Source of the DNA: Octopus vulgaris
Lineage: Eukaryota
Length of the DNA: 64,000 nucleotides
Reading direction: 5' to 3'
Assembly (NCBI GenBank): GCA_951406725.2
Contig: OX597816.1
Location: forward strand, 29,636,001-29,700,000
Numbering within the stretch: position 1 is the stretch's first letter; each line of letters opens with the position of its first letter. Under the pieces are notes generated by a model. It saw only the letters and a list, made by a program, of their open reading frames with translations. It ran no database searches and had not been told where the DNA came from. Positions 1-64,000 of this stretch are shown here, piece after piece. The position numbers and the translations under genes are program-made.

Positions 1-74
1 CTATAATTACACACCATTTCCCTTCAGAAATGTGCAGTAAATAAAAATTGATCTTAAGATAGTTGCTCATGTAA

Positions 75-548
75 GGCAGCGAGCTTGAAGAATCGTTAGC
101 ACGTCGGGCGAAATGCTTAGTGGTATTTCGTCTGTCGTTACGTTTTGAGTTCAAATTCTGCCGAGGTCGACTTTGCCTTTCATCCTTTTGGGGTCGATTA
201 AATAAGTACCAGTTATGCACAGGAGTCGTTATAATCGACTTAATCCGTTTGTCTGTCTTTGTTTGTCCTTTCTGTGTTTAGCCCCTTGTGGGTAGTAAAG
301 AAATAGGTATTACGCACTGTAATCGACTTAATTCGTTTGTCTGTCCTTGTTTGTCCCCTCTATGTTTAGCCCCTTGTGGGTAATAAAGAAATAGGTATTT
401 CGTCTGCCGCTACGTTCTGAGTTCAAAATCGTCCGAGGTCGACTTTGCTTTTCATTCATTCGGGATCGGTAAATTAAGTACCATTTGATCTCATCGACTG
501 GTTCCCTCCGCCACAATTTTGGGCGTTGTGCCTAGTGTAGAAAAGAAT
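75..548 (+). mobile_element. tRNA-derived SINE family B, composite of about 2 partial tandem copies
   Basis: Head ggcagcgagcttgaagaatcgttagc, B-box-like gagttcaaattc, body gaggtcgactttgcctttcatcc...aataagtacc. Segment 230-310 is repeated at 320-400. Same family at 7678-7872 (-). Confidence 0.8.
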
Positions 549-752
549 ATGCTTGTTCCCGTGTAACTATTATTTGTTCTTAATACATTTTTCATACACA
601 AAATCATTTAATATATTTGGATATACAGATTCACCATTACCATTTTTCTTCGCAAGAAGAGACATGCTCAAAGTGGATCTAACTTTCCCAATAAAGCATC
701 GTTTAATGCAAATCTTTGGTAACTACACACATGTCACGCGCACTCACACGCA

Positions 753-807
<55 letters not shown>

Positions 808-844
808 CGTGTGTGTGTATGTGTATCATAGTTCTATATATCCG

Positions 845-875
<31 letters not shown>

Positions 876-876
876 A

Positions 877-923
<47 letters not shown>

Positions 924-926
<3 letters not shown>

Positions 927-1114
927 CCATAATAGATCGGTAGCCACTACACACATTTTTTTCTCTCCTTGTTTTCTGTGTCCCTTTCTGTAGAAGAGCG
1001 TAGGCTCGAAACGTAAAATACTTTTCCTATTCCTGAGCGTTATACTAATACATCTGTTTGTTTTGTACACCACCTGTCTTCATCTTTTGTTGTGTTATTT
1101 TCGTAAACTCTCCC
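924..1114 (+). mobile_element. Small Penelope-pLTR-like element (family P1) with hammerhead-like motif, inserted in (TA)n
   Basis: Flanked by TA repeats. Motif ttt-CTGTAGA-A-GAGC-gtag-GCTC-GAAA-CG-TA-aaa at 985-1018. Five further copies in the window. Confidence 0.7.
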
Positions 1115-2189
1115 TATAGATATATATATATATATATATATATATATTGAGTGTAGGCACAACAGTGGAGACAGCTAAATTAGTAGACAAATAGCTATAG
1201 GAGAAAGAGAAAATACACGGAGTGCTTAATTCGTGCTTAGAATGCTATTGACAAATAAAAAAAGTTCGTTTATGACTTTCACATATTTTCCACAGAGCCA
1301 ATGTAACATGTTCGCCGTTACAGGCTTCAATACTTGTTATAATAATTGTAATATCAATGTAGATCTTGTTTGGTTGGAAATAACTGAGAACATATTCTCT
1401 TTTTATTGTTTCTATTTGTAATACTAGTGTGACTTATTTGCTATAGAATATAAAAAGATTTAGTGTATTTGTGCACGTTCTCTCATATTTTCTTCAATAA
1501 GTTTATTGTTGCGCGATAAATAGATGCAAACAACCTCTCACAGAAATCCAATAATTTATCTGCAAACAAAGTTACGTCGAAAGAACTATGATATCAAAAT
1601 AGATAATTTGCCATATGCTTCAAGACAAAATCTGAATCATTACGTACACTTGAAGAGATACTGCTATACACACTTATCCATATGATATTTTTTTATAGTC
1701 GTCTCACTTTTGCTCCTCTTTTCAGGCGGCGGAGTTAGCAAAGATCGTAGGATACTTTATCAATACGTCTTCGAATAGTGTATGTTACTTTCTTTCGTTC
1801 AACTTTGAGTTCAAATCACACTTCGCTTTTTATCTCCTCATTCATACGTGGGTTCAAATTTAAATATTAAAGCCTTCCTCAACCACCTCGTACATACTCT
1901 TCTTGAACATGTGTCAATGAGAAAATCAAATACATTTATATGAGATATAAACGGTTGTGTTCCAGAACTGGACTTATCTATGGGTGAGATATGATTGAGA
2001 TTAATAGGTTTTACATCGTTATTAACACTGTGTTACAAAATCTTAATGTTATTTTTTTTAGTCTTTTGTCAGTAAATGTTATTTCCTATTTGGTTCTATC
2101 TAGAAATCAAAATTTGGTTTTGTGACCTGGACATCATTATTTTCCATTACACTTCAGGCTTTCAGGCAAATTCAGTGATGACTTGCTGA

Positions 2190-2360
2190 AGCAGAAATAT
2201 CGTTACAGCAAATATTCTGCTCAATACTACATATTTGCTTGTCAGTTACTTGACCTTACCCACTTGAGCATGTCCTTTAGTGGCTGAAACTATGTGCATC
2301 TCTGCTCCTGGGCAGGAGTAGTAGAGGAGCATCATAGCCATATTTTGAGAGGGATTCTTA
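2190..2360. repeat. Dispersed repeat fragment, probably a LINE 3' UTR
   Basis: Segment gcatgtcctttagtggctg...tgtgcatctctg...gagcatcatagcc is GC-richer than its flanks and resembles a repeat I recall from octopus. Only one copy here. Confidence 0.3.
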
Positions 2361-3435
2361 GAGATTTGAATGAATGGAGCAAAAGCAAAAAAAAAGTTTT
2401 CCAAACTTATCAGGCGTAAGCAAATAGGAAATAATAGTTGATACCCAAGGACGAAAATGGTGTTACTCTGTGTAATGATTTTGGAGAAAAGAACAACACA
2501 ACTTTCTATACCAAACCTCCAAAATATATTGTAGTTTGTCCCTAGAAAAACTAAATCCATGTTCAGTACTGTGTAAAGATAAAGTGTGTTTCTGATTCCA
2601 CCTATCAATGTATATATTGCTTGCAGATTTTGCTCGGATGATATCTAAATATCAAAGTTTGTATGAAATATATTCTCCATCAATTATTCCTTTCATGCTA
2701 AAATACTTTTGTTTTAAATGATAACATTTTAACCTATCTCGATGCAGTGGTGCTGTTGCAGTCGTTGGTTGTTTCCCTTTGTAACAACTATTATTGAAGT
2801 GGCCAGTAGTAAAAACACACATTGCATCTGTTATATACAATGCCAATGTCTACCGAGAATTACGGTATACAACGTGTTCTTTTCTCTAAGAAGAGATTTA
2901 ACTTCTATCTTTAAAAAGTCTACAATCCTAATTGTTCGATATATTTAATTTTTAATGTAGCATCAATTCAGCCCTGACAAAAAGCATGCTCTCCCCAGCG
3001 AAGCCATCAGTTTTAAAATGTTTGGGGCTAATTTCTTGTATCCTTATCGAAGGCGGTAGATTATAATTTTGAGGAGACGTAGTTTCTATTTGAACAAATT
3101 CCAGCTTTCAACAAAGAGCTTACTTTTATATTGGCTCCTGATAGGTTAAACTTTTATTATTTAAAACTATAGCATTAAAACATGAAAGAAATGATTAATA
3201 GAGAATATATTTCATACAAACTTTGATATTTAGAAATTATTCGCGTCAAATCTGCAGGCAAAATAAAACATTTTGCAAGCAAAATATAAAATATAAAAGT
3301 TCATTGTTATATGTTGTATATTTTCAAATATTTGTCTCTAAAATAGTTGTTTCATAGAAATCGTTTCCATCTAATGGTATTTCGTTCTGTCAGTTATTCC
3401 GAAAGTTACTGTATGCGTATTTGTCTGTATATAAA

Positions 3436-3437
<2 letters not shown>

Positions 3438-3527
<90 letters not shown>

Positions 3528-3640
3528 AGGGCACTCACCCAAATACGCATACACACACATGCACACACGCATGCACGCACGCGCACGCACTCACACATAT
3601 ACACGCGTACACACGCACATACATATATACATACATATAT
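3438..3640. repeat. Compound (TA)n/(TG)n/(CA)n microsatellite
   Basis: Seen directly; it produces the spurious IYIY/CVCV/HTHT ORFs. Confidence 0.95.
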
Positions 3641-3650
3641 ACAAATATTG

Positions 3651-4021
3651 GTGGCTGTGTGGTAAGTAGCTTGCAACCCAACCACATGGGCAAGTGTCTT
3701 CTGCTATAGCCCCGGGCCCACCAATGCCTTGTGAGTGGATTTGGCAGACGGAAACTGAAAGAAGCCTGTCGTATATATGTATATATATATATATATGAAT
3801 GTGTGTGTGTGTTTATGTGTCTGTGTTTGTCCCCCTAGCATTGCTTAACAACCGATGCTGGTGTGTTTACGTCCCCGTCAACTAGCGGTTCGGCAAAAGA
3901 GACCGATAGAATAAGTACTGGGCTTACAAAGAATAAGTCCTGGGGTCGATTTGCTCGACTAAAGGCGGTGCTCCAGCATGGCCGCAGTCAAATGACTGAA
4001 ACAAGTAAAAGAGTAAAAGAG
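3651..4021 (+). mobile_element. SINE family A (tRNA head, internal TA/TG microsatellite, gtaaaaga tail)
   Basis: gtggctgtgtggtaagtagc...gtgagtggatttgg...ttagcggttcggcaaaagagaccgatagaataagtac...ggcggtgctccagcatggccgcagtc. Nearly identical to 9081-9497. Confidence 0.9.
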
Positions 4022-4033
4022 TATATATATATA

Positions 4034-4218
4034 GGGAGAGTTTACGAAAAAAAACAAAAGACGAAGACAGGTGGTGTACAAAACAAACAGATGTATTACT
4101 ATAACGCTCAGGGATAGAAAAAGTCTTTTACGTTTGAAGCCTACGCTCTTTTACAGAAAGGGACACAGAAAAAAAGGAGAGAAACAAGGAGATAAAAAAT
4201 GTGTAGTGGCTAACGATC
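4034..4218 (-). mobile_element. P1 family copy with a decayed HHR-like motif
   Basis: Reverse complement of 924-1114, preceded by a TA run. Confidence 0.75.
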
Positions 4219-4708
4219 ATATGTAACTTTTTTAAATTCCATCTAATTCTTTTTTTCTTTTCAATGATTAACTTTTAATAAGAAGTTTATTTGATTAATG
4301 TATTTCATAGTATTGGATGTGTTTTCTAGATATTAAGCTACGTTTTGCTCTTTACTTGTACGTAGTTCAAAATGTACTTTTCTACTCATCCTTAATAGGC
4401 TTGTTTTGGGTGGGATGTGTATTAAAATTGGCAATTAACGACGGAAACAGTGTTTGTAACGTATAATGATAACCACATCCACCAGTGTTGATAAAATTTT
4501 ATCTGCCGATATAATGTGTGCTGTTTAGCACCTTTAGTCTCAGCAAGTTGAATTCTAACGAGGATTACAGAGCTTAAAGCGTTTAAAATAACACATCCGT
4601 ATTAAATTGGTTGTGTAAACTGATACTTGATATAAATCAACGCTAGCTTAATATGTTTGTGTGTTTGTGTGTGTGTGTTTGTATGTGTGTGTATTTGTGC
4701 ATGTGTGC

Positions 4709-5144
4709 GTTACGAAGAAGTAGACGACAAAATCTGTTGAGATTTATAATAAAATGTTTATTGTTCCAGTAAATAAGAGGCAAATACTATTGTTACTAGA
4801 AAACGTCGAGAGTCTGAATGTTATTGTTTTGTTGTAATTGTAATTGCTGCTAGTCGTCGTTTTGTTATCACCGATTGTTCATTGTGGTTGCTGTCAGCTC
4901 GGGTCAGCTGGTGTCACTCATCTTCTTTCGACGTCTCTTATGGTGTCTGTTGGCAATGCTCTCGGTCGAGTAACAAAGATATGCTAGGCATCTACTGAAG
5001 GATAGGTTCAAAGAAAAAGGTGCGAAAGGATGGAATCATTGCTGGAGCTGGCTCTAGGTGATGTCGTGATTAGTGGGTGAATATTGTAGTGATTCGCGTA
5101 ATCGGGCGTACTGATATATGTGGTGTATATACTTACTGCCTACA
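4709..5144 (-). mobile_element. Possible solo LTR
   Basis: On the minus strand it starts TGTAGG..., has AATAAA about 50 nt from the end and ends ...ttcttcgtaacg (close to the typical ...GTAACA end). It lies between microsatellites. No partner LTR. Confidence 0.3.
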
Positions 5145-5223
<79 letters not shown>

Positions 5224-5252
5224 GTATATACATATATATATATATATACATA

Positions 5253-5447
5253 GGGAAAGTTTATGAAAAAAAAAGACGAAGACAGGTGGTGTACAAAACA
5301 AACAGATGTATTAGTATAACGCTCAGGAATAGTAAAAAATATTTTACGTTTCGAGCCTTCGCTCTTCTACAGAAAGGGACACAGAAAAAACAAGGAGAGC
5401 AACAAGGAGAGAAAAAAAAGTGTGTAGTGGCTAACGATCTATCATGT

Positions 5448-5449
<2 letters not shown>
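5253..5449 (-). mobile_element. P1 family copy with HHR-like motif, inserted in (TA)n
   Basis: Reverse complement of 924-1114. Minus-strand motif ctgtagaagagcgaaggctcgaaacgtaaaa. Confidence 0.8.
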
Positions 5450-5482
<33 letters not shown>

Positions 5483-5509
5483 TATACATGCATACATATA
5501 TAAATGCCT

Positions 5510-6285
5510 TTTTTATGAAAAGTAGCATTAAATAAATACAATTATATGAACTGAAATAGAATTAAGAGGAATTAAATTCATTATTTTGAATAGTTAAAGA
5601 GATTCAAAGACAAACCGGTGTTGTCATTGCTTCTCACTGGCTTTCAATGCTTGCCAATTACCAGATGGTGTCGGGTCTACTAGTCCCTGAGTAAAACGAT
5701 TCGGTAAAAGAGGTAAGTAGTTCTGGAAGTGGTGCAATTAGGGTCGATATAATACTGTAATATGAATGGTATAAGGAATATATGGGTGTTAGTGGCATTA
5801 TTGTTCTGTATTTTTTTCTGTTAATGTTAAGTTGTGGATGATATTTATTGATGAAAGTTGCTTCTTTATTCATTCTTTGCTGTACTGAGGTGTTCTATCA
5901 ATGTTCACAGAACACCTCAGTACAGCAAAGAATGAATAGAGAGGAGCAACTTTCATAAATAAATATCAACCTCAACATGAACACAACATACTACAGAACA
6001 CTACTAACCTTACCAATAATGCCACTAACATCCATACATTCCTTATACCATTCATATTACAGTTTATAACAACTACTTACCTCCCTTACACAATCTTTTT
6101 ACTCAGGGACTAGTAGACGCGACAGTGTTTGATAATTGGTACGCATTCAAAGTCAGCAAACAGCAATGACGACACCGATTTGACTTTGAATCTCTTTAAC
6201 GATTCAAAATAATGAATTTAATTCCTCGTAATTATTCCCCAGTTCATCAAATTGTATTTATTTATCGATACTTTTCATTAAAAAA
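5510..6285. mobile_element. Fold-back (inverted) Penelope-like 3' end
   Basis: Arms about 5510-5896 and 5909-6285 are diverged reverse complements around a 12-nt loop. The left arm encodes RMNKEATFINKYHPQLN on the minus strand, resembling the GIY-YIG C-terminus at about 52590-52640. Confidence 0.8.
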
Positions 6286-6394
6286 ATCATTATTTTTTGG
6301 GATATTCTATGAGCATTTTCGTTTTTTTTTTCTTACTTTCCCCATATATTTTCCACCTGTTTTCTCTTTGAAACATATTTCTACACACACACAA

Positions 6395-6436
<42 letters not shown>

Positions 6437-6619
6437 TATCCATCAATGTGGTGTTGAGAACTGGCTTTCATCGTTTGACATATATATATATGTGTGTGTG
6501 TGTGTGTGTTTGTGTGTGTGTGTATGTGTGTGTGTGTATATATATATATATGTATGTGTGTATGTATGCGTGTATGTATATGTCATTGAAGTGATGGAGG
6601 GCATTAAATAGCGCCAGTA

Positions 6620-7105
6620 TTGTCAAAACAAATCAATGACCACAGAAAGCTCTATCGTAATGACTGACAAGGGTGGGGAGCAAGCTCCCTAAAGCAGCAG
6701 ATATAGCCAGATCATCGAGGATTTCACATTTTGATGCTGATGCCTCTTAATGGTCATCGGTAGCTTTCAGTGAGCCAAGGGTTAAACTCAGCTCGCCTTG
6801 TTATTTTATAAGATTCCTTTGAAATCATATACTGATTTCATAACCGGTAGAAGTCAAAGTTATAAATGATATGGGTGGCTAATTTACACTTTTACACCCT
6901 CAAAGCAGAAATATATTCGTCACATAAGTGACAAAGAGCTTTAACCCTAAGAGTGATACGAGCCACCGATGAGCATTAAGATACGTAAACATCAAAATGC
7001 GATATCATCAATGATCAGTCTATATCTGCTGTTGTAGGGAGGTTGCCTCCCTTGTCAGTCATTAAGATTGTGCTTTCTGAGGTTATTGACTCTTGTTTTG
7101 ACTCT
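6620..7105. mobile_element. Diverged inverted-repeat element with a vestigial HHR-like motif
   Basis: 6620-6790 is the reverse complement of about 6935-7105 (e.g. gcagcagatatag / ctatatctgctg and aatgactgacaaggg / cccttgtcagtcatt). Confidence 0.6.
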
Positions 7106-7514
7106 TATTTCTAGCAATGCTTGTTTTGATTAATACCTTTTGTCATTTTAGTAACGATTATATATCTGCCTTTAAGTTGTATAATTGCAAGTAAGCCACC
7201 CATATTATTCATAATTTTCACCTTTACCGTTTACGAAATCAGCGTATGATTCCAACTGCAAGTAGAGTGCTTGGGTCACTGGAATAGAGAGCTAATTATG
7301 TTAGGTATATTGATAAAAAATAGATGAACACTATACAGCTGATACATGGGAATAGAGAATGTGACGCCGTACGGTGTCAGTGAAAAGGTTGATGTAGGAA
7401 CGCGTTAATACCTTTTATACATGCTTATTTGCTCTTTAGTTGAGTTAACCAAGTCCTCTCCCTAAGCCACACGCATACACACACATACATTCACAAACGT
7501 ACGTATGTTCCTTT

Positions 7515-7568
<54 letters not shown>

Positions 7569-7677
7569 TGTGTGTATGCGTATGTGAGAGGGATTTTGTT
7601 CTATTCCCTGTGTGAATGTGTGTGAGTTTGAGTGTATCAGTGCATGTGTGTATATATATATATAAATATATATATAT

Positions 7678-7872
7678 ATTTCTTTACTGCCCACAAGGGG
7701 CTAAACATAGAGGGGACAGACAAAGGGATTAAGTTGATTACATCAACCCCAGTGCTTAACTGGTACTTAATTTATCGACCCCGAAAGGATGAAAGGCAAA
7801 GTCGACCTCGGCGGAATTTGAACTCAGAACGTAACGACAGACGAAATACCGCTAAGCATTTCGCCCAGCGCC
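7678..7872 (-). mobile_element. SINE family B, 5'-truncated
   Basis: Reverse complement of the 100-310 body; lies between TA and TG tracts. Confidence 0.85.
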
Positions 7873-7875
7873 GTG

Positions 7876-7998
<123 letters not shown>

Positions 7999-9080
7999 AT
8001 GTCCGTGACCGTATAGATATCTACGATTGTACTATATCTGTGTTTCTTAGTCTTCAATCACATTGCTCACGCTTCCTTAACCAACACCCCCTGGTCCGCC
8101 TCCGCAAAACAACCTCCTTCACTTATCAAGTTCTTTCCCACATTCGACCACTAGCAATCAGTACCAAAATCCTGCTCACACTCTCATTGTCGACTTTTCC
8201 ACTAAGATTATACTCGTCATTTGTCAATGACTATTCATATATCACTATCACCAATAGAATTTATTAAGGTATCCTCCACCTTTACCGTTTTGTCACTGTG
8301 CACACTTCATCTTCTCCACCACCAAAGTCTGTCCTACCATTTGTGAACTTACAAATCTCTCCGCCTGCCTAGTTTTCCATTTAATCAACCGAATCACACA
8401 CTCTTCTCCAACCCCTGTCACAGCTGTTGGGCCAAACAATATATGTTTTCTTTAATTCACGGTTATAAATTCAAAATATTGCCTCTCAGATATTTAGCTC
8501 TGATTTTATTCATTCTAAGCGACCTGTCAAGATCACAAGTTCATTCCCGTATGTGTATGCGTGCGTATATGTGTGTGTCTGTCTGTGTGTGTGGCTTCAC
8601 ACAAACATAACATATACACACAAATATACATAGAGAGAGATAGAGGAGGAATTGAGAGAGAGTGGAACAGACAGAGAAAGAAAAAGTGAGAGTACCTGAG
8701 AGAAAAAGACGTATGCTATTCTGTGAGATATATATATTGTTTTTATCTTCATGTGGTATATATTAAAAAAGTTTAACATTTAAGGAATTATTAGACAAAA
8801 GAATTTCTGGTTACGATCAGTACGAAAAGTCAGATGTTACATTCGATAAATATACACTGTAAACTTATATACATATGCGTTGGTGTAGTTGTGTGTCAAC
8901 AGCATGGTCTCGGGTTCAGCCTCACTGCATGTCTCATACTATAGCCTCTGGCCGATCAAGGTTTTATGGGTGGATTTGGCAGACAAAACTGAAACTAGTC
9001 ATGTGTGCGTGCGCCGCGCGTGTTTTTGTGCACATGTCTGTTTGTGTGTGCGTTTCTTCTTTATTTTGTTTTCATATCTA

Positions 9081-9497
9081 GGCGCAGGAGTGGCTGTGTG
9101 GTAAGTAGCTTGCTAACCAACCACATGGTTCCGGGTTCAGTCCCAATGCGTGGCATCTTGGGCAAGTGTCTTCTGCTATAGCCCTGGGCCGACCAATGCC
9201 TTGTGAGTGGATTTGGTAGACGGAAACTGAAAGAAGCCTGTCGTATATATGTATATATATGTATATATATATGTGTATGTGTGTGCGTTTGTGTGTGTTT
9301 GTCCCCCTAAGAATTGCTTGACAACCGATGCTGGTGTGTTTATGTCCCCGTTACTTAGCGGTTCGGCAAAAGAGACCGATAGAATAAGTACTGGGCTTAC
9401 AAAAGAATAAGTCCCGGGGTCGAGTTGCTCGATTAAAGGCGGTGCTCCAGCATGGCCGCAGTCAAATGACTGAAACAAGTAAAAGAGTAAAAGAGAG
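9081..9497 (+). mobile_element. SINE family A, full length
   Basis: ggcgcaggagtggctgtgtggtaag (A box), ggttcagtccc (B box), internal microsatellite, tail gtaaaagagtaaaagag. Confidence 0.92.
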
Positions 9498-9697
9498 TAT
9501 GTATGTGTGACTTAGTGTGTGTCTTGAAAACCGTGTTGGTTTGTTTACGCCTCTGCAATTTACTGAAACCACAAAAGATTCCTATAGAATAAGTACAGGG
9601 CTTGCAATTAGTGAATTGGGGACAATTTGTTCGACTAAACACTTCAATGTTACACCCCAGCACGACCGCTGTAAAAAGAACAAGAGTAGAACATATA

Positions 9698-10028
9698 CCG
9701 CAGGCGTGGCTGTGTGTTAAGAAACTTGCCTCCCAACCACATGGTTCCGGTTTCAGACCCACTGCGTGACAACTTGGACAAGTGTCTTCTACTATAGCCT
9801 AGGGCTGACCAGAGCATTGTGAGTGGATTTGGTAGGCGGAAACTGAAAATAGCTTGTCGTGTATATATATAGGGATAGTTTACGAAAAAAACAAAAGAGG
9901 TGTATCAGTATAAAGCTCAGGAATAGAAAAAGTCTTATACATTTCGAGTCTACACTCTTCTACAGAAAGGTACACAGAAGAAACGAGGAGAGAAAAAAAG
10001 GAGAGAAAAAAGGAGAGAAAAAAGGAGA

Positions 10029-10066
<38 letters not shown>

Positions 10067-10297
10067 ATATGTGTGAGTGTGTGTGTATGTTTGTGTATGT
10101 GTGCGTCTGTGTATATATTTATGTGCGTATATGTGTTTGTCCCCCACCCCCGCCATTGCTTGATGCTAGTGTGTTTACGTCCCTGCAACAAAGCGGTTCG
10201 GCAAAAGGAACCGATAGAATAATTATTACGCTTGCAATCAATAAGTTCTGCATGGCCGCAGTAAAAAATAATTGAAGCAAATAAAAGAATAAAAGAA
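9698..10297 (+). mobile_element. SINE family A interrupted by a P1 element in its internal (TA)n
   Basis: 5' half at 9698-9860 and 3' half at about 10135-10297, with the P1 copy between them. Confidence 0.8.
9872..10031 (-). mobile_element. P1 family copy (partial)
   Basis: Minus-strand ctgtagaagagtgtagactcgaaatgtataagac; stem II is GAGT/ACTC here. Confidence 0.7.
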
Positions 10298-10445
10298 TGT
10301 GTGTATGCGCGCGCGCGCGTCTTTGGAAAGGTAAATACGAGGTTACATACATACACATATAGAAATGCAGATACATTTAGACATACGCACATAGAGACAT
10401 ATACAAATACGTGCATACATAAACACATACATATACGAAAATACG

Positions 10446-10476
<31 letters not shown>

Positions 10477-10896
10477 ACAGTTGTCTATGCCTGTGGGTGT
10501 CTGATTAGTTTGGTGTATCTGCCATTGTCTGTGCCTAGGTCTGTAAGATATATTTAACGATCAAGGTGAGAGAAAAGTCACACAGAAGCCATTGAACTAA
10601 ACTTCGACTAAATCGGGAACTGTCAAGAAATTGAGAAATGTTACAAATTCAATAAAATTTATTGTTTTAGACAATAGAAATAGGTCCACTTTGGTCTTAG
10701 GTTAAGCAATAAGACGAGAGATACGAGAAGGTTAAACAAGTCTGATAACATATAAATGTATATGATCATCATTTTAACGCTTATAGTAGAAACTACCAAG
10801 AAATTGTGAATAGGATTGGATTTTACCAGATAAATATACTCCACTGATTCTGAAGTGTATACTTTCTCTTGTTTGTGATACCTGGGTCATATGTAC

Positions 10897-10951
<55 letters not shown>

Positions 10952-11129
10952 GTGTGTGTGTGTATGTGCGTGTGCATGTGTGTGTGTGCGTTTGTGTATG
11001 TGCGTGTGTGTGTATATATATATATATAGATAGATAGATAGATAGTTAGATAGATAGATATAGATATATATAAAGGTATATAGATATAAATGTATATATA
11101 TATGTGTGTGTGTGTGTATGTGTGTGTGT

Positions 11130-11194
<65 letters not shown>

Positions 11195-11214
11195 AGTTTG
11201 TGTGCGTGCGTGTA

Positions 11215-11370
11215 TAACTTTCTGAACTTTCCGAACTTTTATTCCTTTTATCAAAGAGCGTAGCATCAGAGAGTAAAAGACTTTTGCATTTTTAATGAAG
11301 GTAAAACTATTATACTTGCTTGCTGTTCTTACTACTGTTTGTCTTTGCTTTTCTATACATATTTTCATAA
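11215..11370 (+). mobile_element. Heavily decayed P1-like copy
   Basis: aagagcgtagcatcagagagtaaaagacttt aligns with the P1 motif region. Confidence 0.4.
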
Positions 11371-11830
11371 GTATAATATGTATGTATGTATGTATGTATT
11401 TATGTATGTATGTATGAATGTATGTATGTATCTATCTATCTATCTAACTATTCGTGAGTGAAACAGCGCTTATATGCATTATCTAAAGTACTAGATTGAT
11501 ATCTACACCTATGAAACTTGAAGTCTTTTAGGGTTGCGTTAACCTGTTCATAAATACATTTAACTTGCGCACTAAAAGCTTTCTGCTTTTATCTATTCAT
11601 TGTACACATATTTATATACATACATATATGTGTATATGTATATACCAATGTGTGTGTTCACACACACTAGCACACACACACGTACATATACACATATCTA
11701 TATATATATATATATGTATATATAGAACCCGCTGCGTGGCATCTTGGGCAAGTTTCTACTATAGCCTCGGGTCGACCAAATCATTGTGAGTGGATTTGGT
11801 AGACGGAAACTGACAGAATCCCGTTGTATA

Positions 11831-11917
<87 letters not shown>

Positions 11918-12091
11918 ATAAATATTAGGCAATAAATCCAAATTTACAGGGAAAAATCAGATTTAGGATTGAATCCAATTTTATAGTAAAATATTATATA
12001 ATATTATTAGAGACAAAACCACTATTTTGCAAATCAAACAAGGAAAGACTTAATCAATACATAAAATTTTTTAATATAAATAAATAAATCG

Positions 12092-12135
12092 CCACTACAA
12101 TTGTTTCCTGTCTTCAAATGACATTCATCAGGTGG
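12092..12135 (-). ncRNA. Type I hammerhead ribozyme motif (mirror copy)
   Basis: Exact reverse complement of 12184-12227. Confidence 0.7.
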
Positions 12136-12183
12136 ATTTCATATCTTCTATTCAACATTAAAATTGAATAGAAGATATGAAAT

Positions 12184-12227
12184 CCACCTGATGAATGTCA
12201 TTTGAAGACAGGAAACAATTGTAGTGG
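12184..12227 (+). ncRNA. Type I hammerhead ribozyme motif
   Basis: CCAC-CTGATGA-aTGTC-atttgaa-GACAg-GAAA-C-aatt-GTA-GTGG: stem I CCAC/GTGG, palindromic stem III, GUA triplet ending at 12223. The base of stem II is an A.G mismatch. Confidence 0.7.
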
Positions 12228-12554
12228 CGATTTATTTACTTTATATTAAAATTTGTTATGTATTGATTAAGTCTTTCCTTGTTTGATTTGCAAAATAGTG
12301 GTTTTGTCTCTAATAATATTATATATATATATATATATATGTTTGTGCGTCGGTGTTTGTACCCTCACCCTGGCTTGACAACCGATGTTGGTGTTTACGT
12401 CCCCGTAGCTTAGCGGTTCGACAAAAGAGACCGTTAGAATAAGTCCTGGTGTCGATTTATTCGACTAAAGGCGGTGCTCCAGCAAGGCCACAGTCACATG
12501 GCTGAAACAAATAAAAGAATAAACATACATACATACATATATATACATATACAC

Positions 12555-12605
<51 letters not shown>

Positions 12606-12648
12606 TATATATGTATACGTATGCAAATATATACATATTTATGTATAT

Positions 12649-12839
12649 CCGAGGTGTTGCTGAAAAGTTCATGGCTTTAAAAGTATCGTGAGGTCCAACC
12701 TTCCGAGTTCTTTTGTCGGGCTTAGAAAGTGTGATTGACTGCTACAATAAGTGTGTGAATCTGAGGGGGGAATATGTTGAATTAACAGATGATATATTTT
12801 TTCTTACCGAGAGCCTGGAAATGTTCAGCGCCCCTTCGC
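12649..12839 (+). mobile_element. Internally deleted mariner element
   Basis: Degenerate TIRs cgaggtgttgctgaaaagttcatggctt / agcctggaaatgttcagcgccccttcg. The interior resembles the mariner transposase C-terminus (KCV.L.GEYVE-stop). Confidence 0.6.
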
Positions 12840-13125
12840 ATATATAATGCATACGTGCGTGTGAGTGAGCGTGTGTGTGTGTGTACATATTTGGAAGTAT
12901 TCTAATATCCAACAACATTCAAATGAACTCAAAAGGATATTAATAGATGATCGTTTGAAACATTGCTCCCTTCATGACAGCATTACGACTGTTTAGTTCC
13001 CATTTATATGGATATACACTATAAGGAGTTTCTCGCAAGCACAAAGATCGCATCATACGTGCTACGAGTGTGTAAGTGAAAGGTTTGTCGTGTTGATCTA
13101 GCTTATACTTGGTGAGAGTCGAGTT

Positions 13126-13655
13126 TCGTGGTTTAGTGGTTAGCGTGTTGGACTGATGATTGTTGTTGTTTTTTCCTTCTCGAGCCATGCCTGGCTCATA
13201 GGGGCCAGTTTCCCGGTTTCTTGGCGTATAGGTTCCTCACCTGTACGGGATGCCGGTTCGTCGCAGGTGAGCTGCAAGATGCAGGAGGAAAGAGTGAGAG
13301 AAAGTTGTGGCGAAAGAGTCAGCATGGAGCTTAGGTGTTTCGCTCATAAACACACACATCGTCCGGTCTGAGATTCGAACCCGCGATCCCTCGACCGCGA
13401 GTCTGCTGCTCTAATCACTAGGTCATGTGTCTCCATGAACTGATGATTGCAAGAATGTGGTTTCGATAAATGGACCGGGCGACGCGTTGTGTTCTTGAGG
13501 AAAGAACTTCATTTCTCGTTGCTCCAGTCCACTCAGCTGGCACAAATAAGTAAATCCCCGTGGGACCGGCGTCCCGTCCATGTGGGGAATATACACACCA
13601 TGGAAACAGAGAAGCCGGCCTTTATGAGTCGGCATGGCACGAGAAGGAAACTTTA
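13126..13655 (+). mobile_element. tRNA-derived SINE (family D-like) split by a nested SINE
   Basis: Head gtggtttagtggttagcgtgttggac continues after the insertion as gatgattgcaagaatgtggtttcga...gttgtgttcttgag...ctccagtccactcagctg. Confidence 0.7.
13163..13438 (-). mobile_element. SINE with family C-like head, nested, with 11-bp TSD
   Basis: TSD actgatgattg at 13152-13162 and 13439-13449. The minus-strand head has the B box gggttcgaatctc. Confidence 0.8.
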
Positions 13656-13928
13656 CCTGTTACCTTTATACTCGATGCGACATTTCACTATTTCCAGAGA
13701 CTTCATATACAACAAAATCGGAAGACGGCTTTCTCTTTAGACCTCATCCAAATTTTTCTTTGACAAAGACCTTCAAGGTTTGTTTGTTATCCACTAGCAG
13801 TCAGTCTTATCACTCTACACAGCACCAACTAAAGTATAGCCCTATTTAATGATCATTAAAAAAATCACCGGTTAGTACTGTCCCTATTTTAGTATCAACT
13901 AATCTATATTTCCTCGCTATATATTAAA

Positions 13929-14315
13929 CTAGCAGTATCGCCCGGCGTTGCTCGGATTTGTAAGGGAAATAACTATATAAGCATTTTTAGAGAGTTATAG
14001 CCAAAAAATAGCCAAAAAATGCATTAAAAATGGAAAAAAAAATATGGTAATTTTTTTTTTAAATCGTTGACTCATCGTAGACATTTTTAGAGAGTTACTT
14101 CTCTTGTATAATAGCGAAAAAAATGCATTAAAATGGAAAAAAATGATGGTAATTTTTTTTAAAATCGTAGACGCGCGCTAATACCCAGAAGGGCTCGATA
14201 TGAATCACGACTATAAGATACCCGGTTTTGGTTAAACTGCACCGCAAAATGTGGGAGTAGTTAGGAATCTAAATCGTAGGAGACAGACAGACAACTTCAC
14301 TTTTATATATAAAGA
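13929..14315 (-). mobile_element. Non-autonomous Helitron
   Basis: The minus strand starts TC and ends CTAG, with a GC hairpin (cccggcgttgctcgga) about 11 nt from the 3' end; inserted between A and T. Second copy at 57403-57797. Confidence 0.85.
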
Positions 14316-15080
14316 TTTTTAAGAGTTATTGTCTTCTCTGCTACTTCACTAGAAATACTACATATCAGCTAAACTGTATTGAGTTGAAACATCTTTTAAA
14401 TAAGCGAGAGTTTATATTAAATGATTTAGCATACAGACAAAGCATCATAAATCAATGTAATTCTTGTATTTTCCCATTGGAATAAAAATATATTTTACTT
14501 CTCTGCTAAACAGCCGGAAGACATATATTCAATACTTCTTGTGACGTTTGTTTTAAACACTAAGTCATACTTTGAACTTTTAGAAAGTATCAATTGAATT
14601 AGTTATCATTTACAAACAAAGCATATGAAAGACAATTTTTTTCATTCATTTCATTTACTTTAATTATGAAGAATGAATCCGATGGTATCAGGCTTACCAT
14701 ATTTTTCTCCTTTATTTGTTATTGACAACGGCCTTGCTGAGATTCGTCTTGACAGGTTGTTCGAATAGAACAAATCAACTTCCAGCACTTAATTTTCTTA
14801 AATTTTGGCACTTATGTTGTCCGTTCATTGGGTTACAGGAATGCGAACAAGCTACCGTCACCGCTTGTGATGTGGCGCTGGGAACAAATATAGACACAAA
14901 CAGAAGTGCTTCCATATAGTTTCTGTCTACCAAATACCTAATCAGACTCACAAGATATAGGTTGGTGTGGGCCTCAAGTGGAAAGCAATTGCAAAAGATG
15001 CCTCACAGTGAGACCGGACCCAATACTGCGTCGTTACGAAGCGGGTTTCTTAACCACGCAGCTATACTTGTAGCTATGGG

Positions 15081-15096
15081 TAATAACAACAACAAC

Positions 15097-15133
<37 letters not shown>

Positions 15134-15181
15134 TTAATAATAATAATGTTAATAATAATAATAATAACAACAACAACAACA

Positions 15182-15255
<74 letters not shown>

Positions 15256-15380
15256 AAGAAGAAGAAGAAGAAGAAGAATAGCAATAGAAACAATGATAAT
15301 GATAAGGAGGAGGAGGAAGAAAAATAAGATGAAGAAGAAGAGGCGGAGGGAGAGGGGGAAGAGGAGACACAGGATGAAAA
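15081..15380. repeat. (AAT)n/(AAC)n/(AAG)n trinucleotide microsatellite
   Basis: Seen directly. Confidence 0.95.
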
Positions 15381-15940
15381 GTATAATAGTGATAATAGCA
15401 TTAAAAATAATAACGGAAATTGTTTTGATGGTAATACTTGATAATTCTAAAGTATACGCAATTGGTAAATATACCCTTATTCAAATATAGAATCTGACAA
15501 CTAACAATCTATCCACTCATTCTTGTTTGAATTCTCATGTGAATCAACAGGTGTATTTGTACGTTTTAGTAACTGTTGTCGTTGTCATTTTTTACCCTTA
15601 TTCTGCCTATGTAAATGTTTGGCCTGATAAGGTGTACAAAAATGTCATATGCCACACACAGTCAGATGTATGCAAGGGAATTTTCTGATACAAAACCCCA
15701 AGAGTATCTAGGTTGAATTTCCTTCCTCTCACATTGTACATCATATTTTTACGTTTTTCCTTTGTTGAAACTTGTCAAATTATGCCACATATAAGTCGAC
15801 AAGTTTCAGACTGTAGACAAAGTAGAATGCACAAAGCATCATATGTAAAGTCAGTGTGAGACATCAAACTGCTTTCTGTCATGGCTGAGGTTTCGAAATA
15901 AGTTTGATCATGCTTTGCAAGAAAATTGTAACAGTAAAAT

Positions 15941-16401
15941 TCTGTTGTGTCTGGGGAGAGTCATTTTCTTTTTGTGCCTTATAACGTAACACACTCACCG
16001 GTAAAATTTCCACTTATTTCTTATTTTTATTTTCCTAACATTTTTATTTTCCTTGAAGAGTCAAGACTATTGAAAATGTTGCAAGATGCAACGAAAATTT
16101 TAGGAAAATATAACTTTTAGGAAAATAAAATAAAAATAAGAAATAAGTGGAAATTTTATCGGTGAGTGTTGATTCACCTGTTGATACACCTCTTGCAACC
16201 TTTTCAATAGTCTTGACTTTTGAAGAGTCAAGACTATTGAAAATGTTGCAAGACGGAACGAAAATTTTAGGAAAATAAAAATAAGAAATAAGTGGAAATT
16301 TTACCGGTGAGTGTGTTACATTGTACGGCAAAAAAAGAAAACGACTCTCCCCAGACAAAACAGAATATGCTTCAACACACGAACTCAAATCCAAAAACGA
16401 A
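15941..16401. mobile_element. Multi-copy inverted/direct pLTR-like element with 13-bp TSD and HHR-like motifs
   Basis: TSD gtaacagtaaaat at 15928-15940 and 16402-16414. Outer inverted arms; motif copies at 16067-16103 and 16234-16270. Related copy at 45322-45462. Confidence 0.75.
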
Positions 16402-16819
16402 GTAACAGTAAAATATTTCTATTTATTAAAATCTAATAAAATACAACAAAAGTAATTCGGAAAGCTGCTAAACATTTTTAAAAGCGTCACTAATATGAAA
16501 AGTTTATAAAAACTCGCAAACATATCAGTAGACTACCTGCGGTACAAGAGAATGGTAAAAGTCTGCATAATTTATTGTTAATTTCTGTTATTGTGATTTC
16601 TAATTGTTAATTTTTCATTGTTCGTTAGAGATTTCTCTCAGGATCTAAAGACTTTGGCCTGTTTATATTTTATGGTCTGCATATTTTGTAATTAATTATA
16701 AATTATTTAACATTGAATTAAATGTGTTGGTGTACATAATTTTTAATGTTCTATGTTGCGTTGTCTTGTATAATTAATAACGAAAATTGGTTGACGAGCC
16801 ACGTGATTGTGGTGTTTGC

Positions 16820-16877
16820 AGTAGTAGTAGTAGTAGTAGTAGTAGCAGCAGCAGTAGAAGTAGTAGTATTAGTAGTA

Positions 16878-16908
<31 letters not shown>

Positions 16909-17172
16909 GAGGAGGAGGAGGAGGAGGAGAAGGAAGAAGAAGAAAAAGAAGAGGAGGGGGAGGAGGGGGAGGAAGAAGAAGAAAAAGAAGAGGAGGGGGG
17001 AGGAAGAAGAAGAAAAAGAAGAGGAGGGGAGGAGGAGGAGGAAGAAGAAGAAGAAGAAGAAGAAGAAGAAGAAGAAGAAGAAGAAGAAGAAGAAGAAGCA
17101 GAGGAGCAGCAACAGTAGTAGGTAGTAGTATTGGTAGTGGTTGTGGCTATGGTAATAACAATAGTAGTAGTA
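16820..17172. repeat. (GTA)n/(GGA)n/(GAA)n compound microsatellite
   Basis: Seen directly. Confidence 0.95.
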
Positions 17173-18849
17173 GTCTGAAATTTAAACTGCAACATCATTT
17201 CTAATTGCTCACCAATAATGTTGTTCTTCTTATTGTTGTTGTTTAACCCAAAATAATTCTGATGCAGTTGTTTATGATCAAATATGTGCTAGCAATTAAC
17301 ATCTCATCGAATGGGTAGTATTTTAAGATGAAGTTGTGGGTAATTTCGCTGTTATTTCTAGTGGTTGAGTAACGCCCATATAAAGACTCATTGATTGCTT
17401 CTTCTATAGTTAGATTGGAGACATCCAACTGGATGTGCCATTAGACTGTTGCACTGATTTTTATGTACCACTGATGACAGGTGTGCTTTTCTTCCTTTCA
17501 GGATCGATAAAAATAACCATAAATCCAAGGTGAGAGATTGGTGAAACAGTTAGAGAGTGTAGCAAGATGCTTAAGGTTTGTTCCAGACCGGCAGAGACCC
17601 CCTCCCTCAGCTTTGCTAAGCTATAAAACTTCAATTACTTATATGTGCCAGTTATCATGTGTACGTGCTGACTGTGTCTTCAATTCAAGAAATTAAATTT
17701 ACTATTTCTAATAAAAAAAACTAGAAAACAGATGCCACACTTTAAAGAGTTTATTTAGACAATACAGTAAATTAATAATTAAAATAAATAAATAAATGTC
17801 TTGCTTTATGGTCTTGGGGCAAAATATATCCCTATACACTGACAATCTATTATTTCTCGTAAAAATAGTTTATTTTAAATTAATTAGAAGAGCACAAATT
17901 TTATTTAAGTATAATAGACACAGCACAGCGATACGTTTTTGATTTGTCTCTCACTTTCTTGGCTTTTAATTAAATAAAGACTCTCAATCATAAATAACTA
18001 TTTTAGTGCTTTAATAATAGACAGGCCAAAACAATTATAGCCTGCTTCAAACACAATGCAATTTTCTCGATTTAATTATTACTGGGTATGCTTCATTGTT
18101 CGGTGTCTTCATATACATTATCTTGTTTTCACACATCATCTGGTTATATGTTTATGAGATTCCTGAAACAGAAGAACCAATTTTAGAAAGCCCAAGCATA
18201 TCACTTAATTTACTATTTATGATGCTGTATACCTTAACACACTGGTTTGCTGAAGCATCGCTAAAAATACATTGTCTTACATCTTTTTCCTTTAATTAGT
18301 ACGAAGTGAAGGTGCTGAGTTCTTAATATGGGAAGTTCTCCGAAGTTTTTTTTTTTTTTTAAATTGGCGCTTCTAGGTAAAACATTAATAACGAACTAGC
18401 AAGTTAGTTTCTATGTGAACTCGTAACAGTAAAAACACAATTACCATTAACTTTCACTCGACTCTCATTAACAAAATGCCACTGTAGGTAATGTATTTCG
18501 AGAAATACTGTCTTAATAAAAATTACTTAGCATGATTATGGTGAGAATACCTTGGGTTATTATAGGTCTCCTCAATCAGCGCTGGCTTATGCTTAAACAG
18601 TAACATCATGAACAACAAGAGAAAAATGCGGCAAAGGCGAAGTATAATGCCGGCTTCTAGACATGATAGACATAGAAACCTAATAGTAACGTCTCATACA
18701 CACGGTAACGTGCCGTAAACAAGGCATAACGAATAGCTGTCCTAAATATATCCTGCGCGAAAAGATAGATGGTCATGGTTGGAAAGACTGATCAGAAGTC
18801 TGCTAGCTCAAGGCTGACACATGTTTCAGCAGATACAACAAAATAAATA

Positions 18850-19300
18850 AGAAAAGAGATTCGGCTGATAGTGTCCTTGCGGAAGATACGCTGAGTTTAT
18901 GGATTTGTGGTGGGGTTTACAGAGCTATTGTTTCTGTTGATGGTGGTTGCACTAATGGTCTTATCTGATTGAACATTGGGCAGTGAGGTCACTCAGAATT
19001 TGTATTAATTATACAGTTTTCCTAATGCTTATATAAATGAACTATACCTGCTCATTGTAACTCCATTTTTCAAAACTGTTCATGGCTTAGCGAGACAGCG
19101 AACGTCAGTATCTATGGCATTTTAGGGGCTAGAGAAAGGAAATACGTTCTCCTCAGACCGGTGATATGGACGGAACGCTGGTACGAAAGTAGAATTTTCA
19201 GAGACACCAATATGTCAGGTGGTGGTGTTAAAGTTTAACGCTTCAGCTTTTTCTCCAGCTTCTTGGTCACTTGTGAATTTATATGTCAATAACTTCCTTA
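18850..19300 (-). pseudogene. Very decayed Penelope-like RT N-terminal fragment
   Basis: Minus-strand L*TPPQIHKLSV resembles the Penelope LYGLPKIHK motif; many stops. Confidence 0.3.
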
Positions 19301-20312
19301 AATATCCGCAGTTTTATTTCGTTTGTTTAGCTTTATCTAACTCAAATGACTGCTTAAGTGGAATTATTTAATTTACTTGTCTAGACTTATCTATCTACAA
19401 CGCGATTGTCTAGGTTTAATTACCTAATTTAAGTGTCTAGAATTATCAAAAATGATTGTCATAAATCAAATTCAGCACAAAATGTCTGTTTGTTTTTGCT
19501 TCACTTCTCATTATAAATCATATCAGTCATGGCACCAATTCTTCCTTTCGTTGAATCATTAGCTATTTCCGTAGAGAAATACCTTAGCTAAGTTGATGGG
19601 AGTGGACAGTCATAGGTAGACTGTTGGTAAGGTTGATATACTCTGGTAAAGCAAGTTAAAAACCTAAACTCATTATAAGCTACATCTTAAGATGCCATAC
19701 TTATGATTTATAAGAAATATTAATTACTTAGAGTGTTGCTGTTTATCACTGAATAACCCTGTTTATCACCGACTGTGATGAGTTATGATCATCGTATAAT
19801 TTAGATATAATCTACTTGGGACTATATTATCAAAAATATCCTTTTGAAAGCAGCGAGGCGTGTTTTAATGGAGACTTTTTTCCTAATTCTAATAACCTGA
19901 AAGACCAAAAAGATTTGTGGGAGTAGGGTAGAAACAGAACCTACGTTTCAAATTCAGTTTATCCTTGCATATTCAGTTCGCCGTTGCGTGCTCAAATTGT
20001 CATTGTATTCTCGGCTAACCTTTGCTTATTATGCTTAACACTGTATACTCATTTCACCCTTCCACACTCAGCTTAATGTTATATATCCAGTTCACCATTG
20101 AATCGTACTCAGTTTCTTGCTACATACTTAATCTTAGTGTTTCATACGTAATTTGCCATTCCTAATCCTCTTACCGTTACATGCACGTTACATACTCGCT
20201 TATCTATCCATATTCAGTTTACAATGAAAACAATGATTTTCAGGCAAAGGTACTATAAATACTCTCATTTTCCCTGTGAAATTAAATATATATATTGGAC
20301 GATATATATATA

Positions 20313-20507
20313 TAGTGACCGCGTGTGTATCGTTGGCGATTTTCTTTCTCCATCTTCCCTTCCTTGGACCTTTCCATTTTCTATGTTTCTGACGAAGAGC
20401 TCCAATCGAAACGTTAAATCCTCCTTCTTTCTTTCTTTTCCTGATCGTCCAATAACACTATACTTGTTCCTCGTCCTTCGTTGTTGTGTTTTCATGCTTG
20501 GATTAAC
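20313..20507 (+). mobile_element. Small pLTR-like element with a canonical HHR core, inserted in (TA)n
   Basis: gttt-CTGACGA-A-GAGC-tcc-aatc-GAAA-CG-TT-aaat at 20385-20419, with the 3' strand of stem II mutated. TA runs on both sides. Confidence 0.6.
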
Positions 20508-20698
20508 TATATATATATATAAAGAAAAAAGATATGACAGAATAAATAACGGTAATATGAATTTCATTAGCTTACTGTTGTTTATTTTACAGCTGTAAGT
20601 CATTGAATTTTATAGCATAACCAATGTTTTTCCTGTGTCTTATCTTTTTCTTTATTATCGATTTATACTCATCAAGCACCTTGTCTTGAAACACATAC

Positions 20699-20754
20699 AT
20701 TGAGTTCTACACCAGGTTATTGAGTTCTACACTAGATTATTGAATTCTACACCA
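20699..20754. repeat. 20-bp tandem repeat, about 2.8 copies
   Basis: Unit attgagttctacaccaggtt. Confidence 0.85.
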
Positions 20755-20759
20755 TGCAA

Positions 20760-21700
20760 TGTCTAACTTAATTGCACCGTCTGATAGGATCTGTTGAATT
20801 ATTTTAAAATTTTGTGGTGTCGTGGCTCATTCAAACAGTGAGTTTTTGTGGACTGGGATATATCCAGGTATAGGTGGATTATGCAGTAACCTTTGAAGAT
20901 ATTTGTCTGGAAATGGTTTGAAGGTGTTAGTATCTTTTTCTTCTTAGATTAGTTTTGGGATAATGTGAAATAGAGCAAGGCTTGTAGAAGAAACGAATTT
21001 ACGTTGTAGTGTATTTAAGTGTTATGAGCCTGAATTGTGCAGGGGTCGTACGACACACGGCACCAACCTTGGATGAATTCTGAATCTAATATTAAGATCG
21101 TTCTGGCAATGATGGTGGTACATTTTCCATGGTGTTCAAATGCTGTAGTACTCACGACAGCGCTTGAGACAATGCAATTCCAATCTAGCTATGGATGCAC
21201 TATTGTTGAAGTTCGTGTCTAGGCTCGAACATGTACATCTTTCATTATGGAGCCTAAAACTAATAACATTATTATTTTCCGAAGGGGAGACTTTAAATAT
21301 TGATATAATTTAAAATAGCAATGAAACCATAGAATTCGATCGTTTAACCCAAGTTACAGAAAATGGTTTGAAACTCCTAGTGAGACTGAATACACAGGAT
21401 GTGAATCTGCTTGGTTATGTTTAGTCAATAAGGGTAATTTATTTCTTAATCCACTGTGTTCTTTCAACAGTTTCAGTAATATAGCTAAGATTACCCGTTA
21501 TTCAAATCTATCTAACAGCGTAATTGAAAGCAGCTGACGAAATCATTTATCTTGTAAGTGAATAAATATAAAGAGAGGTTGATCTTACTTGCTCGGCCAT
21601 GCTGATAAATGTACCAAACTGTATGCTTCAAGAATTTCTCTCGTAATTTAACCAACGACTTATCTAATGTAAGTTCACCTTAGATGATTCGACATTAAAC
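20760..21700 (-). pseudogene. Very decayed Penelope-like RT
   Basis: Only faint collinear motif remnants on the minus strand (SMVS..., FEHHGK, FQTNIFK...LYLD). Confidence 0.3.
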
Positions 21701-22241
21701 TAAAGGAAGTTTGTAATTAATGCTTAGTGAGTTATAGGCAAGAAATAGTGGAGCTGGTTTTAAATGAATCTTTGAAAGAAATGAAATGTAAATGTGATAG
21801 AGATCAGACAAATCTACTATCATTTCAAGTCCTATATCATGTTTACTCAGCAAAGAGAAAATTGTGATGTGAATAGCTGCGTTGTAAAGAGAAGTTATAC
21901 CTAGAAAATCTTTTAATCTCATATGCTTTCTCTTTCAGGATTGTAACCACTCAAAAACTGCCAACCCTGTGTACGTTTAATTATCATCATTTAACTAATA
22001 ATCTAAAATATTTTAAATTGGAAAATTGAGAATTCATTATATTAAACTCACACACATAAATATATGTATGTATATATGCATGTATGTGTGTTTGTATGTG
22101 TATGTTTGTGTGTGTGTGTTTTTTATGTATGCATGTATATATGTATAATATATATATATGTGTGTGTGTGTTTGTGTATGTGTATACATACAGGCATACA
22201 TATAATAAATACACACATCTATCTATCTCTCTAACTGTGTA

Positions 22242-23045
22242 GGCGCTGTCGTGACTATATGGTGAGATACTTTCTTCCCATCCACATGATTCTGGGCCCA
22301 GTCCCACTGGGTCACACCACGGTCAAGTGCCTTTATCTATAGCCTCGGGCCGACCAAAGACTTGCGAGTGGATTTGGTAGACGGAAACGGAAAAAGACCG
22401 TAGCATACGTATATATGTATATGCATCTATGTGTGTGTTTGTGTCTGTGTTTGTCTCCCCACCGTCCCTTGACAACTGATATTGGTAAGTTTCCCGTAAC
22501 TTAGCGGTTCGGCAAAAAGGACAGATAGAATAAGTATTTAGCCTACAAAGAATAAGTCTAGGATGCGATTTGTTCGACTGAAACTCTTTAAGTTGGTGTG
22601 TGGAGGCACAATGGCCCAGTGGTTAGGGCAGCGGACTCGCGGTCATAGGATCGCGGTTTCGATTCCCAGACCGGGCGTTTTGAGTGTTTATTGAGCGAAA
22701 ACACCTAAAGCTCCACGAGGCTCCGGCAAGGGATGGTGGTGATCCCTTCTGTACTCTTTCACCACAACTTTCTCTCACTCTTACTTCCTGTTTCTGTTGT
22801 ACCTGTATTTCAAAGGGCCGGCCTTGTCACTCTCTGTGTCACGCTGAATATCCCCGAGAACTACGTTAAGGGTACACGTGTCTGTGGAGTGCTCAGCCAC
22901 TTACACGTTAATTTCACGAGCAGGCTGTTCCATTGATTCGGATCAACCGGAACCCTCGTCGTCGTAACCGACGGAGTGCTTCCACCTTAAGTTGGTGTTC
23001 CAGCATGATCGCATTCTAATGACTGAACTGAAACAAGTAACAGAG
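22242..23045 (+). mobile_element. SINE family A hosting a family C SINE
   Basis: The body breaks at ttaagttggtg (22588-22598, repeated at 22987-22997) and resumes ttccagcatgatcgc. Confidence 0.8.
22599..22986 (+). mobile_element. SINE family C, copy 1 (tRNA-derived)
   Basis: A box tggcccagtggttagg, B box ggtttcgattccc, 11-12 bp TSD. Confidence 0.92.
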
Positions 23046-23183
23046 TATATGTATGTATGTATGTATGTAAGTATGTATGTATGTATGAATAATGTATGTA
23101 AGTATGTACATATAAGAATTTTTGCGTAATAAGATAAGAAACTAAGGCTGTGTAGATATTTGTACATTTATAGATAATGTGTC

Positions 23184-23607
23184 AGATCATTTCGGTTTGA
23201 ACGGCAGTTTTTAACATAATTTCTAGGTAACTAGAAAATTTTAAACTTCGTATACTGGTAGAATGTGTTTATAAAACATCTTTTTCTCTTGAGAAAATTC
23301 TATGGTTTGTAAGATATTTGTTGTTTTTGTTTTTTTTGTGTTTTTTTTTTCTTCAATTTCTGCAATTTCAACCAATCGCTGACGTGTATTGAGGTGAAAA
23401 AACATTTTGTGCCGTATGAATATGTCCCTCATTTAAGAAACAGGCTGGGTTTATTTAAATTTGTGAAGAAAAAAAGATACCCTTCTCCCCACCCCTAACT
23501 CTAAAACAGATTCAAATGCAATAGATCGATACTAGGGTCGTAATTATGGGTGACAATTTCATATGACACCGCTAGAAAAAAAACTGACGTTCAAACCGAT
23601 AAGATCC
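23184..23607. mobile_element. MITE with ~30-bp TIRs and 8-bp TSD
   Basis: TIRs agatcatttcggtttgaacggcagttttt / aaaaactgacgttcaaaccgataagatcc; flanks aatgtgtc / aatgtgta. Confidence 0.8.
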
Positions 23608-23641
23608 AATGTGTATAAATATATATATATATATATGCGTG

Positions 23642-23692
<51 letters not shown>

Positions 23693-23700
23693 TTACTTGT

Positions 23701-24088
23701 TGTGGAGGCGCAATGGCCCAGTGGTTAGGGCAGCGGACTCGCGGTCGTAGGATCGCGGTTTCGATTCCCAGACCGGGCGTTTTGAGTGTTTATTGAGCGA
23801 AAACACCTAAAGCTCCACGAGGCTCCGGCAAGGGATGGTGGTGATCCCTTCTGTACTCTTTCACCACAACTTTCTCTCACTCTTACTTCCTGTTTCTGTT
23901 GTACCTGTATTTCAAAGGGCCGGCCTTGTCACTCTCTGTGTCACGCTGAATATCCCCGAGAACTACGTTAAGGGTACACGTGTCTGTGGAGTGCTCAGCC
24001 ACTTACACGTTAATTTCACGAGCAGGCTGTTCCATTGATTCGGATCAACCGGAACCCTCGTCGTCGTAACCGACGGAGTGCTTCCACC
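23701..24088 (+). mobile_element. SINE family C, copy 2 (chimera of copies 3 and 1)
   Basis: Its 5' diagnostic bases match copy 3 and its 3' bases match copy 1. Confidence 0.9.
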
Positions 24089-24288
24089 TTAAGTTGGTGT
24101 TCCAGCATGATCGCATTCTAATGACTGAACTGAAACAAGTAACAGAGTATATGTATGTATGTATGTATGTAAGTATGTATGTATGTATGAATGTATGTAT
24201 GTAAGTATGTACATATAAGAATTTTTTTGCGTAATAAGATAAGAAGCTAAGGCTGTGTAGATATTTGTACATTTATAGATAATGTGTC

Positions 24289-24727
24289 AGATCATTTCGG
24301 TTTGAACGGCAGTTTTTAACATAATTTCTAGGTAACTAGAAAATTTTAAACTTCGTATACTGGTAGAATGTGTTTATAAAACATCTTTTTCTCTTGGCTT
24401 TATTGAGAAAATTCTATGGTTTGTAAGATATTTGTTGTTTTTGTTTTCGTTTTTTGTTTTTTTTTTTTTCTTCAATTTCTGCAATTTCAACCAATCGCTG
24501 ACGTGTATTGAGGTGAAAAAACATTTTGTGCCGTATGAATATGTCCCTCATTTAAGAAACAGGCTGGGTTTATTTAAATTTGTGAAGAAAAAAAAGATAC
24601 CCTTCTCCCCACCCCTAACTCTAAAACAGATTCAAATGCAATAGATCGATACTAGGGTCGTAATTATGGGTGACAATTTCATATGACACCGCTAGAAAAA
24701 AAACTGACGTTCAAACCGAAAAGATCC
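24289..24727. mobile_element. MITE, duplicated copy
   Basis: Same as 23184-23607, with an extra ~9 bp (ggctttatt). Confidence 0.8.
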
Positions 24728-24751
24728 AATGTGTATAAATATATATATATA

Positions 24752-24796
<45 letters not shown>

Positions 24797-24804
24797 TTAC
24801 TTGT

Positions 24805-25195
24805 TGTGGAGGCGCAATGGCCCAGTGGTTAGGGCAGCGGACTCGCGGTCGTAGGATCGCGGTTTCGATTCCCAGACCGGGCGTTGTGAGTGTTTACTGA
24901 GCGAAAACACCTAATGCTCCACGAGGCTCCGGCAGGGGATGGTGGTGATCCCTTCTGTACTCTTTCACCACAACTTTCTCTCACTCTTACTTCCTGTTTC
25001 TGTTGTACCTGTATTTCAAAGGGCCGGCCCTGTCACTCTCTGTGTCACGCTGAATATCCCCGAGAAATACGTTAAGGGTGCACATGTCTGTGGAGTGCTC
25101 AGCCACTTACACGTTAATTTCACGAGCAGGCTGTTCCGTTGATTCGGATCAACCGGAACCCTCATCGTTGTAACCGACGGAGTGCTTCCATCCAT
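24805..25195 (+). mobile_element. SINE family C, copy 3
   Basis: Close match to copy 1 with scattered substitutions; tcca tail. Confidence 0.92.
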
Positions 25196-25515
25196 TAGTA
25201 TAGCGGCTGTCGAGGAAATGGATATTACCCAAAAAGTAGACTGACAGATAAACTTTACTGAACTATGTTTCTTCTTTCACTGTTGCTATTTTCAATCCAA
25301 TTTTGACTAATGATGGATTCCATCGCTTAAGAAGTAAGTGGGATAAGAAAAGTGCAACGAGTAAGATACTAAGGATTTTTATGATTAGATTAACTGTTTA
25401 CCAAAAACGTTTCTATCCTGAAGCAATGTAGAGAATTATTTTTGATTAAAGTATTTAAATAACTAAGGAAAAATGATGTTTTACTGATTTAGTTTTCCTT
25501 AGATTGTTAGTCCTA

Positions 25516-25592
<77 letters not shown>

Positions 25593-26099
25593 CAGTATTG
25601 TTCAGTGTTTATTTTATATTTGATTTGATTATATCTATGTTTTTTTGTTACAAATTCATCATAATTAAATCGACACTAATTGATTTAAGTTAACGAGTAA
25701 ATTACCTTAGGAATTTTGAGTTATTTCAATAGATGCTGATATTTATTACTTAAATGTATAGCGTTTAAATAGATTTTCTTCTGTTTATTTTCAGAGAATT
25801 TTGGCGTGTACGTTAGAAAAGCAAGCTGGCTTCAGAAAATATCGATTCTGCGTGCTGGTTTCGATTCTTACTAGAAGGAGATTTACTCTAACTCTTCATT
25901 AAATCTCTTAAGGCCCGGGTTTTCTTTTTATTAAGAATTTTATTTTTTATATAGGATAACAATTAAAGAAGTTCATTCAGTTAAAATCGTCGTTACAAGA
26001 TGAGTAACCTAACATCTTAGGTTTCTTGCTCTTTGTATGATAGCGTATCATGAAGTTATTAGTTTACAGCCAAAGCGACAACGTTTACTTTCGAATTAA

Positions 26100-26453
26100 G
26101 TACATTATTTACATTTGACGGATATTTGTCCTCATCGTCTTTGTTGTTAGCACAACGTTTCGGCTGATATACCGTCCACCTTTCATCTGGTGTCTTGCGG
26201 AAATTTCGAACCTGGGTTCTCATTCCTAAGGTCGGTTATACAAAGGCGAAACATGCCGCTCCCTCAAAATAAGGATAGAGGAAAATCGCGAAGCTGTGAC
26301 ACGAGGAGATTTTGATAAATCGGGTATAGCTGATCATATATGGAAAAATGGAGACCACCTCGCCCTGTGGGATGAAGCGTGGTGGTTAAGAGCGCGGGCT
26401 ACTAACCGCAAAATTCCAAGTTCGATTCCAGGCAGTGACCTGAACAATAATAC

Positions 26454-26495
<42 letters not shown>

Positions 26496-26650
26496 CAACA
26501 ACAACAATAATAATAAATACTTTAGGTATGACAACCCAGGTTCGAAATTTCCTCAAGACACCTGATGAAGTCTGGAGGGCACATCATCCGAAATTTGTGC
26601 TAACAACAAACAAGATGAGGACAAATATCCGTCAAATGTAAATAATGAAC
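26100..26650 (+). mobile_element. Truncated Penelope-like element: inverted pLTR, GIY-YIG fragment, tRNA-like segment, (AAT)n, HHR-bearing pLTR
   Basis: Arms 26100-26232 and 26517-26650 are reverse complements. 26233-26376 reads RLYKGETCRSLKIRIEENREAVTRGDFDKSGIADHIWKNGDHL. HHR core CTGATGA at 26562. Confidence 0.85.
26377..26440 (+). other. tRNA-derived segment (Pol III A/B boxes) inside the Penelope pLTR
   Basis: tggtggttaagagcg (A box), anticodon-like arm gcgg-g-ctactaa-ccgc, gttcgattcc (B box). No acceptor stem. Confidence 0.7.
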
Positions 26651-26667
26651 GCTTACATTATTTCCCT

Positions 26668-26802
26668 TTCTTCAAAGCCCTGAACATTAGCTGCAATAAT
26701 CTTTAACGCGATTCTTCAAAGCCCTGAACATTAGCTTCAATTATCTTTAACGCAATTCTTCAAAGCCCTGAACATTAGGTTCAGTAATCTTTAACGTAAT
26801 TC
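26668..26802. repeat. 44-bp tandem repeat, 3 copies
   Basis: Unit ttcttcaaagccctgaacattagc...atctttaacg starts at 26668, 26712 and 26756. Confidence 0.9.
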
Positions 26803-29800
26803 AATATAGAAGACGCTTCAAAGTTGCTGATACATAAGATTATTAGATTCCCCAGTTTAGGATTTTTGACTGTATAGCGAGTAAAGATTTTGTCTTAATT
26901 GATATACACACTTTTCTTATGGACTAGAAACTGAATAATATTTTGTTCTTTTTGCATCTTTCAGCGACAGTCAATCATCGTTTGCAGGGCCTCGAAGACT
27001 AGTGAGAGAGACAAGGGCATACTCAAACCGTAGGCCTGGATAGAATGCTTGCCAAAAGATGAACTTTTCTGAAGGTAGCCGCAATGACAGCTCAAGTCTA
27101 CAAGCCATGCCATGGAAAGATTTGAATTCAGAATCTAAGGAACTGGTGCAATACTACGAAGCACTCGGTTTGATGTTCTCATAGTTCTACCAATCCATGG
27201 CCATGAGGTGGTACTTTTTATTGACTCCAAAAGTCAGATATAATATGAACGATATCTTACCTCAGTGCAGAAGGAAGGAACAAACACTCCGTGGCATTCT
27301 ATCCGACATTCTCACGTCTCTTTCCGATTCGTCATCATACGTAATTCAAGATGACGTTCTTTTTCTAATCCACTCACTTGCGTTAAGTTTGAATATACCT
27401 CACTCACTTCCATTGTTACTATGACTACTGGGGTTAATTTTATTTTACTTTGATGCCTTAGATATGTCTCAATTTTCTAGTTAACCCAAGATTATTTCAA
27501 TCTGCTCTCTTTTTTGTTTCGACATTCTTGCAAAATATGTGATTTTATATATTATTCATTTCTTCAGTTTGAAGGAAGGAATCTCACTGCATCTACTAAA
27601 GTACGTTTTGTTCTTTTTTCAATAACAGATTCTATATGTTATTCATTCATTTTCAATATAATACCCCACAAAGATCTAACTACAACTTCTTTTCTTATTC
27701 ATTCATTTTCCTACTTTCTCTTCTTTATCTACAGGTTTGCTACTGGTTCATGTCATCAACAATACAGTACACTCAAAATTTACTGACTTCTAAGACATTC
27801 TGTTTAATGAAATTTTGTTCCTGTTACTGTTCCCCATTGTAGTGAAACCCTCCAACAAAAAAAGTAACTTGACTTTTCGTCTCTAGCTACAACTTCCCAC
27901 TGAAATACATATCTCTCTTCCCTGCTTTTCATATATTATTTTCAAAATATATTCTTGTTCGGCTTCTACGAACCGGAAGAAAGCAGAAGAGGAGTGGAAA
28001 AGGTGGAGGATCTAGACTTGTTACTTATACAGATACTTACATACTGTCAACGTATTTCAATTTGGGCATTTGAATGTCGATTTTTGTAAACAAACGGATA
28101 CGAGACTGAGTTCTAGAGCTTTAAAGTTCCAATGAAAAATGTCTAGACGAATAAATCAATGCTGGAAAGATTGAAGAATGATAAGAGAAAAGCAGGCGGA
28201 TCTATTGGTCTTGGAAGGAATGTATTTCTGAGTATCAAAGAAGAGTAGAGTGTGGTGAAGAAGTAGCAAATGATGGGATATATGAGCTAATGTTTGAAGC
28301 CCGTTGCTGAGTAAATATTTGTCTGTTATTTCAATGATATTGCTTTGTATGGGAGTCAGAATGTTAACTGGAGTTTGCATGTGTCTAAGAGTAGTACTGC
28401 ATCGTCAACTAGTATGAATGCTTTTTTTTCTCTTTTATCGTATATGGTGCAAAATATATTTAGGTATTGTAATTTCAGAGATGAGGATCTTGCGAGTGTG
28501 CCTGGAATGTATGCAATGTTCTCTTCGTAGACTGAAAAAAATATGGAACATTATATCAAATTGGTGTGTGATGTGATTAGTTGTTTCTAGTGTTACATTA
28601 GTGGGAGAAGGAAGTTTTTATTCAGTGATAATTGTGTTAGGTATTATTTAGGTTCACACATGAACCTAACAAAGGCTCGAAGAGTGGTGTGAGGAAGAAA
28701 TGAGCAAAGGAAAGGAAAGCAAAAAGGAGGTTATCCTAACACGTAGGACCTGGATTATGTGGGAGTAAAGAGCCAGATTTTGGTGTTAAACTGGCCAAAG
28801 AATACGCTCTTAAAGATCACCATTGACCTCGAAAACGAGCAGGCTCTATGATGAGCTCTTACATGGCTTCCATCAAGTAAACCCAACACACTTTTTCTGG
28901 GATTTATCTCACTATAGAAGACACTTACTCAAGTTACAGCGCATTTTGATTTGAACTTGAAAGCAGGTAAGTACGAAACGAACTTGCTAACAACATGATT
29001 GTTCGAGGCACATTCGTGAACTGAAGGCGTGTTGAGTAAGCTGTCAGCTGTGTTGGAGCTTATTTTTTAAATTAAAATACAACTTTTACTTCGACATATT
29101 TCAAACTTAGGAATATCTCTTCTAGTTCAAAGCTTCCTGAGATAAACGTTGTTTCTAGTCCAATATACGTACCACCAGATGTTGTGAAGCGAGAAAATCA
29201 ATAACCATTATAGAATAGAGTCGGACCAGGTTCTAAATGGTATTTACATTTAAATCTTGCTGAGTTTCTTTCTATTTTTCATTCCTTCCGGGTCGATTAT
29301 AAAAAATACTAGTCAAGGACAGGGGTCGATAGTATCTATTAATTCCTTCCCCAAATTCCAAACTTTGTGTCTTTAACATTTTCCTCTTCATCCAAAGCCT
29401 CAGCAAACATTTAAAATATCATATGCAAAGGAATGTGAAGGTTGAGAGAGACGTGCTGGTCCCTGAGAATATTTGTTGAAGAGTGGGTGATTGATTATGG
29501 TGAAGATAGAATACTCTTAGCTGGAACCAGTAGGATGAAGAGTACGGGAGATAGGGGAAGATTTGCCATGGTACTCCGAAGAGAAAGGTGTCTGAGATTA
29601 GTGGTACTTTTTGCCCCTGAGTAGTGTCTCCTTATTTTGTTTCTTTGTATGTGCGTGCATGTGTTTGTGTGTGTATGTGTGTGTGTGTCTGTGTGTGTGT
29701 GTGTGTTTATATAGAGGGGAGAGAATGAGAGTGGTTCCGGCTAGAGAGAAAGGCACGTAAGAAATTATCTTTACAGACACATTTTACGTGTATTTCGACT

Positions 29801-31629
29801 AGAGTGTCTTTTCTCTGTGTAGACGCGTCTTCATATTCCCGCTACTCCTTCAATGATTATTTACTAAATAGTAAATAATCTCAAATCTTGCATCGGAAAT
29901 GTCTTTCATACTACTTGGTCTCATGATATCTTACAACACTTCTCTCATATATATTACGGGCACCTCAGTCCTGCAGAGCTCTTTCTAGGTCCCTTACACC
30001 ACGCACATCGAGACAAAGGTCGAATTGTTTACTCCTTTTAACCTTCTACACTGTTTTCTTATCATCTCTTCCTCCAATCCAGAATAGATATCCCAAACCA
30101 CGGCTAATGGCGTCGAATTGACTAAGCCGTTATAGCATTGGGCAAAATACATTACCTTTCATCCGTCTAAATTTGTTAAATTATTTGTTAAGAGTGATGG
30201 ACTGTATGAATTTTTATAGATTTATCCAGTGTGCCTTTAACGGAGTCGATTCTTTAGACGCATTCGAGTCGGGTCACCGCTTCGATGATTCTTTCCACCC
30301 TTCCTTCCGCCATTTTCCAAGGATCAGTGAAGGATCACAGGTGCTGTCCTCCATAACTAAATGATTAAAATATGAAGAAGTTTCTACATGGTTGATGGAT
30401 CTACTAGAAATGACAGCCAAATTGATTTTAAATCACTCCTAGATGTCTTAGAAGCGCCATAGAAAATATAGTTTAACTGCTACTGCCTCTTGAGAAAGGA
30501 TAGGATAGTCACAGGGTACTGGATCAGCAAATTACAGCAACCGTTGCCAGTTCGTTGCTGCATTTGCACTCATTATACCGTTTTAAAATTGCGAAGCAGA
30601 GGCAATATTTTGGGCTAAACAACAACAGCATCAATTAATAGCAACAATAGTAATTAAAAATTATAAATATTAATTTATATCTTAATCACGCGAACACCAA
30701 TTTTGAAAGAAAGGATATGCACGTCGTTTCCCGGATATTGCTGATACAAAATTTATGGTGCAGAAAGCGATAAAAGATGCGTGAAATTTGTTGCTAGTAA
30801 TCTCTTTGTACGTCACAACAGGTAAACATCGATCCTTTGCAACAGTGAGATCAAAGTATAGATCAATAATAATAAGATTTCAAAACAGATAACGCAAACA
30901 AACGATCAAGACGAACATTTTATTTATTCACCGATAATCAATATCTGAACAGTAGTTCTACTTCAAAAGTCAACGTTCTCGTATTTTACACTGTAATTAT
31001 TTTACATAAGTTGATTAGCAAAAAACGTAAATATCTCTGTTTCGCTAAGGAGATGTGATAAGACCGAAAAAGAAGATTAAAATTACATTAGATATAGAAC
31101 CAAAAGTATTTTGCTTCTTACTGTACAATAATAATTAATTATGTACATCTGTACATTAAGTATATGAACTGATTGTGTAACAAAGGGCTCGGATACAATG
31201 CTTTGCAGAACTGGTTATCAATCTCTGAGGTCGAAACCAGCCGAAGTTAACTTCGAATTTTAACCTACCTCCCGGGATCAATAAAATACCTTTAAAGTAT
31301 TGTGTCGATTCTTCTCTGTCTGTCTGTCTCTCTCTCTCACACTTACACGCTGACGCTTACTTATTTTCTAGAAATTATTTTCAGCGTACTGCGAGTATTG
31401 TACAAGAATTGTAAAAAGGTTTGACCAGGGCGCTATTAACCGCATTAATTGTTTAAAATATCATGGTCCTTACAAACAACACATTATGTACAAAATATAA
31501 AACATGCATATGGCACCTATTCATCTCTTTGGTTTTGGCCATTAGTTTCACTTCGGTGTTAAACCTCAAACATATATGAATAGCATAATGCATCTTTACA
31601 TTAAGCAACCAGAATCTACATGAGAAACA

Positions 31630-31648
31630 GGGAGAGAGAAAGAAAGAA

Positions 31649-31682
<34 letters not shown>

Positions 31683-31725
31683 AAAAATGAAAGAAGGGAG
31701 GGAGGAATAAAGAAAGAAAGAAAAA

Positions 31726-31757
<32 letters not shown>

Positions 31758-31768
31758 AAAGAAAAGAA
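31630..31768. repeat. (GAAA)n microsatellite
   Basis: Seen directly. Confidence 0.95.
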
Positions 31769-32122
31769 TGTGCTGAGCATGTGTGTATGTCAAGAAGGAG
31801 AGAGAATGATACAGATAAACATCTTAGACTGATTACAAAAGATTTTCACTCATTTCTTATTTTCAAAATTAAGTAATAAGGCAGCTGCTCGGTTTCTAAA
31901 GTTAAAATCCTGATGAGGGGATATCTAGTTAATCCCATATATAATTATGTTACTAACCCCAGGAATTGAAGGATGAAGAGTAGAGTTGGTTTCGGCAGGG
32001 TTCTCAATCGAATACTAAAGAGTGTATTTTATTAAAAATTCCACCGATTTTGCTAAGTGACTAACCTCTGGATAGAAATAGTTGCAAAAGTAGAGCTGGC
32101 ATGAGTAAGACGTGATGAAGTC

Positions 32123-32180
<58 letters not shown>

Positions 32181-33299
32181 GTCAAGTAGTGTACATTGCT
32201 AAGGAAAATTAGTCAAGAAAAATGTCATTGAGGGATCGCTACTTGGTCGACATGCCTACCCTCTACAGGAATCAATTGCTATCAAATAACTCTACATCAT
32301 CTTTTAAAAGGAAGGTACTTATGTAAGAACTACGGCCGTACAGATGAAATCATTTGGTTCATAGAACTGCTCTAACAAAGTTGACCTGCGAGCTTCGGTT
32401 TCCATAAAAGGTTAGCCATAATGTAAGGGATGTTAAGTATTCAAGTCCATTGGTCAGTGGTAAGTTTAACAGATTCTATGGTATTGCATCTCCCTAAATT
32501 ATGGGATTGTCTGTGATAATTAGTAAACTTTATTGCTTTAAGATGATTAATAGTTCTCACTACGAAATAAAGTAAAACCATTTATTAGCCTATTTGCTCT
32601 GACTGTAGTTAATTAATGGCCTAAGCTGGAAGGCAATTAAAGCAAGCTATTTCTAAGAATGTATCATTAGTGAAAGCAATAACAAAAAGTTCGGTCATGC
32701 AATAAAATTAATAATGATTTGCTCTATGAGCAAAGACACGCATTTGTTTCAATGTGAAGCGTGGTCAGCTGAATCGATCCGAGGATACGAATGATATTTA
32801 TGTTATCAATATTATAAAGATAGACAGTAACGCGGACTTCCGCAAGATTTAAAGACTGTATTTTTCTGGCTGCTATCAAACTCAGTTAAGAAAGTATAAA
32901 ATATATTTTATGAACTATAACCATTAATGCATCGTCTCTGTCACTCCTTGACTGTATCTTGTCGATAAAGATGTATATCTTTAGGACAAAGTATTATATT
33001 CTTGTGAATGGCTGCAGTGGATTTTCTTGAGTATATATTTTTTTACTCATATATTTTAGTTTCAATACTACCGTTTTGCTGGAGCATTACTTTCTGGAGA
33101 CTATGGGTTAAACCATTGACGGATTGGCGACTTGCCCAGGAGGAGCGAGTGGTATGTTCTCAACCCACACAATCCCCAGCTCCATGAGTTTGGCAGAATT
33201 ATTCCATTGGTTGCTTTAGTGTTTATATACTCTGAGAGCACTGGAGAAAAGAGCGGAATAGGAATCGTTGACTTAGCGATAAAAGGGTACGGAATTAGT

Positions 33300-35030
33300 T
33301 TAGAAGTACAGATGATATTGTAGTAACGGTATACATTCTCTACTTGCCTTTATACCATGGCTTTCATAAGGTCTCTTATACAGGTGAAATCGGTTATGTA
33401 CGTCTTGAAATTTGTGAGTCAACACCTGCTAAAAAGACATGAGCATGGTGGAAATTCTAGATAATCGACGTTCTGAACAGATGGAGCAGAATTTAGTGAT
33501 TAATGAGGGGACACTGGAGGTTGGACATAGCTATGTTTGAGGAGAGTGGAGTCGAGTTGAACTAAAATGTCTAAATCGAAATTAGATTCGAGAAAGTGGG
33601 ATCAGTAGATTAGTAATAAAACACGCAAATATAGGAGAAAGAGAGCTCTCCTGTGAGTCATAGGCTGGAGAGTGTCTGTGAGATTTCAGGCCAGTGGGAC
33701 AAATCACCTTTCGCGAGATGCGGTATTGGATGTCTGTGATGTAGTAGTAGCACTATCCCAAATGTGAAAGTAATATACCATTACGAGCCTTCTCGACTGT
33801 TTTAGAGTGAGTGTCGGCAATTGTTGGAGATTGAAGCATTTTCTATCACAAATAAGAATACTCAGTCGTTGGAATGCGGTCCTTGCTTTTTGCAAGTAAG
33901 GATATGCTTTTTGCAAAAGATATCTCCGGAGGGATTAACGTCCAACAGCTAGATCAGCTGTGTTGAGAACAGGTATGAAGAAAGTTTCTTGTTATGAGAC
34001 AAAGAATAGTAACATCGAGTCCAGGAGCTAGGGGTTGGAGTTTAAATATAATTGAGAATTTGTCAGTAGTTTTTGTGTGTAAAGCAGCAGCACCATCCTA
34101 GAAATATGAGGAGTATTCCAGTTAAAAACTAAAAGATTCTGAGGTACTTCGCAGCTCTGAAGAGGAATCATAATATTTGTGATACTGTTATATCGTCCTC
34201 AAACACCACATGTTGCGAAATGTGGTGTGTATTCTGCGGTCAGATGACTCGACAGGCAGGAACACTATTGTAGTCTGGTAAAGCTTAGTTTTCTCAATAC
34301 GAAACAGATCAGGTGTATTTGGAATGATTGTAGATTTGGTATGCGTTTAGCGCACTGAGACAAGATGAAGTGAGTTAAATATTGCACAAGATTCAATTTC
34401 TGCGCCGAAAGTATAGGTAGAGGATGAGAGACAGAGGTAAGATGAATTGTCAATTTTAAAAGCTCTGTGAACTATGATTGCGAAGATGGGGGTGGGGTGT
34501 AAAATATATGTCATCAATACTGTAGGGGAAGATATGTTCAAAATTATGCGAGGTGTTCAAAGATTTTGGTGACCGGTAGTAAGTATTTAGAGGGGTGAAC
34601 AAAAATAGTTTTGCTTCAGACAATCTTGAACATCATTGTAGATATCCAGGTGAAAGGTGTGGGATAAGGTGTGTAGAGTTTTCGTAAGTACAGACAACCT
34701 TAAGTGGGGGAGTTAGAATAGCGATCATGACCCCTGAACAACAAACATAAGATAGGTGTTGAGAGCGTGTGTAGAAGAGAAATATGTGTTTTACCTGTGA
34801 GAGATGATGAGTGGGATGTTGATGAAGACATTATTGGAGGAGATTGAGGTGGAAATGTCCATTTCGAGAAAAGAAGAGGGTGACAGTGCATTCAAAGGTC
34901 ATAGCAACGTCGTGATAGAATTCTTGGGTCAGGTGCCAACCATCCAAAAGGCACTCAAGAGACGGGTAGTAATTTCATATAAAACCAGTGTACTAGTGCA
35001 CTAGTTTGACGAGGATGTCTGTTAACCACT
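33300..35030 (-). pseudogene. Highly decayed non-LTR retrotransposon (RT region)
   Basis: Purine-skewed block; a minus-strand remnant near 34100-34160 resembles GVPQGSVLGPLLF. No open frame. Confidence 0.35.
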
Positions 35031-35263
35031 GTATCACTCTACTATAAAAGAATATTTAACATATCACAGCTTTGCCTTAGTTATTGATCCAATCTTTCAG
35101 CACTAAGCCTTGGGCATAGGCAGATATGTATTCATAGTGCTTCAAATATACCCCCGCAGTACCGGGTCAAAACTTATATCTCGATTTATAAATTATATAT
35201 GTTCACAGAGTTGCAAGCGAACGTGTATATCTCTCTCTCTCTCTCTTTCTCTCTCTCCCTCTC

Positions 35264-35302
<39 letters not shown>

Positions 35303-35414
35303 AATGGCCGATAACTAATGAAGAGTTGGTGACCTTGTGTTTTCTGTTCGCCTGTAAATTTAGTATATTTTCTTTTATTTATTTACTACACGTCTTTACA
35401 CATACACACACGCA

Positions 35415-35509
<95 letters not shown>

Positions 35510-36182
35510 TTATGTCATATTTTCCGGTTATTGACTTCTTTTTGTTATACATGTAACGCACTCAAGAATGTTTTACCCATTTGTAGAACTATTTTTGGAA
35601 TATTTTTGTGCCACTCTGTCTCTTTCCCTTATTTTGCTTCTCTTAATGTCCTTTCTTTCTTTTTTGTCTTTCTCTGCTACCCTCCTCACACTATCACGTG
35701 ACCGGCAAACGATCTAAGGTTGTGTCATTCTTTTTCGCGTTGCCTTTAACCGCACTGGTCGCGATTTTGTGAGCTCCTGGCTCTACTCCTCATGTATCTA
35801 TAGTCGTTTAGGACAGTTTTCATTTCTCCTTCGCGTCACCCAATTTTGTCTCGTCTTGCAGCCCCAAGGCATTTTTTATTCTATATATATTATCATGATT
35901 ATTAACTGTTGTCTTCCTGTGGCCCTAAGCCTTTATTCTGTTTATTATTTTGTCCCTCATCCATCCACTAACGAACCCGTCTCGATTTCTTATGTTTTGG
36001 TCCCATTCCCAACATGTTCCTTGGCGGTGCCTCCAGAGTGGAAGCAATATTATCGATAATGGCCGAAATTACATTTGACCTCTGTTAACTCTTTTAAGTA
36101 TGTTTGCAAATATATAAACAAAGGTTTAGATGTTGCAACACACTCTCTTATGCAGAGTGGCAGTCAGCAGAAGTGACAAAGT

Positions 36183-36518
<336 letters not shown>

Positions 36519-36545
36519 AATAGAGTATTAGGTGTGGTGTACAGT

Positions 36546-36862
36546 AATTGAATATTGAGAAAAAATACTGTCAGAATTTTGGGAATAAGTCTTTATTTCT
36601 TTATTATTAATATTAGCGCTTTCGATCGTTTCCCGAACTTGTCGAATAGTAGTTTTTGAAGGTACAAACAACTTGCTCATTTATATAAAACAGGTGCTTT
36701 TTGACCCCCAAAAAACATCTGTTTTATAGAAATGAACAGGCTATTTGTACATTCACAAAATCCTATTTGACAAGTTCGGGAAACGAACGAAAGCGCTAAT
36801 ATTAATAATGGAGTAATAAGATTTTATTCCAAAATTCTGAGGACCTGTTTTCTCAATATTAT
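36546..36862. mobile_element. Fold-back element with HHR-like motifs (U3-A8 variant)
   Basis: Arms 36546-36703 and 36709-36862 around loop acccc. Motif tat-TTGACAA-GTTCG-ggaaa-CGAAC-GAAA-GCGC-TA-ata at 36764-36801. Confidence 0.8.
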
Positions 36863-37034
36863 TTATATATATATATATATACGATGAGTTTCCTTCAGTT
36901 TCTGCCTACCAAATCCGCTCATAATACTTTGGTTAACTTATATATGAACAATATGAACATGTATATAAGTATACAAATGAACAGGTTATTCATATAAATA
37001 CTTATATGAATTTGTGTATATAAACATATATATG

Positions 37035-39722
37035 AGAGCTTACGTTGACAAAATTCAGGACCGACGTCTTCATTACCCTATGTAAACAATCCCGCTACAA
37101 AGCCAAATACGAAGCTATCGATGGTCAAATTGGAGACGATATTTAAAAACTAACGATTAGCAATAATAGCAGAAACAATGCGAGAACTATGGGTCAGAGA
37201 TATTTCTAAAGACGAAAGCAGATCAAGAAAGTTATAGCAGCAGAAAGAATTATTTCTCCAAAATGTGCTACAAGTTATGGTAAAGGCTCTAGAACTCTGA
37301 GAAATAGCATTAAAAGTGGACAGTCTCACCAACGTAACATGTAGTAGAACACGTGGCAACATGAACACTCGTTTCACTATGAATTGAAGATGAACTACGG
37401 TAAGAACCCTACCCTAATTTTTACGCAAACAAGCTAATGCACACAATATGAACAAAAAGCACAAACAAGATAGATATTCCTTTGATCAGGCCATTAAGAG
37501 TAAAAATTACAGGCGATAATTTTCAAGACTTCAAAAGAGATTGCCTACAAGAAACTAGGCAAAAAAAATTGATCTAGATCTGGAAGTAAACCTAGATGAT
37601 CCACCCACCTACCCAAGGTTGTACATAATACCAGAAACAGGACAGAAAACGTAACGAAACCATGTAAAATACCACAAGGCACAATGCAAAGTCTATGAAG
37701 CAAACATCAATAGGAAGATAAATCATAAAGAGAGAAAAATCCATTTTTCAACGTCAGGACAACAAAGACCAGAGAAAGAAAATAATCTAAGAGGAAACAC
37801 TCAAAACAACTGAACATATAGATCCTAAAATGATTATTTTCTCTAAGAGATCTCGACAGTGATGAAATCCAACTTCTGTCAATAGTGCCGAAATCCACAC
37901 TTACACCAATAGTTAATCACCAAAAATTCTGTTGTAAGTTACGACTTGCAGAATTCTACACTAATAAAAGTAATGAGATTGATGAATCCCTAGTAACGAA
38001 TAAATCAAATTTCGCCCCATCAAAAGGTAGAATTAACTATCTTGGTCAATACATTGATATCCTTTCTAAATTTCCCCCTAGACGCAATACTAATGTTAGG
38101 CCAAACAATAACAAATCGTAGATGTCTGCTCTTAAACTTATACAAAATGATCAAGCATTAATAATTAAACAAGCAGCTAAAGGGAGCGCAATTGTTATTG
38201 TGGATAAGGATTTCGCTGTGGACAAATGAAAGACACAACGTTCTATTGTGAAATACCTTCCAATATAGGCCACCACATCATGAAGATCAGCAACCTGGTT
38301 TCAAAACACTACAACTCTCCGATAATGAAAGAAACTACGTCACCAATCTCGTGCCAAAACACAGCATCTGCTATTGCTTACCGAAAATAGATACGTCTGT
38401 TCAACATGATGTAAAAAAACAAGAAAATGAGTACATAAAATTACTATAGTCAAAAGACTTAAAACTTAGACTAATTATAGTTGATCCAGCATGCCTTATC
38501 CACCATCTAAGCTATTTTATTGACATTGCTTTGAAACCACTATGTACCTACATATCCAGTTTCATCCGCGATGACATCGACCTCCTGTCCCATCTTCCCC
38601 AAACAGCAAAAACGAATTCACTTTTACTTTGTTTTGGGGTGATAAGCCTTTACACCAATATTCTATATGATTTAGGAATAAAGGCAATTAAATATTGGGT
38701 ATAAAAACAGAGAGCTGATTCCCAACAGATTCAAAGTGCCATTTATATAAGACACAGTCAGTCTTCTTCAATGGAAAGAATTACATCCAAATTAAAGGCA
38801 CTGCGATGGAAACGAGGTTCGCTCCTGTTTACTTGAATCCATAGTAATGGGATATATAGAACAATAACTCTACCAAGAAGCAGAGGAAAGCTATAGCACT
38901 GAATTTGGAAAGTATATTGAAAAGGCATGGAAGAGATACCTTGGCGACTGTTTCATAATCTAGACAGAATCTCTAAATACTCTGGAAGAGTACAATATCC
39001 TCCTGAACAACCTACATCCATCTCTCGAATTTACGAAGGAGATGAGTAGTACCAAATTAACATTCCTATATATAATGGTAATTAAAAAGGTCACCACCAT
39101 TACCACAGATATATATACAATAAACACACGGTTACACATCAATACATGAATTTTAAGTCGTGCCATCCAGCACATACAAAAAGAAACGTCCCATACTGCC
39201 TACCCAGAAGAACTCGTACCATTGGAGAAGATGTGAATATCAGGAACAAACGCCTAACAGAACTAAGGGAATTTGTGCTCAGACAAAATTACCCGTCTCT
39301 ACTTATAGAGAATGGCATACAGCGGGCTATAAATTACCCATACAACAACTGAGCGTGACTCAAAGAAGAGGACAAGAACAAGTCATACCATTTATAGTGG
39401 TACACAATCCATGTCACCAGAATATCTTCAGCATTGTCAACTCAAATCTACCAATCATTGCTCAGAGTAATGAATTAAAAAATATAATCTCGGATCCAGC
39501 TATGGTTCTTAGTAAAAGACAGTCTAAAAATTTGGAAATTTTATTAACCAAGGCAAAGTTTGATATTAGCAACAAAGACCAATCATTCACTCTAATTGAA
39601 ATGATAGCCGATGTGGCACATGCAAATTCATACATACCGGCCAATATATGAACCCCAAAACGGAGAAAATATTTACAAACGCAAATATGAACTGCAAAAG
39701 CAGAAATTTAATTTACTGCACT
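37035..39722 (+). mobile_element. Penelope-like retroelement: decayed RT, linker and start of GIY-YIG
   Basis: Collinear frameshifted motifs IIKQAAKGSAIVI, YCLPKID, FIRDDIDLL, SLYTNI, QIKGTAM, WKRYLGDCF, HQYMNFKSCHPAHTKRNVPY, RQSKNL, RCGTC, NCKSRNLIYC. Confidence 0.9.
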
Positions 39723-40100
39723 AAATTCCTTATTTAGCAATTTGCTCGTTAGCTTTTTTAGTCTTCTTTCGTCGAACTTGACTTCCTTGACCTGCACAAC
39801 ATCGCTGTTTACGCCCCTTCCTGCTGCTGTTGCACAGCTAACGGCTTATTGAGTGTCCATAACTTCGTTGGTTAACATAAAAATGTTCAGAAATTTTCTT
39901 CGCAAATTCACAATTCAATAAATAATTTGCAGAAATTTTCTACCCCGTAGGTCGAATATTGCAATTTTCCACAGGACAACAGTTCAAATTTCAATAAAAT
40001 TCTAAACAATTATAACAAAATTCACAATAACCGAACGGCAAAGGAACTCACATACCGCGGGTAATAACTGAAAACAACACCGTATCGTAGACGAAAAAAG
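39723..40100 (-). mobile_element. 5' UTR and ORF1 start of a second Tx1-like LINE
   Basis: 39900-40000 is similar to 43915-44010 (aattttctaccccgtaggtcgaa / aattttctgcctcgcaaggcgaa; shared gacaacagttcaaa). Confidence 0.55.
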
Positions 40101-40279
40101 GTGTCGCCTTGATAGCTAAATTTTTTATTACGATTATACAATCTTACATAGAGTGAGGCTTTACAAGATAAAGCAATTACATGAAAATGTTACTATGAGT
40201 TGGAATGACCATTTAAAAAATTTTGATGTTAATTTATATAATTTAATTTGACTTTTTACACATGTCTGTGACACTGACA

Positions 40280-42868
40280 TTCCGTGCCTAGGTCAGGGAT
40301 CTTTGGTAATTATCCAAATACCCTGGCCTGAAAGTATTTTTGAACAAGTTGTTAAGTTGGTTCTCATCGAACCCCAGAGCCCCTCCTAGGACGTCATCAT
40401 TTTCAGCCTCTACCAGCCCTCTATAGAACACCGAGGTGGTATGCCTGCTGCCGGCATTGCCCGTCTTGTGGATAAGCGTGAGTGCCTGTCGGGACTCCTT
40501 TTGTCATACTGTCGGATTACGTCTTTTTATGAAACCGGGTTTAAATCTCTCCATAGACGCCAGGAGCGGGAAGAATTCCTCTGCTAGCGGACTCCACACT
40601 TTATCACCTTCCAGGTGGCGCCAGAGATGTCTCAACCTCAACGCATGTCTGGGCACCATTAGCCAAGGCATTTCTAACCCACCCTTAACGGTTCCTGACA
40701 GCAAACGGAGTACCTTACAAGTTGCTTTCCTCCCTTCCACAAAAAGCGAAAGGAGTCGCTCTAACTTGTTTAGCCACGAATGGGGGGCAAGGGACAATGG
40801 TCAAGTGGTAGGTGATTACAGATGCTATAAACACCTGTACCACCTCCGCCCTTCCTTTCAAGGATAGAGCCCTTCCGGACCAAGTCTGTACTGGGGCCTC
40901 TACCTTGTCTGCCACTTCGCTCCAATTCTTCTCCGTCTGAGAGTCTGGGCCAAACCAAACTCCAACCATCAGTCCAGTGACCTACGACACTGGACGATAT
41001 CGACTTGCCTCCTCCAGGTTACCGCATCCGATTTCATTAGGGTCGCTTCCCAACCTCTCCAACTTCCGCAGTAATGGCTCAAGAGCCAACACGTACAGAA
41101 GTGGAGACAAGGAACACTCTTGACGAACTGAGCGCTTGATCGAAAACGGCTCCGTTAGGTAACCGTTTATCTGGACCGTGGACTTGATGCCGCTATACAT
41201 AATGCAGATCCACCCGTGAAAACCCGGGCCCGACCCAGCCTCTTCGAGGACCGCCGCCAAGTAGTGATGGTCTGCCCTATCAAACGCTTTACTTTGGTCT
41301 AAATGGACCATTGTCCCACCTTTGCCAGATAATTTACCAACCCTGTCTAAGGTGTAGCGGATATGAAGATTGTCCTGGATTGACCTGCCGGGGATTGTGC
41401 ATGCCTATGCCTTCCCTACAGGTTTCTCCACGATAGCCGTCAACCTTTTCGCCAACACCCTGGCCAAAATCTTTAACTGTACATTAAGCAGAGTTATACG
41501 CTTATAATTACTAATACTATCCTCCTTGCTCGGGTCTTTCTAGACCAGCGTTACCACTCCCAGGCTCACAGAACTGGAATTTCTCCCATTCTGTTGCCAG
41601 TTTGTATAGACGCCTGCCAGTACATCCTTGAACAAGTCCGGCATACAACGATAAAACTCGTAGTGCAGACCATCCAACGTCGGTGACTTTTCCCCGACGC
41701 TCTCCCCGAAAAAGCGGGTGAAATGCTGGTGAAATACTTTCTGCATCTCATCCTGTCCATAGATCTTGCGCCCCTGCATTTTACCTCTCTGACTCTCCAC
41801 ACGGTGTGCCCACTCGGCAACATTAATGCCCTCTCGTTTCCCTGCACATAGCTTAGATCTAACTCTGCAACCTTCGTGCTTCGAGTTGAGGTGACGGAAC
41901 AAGGCCGTTCTCACCGGCAGTACTCTAGATGCAGAGCCAGATTCCATAGCCTTGTCTAAGTTCTAAATTAAATCGCCCTCTATTCTAGCACCATCTAAAC
42001 TTAGTTGATTGCTAAATCTACTGGACTCTAAACCGATGGTTCTTTTGAGGGCGTGCCACCATCTATTTTTGATGATGGCGCCACTTAATGCCCTCTGTAC
42101 TAACACCTTAATCCGGGTACACAAGGCTTCACAAGTCAAAATAGACTTGTTCATCTTCCAGTACCCGGGTCCCTGTCTATGACATTTATCTAAATGTACC
42201 TCACACACCACAAATTTGTGATCCGTGTAAGGCACAATGCAAAACTGAGGACAAGTAAAAGTATTCTTATCTCTTTTCCTAACGAATACCCTATCTAAGT
42301 ACGACCTGTGTGAGCCATCGTTGTTATTCCACGTCCATTGTGGAACGCTCGACTCCTCTAGTCAGTAACGGTCTACTAGATTAAAGCTTGAAGCTAGGAT
42401 TCCTTTTCCTATCAGTCGAGTCAGCACTATCCACACGTGCATCGAAGATAGTGTTAAAGTCCCCAAATAGAACTACCATTTTTGACGTCACTAGTAAGTG
42501 CTCCAGGTCTAAAAAATACCGACTGCCCACGCTCGTTAGGGGCGTAGACACGTACCAACCCGAATGACTGTTTACTCACGTGGGTCAAATCCAGGACGAC
42601 CAGCCTACCTTCTGGGTCCAGAAAGACAGTACTTACCTATAAGTGCAAGCTCGTCCTGATAAGGACTTCCACGACCCTCTTCTTATTCGGCTTGGAGAAA
42701 TAAATTTCTCGTAACCATTCAGAAGAAGCGAGAACGCATGAGTTACGGTTATCTTGGACTCGATTACAATAGCCACATCTACTCCATTTGTCGTGCGGTC
42801 GTGCAAGAAACAAGCCTGTTTCCATTCGACCCCATTACACTCACATTCACATAGCCCAGCTTAATCAT
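40280..42868 (-). pseudogene. LINE ORF2 (AP endonuclease + reverse transcriptase), disrupted
   Basis: MIKLGYVNV, YTDHKFV, GPGYWKMN, SPTLDGLHYEFY, LDQSKAFDR, VRQECSLSPLLY, LSLKGRAEVV, GGLEMP. Confidence 0.9.
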
Positions 42869-42889
42869 CGATGACGAAAAAATGGTTTA

Positions 42890-43811
42890 CTCACAGTTGT
42901 GACAGAGAGAATGGCAGTTTATGTCTGCCTGCTTCCCCCCTCTCTCTCCTTGGTAAACGTAGCTGCTGGGCTTTTCACTGGCGCTGCCACCGGGCTCTGG
43001 ATTGGTGTGGCTGCCGGGCTGAAAATCAGTTTGCCCTCCATCACCTCTTGAGTTATATCTTTTATATTGTTGTATTTCAAATGTTGCTGCAGTAATTTTT
43101 GTTGCTGCCCTCCTCGCCACATTTAAAGCATCTGGGCCTACGTCCCTCCACCGCTACCCGAATGGATAGCCCCTCCACTACGAACACCCTATCGGGCAAA
43201 TTTTCTAATGTCGTATTCTCTGCCCCGACAACCATTTCTAATGTTTGTCCTTTCCAATTTACCGCCTGTTTCTTCCTCATTTATAGTATTGATATTTTCT
43301 TCTCTACGCCGTATAGGACTGCTGCCGCTATCCACATTACCTCATATCCTGTCGGGATATCATCCATTATTACTTTTGCTGTTCTGGACCTAAGTAAGTG
43401 GGCAGCAGCATTATTTCCTCGTTTTTAAAATTTGCGTTGACATTTCCTTGGCTACGCTAGCCGACTCGAAATGTGCCTCGATTGTGGGACTTCTTGCTCC
43501 TCGGCTAACGTAGCGTACCTTTTTCCATATAGGTGCCATGCATTTTTCGACGACTTCGTTCTTTGCGTCCATAATTCGTTTTCTTTAATGTTGTATACTT
43601 TGTAAAGAACAGTTTACAAATTAATCGCTTGTATCGTCTCCTGTAGCGGAAACAACTTAGTCTCCACCCCACTTTTTTTAATCAAGTTTCTAAACTTGAA
43701 CAGTTGGTCCATAGTAACTTCCAGTTCTGTTACATTTCCGCCCACCGCGGCTGAAACAGTCTGTTTTTCCTCATTTTCCTGCTGGTTTGCCGCAGTATTT
43801 CCTTTTCCCAT
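42890..43811 (-). pseudogene. LINE ORF1 (gag-like, CCHC knuckle), frameshifted
   Basis: VAVEGRRPRCFKCGEEG..K..C at about 43080-43160. Confidence 0.75.
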
Positions 43812-44077
43812 CTCAGGAAAGTCATTATTTCACGATAAGTCAAATTCCATTAGAAACTATTTTTTCTTACAATACTTGTCACAAATGACAAGAAAAATTT
43901 TCAAAAAAAGTAACCAGTTCACAATTTTCAGTACAAATAAGATAAATTTTCTGCCTCGCAAGGCGAAAATCACTGTTTGTCGAAAGACAACAGTTCAAAA
44001 TCAGAAATATTTATTGCATTAGAAATATTGCATTTCTAAATGTTTCAGAGAGATTTATACAGTAGCAGCACAATAAA

Positions 44078-44367
44078 GTGATGGTTTGTTGCCAACTTAA
44101 TGTGTAGTCCCAAGAAAGCGAAGAATGCTACTGCTATTTATCCCCAAGAGACACCGTTTCCAGTTGGCTATGTGACACAAGCGTACTGTGTTTTAAAACA
44201 GGGGAGATAAGCACCTCCACGCAGCAAAGCCAGGACCCAGAGACTAGTTTCAGAGTCTTTGCTCTTCATCACATAGTCAACTGGAAACGGTGTTTTCTGT
44301 GCCTAAATATCAGTAGCGTTCTTCCGTTTCCTGGGACTTCCACATTAAGTAGGCAACAAAACATCAC
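44078..44367. mobile_element. Inverted-repeat element with a truncated HHR motif in its spacer
   Basis: Arms about 44078-44176 and 44269-44367. Minus-strand gTGATGA-AGAG-caaaga-CTCT-GAAA-CTAG-TC at 44242-44272. Confidence 0.65.
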
Positions 44368-44435
44368 GGTTAAGCAGTTCCGTTTACAAATATGAAATAC
44401 CAAGTTCGAATAGTTTTGGCGGGAAAAAAATATAT

Positions 44436-44680
44436 CTTCTTTCTTCTAATACTTGTTTCAATCATTTGACTGCAGCCATGCTGGAGCACTGCCTTAAAGG
44501 GTTTTAGTCGAAGAAACCGACTCCAGGACTTATTCTTTGTAAGCTTAGTACTTATTCTATCGGTTTCTTTTTCCGAACCGCTAAGTTACGGGGACGTAAA
44601 CACGCCAGCATAGGTTGTCAAGGGATGTTGGGGGCATACACAGACACACAAACATATACACACACATACAAATATACATA

Positions 44681-44712
<32 letters not shown>

Positions 44713-44857
44713 CGAAGGGCTTCTTTCAGTTTCCGTCTACCAAATCCACTCACAAGCCTTTGGTCGGTCCGAGGCTATAGTAAAAGACACTTGCCCAAAG
44801 TGCCACGCAGTGGGACTGGACCCGGAACAAAGCTGCTTACCACATCACTCCTACACC
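44436..44857 (-). mobile_element. SINE family A
   Basis: Reverse complement of 9081-9497. Confidence 0.9.
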
Positions 44858-44928
44858 TATATATATATACACAGATATACATACATATATATATATATAC
44901 ACACATATATATATATACATATATACAC

Positions 44929-45002
<74 letters not shown>

Positions 45003-45049
45003 TCATGTTGAAACAAGTGAACAAGAAATTGCAGAAACGACAATTTGAG

Positions 45050-45208
45050 TTTAGCACACCAATTATCATTTTTTTATAAGAATGGGATTGATCAAATCTG
45101 AAAGCACCACCATGTGTTGTGAAGAACGAATTTAACGCATGCAAGATTTCAGTTTTAACATCCCTCAAAGCAACAGTCAGCCTATGAACTTTTCAGCCTA
45201 CCCTCATA
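45050..45208 (-). mobile_element. Mariner terminal fragment
   Basis: TIR-like gcctatgaacttttcagcctaccctcata, related to the 12649-12839 TIRs. Confidence 0.45.
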
Positions 45209-45321
45209 ATCACATTCAAGTTAGAACGTGACCCAATGATGTAGATCCAGTGGTTGTCTTCATTCTGATAATGTCTTTTAAATTATTTATTGTTTGTAAT
45301 TTACATAAATTGGTGTTTTTA

Positions 45322-45462
45322 TTTTGTTGTGTCTGGAGAGAGTCATTTTCTTTTAGTGCCTTATAATTTAACACACTCACCGGTAAAATTTCCACTTATT
45401 TCTTATTTTTATTTTCTAAAATTTTCGTTGCGTCTTGCAACCTTTTCAATACTCTTGACTCT
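45322..45462 (-). mobile_element. Single copy of the 15941-16401 family, with HHR-like motif
   Basis: Minus-strand TTGAAAA-g-GTTGC-aagac-GCAAC-GAAA-ATTT-TAG at about 45416-45452. Confidence 0.7.
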
Positions 45463-45526
45463 GTCCGTTATTTACACTGCGTTACCTTTTGTTTGTTTGT
45501 GCGCATGTGTGTGGGTCAGTGTGTGT

Positions 45527-45560
<34 letters not shown>

Positions 45561-47949
45561 CTATACATGCATACATGTACGTATGTATGTGTGTGTGTGT
45601 TTTTATTTGTTTTCTTTTAACATACTAATTCAGTTTAAAGTCTCTTGTTACTGTTGTTGTTGGCTATAATTAATTTCAAATGTAGCTACAGACTGAGATT
45701 GGATACTTAAAAAACGCAAGAGCATCGCGACAATTTCATTGTGATTTAGCCACTTAAGAGATTAAATAGAAAATTGAAAAACCTTTAAAAGAAACTGATC
45801 ATACCTCATTATAAAATAATAACATGTCAATCAGTAAAACATCAACATACAAGTATAAGGTTAAACAGAATCTCTTCTAATGCTGTATTTATTCCACAGC
45901 ATCACACCAAATGTCTAGTGACACAATACTCACATTTACTGTGTGATAGTAAATATCATCTCACTATCGTGGGCTTATAATGTAGTGTATAATTGTTGAA
46001 TATTTCTGTCTTTTGCTGTTCAGTATTCGAATATTTCTTTAAGTATATACCCATGACCAAAAGAAAAATTGTATAGTTATGATAACTGTCATCAGACTTT
46101 GTCCTATAATACACAGCATAAAGACGGTAAGCGATAACAATTGTCATGAGACAAATTACTGCAGTATTGTCCCATTGCCAGGCTGTCTAGTATTACAATA
46201 TACAACACAGTGATGTATCCGTCGGTTCCTGATTTAGCTAAATAAAGCAGATCGAGATATTTCTAAGTGCTCGACGTCTTGCAGATCATATTATCTTTAA
46301 AATAGATAAGAAAGGAATGTTACATTGGATAATTCAGTTCTACCTACAGCGTTAGAAAATTACATGTGCTAATGGTGGGAAGGTCGTTAATCATAGGTCG
46401 CCTCGATCAATATTGACCTGGAGTTAAGCACCAACAACAACATTATCTAATGAATATCGAGATGAGTCTTGTCAAACTAATTATATATCTGTCATACATC
46501 AGTGTGATCTATCACTTCTCTACCACTTACTCATTTTTCTCTATCATCTTTCTTTCGCTTCGAAGTGCTGAAATATAGTTTTGATGTCTTGTTTTTATGT
46601 TGATACTGAGACGGACAATAAGAAACCAAACTATCTATTGTATTTTTCTCTTTTATTTCTTGTTTTCAGGAAAACAGATCGCTTTGCTTAAGCAACCAGT
46701 GGTAATTTCCGTTCCTGAATATCATCATGGTTTCTGAAAGATTTTGTATTATTTATCAAAGATACTTTCCATTATTGTCATCATTTGGACTTCTTTTTCT
46801 GTCCTTCTGTTGTTATTGTTGTTATTGTTGTCTTGTTTGTGGTTGTTGTCACTACTGTCTCTGTTGTCTGTGTCTTTTGTTACGAACGTGATTAAAATTT
46901 AAGCTCTCTTCTGGCTCATGGTTTCCATTTGCAACTGTCACGACAAACATCATATATTACCATATATTTAACAATCTATCTCAAATCATTTTGGCTCGTT
47001 TCAATTAAATGTTTATTAGTCTTACTACTACTACTACTGCTGATGCTGCTGCTGCCACTACTACTACTGCTGCTGGTGTTGCTGCTGCTACTCCTACTAC
47101 TACTATTACTGCTGCTCCTACTACTACTAAGGTGAAGTAGAGGTTCTTGATTGGTAAAGTATCTTGCTTTGCAATAGATAGGTATCTTCTCTGTTCTGGG
47201 TTCAAATGCTACCGATGTCGATTTTGCCTTTCATCCTTTTGGTGTCATGAAATCGTTGCGACCCATTGTAGTGGCTAATAAAGAATCTTGTGACTTCTAT
47301 TTATTTTTTTTCTTTCTCTCATATGTAATATATCCTACGAACACGAAGGAATTCCTGAAGTAAATCTAGTTCCTTTCATATCCATACTTTTAAGGACATC
47401 AGTCATCAATACAACCGAACAGAGTGAACGGGCTTTAAACATCATACTATAAGGTGCATACGCAAATTTAAAATTATTACATATGAACAAATGAGTATGC
47501 CTATTGTTTCTCTGTGTGTATATCCGTGTAGCTGCGAGCAAATATGGTTTCTGTTTTGGTGATGTGCTTATGTGTAGTGTGTATGTGTATGTCATGTTCA
47601 TTTTGCAGCTTTTTATGAATGTGTGTATTTTGCATAAGTACATGGGACAATATTCCATATGTCTCTCTTAATTTTATATCGATATTATTTGTTTTTGTTT
47701 TTTTTTTACCGCTCTGCAACCAGCAAGATTTTCATCCTGTTCCATTACTAGAAGTCAATTTTTATATTGTTTTCAAAGCCTCCATAAATCTCTAATAATT
47801 GCACTTTTCACAATGATACCGTTAGTGTACATGACCCTTGAAATGGTATTACTATCCCTAAATATAATTAATGTATTTATATATGTGTACATATATACAT
47901 TTGTATGTGCGTATGTATGGCAATGTGTAAATGTGGATGACTGAGAGAG

Positions 47950-48505
47950 AGAGTATTCATAAAAAAATAAAAGACGAAGACAGGTGGTGTAGACAACATA
48001 CAGATGTTTTAGTATAACGCTCGGGGAATGTAAAAGTCTTTAACGTTTCGAGCCTACGCTCTTCCACAGAAAGGAACACAGAAAGAAACAAGGACAGAAA
48101 ATAAAGAATGTGCACTGGCTAGCGATCTATCATTGCGAATGCCGGACAGAAGGGTCACACAGGAGAGCTAGGGAGAAGAGGAGATAATAAAGTAGTGGTG
48201 ATGCCAAAACAAAAGTGCGCGTGCGTGTGTATAAGACGGTTTGTATGTGCGTGTGGAAGAGGGCTGGCGATCTTGATGCGTGCGTGTGTGTATGTGTAGG
48301 TGTGAAAATATGGGTCTGGGAAGTGCTTTGTGCTGGTGTGTGCGTGGTAGTGTGTTGTGTGGTATGGTGGTGTATGATGTAGTGTTATGTGGTGTGGCGT
48401 GATGGTGTTGGGAGGTGGGGTATGTGGGAGTGAGTGTAAGTGATGAGGTGGGTGGGTGGGGAAGGATAGGTAAGGTGGGGTGGAATGTGTAGGCGTGGGG
48501 TGGTC
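47950..48505 (-). mobile_element. Longest P1 family copy, with a 5' C/A-rich extension
   Basis: Minus-strand cttt-CTGTGGA-A-GAGC-gtag-GCTC-GAAA-CG-TT-aaag; ends in a TA run. Confidence 0.75.
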
Positions 48506-48532
48506 ATATATATATATATATATATAAAGTGA

Positions 48533-48810
48533 AGGTGCATGGCTCAGTGGTTAGAGCTACGATCGTGAGGTTGTGAGTTCGAATCCCGGATCGGGCTGCG
48601 TGTTGTGTTCTTGAGCAAGACACTTTATTTCACGTTGCTCCAGTTCACTCAGCTGTAGAAATGAATAGCGACGTCACTTTCCCTTGGATAACACTGGTGG
48701 CGGGGAGAGGGGAGGCCGGTATGCATGGGCGACTGCTAGTCTTCCATAAACAACCTTGCCCGGACTTGTGCCTGGGAGGGTAACTTTCTAGGTGCAATCC
48801 CATGGTCAGT
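48533..48810 (+). mobile_element. tRNA-derived SINE family D
   Basis: tggctcagtggttagagc (A box), gagttcgaatccc (B box), then gttgtgttcttgagcaagacac. Confidence 0.85.
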
Positions 48811-49496
48811 CTGATATTCTTTTCATTATTAAAAATAAATAATATTGCTCTGTATATAAAGATTCACTTCTTGAAATCGTTTTCTCAATTTCCTTTGTCT
48901 AAACTTCCTGTCTTTGGCGTCTAGCCAGCTCTTTACACACGCACACACATAAGCGCGCACGCGTGTATGTATACGTTATTACAGTTGTGAGGTTTTGTGA
49001 TAAAAACGTATTCCAAAAGTTACTCCCATGTCAAAAAAATTCCAGACGAAGATAGACGCATTTTGCTCAATTAATTAAATGAAGTACTGTATATAGTACA
49101 TTGATTTTCCAATACATATTTCGGACATTTTGGGAACAGGTCGCCTTATATTTCATATTTAAATCCCATGTGATTATTCTTGACGTAAATCGACTTACTA
49201 ACACTTTCACTTAACTGATTTGTCAATGTCAACATAGTAACCAAGCAACCAGCTATTTACACACATGTATGCATACATCATTACAGTTGTGACGATTTCA
49301 GATGAAAAATAGTTTCTGAAGTTACTTTTATTTTGTATATTTTTTATCCAGCGTTCTATTTGTGTAAGATATATACCTGTGTGACTGTGTGTGTGTAAAA
49401 GAAAAATTAAGATGGAGATTTCATTTAATTGATCAATTGTCCACGGGGTATAACTACAGATTTCTGCCCCCCCCCTCCATTCCCACCGATTTTGTA

Positions 49497-49705
49497 TACT
49501 CTTTTTACTCTCGTTTACTTGCTTCAGTCATTTAATGTTGCCATGCTGGAGCACCTCCTTTAGTCGAGCAATTCGACTCCAGGACTTATTCTTTGCAAGC
49601 CTAGTACTTATTCCATCGGTCTTTGGCCGTTCCGCTAAGTTACGGAGACGTAAACACACCAGTAACGGTTGACAAGCGATGATGGGGGGACAAACACAGA
49701 CACAC
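49497..49705 (-). mobile_element. SINE family A, 3' half
   Basis: Reverse complement of the family A 3' domain. Confidence 0.85.
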
Positions 49706-50144
49706 AAACATATACACACACATACATACACATATATATATATGTATATGTGTGTGTATGTGTGTGTGCGTGAGTGTATGAATATGCCTGTGTCTGTATG
49801 CATGTATGTATAGATATACATCCCCACCTATCATCACCATTGCTTCTTTTTCTTGTCTTTTCTGTTGAAGCTATTCTTATTTTCAATGTTTTGAATTTCA
49901 TTCGTTTTCCTTTTAACTCTCTAGGGAATTCGTTCGTAAGCTTTTTTCATTTACTTTTTCTGCTTCTTTTAAATTTATTTACGGTACATCCTCGTATTTT
50001 TCCTCGTCTGACTTGAAATTTTTTAATTACCTCTTAACTAAAGTAAATAGATGGCTCATCTATGTACTTTGATATTAATATGGGGCCTGTCAACCGCGGA
50101 GGAACCCTGCGACCGCAGGGGTTGCAGGGGCTTAGCAACGACCC

Positions 50145-51430
50145 TTGTCTCGGGTGGCATGGACTGGATAGACGGTATCGTCTGAAGTCCGTCTTTGATT
50201 GTTTTGGGACATATTTTATAAATGTGTGTAAAAATGAAAATTGATTATGGCTATATTCCAAGCTGAGTTGAATATTTTCATTTTATCCATTGAGAAGTGT
50301 TTCAATTTCTTTCAGCTTCTCTAGAATAAAGCCATCATTAAAGTACCTCTTTCTGTCCTCTATGTATACGGAAAACGATTTTCCGTATGTTTTAGAGATT
50401 TTAGTATAACGTGATCTCTAGGTAGTCAATAACTAGATTCGTCCCTATCTCTAGGTAGTCAATAACTAGATTCGTCCCTATCACAATCCTAAGATTTTGT
50501 CGAAAATAGTTGTCGTCGGCCATTAAATAACTATGCTCTAAGATATTTTAGTCCATTTATTATAAATGCTTTGTTATGCGATTGTGGACTTCAGAAATAT
50601 AACTATTTGATCAGAATGTAATAGTCTCTATTCTTAAATCGTGGAGGATGTTTGAATAGAGAATCACGACATCGAAAGATACTGCTAAGTTTTCTCGTTG
50701 ACTGTTTTCGGATGATGGCTGAGCATGATGTTTTTGGGTGATGTTTGAGTATACTAAATCATCTCTTATGAATCTTCTGATGTACTTCAGCAGGATATCC
50801 AAAATATTACTCAGGTGATAGCTTTTTCATGCAAGACAAGTTATTATTGATCTTAATTTCACATCGTTTGGTGATGGAACATTAATATATACACCGGTGG
50901 CTCCATTCATTCTCCTCTCATTTTTTTCCGCTTTGTAAATTTTGGCATAGAAGCTAGATTTACAATAGAAATAGTTAATACAATCGTGCTAATTGTCGGT
51001 GAGTCCATCTTGGTATAAGTGTATTTATATTCTAAGTTTTCTCAGTATTTTTTCTCGACTGTAGTGATGGAGCCTATGTATCGATTTCTAATTTGGATAA
51101 CAGAAGATGTTTATAGTATTTTGTGTCCGTCAACACTACTGCATTTCTTTTATCGGCCTCTCTTCAATGTTTCTTTAACATCTTGCTTAGCTCCTCCCAC
51201 TCACTCTTACTGAAGTTTAGTTTGTGTTTATGTGTGTGTTGATATGGCTAATTCAAAGTATATTCACAGGAATTGTGAAAGGCTTTTGAAGTTACTTCCT
51301 GATGGATGGGGTTTAGTTATTGTTCTTTCTTACTTTCGACACATCATTGTTTTTGTTCTGCAGTTCTTCAATCAGTCTCATTTTCCTACATAATTCAAAA
51401 ACGCTGTCTTTCTTTTCATTATAGTTGCGG
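50145..51430 (-). mobile_element. Decayed Penelope-like RT
   Basis: MDILLKYIRRFIRDD, VSFDVVILYSNILHDL, SPCHPR. Contains a 33-bp tandem duplication at 50414-50482. Confidence 0.75.
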
Positions 51431-51631
51431 CGTTATCGGGTTGATCTGAATTTGGAGAGTATGCTAATGTGCTGTGGTGTTAATCATTTGTTTCATGAAT
51501 TAATCATTATAATTTTTTTTGCTGTTATTGAAAGTATGCTGCCACCGGATACCTCTAATGATTCCGTAATCATTGCACATGAATAAACGGAAGTCCATAT
51601 AGAAATATATTTTTTTAAATGATAATCACGT

Positions 51632-51767
51632 GTGTGACTGTGCTTGCTTCCCAAATACCTTGTTCTCGGTTCAGTCCCGCTGCGTGGTACCTTTGACAGG
51701 CATCTTATACTCAACCGCGGGCTGACTAAAGCCTAGTGAGTGAATTAGGCAGTTGAAAACTGAAAGC
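51632..51767 (+). mobile_element. SINE family A, 5' half, diverged
   Basis: ggttcagtcccgctgcgtgg...gtgagtgaatt. Confidence 0.65.
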
Positions 51768-51896
51768 ATGTGGTTAGACAGCAAAAACTTCTTACTCCAC
51801 AGCCACTCTTACACGCATACACAAACATATGCATCATATATACATATATACTTGTATACATACATACATACATATTTGCATACATAAATTCATATA

Positions 51897-51952
<56 letters not shown>

Positions 51953-51956
<4 letters not shown>

Positions 51957-53032
51957 AAATTTAAAAAGGAAAATGCACACACTTTACATAGTTTTAATAT
52001 AATTTTTAATATATCGACCGCTTTCGCTTTCGTTATTCATGATATTATGGTTTACTTATTTGAATATGTATTTTCTTAAGGAAGAATTTTTGTCCATGTT
52101 GTGTTTGATGATATTTACGAGTGAATGACTTCACATCCAAAACTGAACGACATCCTGAAATCACACAAACTCATCAAATGCAAAAAAGCAACACAAATCT
52201 CTAAAGAGACTAGTAACAAATGCGAAGCTTTACAAAACGAACACGAAACCAAAGGTTCAAAAATTTGGACGCCCAAACTGTGGGACCTGCCCCCAACTTA
52301 CTTGAAGGCTCGGATTTCCTTTTCAAACACGGACATAGTTTCACAATTAAAAATAGCGCCTCTGAGAACCTAATTTATATAATAACCTGCTTGGGTTGCG
52401 GACACAACTATATTGGACTGACGAGTATGACCTTGAGAAACAGAACCACTCTACATAAAGAGCAAATCCGTTTCCTGCAGTACAGGCAAATTCCTCTCAG
52501 TGGACATATAGAAAAATGTGCAGATAACATCAAACCAAATTTCACAGTCTTCCCCTTCTACCAGTGCAAAGATACAATCTCTCCAAAAGAACGTTTAAAT
52601 AAAGAAACTTTTTGTCATTGAAAAATACAGAACACGTCTTAATATGCACGCATAACCAACTTTTATCTTTTTACATATTTAAATTCAAGATCACATCACT
52701 GTACATAAATCCCCTCATTAAACAAGTTTTTCGGAACTCTTTTTTCTTTGTCTGTATATATATGCCCTTACCGAAAGCTGAACAGCTATCTCCCTTGCCC
52801 ACAACAATAACAATAATAACGATAATCAATTACCACACCATATTTTTCTACTTGTGAAGTCATTCACTCGTAAATATCATCACACACGACATGGACAAAA
52901 TTTCTTCTTAAGAAAATATATATTCAAATAAGTAAACCATAATATCATGAATAGCGAAAGCGAAACCGGTCGATATATTAAAGATTATATTAAAACTATG
53001 TAAATGTGCATTTTCCTTTGTTTAATTTCTTA
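51953..53032 (+). mobile_element. 5'-truncated Penelope-like element: inverted pLTR, GIY-YIG, pLTR; inserted in (TA)n
   Basis: 51953-52135 is the reverse complement of 52853-53032. The body reads NLIYIITCLGCGHNYIGLTSMTLRNRTTLHKEQIR...ERLNKETF. Confidence 0.92.
52942..52976 (+). ncRNA. Minimal type I hammerhead-like motif, A3-U8 variant
   Basis: ATATC-ATGAATA-GC-gaaa-GC-GAAA-C-cg-GTC-GATAT. Confidence 0.55.
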
Positions 53033-53056
53033 TATATATATATATATATATATATA

Positions 53057-54412
53057 CAGTGGAGGGAAATAAATATTCGTAAATGTCACTATTCTTTATT
53101 TATTTAATATATTTACTATATTTGCAAATACTATATTTGCTTACACATGCATAAACTATGAATATGCAAAAGAATCTAATATAGTATAGTAACTAATGAA
53201 TTTATATTCAATTATAAATATTTAAGGGTGAAAAAAGTATTCGTACAAAACATAAATAACTGATAATTCTGAATTAATACTTCGTAGCATAACCATTATT
53301 CTGTTCCACTTCAACCAATCGCTTTTTGTAGTTATTAATCAATGACTCGCGTGTATCTTTAGGAATTTTTCCCATTCTTCTTGACAATTTTTCTTGAATG
53401 AATCTTAATTTTCAAGAAACGCCACAAATTTTCAATGGGGTTCAAGTCAGGTGACTGGCTTGGCCATTCTAATAATTTTATATTGTGATCGAGAGTGCAC
53501 GTTTTGGTAGACTTTGCCGTGTGCTTACGGTCGTTATCCTGTTGTAAAACCCACCCTTCACAAAGCTGGAGCTTTTCTACAGGGTCCTATAAATTATTGT
53601 TCAAAATATTTTGGTATATCTCTGCATTCATTCTACCATCTATCACATGTAAATTGCTAGTACCATAATGTTGCCACCTCCAAACTTTAAGGTAGCAATT
53701 GTGTTCTTTGGCAAATAGCGGTACCATCTTTCCTTCAAACATGGCTACGCGAATTTTGTTCAAACAATTCAATTTTCGACTGTCTGTCCATAGAACATTT
53801 TCTCAGAATGTGTCAAATTTGTCATTATGTTCATAAACAAAATTTAAACGGGCATATTTTTGCCTTTTATTCAACAGCGGAGACTTTCTAGGAGAGCGTG
53901 ACTTCAGTTCATTCCTATGAAGTTCATTGTTGATTGTTCGTAGTGTAACACTAGTCCCTGAAGCTAACAAATCTTCTTGCAACTCCTTTCTGGTGATCAT
54001 TGCGTTTTTTTCGATTCTTCGCTTCATTTTTTTTAAAGATCTAGGGGAAATCTTGCATGGTACACCGGATCTTATTCTGTTTTCAACAGTTCCCGATTAT
54101 TTATATCTTCGAATATATGAAGATATGGTAGAAAATGGAATACAAAGTGTCTCTGATATTTTCCTGTAACTTTTACCTGTTTTCCACTGTTCGATATTTA
54201 AGTTTTTCACTGAATTTGTGAGTTCTTTACTTTTTTCACCCCTAAATATTTATAATTGTATTCATTAGTTACTATAATATATTAGTTTCTTTTGCATACT
54301 CTTAGTTTATGTATATGTATGCAAATATAGTATTGGTATATCCCATGTATGTTCATTAGAAATTAAATAAATAAAGAACGTTGACATGTACAAATATTTA
54401 TTTCCCCCACTG
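53057..54412 (-). mobile_element. Tc1 DNA transposon with long IR/DR-type TIRs and a decayed transposase
   Basis: Ends cagtggagggaaataaatatt / aatatttatttcccccactg within TA. Transposase motifs [28 protein letters not shown] and GYATKY-stop. Confidence 0.92.
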
Positions 54413-54482
<70 letters not shown>

Positions 54483-54502
54483 CATATATATATATATATA
54501 TG

Positions 54503-54546
<44 letters not shown>

Positions 54547-55574
54547 TACACATAACGAAAGTCAATGCCTGCATATCAGATACCACACAAGATAAACTCC
54601 TAATTTTTGAGATTTTGTCGTCTTGCAGGAAAGCTAGAACAATTGCTTGATAGATTTGGGACAAGCTCCAAATGAAGAAGGGGGACAATCACATGACTCA
54701 AGCAATTTTGCGTACGTGGGGTGGAGAATTTCAATAAATTAAGAATTTATATATAAATGGTACTATCTAGTTAGAGTTATATGCCTCTTAGCTCATTTTC
54801 GTTTAAAAGTGTGCGTGTGTGCGCATGCTTAGAGAGAAACCAAGAGTGAGTGAGTGGTTTACATGCCACCCTTCCTTCGACATTTAGCCCTCAAATATTC
54901 AGTACTACTCTTGCTAAACTTGTGTATTCTTTTTGACACTCAATTATTTTTGCCTCATTAAACTAGTGCCATCGCATTATTCGATCAAAGTTCTAATATA
55001 TAATATACAATTTTTCATTATTACTTATTCCATCCAGTGAGATGTGGTCATGTTAAGGCACTACCAAAATTAATGTGGAAGCCCTCCTTTAGGTTCGTTT
55101 GCCTTTTTAGTAGATGAACGAAGTTGCCTTCGCTGTTTCCATACGCCTCTGTATTTCTGTATTTTTTCTTTGCACGTACATTCGTTCAACGTGTATATAC
55201 TGTCCGAAATTTGGAATGTTTAAGGCAGATTTTTATCGTTTATTGGGAAATATTGAAGAGTCCTGATCTAGCCTTTGGCGTATTTACTCCTAAACGAAAT
55301 TGATTTGATGGAATTATTATTACTGTGTACTGGCACCTACTTTGGAAATTTTCATAGCTTTTAGAGCAAAATATTAATACCATTTCTTTCCAAATCTTAC
55401 TGATATAAACTACGCTCCGAAATGTAGTGTCTTCCATTGTCAGTATCTTCAAAATTTATTCTGTGTTGGTGGGGGACATTTGGACTGATTCTGATTCAGA
55501 TGACAAACCGACATTATAAAAGGACTGCATCTGGAAGTGATAAACCTTGAGTAATACGATTTTATATGTTCTAA

Positions 55575-56022
55575 CATCATCATCATTGTTCGACCGTGGT
55601 CGAGACAATGGAATTTACCATGCTACGCCAGACCTCACGGTCCATCATGGTATTACAGAGGTCCTGTTGCTGGATGCCTGTATCCCTGGAGATTATATCA
55701 GGGTAGGAGAATGTGCGTCCTCTGGTATTGCGAGTAGATGTCTTCCCGAGGAGAAGAGTAGAAATTATCTCTTTTTCAGTTCTACAACAATGTCCAGCAA
55801 ACTGGACTCTCCTACCTTTCACAAGAAATGACACAGTTGGTAGTTTCCCATATATTGCCTATTGGTTGGATGGCGCCTCCACGATTTTGAGCTCTCATAA
55901 GGAGGCGAGTGAAGGTTCCACCCAACCGCCTCTCAAGCTTCTTTGATAACGACCAGGTTTCTGAGCCATATAGTGGAATTGGTTCGACTGTGGCTTTGAA
56001 GATTTCAAGTTTGAAGTTTCTA
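55575..56022 (-). mobile_element. RTE-clade LINE 3' end
   Basis: IFKATVEPIPLYGSETW, RRVQFAGHCCR, MMDREVWRSMV, then a (TGA)n tail. Confidence 0.85.
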
Positions 56023-56099
56023 ACTGTCCATTCTAACAGTGATCATTTTTATTAGTATTGTAGGCTGAAATATTACACGATTATTTATAATTCTAAAAT

Positions 56100-56700
56100 C
56101 GGGCTAATATTATGATTCTTCAGTTACAATGTATGAAAATGCCTACTGTGAAGTAGCGTACTTTTGTGTAGTTATCAAAACAGAAAATCTTTCTTGATTG
56201 ATTTTGACACTTCTGTTTCACCAGCCTTGCAATTAAAAAATTATTCTAATAATTGAGAGTTTCACATATTCTTTTTTCAATTAAGTCATACCATACTAAT
56301 AAAGGCTTTTCTATGTAATCAAATTATCAATTTCGACGAACAAATCGAGTCTTTCTACAAATTTTCCTGCAACTCTAGGTACAGGAAATATGAAATTGAT
56401 TTGGAGTGCCTTGGTATTAGTAACCCCTTTAAAATCAAACTGTAAAAAGCAGCGATTGAAAGTAGTTGGATTTACTGGCATAAATGCAAGATATTGAATA
56501 CATAGCAAAGATATTTATCAATAACAAATCAGTACTTAATCTATATGTTGCATTTCTGTCAGATTCTATTGGAAAAAGTATATGCACAATCTCTATGTGT
56601 ATAAACTCAATTGGGTAACGATTTTTTTCAACACTGCATGCACTGGTTTCCGAACCAAAAATCGTTTTTACATGAATCTTTATCATAGTATTAATTTGTC
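56100..56700 (-). pseudogene. Possible decayed hAT (ZMYM1/DUF4371-like) transposase
   Basis: LCIQYLAF...GKFVERLDLFVEIDNLI resembles LA.QGLAFRG...GNFLELL.LL...D..L. Confidence 0.3.
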
Positions 56701-57402
56701 GAGAAATAATGCTATTACGTCATACCACTCAAATACTGTGTATTATATTATTTGTTTCGTATTTTATAAGAAACGCTTTTATTCAAATGGGGATTCATTT
56801 AGAAGATATTTATCTTTATGTAAGGAATTAATTAACTATATACATGACTGCATTACTCAATTATGGTCTTTAAGCAAGCAACATATATTTTTATTTTAGA
56901 ATTATTTCAAATATAATCTTTCTATCTCTCTATCCTACCCTTCGGGACTTCAAATAGCAATGTGCAAGATTTTAGACAGAAAAAAAAGAGAATAATTCCG
57001 TATAAAGCTTTTAGTCCTAAAGGTATGCATCAAATAAATTCATTTTTATTGCATAATAGCAATCAGCAGGAACACATTGAGCCACCAGGGTGCCGATTTA
57101 CCAGCTGAAGTGTTTTAACTTCATATTCCCTTGCGGGCGCTAAAGTGGGCATGTTCGGTTCTATCCTTTCAGTATTTTGTTAGTATTTTTTAAATCCTTA
57201 TATTGATAAAATAATAAATGCGGATTAAATAGTTTTTACGTCATTTAAGATTAAAGTATGGATAGATATGCTTTAGGTAATTTTCCATTCAGAAGTTATT
57301 ACAACAGAACTTTAGAAATAAATTTTCTAAAATGTACATACAAAAAATATACATCAATACATGCATATGACATGTCCCTGTGTGTGTTTAACATATGTAT
57401 GA

Positions 57403-57797
57403 CTAGCAGTATCGCCCGGCGTTGCTCGGGTTTGTAAGGGAAATAACTATATAAGCATTTTTAGAGAGTTATAGCCAAAAAATAGCAAAAAAATCCATTA
57501 AAAATGGAAAAAAGTGATGGTAATTTTTTTTTAAATCGTTGACTCATCGTAGACATTTTTAGAGAGTTACTTCCCTTATATAATAGCTAAAAAATGCATT
57601 AAAATGGAAAAGAATTATGGTAATTTTTTTTTTAATCGCAGACTCATCGTAGACGCGCGCTAATACCCAGAAGGGCTCGATATGAATCACAACTATAAGA
57701 TACCCGCTTTTGGTTAAACTGCACCGCAAAATGTGGGAGTAGTTAGGAATCTAAATCGTAGGAGACAGACAAACAACTTGACTTTTATATATAAAGA
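57403..57797 (-). mobile_element. Non-autonomous Helitron, copy 2
   Basis: TC...CTAG on the minus strand, hairpin cccggcgttgctcggg, A|T target. Closely matches 13929-14315. Confidence 0.87.
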
Positions 57798-58178
57798 TTA
57801 GACAGAGAGGGAAAGCTAGAGGTAGAGTGCATGTGCATGCGTGCGTGTGTATGTATGCGTGTATGAATGAAAAGTCGAAGAGAATGCTACTGAAAAATCA
57901 TGAGACTTTCTACACTAACGTCTTTTTCAAGATTACCAAGAGTATCTCGGACACCACTCGATTACATTTTGTCCTGCATACACTTGTATCTTCATTTGAA
58001 GGTGAATTAATTGTTGAGATATGATCCCTTCTAAACCTTCTTGAGTTGCCTTAGCAGCAGGTCTTTTGTCGCATAAAACACTAATTACTTTAGAACTTGT
58101 GAAAATTACCTTTCCAAATCGACTTCTTAGAAAATTAGAGACAAATTAAGCTCTTATTTTCACTTAATTTCTCCTCCT

Positions 58179-58217
<39 letters not shown>

Positions 58218-58337
58218 CACAATCAAGGAACGGCATATTAGGCCATTCACCCACTAGAAATAACAGCCAAAAGCTTTAACCGCAAAATAACGTCAATTCC
58301 GTAAACCAGGAGAAAATTAAAAAACATTTACCCTGTA

Positions 58338-58444
58338 ATTTCTTAGACGATGCACCGTTTCATCTACTGTTTAATGGAAAACTAACCTGATTAAATTAAA
58401 TCAAGCCAATCTACCATAGGCCCTTAGATTCATCAGTAAGAAAT
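58338..58444 (-). ncRNA. Type I hammerhead ribozyme (mirror copy)
   Basis: Reverse complement of 58825-58931. Confidence 0.85.
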
Positions 58445-58824
58445 AGCCAAGCCGGAACAGATATTTTTCACGAGGCATTCTCGTTGCTACCTCGTCAATA
58501 TCTGACCTAAAATTTTCAAATCGTCGCACTCGCGCCAAATTTATCGGCAGCAAATAAATATAAGCCGCCGATTCCATTACGGAATTAACCAGAAAATTCA
58601 TAATTAATCAATATAGGGTGGCAAAAGAATTCTACAAAATTTTTTTGCCACCCTATATTGATTAATTATGAATTTTCTGGTTAATTCCGTAATGGAATCG
58701 GCGGCTTATATTTATTTGCTGCCGATAAATTTGGCGCGAGTGCGACGATTTGAAAATTTTAGGTCAGATATTGACGAGGTAGCAACGAGAATGCCTCGTG
58801 AAAAATATCTGTTCCGGCTTGGCT

Positions 58825-58931
58825 ATTTCTTACTGATGAATCTAAGGGCCTATGGTAGATTGGCTTGATTTAATTTAATCAGGTTAGTTTTCCATTAAAC
58901 AGTAGATGAAACGGTGCATCGTCTAAGAAAT
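58825..58931 (+). ncRNA. Type I hammerhead ribozyme with extended stem II
   Basis: ATTTCTTA-CTGATGA-ATCTA...TAGAT-GAAA-CGg-tgca-tCG-TC-TAAGAAAT: complete core, 8-bp stem I, GUC site ending at 58923. Confidence 0.85.
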
Positions 58932-59152
58932 TACAGGGTAAATGTTTTTTAATTTTCTCCTGGTTTACGGAATTGACGTTATTTTGCGGTTAAAGCTTTT
59001 GGCTGTTATTTCTAGTGGGTGAATGGCCTATTATGGCCGTTCCTTGATTGTGATGTTGAACTTAAAAATGGTTTATGACTATTTAATTTTTTCCCACTAG
59101 GCCGCTGGTGGCAAAAGAATTCTACAAATTTTTTTTTGCCACCCTATATTGA

Positions 59153-59207
<55 letters not shown>

Positions 59208-60934
59208 CATCTCTATCTCTCTCTCCCTCTTTCTAACCCATTATTTATTCAGTTAGACGGCTAATGTTCTACTCATCAATGCAGGCTCTAATTTATTTCG
59301 AGGTTATTCTTTGTACGAGATGTATAGTTTTGCTCGCGCACAACTATTTTCCCTGAGTCCGATACAAATCATATTGACTACAAGAGTGTGAAATAACAAG
59401 ATTCTGAACTTTTTAGTTGATTTTAAACACCAATGGCTGACATTTGGCAAAAGTGGGGATAAATACATCCAGTGGTTATGGAGGGTTGTGATGATTGGTT
59501 ATAAAGAAAGTTTTGGGATTTCAGTGACTCCTGGAAAAAATCACTAACTTCCACCAGCAGAGAGGCGTTTCCTTATTCCTCAATATTTAAATTACTAACT
59601 TTCCGTAACCTGTCTATCTGTAACGAATGGACTTAAACTTTAGTTTGGAAAATATCCTAGGTTCTGTACCGCATTTCTTTACCCCGCTGCAACTGATAAG
59701 AACGATGTACGACTACTACTGGCATGTACAGGATATTGTTGTTATTCACACAGACATGCAAACTTGATCACTTCCAAAACAATTCTATCTTCTTTTTGTT
59801 GTGTTTTAGCTACATGTTACCTCCTATTCAATCAGATCTATTGTCAAAAATCTTCATCTATTGATTGTTCCGTCTCTTTTTGTTTATTTTTTTTTTATCA
59901 AGAACTATATAGTCTAATATATCCGCCTATGTTAACCAACATAATGTTTCATTTGAGATAGGTTTGCCTGTTAGTTCTACCATATCGTATGACCTGTTAG
60001 TGGATCCCTCGTTGGCTCATATGCAATCCTGTTGTATGGCAATTATTCACACACCAACTGCCTGCAATAACGTGCTCTCAGTACACATTTGCTACTACAC
60101 AGCCTCTACTTCATTAAACATTATTCCGCTTTGCGAACGCCCGATTCAATAAATCCGTTTTCCTCATTCCCTCGTTATTTTTAATTGTTTGTCATCCTCC
60201 ACAACATTTAGTAAACAGCCACACTAATTATTCATTCTTAGATCGCATTTAATATCGTCCTTCTGTCGTCTGCGCTACTGACATCAAGCTGGTTATGCTG
60301 AGGCTAAACATCAATCTCAGTAATCCAGAAGGTCCTGAGCTTCCAGTTAACATTTCAAACTAATAAATAAAGTAACGATGTGCAAAAAATATCCGGTGAT
60401 CTTCATCTTTATTCTTGGAGTTATTCTAAGTATTAGTTACAGTTAAAATTCAATTTCTACAGGCGTGTAATAAAACAGAACATATTCAAAATTGCCTTCT
60501 CTCCTCGCAGAATTAATTTAATGAATGTCTTAGAGCCAACATTTTGCTTTCCGTCACCAAATAGATAACTAGTTCTTTCCTAATTTGAAACAACGTCTTC
60601 ATTTTATGAAACACTTGTGTCAACGGATAGCTAGGAATATACTAAAGTACACTTCTGCGAGGGAATTTAATCCTAAAGTGAATTGAGTGCTAGCATAGTG
60701 TAATTACCGAAGAGATATTTATTAATTAAAATTACATATTTATTAATGCGAAGAATTATTATATAAACGATTAAGCTTAGCAAAAAGAAAAGAAAGAAAA
60801 GTGGAGGTGAAGAATGTCGAACATTGTAATTAATTAACATTAATTAATAAAAGAATGAGAAGTCATTATGATATTTAGCAGCAGAGATCTCTTCGGAAAG
60901 CCTAAACTTTACTAAAGAACTGTTCGTTGCAGTT

Positions 60935-60990
60935 TGTTGTCGTTGTTATTGTTATTGCTGTTTTTGTTGTTGTTTTTGTTATTGCTGTTG

Positions 60991-61037
<47 letters not shown>

Positions 61038-61206
61038 GGTGGTGGTGGTGGTGGTGGTGGTGGTAGTAGTAGTAGCAGTAGTAGTAGTAGTAGTAGTGGT
61101 GGTGGTGGTGGTGGTGGTGGTAGTGGTGGTAGTAGTAGTAGTAGTAGTAGTGATGGTGGTGGTGTTGGTGGTGGTGGTGGTGGAGGTGGTGGTGGTGGTG
61201 GTGGTA

Positions 61207-61241
<35 letters not shown>

Positions 61242-61265
61242 TGTTGCTGTTGTTGTTGTGGCTGC
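60935..61265. repeat. (GTT)/(GTA)/(GTG)n compound microsatellite
   Basis: Seen directly. Confidence 0.95.
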
Positions 61266-61506
61266 TTTTACTGTTTAGCCTAGCTCAGCTCCAAACAAAC
61301 ATATGCATGTACACAATCAAAGGGAATAACAACCATCGTTATCCTGTTTTTTTTTCTCAGCGACAGTGTACCGAGGACCCTATTCATCAATGTGCACCTT
61401 TCTAAGGCATTAAGGAGATTTATTGGGGGATTTGTCTGATATTTCTGTGAGGTTCAGTTTCCACATATTTTCACTATTTTCTCCTGTAGCTCTCAAGAAC
61501 GTGCAG

Positions 61507-61537
<31 letters not shown>

Positions 61538-61818
61538 CCTCATCATCATCATCATCATCATCCTCATCATCATCCACATCATCATCATCATCGTCATCAT
61601 CATCGTCATCATAATCCTCCTCCTCCTCCTCCTCATCATCATCATCATCATCATCCTCCTCCTCATCATCATCATCATCATCATCCTCATCATCATCATC
61701 ATCGTCGTCATCATCATCATCGTCATCATCATCATCATCAGCAGCAGCAGCATCCTCCTCCTCATCATCATCATCGTCATTCTCATCATCCACATCATCA
61801 TCCTCATCATCGTCGTCG

Positions 61819-61883
<65 letters not shown>

Positions 61884-62127
61884 GTCATCGTCGTTGTCAT
61901 CATCATCATCATCATCGTCGTCGTCGTCATCATCATCATCATCATCATCATCTTCCTCATCATCATCATCATCATCATCTTCATCATCATCATCGTCATC
62001 ATCATCATCATCATCATCATCGTCGTCGTCATCATCATCGTCATCATCATCATCATCATCATCATCCTCCGCCTCATCATCATCATCATACTCATCATCA
62101 TCATCCTCATCATCATCATCCTCATCC

Positions 62128-62161
<34 letters not shown>

Positions 62162-62166
62162 CATCC

Positions 62167-62214
<48 letters not shown>

Positions 62215-62217
62215 ACC

Positions 62218-62261
<44 letters not shown>

Positions 62262-62285
62262 GTCGTCGTCGTCGTCGTTGTTGTT
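61507..62285. repeat. Imperfect (CAT)n tract of about 780 bp
   Basis: Seen directly, with CCT/CGT variant triplets. Confidence 0.95.
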
Positions 62286-63041
62286 AATATTGTTTTTGTC
62301 GTCGACCTTGCTGTGTTGCGTCGGATCCACCCTGATCAAACAGGTCTATGACCATAGGCATTCCAATCGTAACAGACTTGCACTACCCGAAGTATATTCT
62401 TTAATGCGCCCTTAAAATTTCATAAGATGTTACGTCTTGATATGCAGGAGATTCTGTCACTTCTTTCTAGCAGATAGAACGACCCCATACAGGCCTTCCT
62501 CACAGTTATTTCTTCTCGCTCCGTGTGAAGTATGTTGAGTGACTACTTGGATAGTACAGTGTTAATAGTTTTAATAATTATTTAGTAATGTAACCGGACA
62601 TTAGTCAGGGAATTCTTTGCTGTCCACTCAATCGACTGCAAGAATTCGGTTGGACGACCAAATATCAAACTCATGTTTTTTTTTCTATCTCCCTTGGGCT
62701 AATGTAATTGATTGCTATTGAATCTTAAACGCTAAAACCAATACCAAACACGATCATTTCTATTTGAAGTTATGCCACTACGGGACCTCTCCAATGTTTT
62801 TATTTTGCTCGACGTTAAACAGAACTTGATTAGTTGCTTCACAAAAGCGAACAAATTGTTTTAATTTTCTATAAAATTAACAACAAAATTAAAATTTAAA
62901 AATTTTATTCTTATTTTTTGTCTTTGCTATTTTTTAATCATGTTTTTCTTATTTAAAAACATCTTTTGTTTTCTTTATTAGTAATTGCAATAACTATTTA
63001 TTTTGTTTTAACTTTTTCTCTCTTTCGTTAATATTACTATT

Positions 63042-63062
63042 CGTCTTCTTCTTCTTCTTCTT

Positions 63063-63093
<31 letters not shown>

Positions 63094-63102
63094 TTCTTAT
63101 TC

Positions 63103-63142
<40 letters not shown>
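63042..63142. repeat. (CTT)n-(ATT)n microsatellite
   Basis: Seen directly. Confidence 0.95.
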
Positions 63143-64000
63143 GCAGTTGTTATTTTTATTGCTGTTGTTGTTTAAGTGATATGATGAGAGAATGAGTAGA
63201 TCTGTTGAGTCGGTAGATTGACAAAGCGGCTAGAATAACAGCGTTCCCAGAGTAGTAAATGTCTGACAAAATAACTTTAAGAATTTAAATTTCTTATTTT
63301 CAGGTTTCGAATTCGACCGGCGCTTATTTTGTCTTTCAACATTTTCGCATCAATAAAATAAGTACTCTGGTTAGAGATCGCCCATTTCGACTAATCCTGG
63401 AAATGACGTATGCTTCTGCTTGCCTTTGCTATCTCTTGAAATTCTGTGACTGATGATGCTCAGGCATGGAACCAGAGACTTAGACATTCTTGCACGAATG
63501 AAGAAATACAGTTCGAACGGTAACCACAACTTCACCAAGAACAACTTTTTCCAGATTTACTAGCTGGAAGAAAATAACAGGCATGAGCCTGGAAAACGAA
63601 AGTGTATGAACGAGAATTCTCGTGAAAGAACTACATTTTACCCGAGGATTTTGTACAACAATGGGCTAAAAGATGGGCGAGTTTTCATACGCCTTTCAAG
63701 TAGAAGTTTGAGTGAAGCTTCACTGATGTATATCAAACTGTACCTTTCCTCGTTGGGCGCACATCGTAGGGAAGAAGTGCTTCTAGTTTTAAGGCTGTGA
63801 GACGAAAAGGCAAGCAGAGATCGTGTGCACAAATGTCGGTGCTGCAACGCATGGATAACAGAAATACAAAGCCTGTGGTCTAGATTATTGATGCAGATAT
63901 AAAACTTTACCCCATTGTCTACTCTGCGGCACAATATGTACATGGCGAGCACAGAGGTGACCCCTTCGTTTGTGAGTGTGTCTTTACTAAACGTGTATCT

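Follow-up and report, generated by a model that had tools for sequence, protein, structure and literature searches.

Head-to-head insertions of a 491-nt retrozyme unit with two fixed ends in Octopus vulgaris, and their probable copying by a Penelope-like protein

The palindrome near the right end of the window (the whole stretch of 64,000 nucleotides that was analysed) is an insertion of a 491-nt unit, F1, which represents a young, dispersed, non-coding repeat family and which is, by the features tested, a non-LTR retrozyme. The unit works like a Penelope-like element (PLE) and is most likely a non-autonomous one. Our preferred reading, to which we assign a probability of roughly 0.6, is that the insert was copied by a borrowed PLE protein with RT and GIY-YIG domains, which primed from both cut (TA)n ends at two sites, A and B, in the RNA. 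The copying steps are reconstructed from the unit itself, a hammerhead motif with covariation, tandem arms, A and B ends, junction microhomology, a haplotype shared between arms, and intact PLEs of the same layout. The origin of the inverted repeats and tail of PLEs and the mobiliser of animal retrozymes are both stated as open in the accessible parts of the literature, and in this family the insertion signatures of PLEs can be counted on a retrozyme (a strict one-A-one-B rule, a shared haplotype and multi-unit arms).

The insertion and its repeat family

A BLAST comparison of the window with itself gives an inverted self-match of 840 nt at 58216-59054 with 98.8% identity, and the arms 58234-58631 and 58638-59035 are 99% complementary. 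At this locus a single substitution and a single deletion, about 20 nt from the left end, distinguish the two arms. A hairpin starts at 58617 and again at 59107, a spacing of 490 nt, with CTATATTGATTAATTAT directly after each copy, so that the palindrome and the repeated hairpin are as the initial annotation had described them. The same annotation held that the first hairpin copy is preceded by the reverse complement of everything downstream of it; this is correct up to 59054, where the mirroring of the right arm by the left arm stops, and does not apply to 59055-59160. The stop at 59054 is a fixed end of the repeat family and not a random stop.

The insertion lies between a left (58182-58215) and a right (59158-59204) (TA)n target tract. 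In unit numbering (u1-u491, counted from window position 58660), the B arm on the minus strand (58216-58626) consists of inverted u475-491 and u1-395, and its outward end is the fixed end B (..CCTTGATTGTGAT) against (TA)n. The A arm on the plus strand (58617-59160) consists of u448-491, the single full unit (58660-59150) and u1-10, and its outward end is the fixed end A (..CCCTATATTGATTAATTAT) against (TA)n. The arms meet at a head-to-head junction (58617-58626) with 10 nt of microhomology, GGTGGCAAAA, which equals the outer hairpin stem. Also on the plus strand are the first hairpin copy (58617-58652; 15 bp including one G-U pair), a small GGCC hairpin followed by 16 nt to site B in its native context (59025-59054), the second hairpin copy (59107-59143), with end A 17 nt downstream, and the 106-nt "tail" from end B to end A (59055-59160), which is present in one arm only. 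No stop-to-stop frame of at least 120 aa overlaps the insertion, and the unit contains no RT/GIY-YIG ORF and no obvious LTR, PBS or PPT.

A long-read fold-back or assembly artefact at this locus is scarcely credible. None of the listed public short-read contig pieces spans the locus or the junction, which is evidence neither way but leaves room for an artefact, and the arm of another copy (L144) looks degraded. Against this, the left arm joins unique flank through (TA)n and the right flank is not mirrored, the left arm stops at the fixed end of the family, and the arms differ at two places. The same layout is present at 54 loci with different and mostly asymmetric junctions, and arm-arm joints occur at many positions in the contigs of an independent run.

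A search of the octopus genome (2.8 Gb) with the unit listed 1105 candidate loci, and the 40 that were scored contain 214 matches, most of them 98-100% identical and many in tandem, so that the unit of the palindrome is not a chance sequence; a 27-mer from the unit has 955 exact genome matches (control, 0). Divergence from the majority sequence averages 2.1 substitutions per unit (113 full units from the 40 top-scoring loci). Unit length is 487-496 nt, with one unit of 511 nt, and tandem arrays reach 11 units; together with a predicted hammerhead, these arrays support the earlier proposal of an RNA-derived, terminally redundant unit (490-491 nt) in (TA)n. Two sister families that we met beside other loci and sampled, F2 (475 nt) and F3 (about 468 nt), are approximately 70% identical. 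Pieces of the unit occur in two runs guessed to be RNA that do not cover the unique flanks, which is weak evidence of transcription; strand and circularity are invisible in contigs.

Some loci have further structure. In the 11-unit arm at L039:2027-7574 variants recur with a period of four units, which suggests either block duplication or a multimeric circular template. At L142:4530-5820 a 650-nt stretch of mixed repeats, present as a tandem duplicate between an F1 arm and an F2 copy, could reflect two neighbouring insertions or captured host DNA. Near position 8712 of L301, on the minus strand, there is a hammerhead-like motif with a long stem-loop II that is unlike F1-F3 and is perhaps a further family.

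Outer ends, inner junctions and the template

The 71 loci that we mapped are the 40 with the highest scores, one on contig C2, and 30 on contig C1 that bring the positional sample there to 35. Two head-to-head arms are present in 54 of the 71 (24 of the 35 in the positional sample). The outer ends against (TA)n fall at site A, near u501, and at site B, near u395 and 106 nt upstream of A, and each site lies 16-17 nt 3' of a hairpin. One arm ends at A and the other at B in 46 of the 54 inverted insertions (positional sample, 19 of 24), no insertion is A/A or B/B, and in the other 8, among which L146 is a cropping effect, one end lies off both sites. In counts that left out second arms under 29 nt, the sister families show A/B ends in 10 of 10 distinct inverted insertions (F2) and in 5 of 8 (F3), the other three F3 insertions having A and an off-site end. 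There are 417 exact junctions of end B with (TA) (control, 0), and the suggestion that the left arm of the studied locus ends wherever self-primed synthesis stopped gives way to a fixed site. At L063, the sole non-(TA)n site checked, an 11-13-bp target duplication flanks the whole inverted insert; at other loci such a duplication is hidden because the target is (TA)n.

These ends bear on the possibility that arrays and inversions formed from monomers after insertion, at the DNA level, by slippage, unequal exchange or replication fold-back, in the manner of a dispersed minisatellite. Local amplification is discussed in the available part of 10.64898/2026.07.22.740005, and the four-unit period of L039, like the mixing of units in L035 and L049, is a sign either of some subsequent change in the array or of a mixed template. 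We nevertheless consider this very unlikely as the general explanation, since in 46 of 54 insertions both outer ends abut (TA)n at the fixed internal sites A and B, a target duplication surrounds a whole inverted insert at L063, and the units are young, as measured on the 113 top-scoring full units.

The inner junctions, by comparison with the outer ends, are scattered over the unit. Among 43 ungapped junctions (11 gapped ones were left out), 11 have microhomology of at least 4 nt, against 2.2% by chance. The hairpin holds 23 of 108 inner breakpoints where 8.4 are expected, in a set that may be biased by the query, and 8 of 48 where 3.7 are expected in the positional sample (p 0.03); it is a 2-3-fold hot-spot for stops, and the first hairpin copy of the studied locus lies at such a stop. 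Both inner breakpoints are inside the hairpin in 4 of 54 insertions (positional sample, 1 of 24), approximately what the enrichment of single ends predicts. Inversion centres thus recur at the hairpin in a minority of genomic copies, and we rejected the hairpin as a universal inversion centre.

The mechanism in the initial annotation, a snap-back at the hairpin, agrees with the 10-nt microhomology at the studied locus and with two more loci, but as a general mechanism it is not supported by the 4 of 54. In a broader form, one cDNA primed at A or B would fold back by microhomology and copy itself, and the second end would be produced by endonuclease resolution or by a short opposite cDNA. Palindromic junctions have been read as self-priming in rotifer Penelopes (PMC3846280), and the tail has been attributed to endonuclease resolution (PMC8557442), in the parts of these papers available to us. 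An exact search for a fold at the hairpin base matched 11 times. Eight of these matches are variant hairpins and 3 are true junctions, the studied locus among them; the 3 amount to under 1% of the B-end count, although an exact pattern misses variants. At L047 the fold is nearly at the hairpin base. Near-symmetric junctions (within 30 nt) number 13 of 54 where 6.7 are expected, and 3 are exactly symmetric, at short palindromes, which makes a fold-back route plausible for a minority of insertions. The haplotype shared by the arms, described below, is likewise what self-copying would give.

Other features of the junctions argue against snap-back. The offset exceeds 30 nt in 41 of 54 junctions, and the 303A pattern of L049 is not mirrored between arms. 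Either arm may be the longer (A in 31 and B in 15 of 46), yet each ends precisely, so that snap-back would need each of the two sites to serve as a start as well as a stop. We judge snap-back unlikely as the general account and give it about an even chance as a minority route or for the studied locus alone. The hairpin is at most an occasional fold-back point and not a general primer.

Both arms are longer than one unit in 20 of 46 insertions, arm lengths are uncorrelated, and only 2 of 125 inner ends are at the predicted ribozyme cut. The multi-unit arms and the few ends at the cut indicate that copying passed the ribozyme site repeatedly, and a linear cleaved monomer was rejected as template since inner ends do not pile up at the cut site. 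The template was a circle or an uncleaved multimer, which the data do not separate. For diagnostic variants, the two arms of one insertion agree in 203 cases and disagree in 3, and shuffling the arms between loci turns these counts into 51 and 301; at 10 loci a private variant is present in both arms. Two unrelated RNAs per insertion are rejected by these shared variants, which reflect either one template lineage per insertion or later conversion. Two candidate mixed insertions were also rejected: L142 is best read as two neighbouring insertions, and in L144 an arm is degraded.

Hammerhead motif and RNA structure

A core scan of the plus strand of the unit found CUGAUGA at 58833-58839, GAAA at 58908-58911 and a GUC triplet ending at 58923. 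The predicted type I hammerhead (58825-58931, with a predicted cut after 58923) has a stem I of 8 bp (58825-58832/58924-58931), a stem II of 5 bp (58840-58844/58903-58907) that encloses a long hairpin, with 68 nt between CUGANGA and GAAA, and a short stem III with a UGCA loop. An inverted second copy lies in the B arm at approximately 58338-58444 on the minus strand (coordinates by mirroring). CUGANGA is present upstream of 235 of 248 F1 3'-half motifs, mostly at the 68-nt spacing. In 24 hand-picked sequences from F1, F2 and F3 the core letters are invariant, 96% of cells in the pairing are paired [slid controls, 39-51%], and 9 of 14 pairs change on both sides; because these rows represent three related lineages, the covariation counts do not amount to independent events. 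The basal pair of stem II is mismatched in F2, and the hammerhead fold (-27.5 kcal/mol) lies 3.3 kcal/mol above the local minimum (-30.8 kcal/mol). Rfam at E up to 5 returned no hammerhead, only hairpin-shaped miRNA and other matches, all below their own cut-offs. We conclude that the unit carries a predicted type I hammerhead with a long stem-loop II, for which self-cleavage is a prediction of the model. Because Rfam missed a hammerhead of this form, retrozymes of this kind may be undercounted. In vitro, 8 of 9 predicted Xenopus retrozymes did not cleave, according to the available part of 10.64898/2026.07.22.740005.

With both hairpin copies included, the plus strand of the unit folds far better than shuffled sequences (z -8.4; minus strand, z -5.7). 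The 15-bp hairpin, whose second copy precedes end A, is kept in F2 and F3 with compensatory change and with 2-4 G-U pairs in common variants. In these sister families it is stable as plus-strand RNA and weak as cDNA (-3.6 to -5.5 kcal/mol, common variants), which counts further against snap-back. The view of the hairpin as a built-in cDNA primer is thus not sustained: what is conserved is a plus-strand RNA structure with G-U pairs that make it weaker in cDNA, and an RNA signal near start A fits better.

The same structures bear on a rolling-circle origin. Helitron- and Replitron-like rolling-circle elements have a 3' hairpin and form tandem arrays, and the F1 arrays and the hairpin 17 nt from an end resemble them. 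The conserved hammerhead, the G-U-based RNA structure, the variable 5' truncation with inversion, the target duplication and the intact RT/GIY-YIG elements that share the layout all speak against such a derivation, which we regard as extremely unlikely.

Penelope-like elements and copying from both ends

The genome contains three young intact PLE families with frames of 775, 781 and 838 aa, all of which occupy (TA)n sites and have two ends. The 775-aa and 781-aa frames have RT and GIY-YIG Pfam matches. The 838-aa frame has no significant Pfam match, and its family (Hydra-like) is placed in the Hydra clade by motifs alone (RWK, DKT and YRDD as described for that clade, with RWK and DKT used for the placement). 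In the 775-aa family 10 of 11 inverted copies are A/B and one is unresolved. The window itself has a GIY-YIG frame at 52217-52621, within an older PLE 3' fragment (51955-53031) that has an inverted pLTR and both ends in (TA)n.

Two young PLE families (L222:5483-9081 and L245:3381-7084) have, in many near-identical copies, a separate frame of 454 or 479 aa that is read in a different phase from the RT-endonuclease frame and overlaps the beginning of the latter. Canonical PLEs are described as single-ORF elements, and the extra frame possibly reflects an intron or a frameshift. The scanned regions of these two families contain no canonical CUGANGA. The Hydra-like family (L285:3306-5819, L286-L294) has an Asn-rich stretch between RT and endonuclease.

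Of the four PLE families examined, none is clearly homologous to the unit, although the genome may have others. The 775-aa and 781-aa families and the older one to which the window GIY-YIG frame belongs were rejected as partners for lack of similarity, and what looked like an end match beside 781-aa copies came from an adjacent Hydra-like element. Compared with the Hydra-like pLTR, the unit shows marginal similarity [dinucleotide shuffles scoring as well: F1 2/150, F2 12/150, F3 1/150]. The layout of this family, whose clade is described in PMC8557442, resembles that of the unit: a hammerhead is followed by end B, a long tail with a hairpin, and end A. Its tail is 83 nt, its end A motif (CCCTA-A/T-rich-ATTA) is similar to that of the unit, its target is (TA)n, and its copies form head-to-head pairs with one long and one short end, whereas its compact hammerhead differs from that of the unit in the loop of stem III. 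The Hydra-like family is a weakly supported partner, with slightly less than an even chance of being the mobiliser.

We propose that plus-strand transcription of tandem copies would supply the RNA, which the hammerhead would cut to monomers, and these may circularise. The hairpin-bearing B-A region would be bound by a PLE protein, probably a dimer, that would nick both (TA)n strands, and from each of the two 3' ends synthesis would begin within the RNA, at a point 16-17 nt 3' of a hairpin. A single circle or uncleaved multimer would be the template for both cDNAs, which would vary in length, often exceed one unit and stop, more often at the strong hairpin, after which joining by microhomology would give a head-to-head insert. 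At the studied locus either both stops would be in the hairpin or one cDNA would have snapped back there; the sequence is identical either way, and we consider snap-back and two-end priming about equally probable at this one site. According to the accessible part of PMC11167929, an anole PLE protein, a predicted dimer, cuts and extends both strands in vitro, and the two internal positions from which it starts delimit the tail. As far as that part goes, its start site did not differ between strands, so that the strict one-A-one-B rule is not in itself predicted by that work. Two further points weigh against priming from both ends, as the shared haplotype is equally compatible with snap-back or later gene conversion and the excess of near-symmetric junctions favours some fold-back.

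A stronger version, doubtful in our view, is that the two RT subunits of a PLE dimer, each hard-wired to one hairpin-marked start, work on a single 491-nt ribozyme-made circle at the same time and go round it several times each, so that the product is always asymmetric and two-primer, and that structure alone, without pLTR homology, borrows the enzyme. If true, twin priming would be programmed and not accidental, the inverted-repeat-plus-tail signature of PLEs would be explained, and the circles of animal retrozymes would for the first time be tied mechanistically to what mobilises them. With a 491-nt substrate and three intact young PLE proteins in one genome, twin priming and self-priming can be distinguished directly by experiment.

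The available descriptions of animal non-LTR retrozymes (PMC7229834; 10.64898/2026.07.22.740005) agree with the unit in several respects: they are non-coding, low-GC tandem repeats with a type I hammerhead per repeat, they occur as dimers to multimers with a target duplication of more than 4 bp where visible, and they coexist with PLEs that are proposed as mobilisers. At 491 nt the unit is longer than the retrozymes of approximately 170-400 nt in PMC7229834 but is within the 51-972 bp of 10.64898/2026.07.22.740005. It differs from those described there in the 68 nt with a long hairpin between CUGANGA and GAAA and in head-to-head arms with two fixed ends. Retrozymes have self-cleaving linear and circular RNA; for the unit, cleavage is predicted and a circle may form. 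With PLEs (PMC11167929; PMC8557442; PMC3846280; parts available) the unit shares partial tandems, a 5'-truncated inverted head-to-head copy, a one-sided tail, a (TA)n or AT-rich target, a hammerhead upstream of the ends and microhomology joins, and it differs in having no ORF, a tail of 106 nt and not 30-40 bp, and arms that are arrays of up to 11 monomers. L1 twin priming, in the accessible part of 10.1101/2024.08.27.596794, resembles our proposal in that both nicks prime on one RNA, with joining by microcomplementarity and a 5' inversion. In L1, however, the internal site at which the second primer anneals is a matter of chance, and the lengths of the arms are correlated; the unit has a fixed second site, uncorrelated arm lengths, no poly(A), and an inverted structure in most insertions (positional sample, 24 of 35).

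The general kind of insertion (retrozyme or PLE) is already known. At abstract level, supplements aside, the open-access literature that we searched contained no retrozyme with a strict head-to-head A/B layout, a 106-nt tail or a long-stem-loop-II hammerhead, although the supplements of 10.64898/2026.07.22.740005 might list such families.

The other fold-backs in the window, which had been attributed to the same process as the studied palindrome, are unrelated sequences; two are inverted PLE pLTRs and one has terminal inverted repeats. At approximately 11925-12340 there are head-to-head Hydra-like PLE pLTRs in (TA)n, each with a compact hammerhead, with the long end on the left and the short end on the right. 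The element at 53038-54413 has terminal inverted repeats of about 200 nt starting with CAGTG and flanked by TA, and we take it to be a likely relic of a Tc1/mariner-type DNA transposon. Older decayed palindromes (68-81%) that are unrelated to the unit are located at 5509-6284, 15939-16366, 36551-36860 and 44078-44367. A very abundant repeat with internal tandem units of 100 nt, which resembles a non-autonomous Helitron, has two copies (92%) in the window, at 57402-57799 and 13928-14317. Broken frames at 40982-42361 on the minus strand have motifs that resemble those of a LINE reverse transcriptase and endonuclease, and at 22599-25190 there is a tandem duplication with a period of about 1.1 kb (96.5%).
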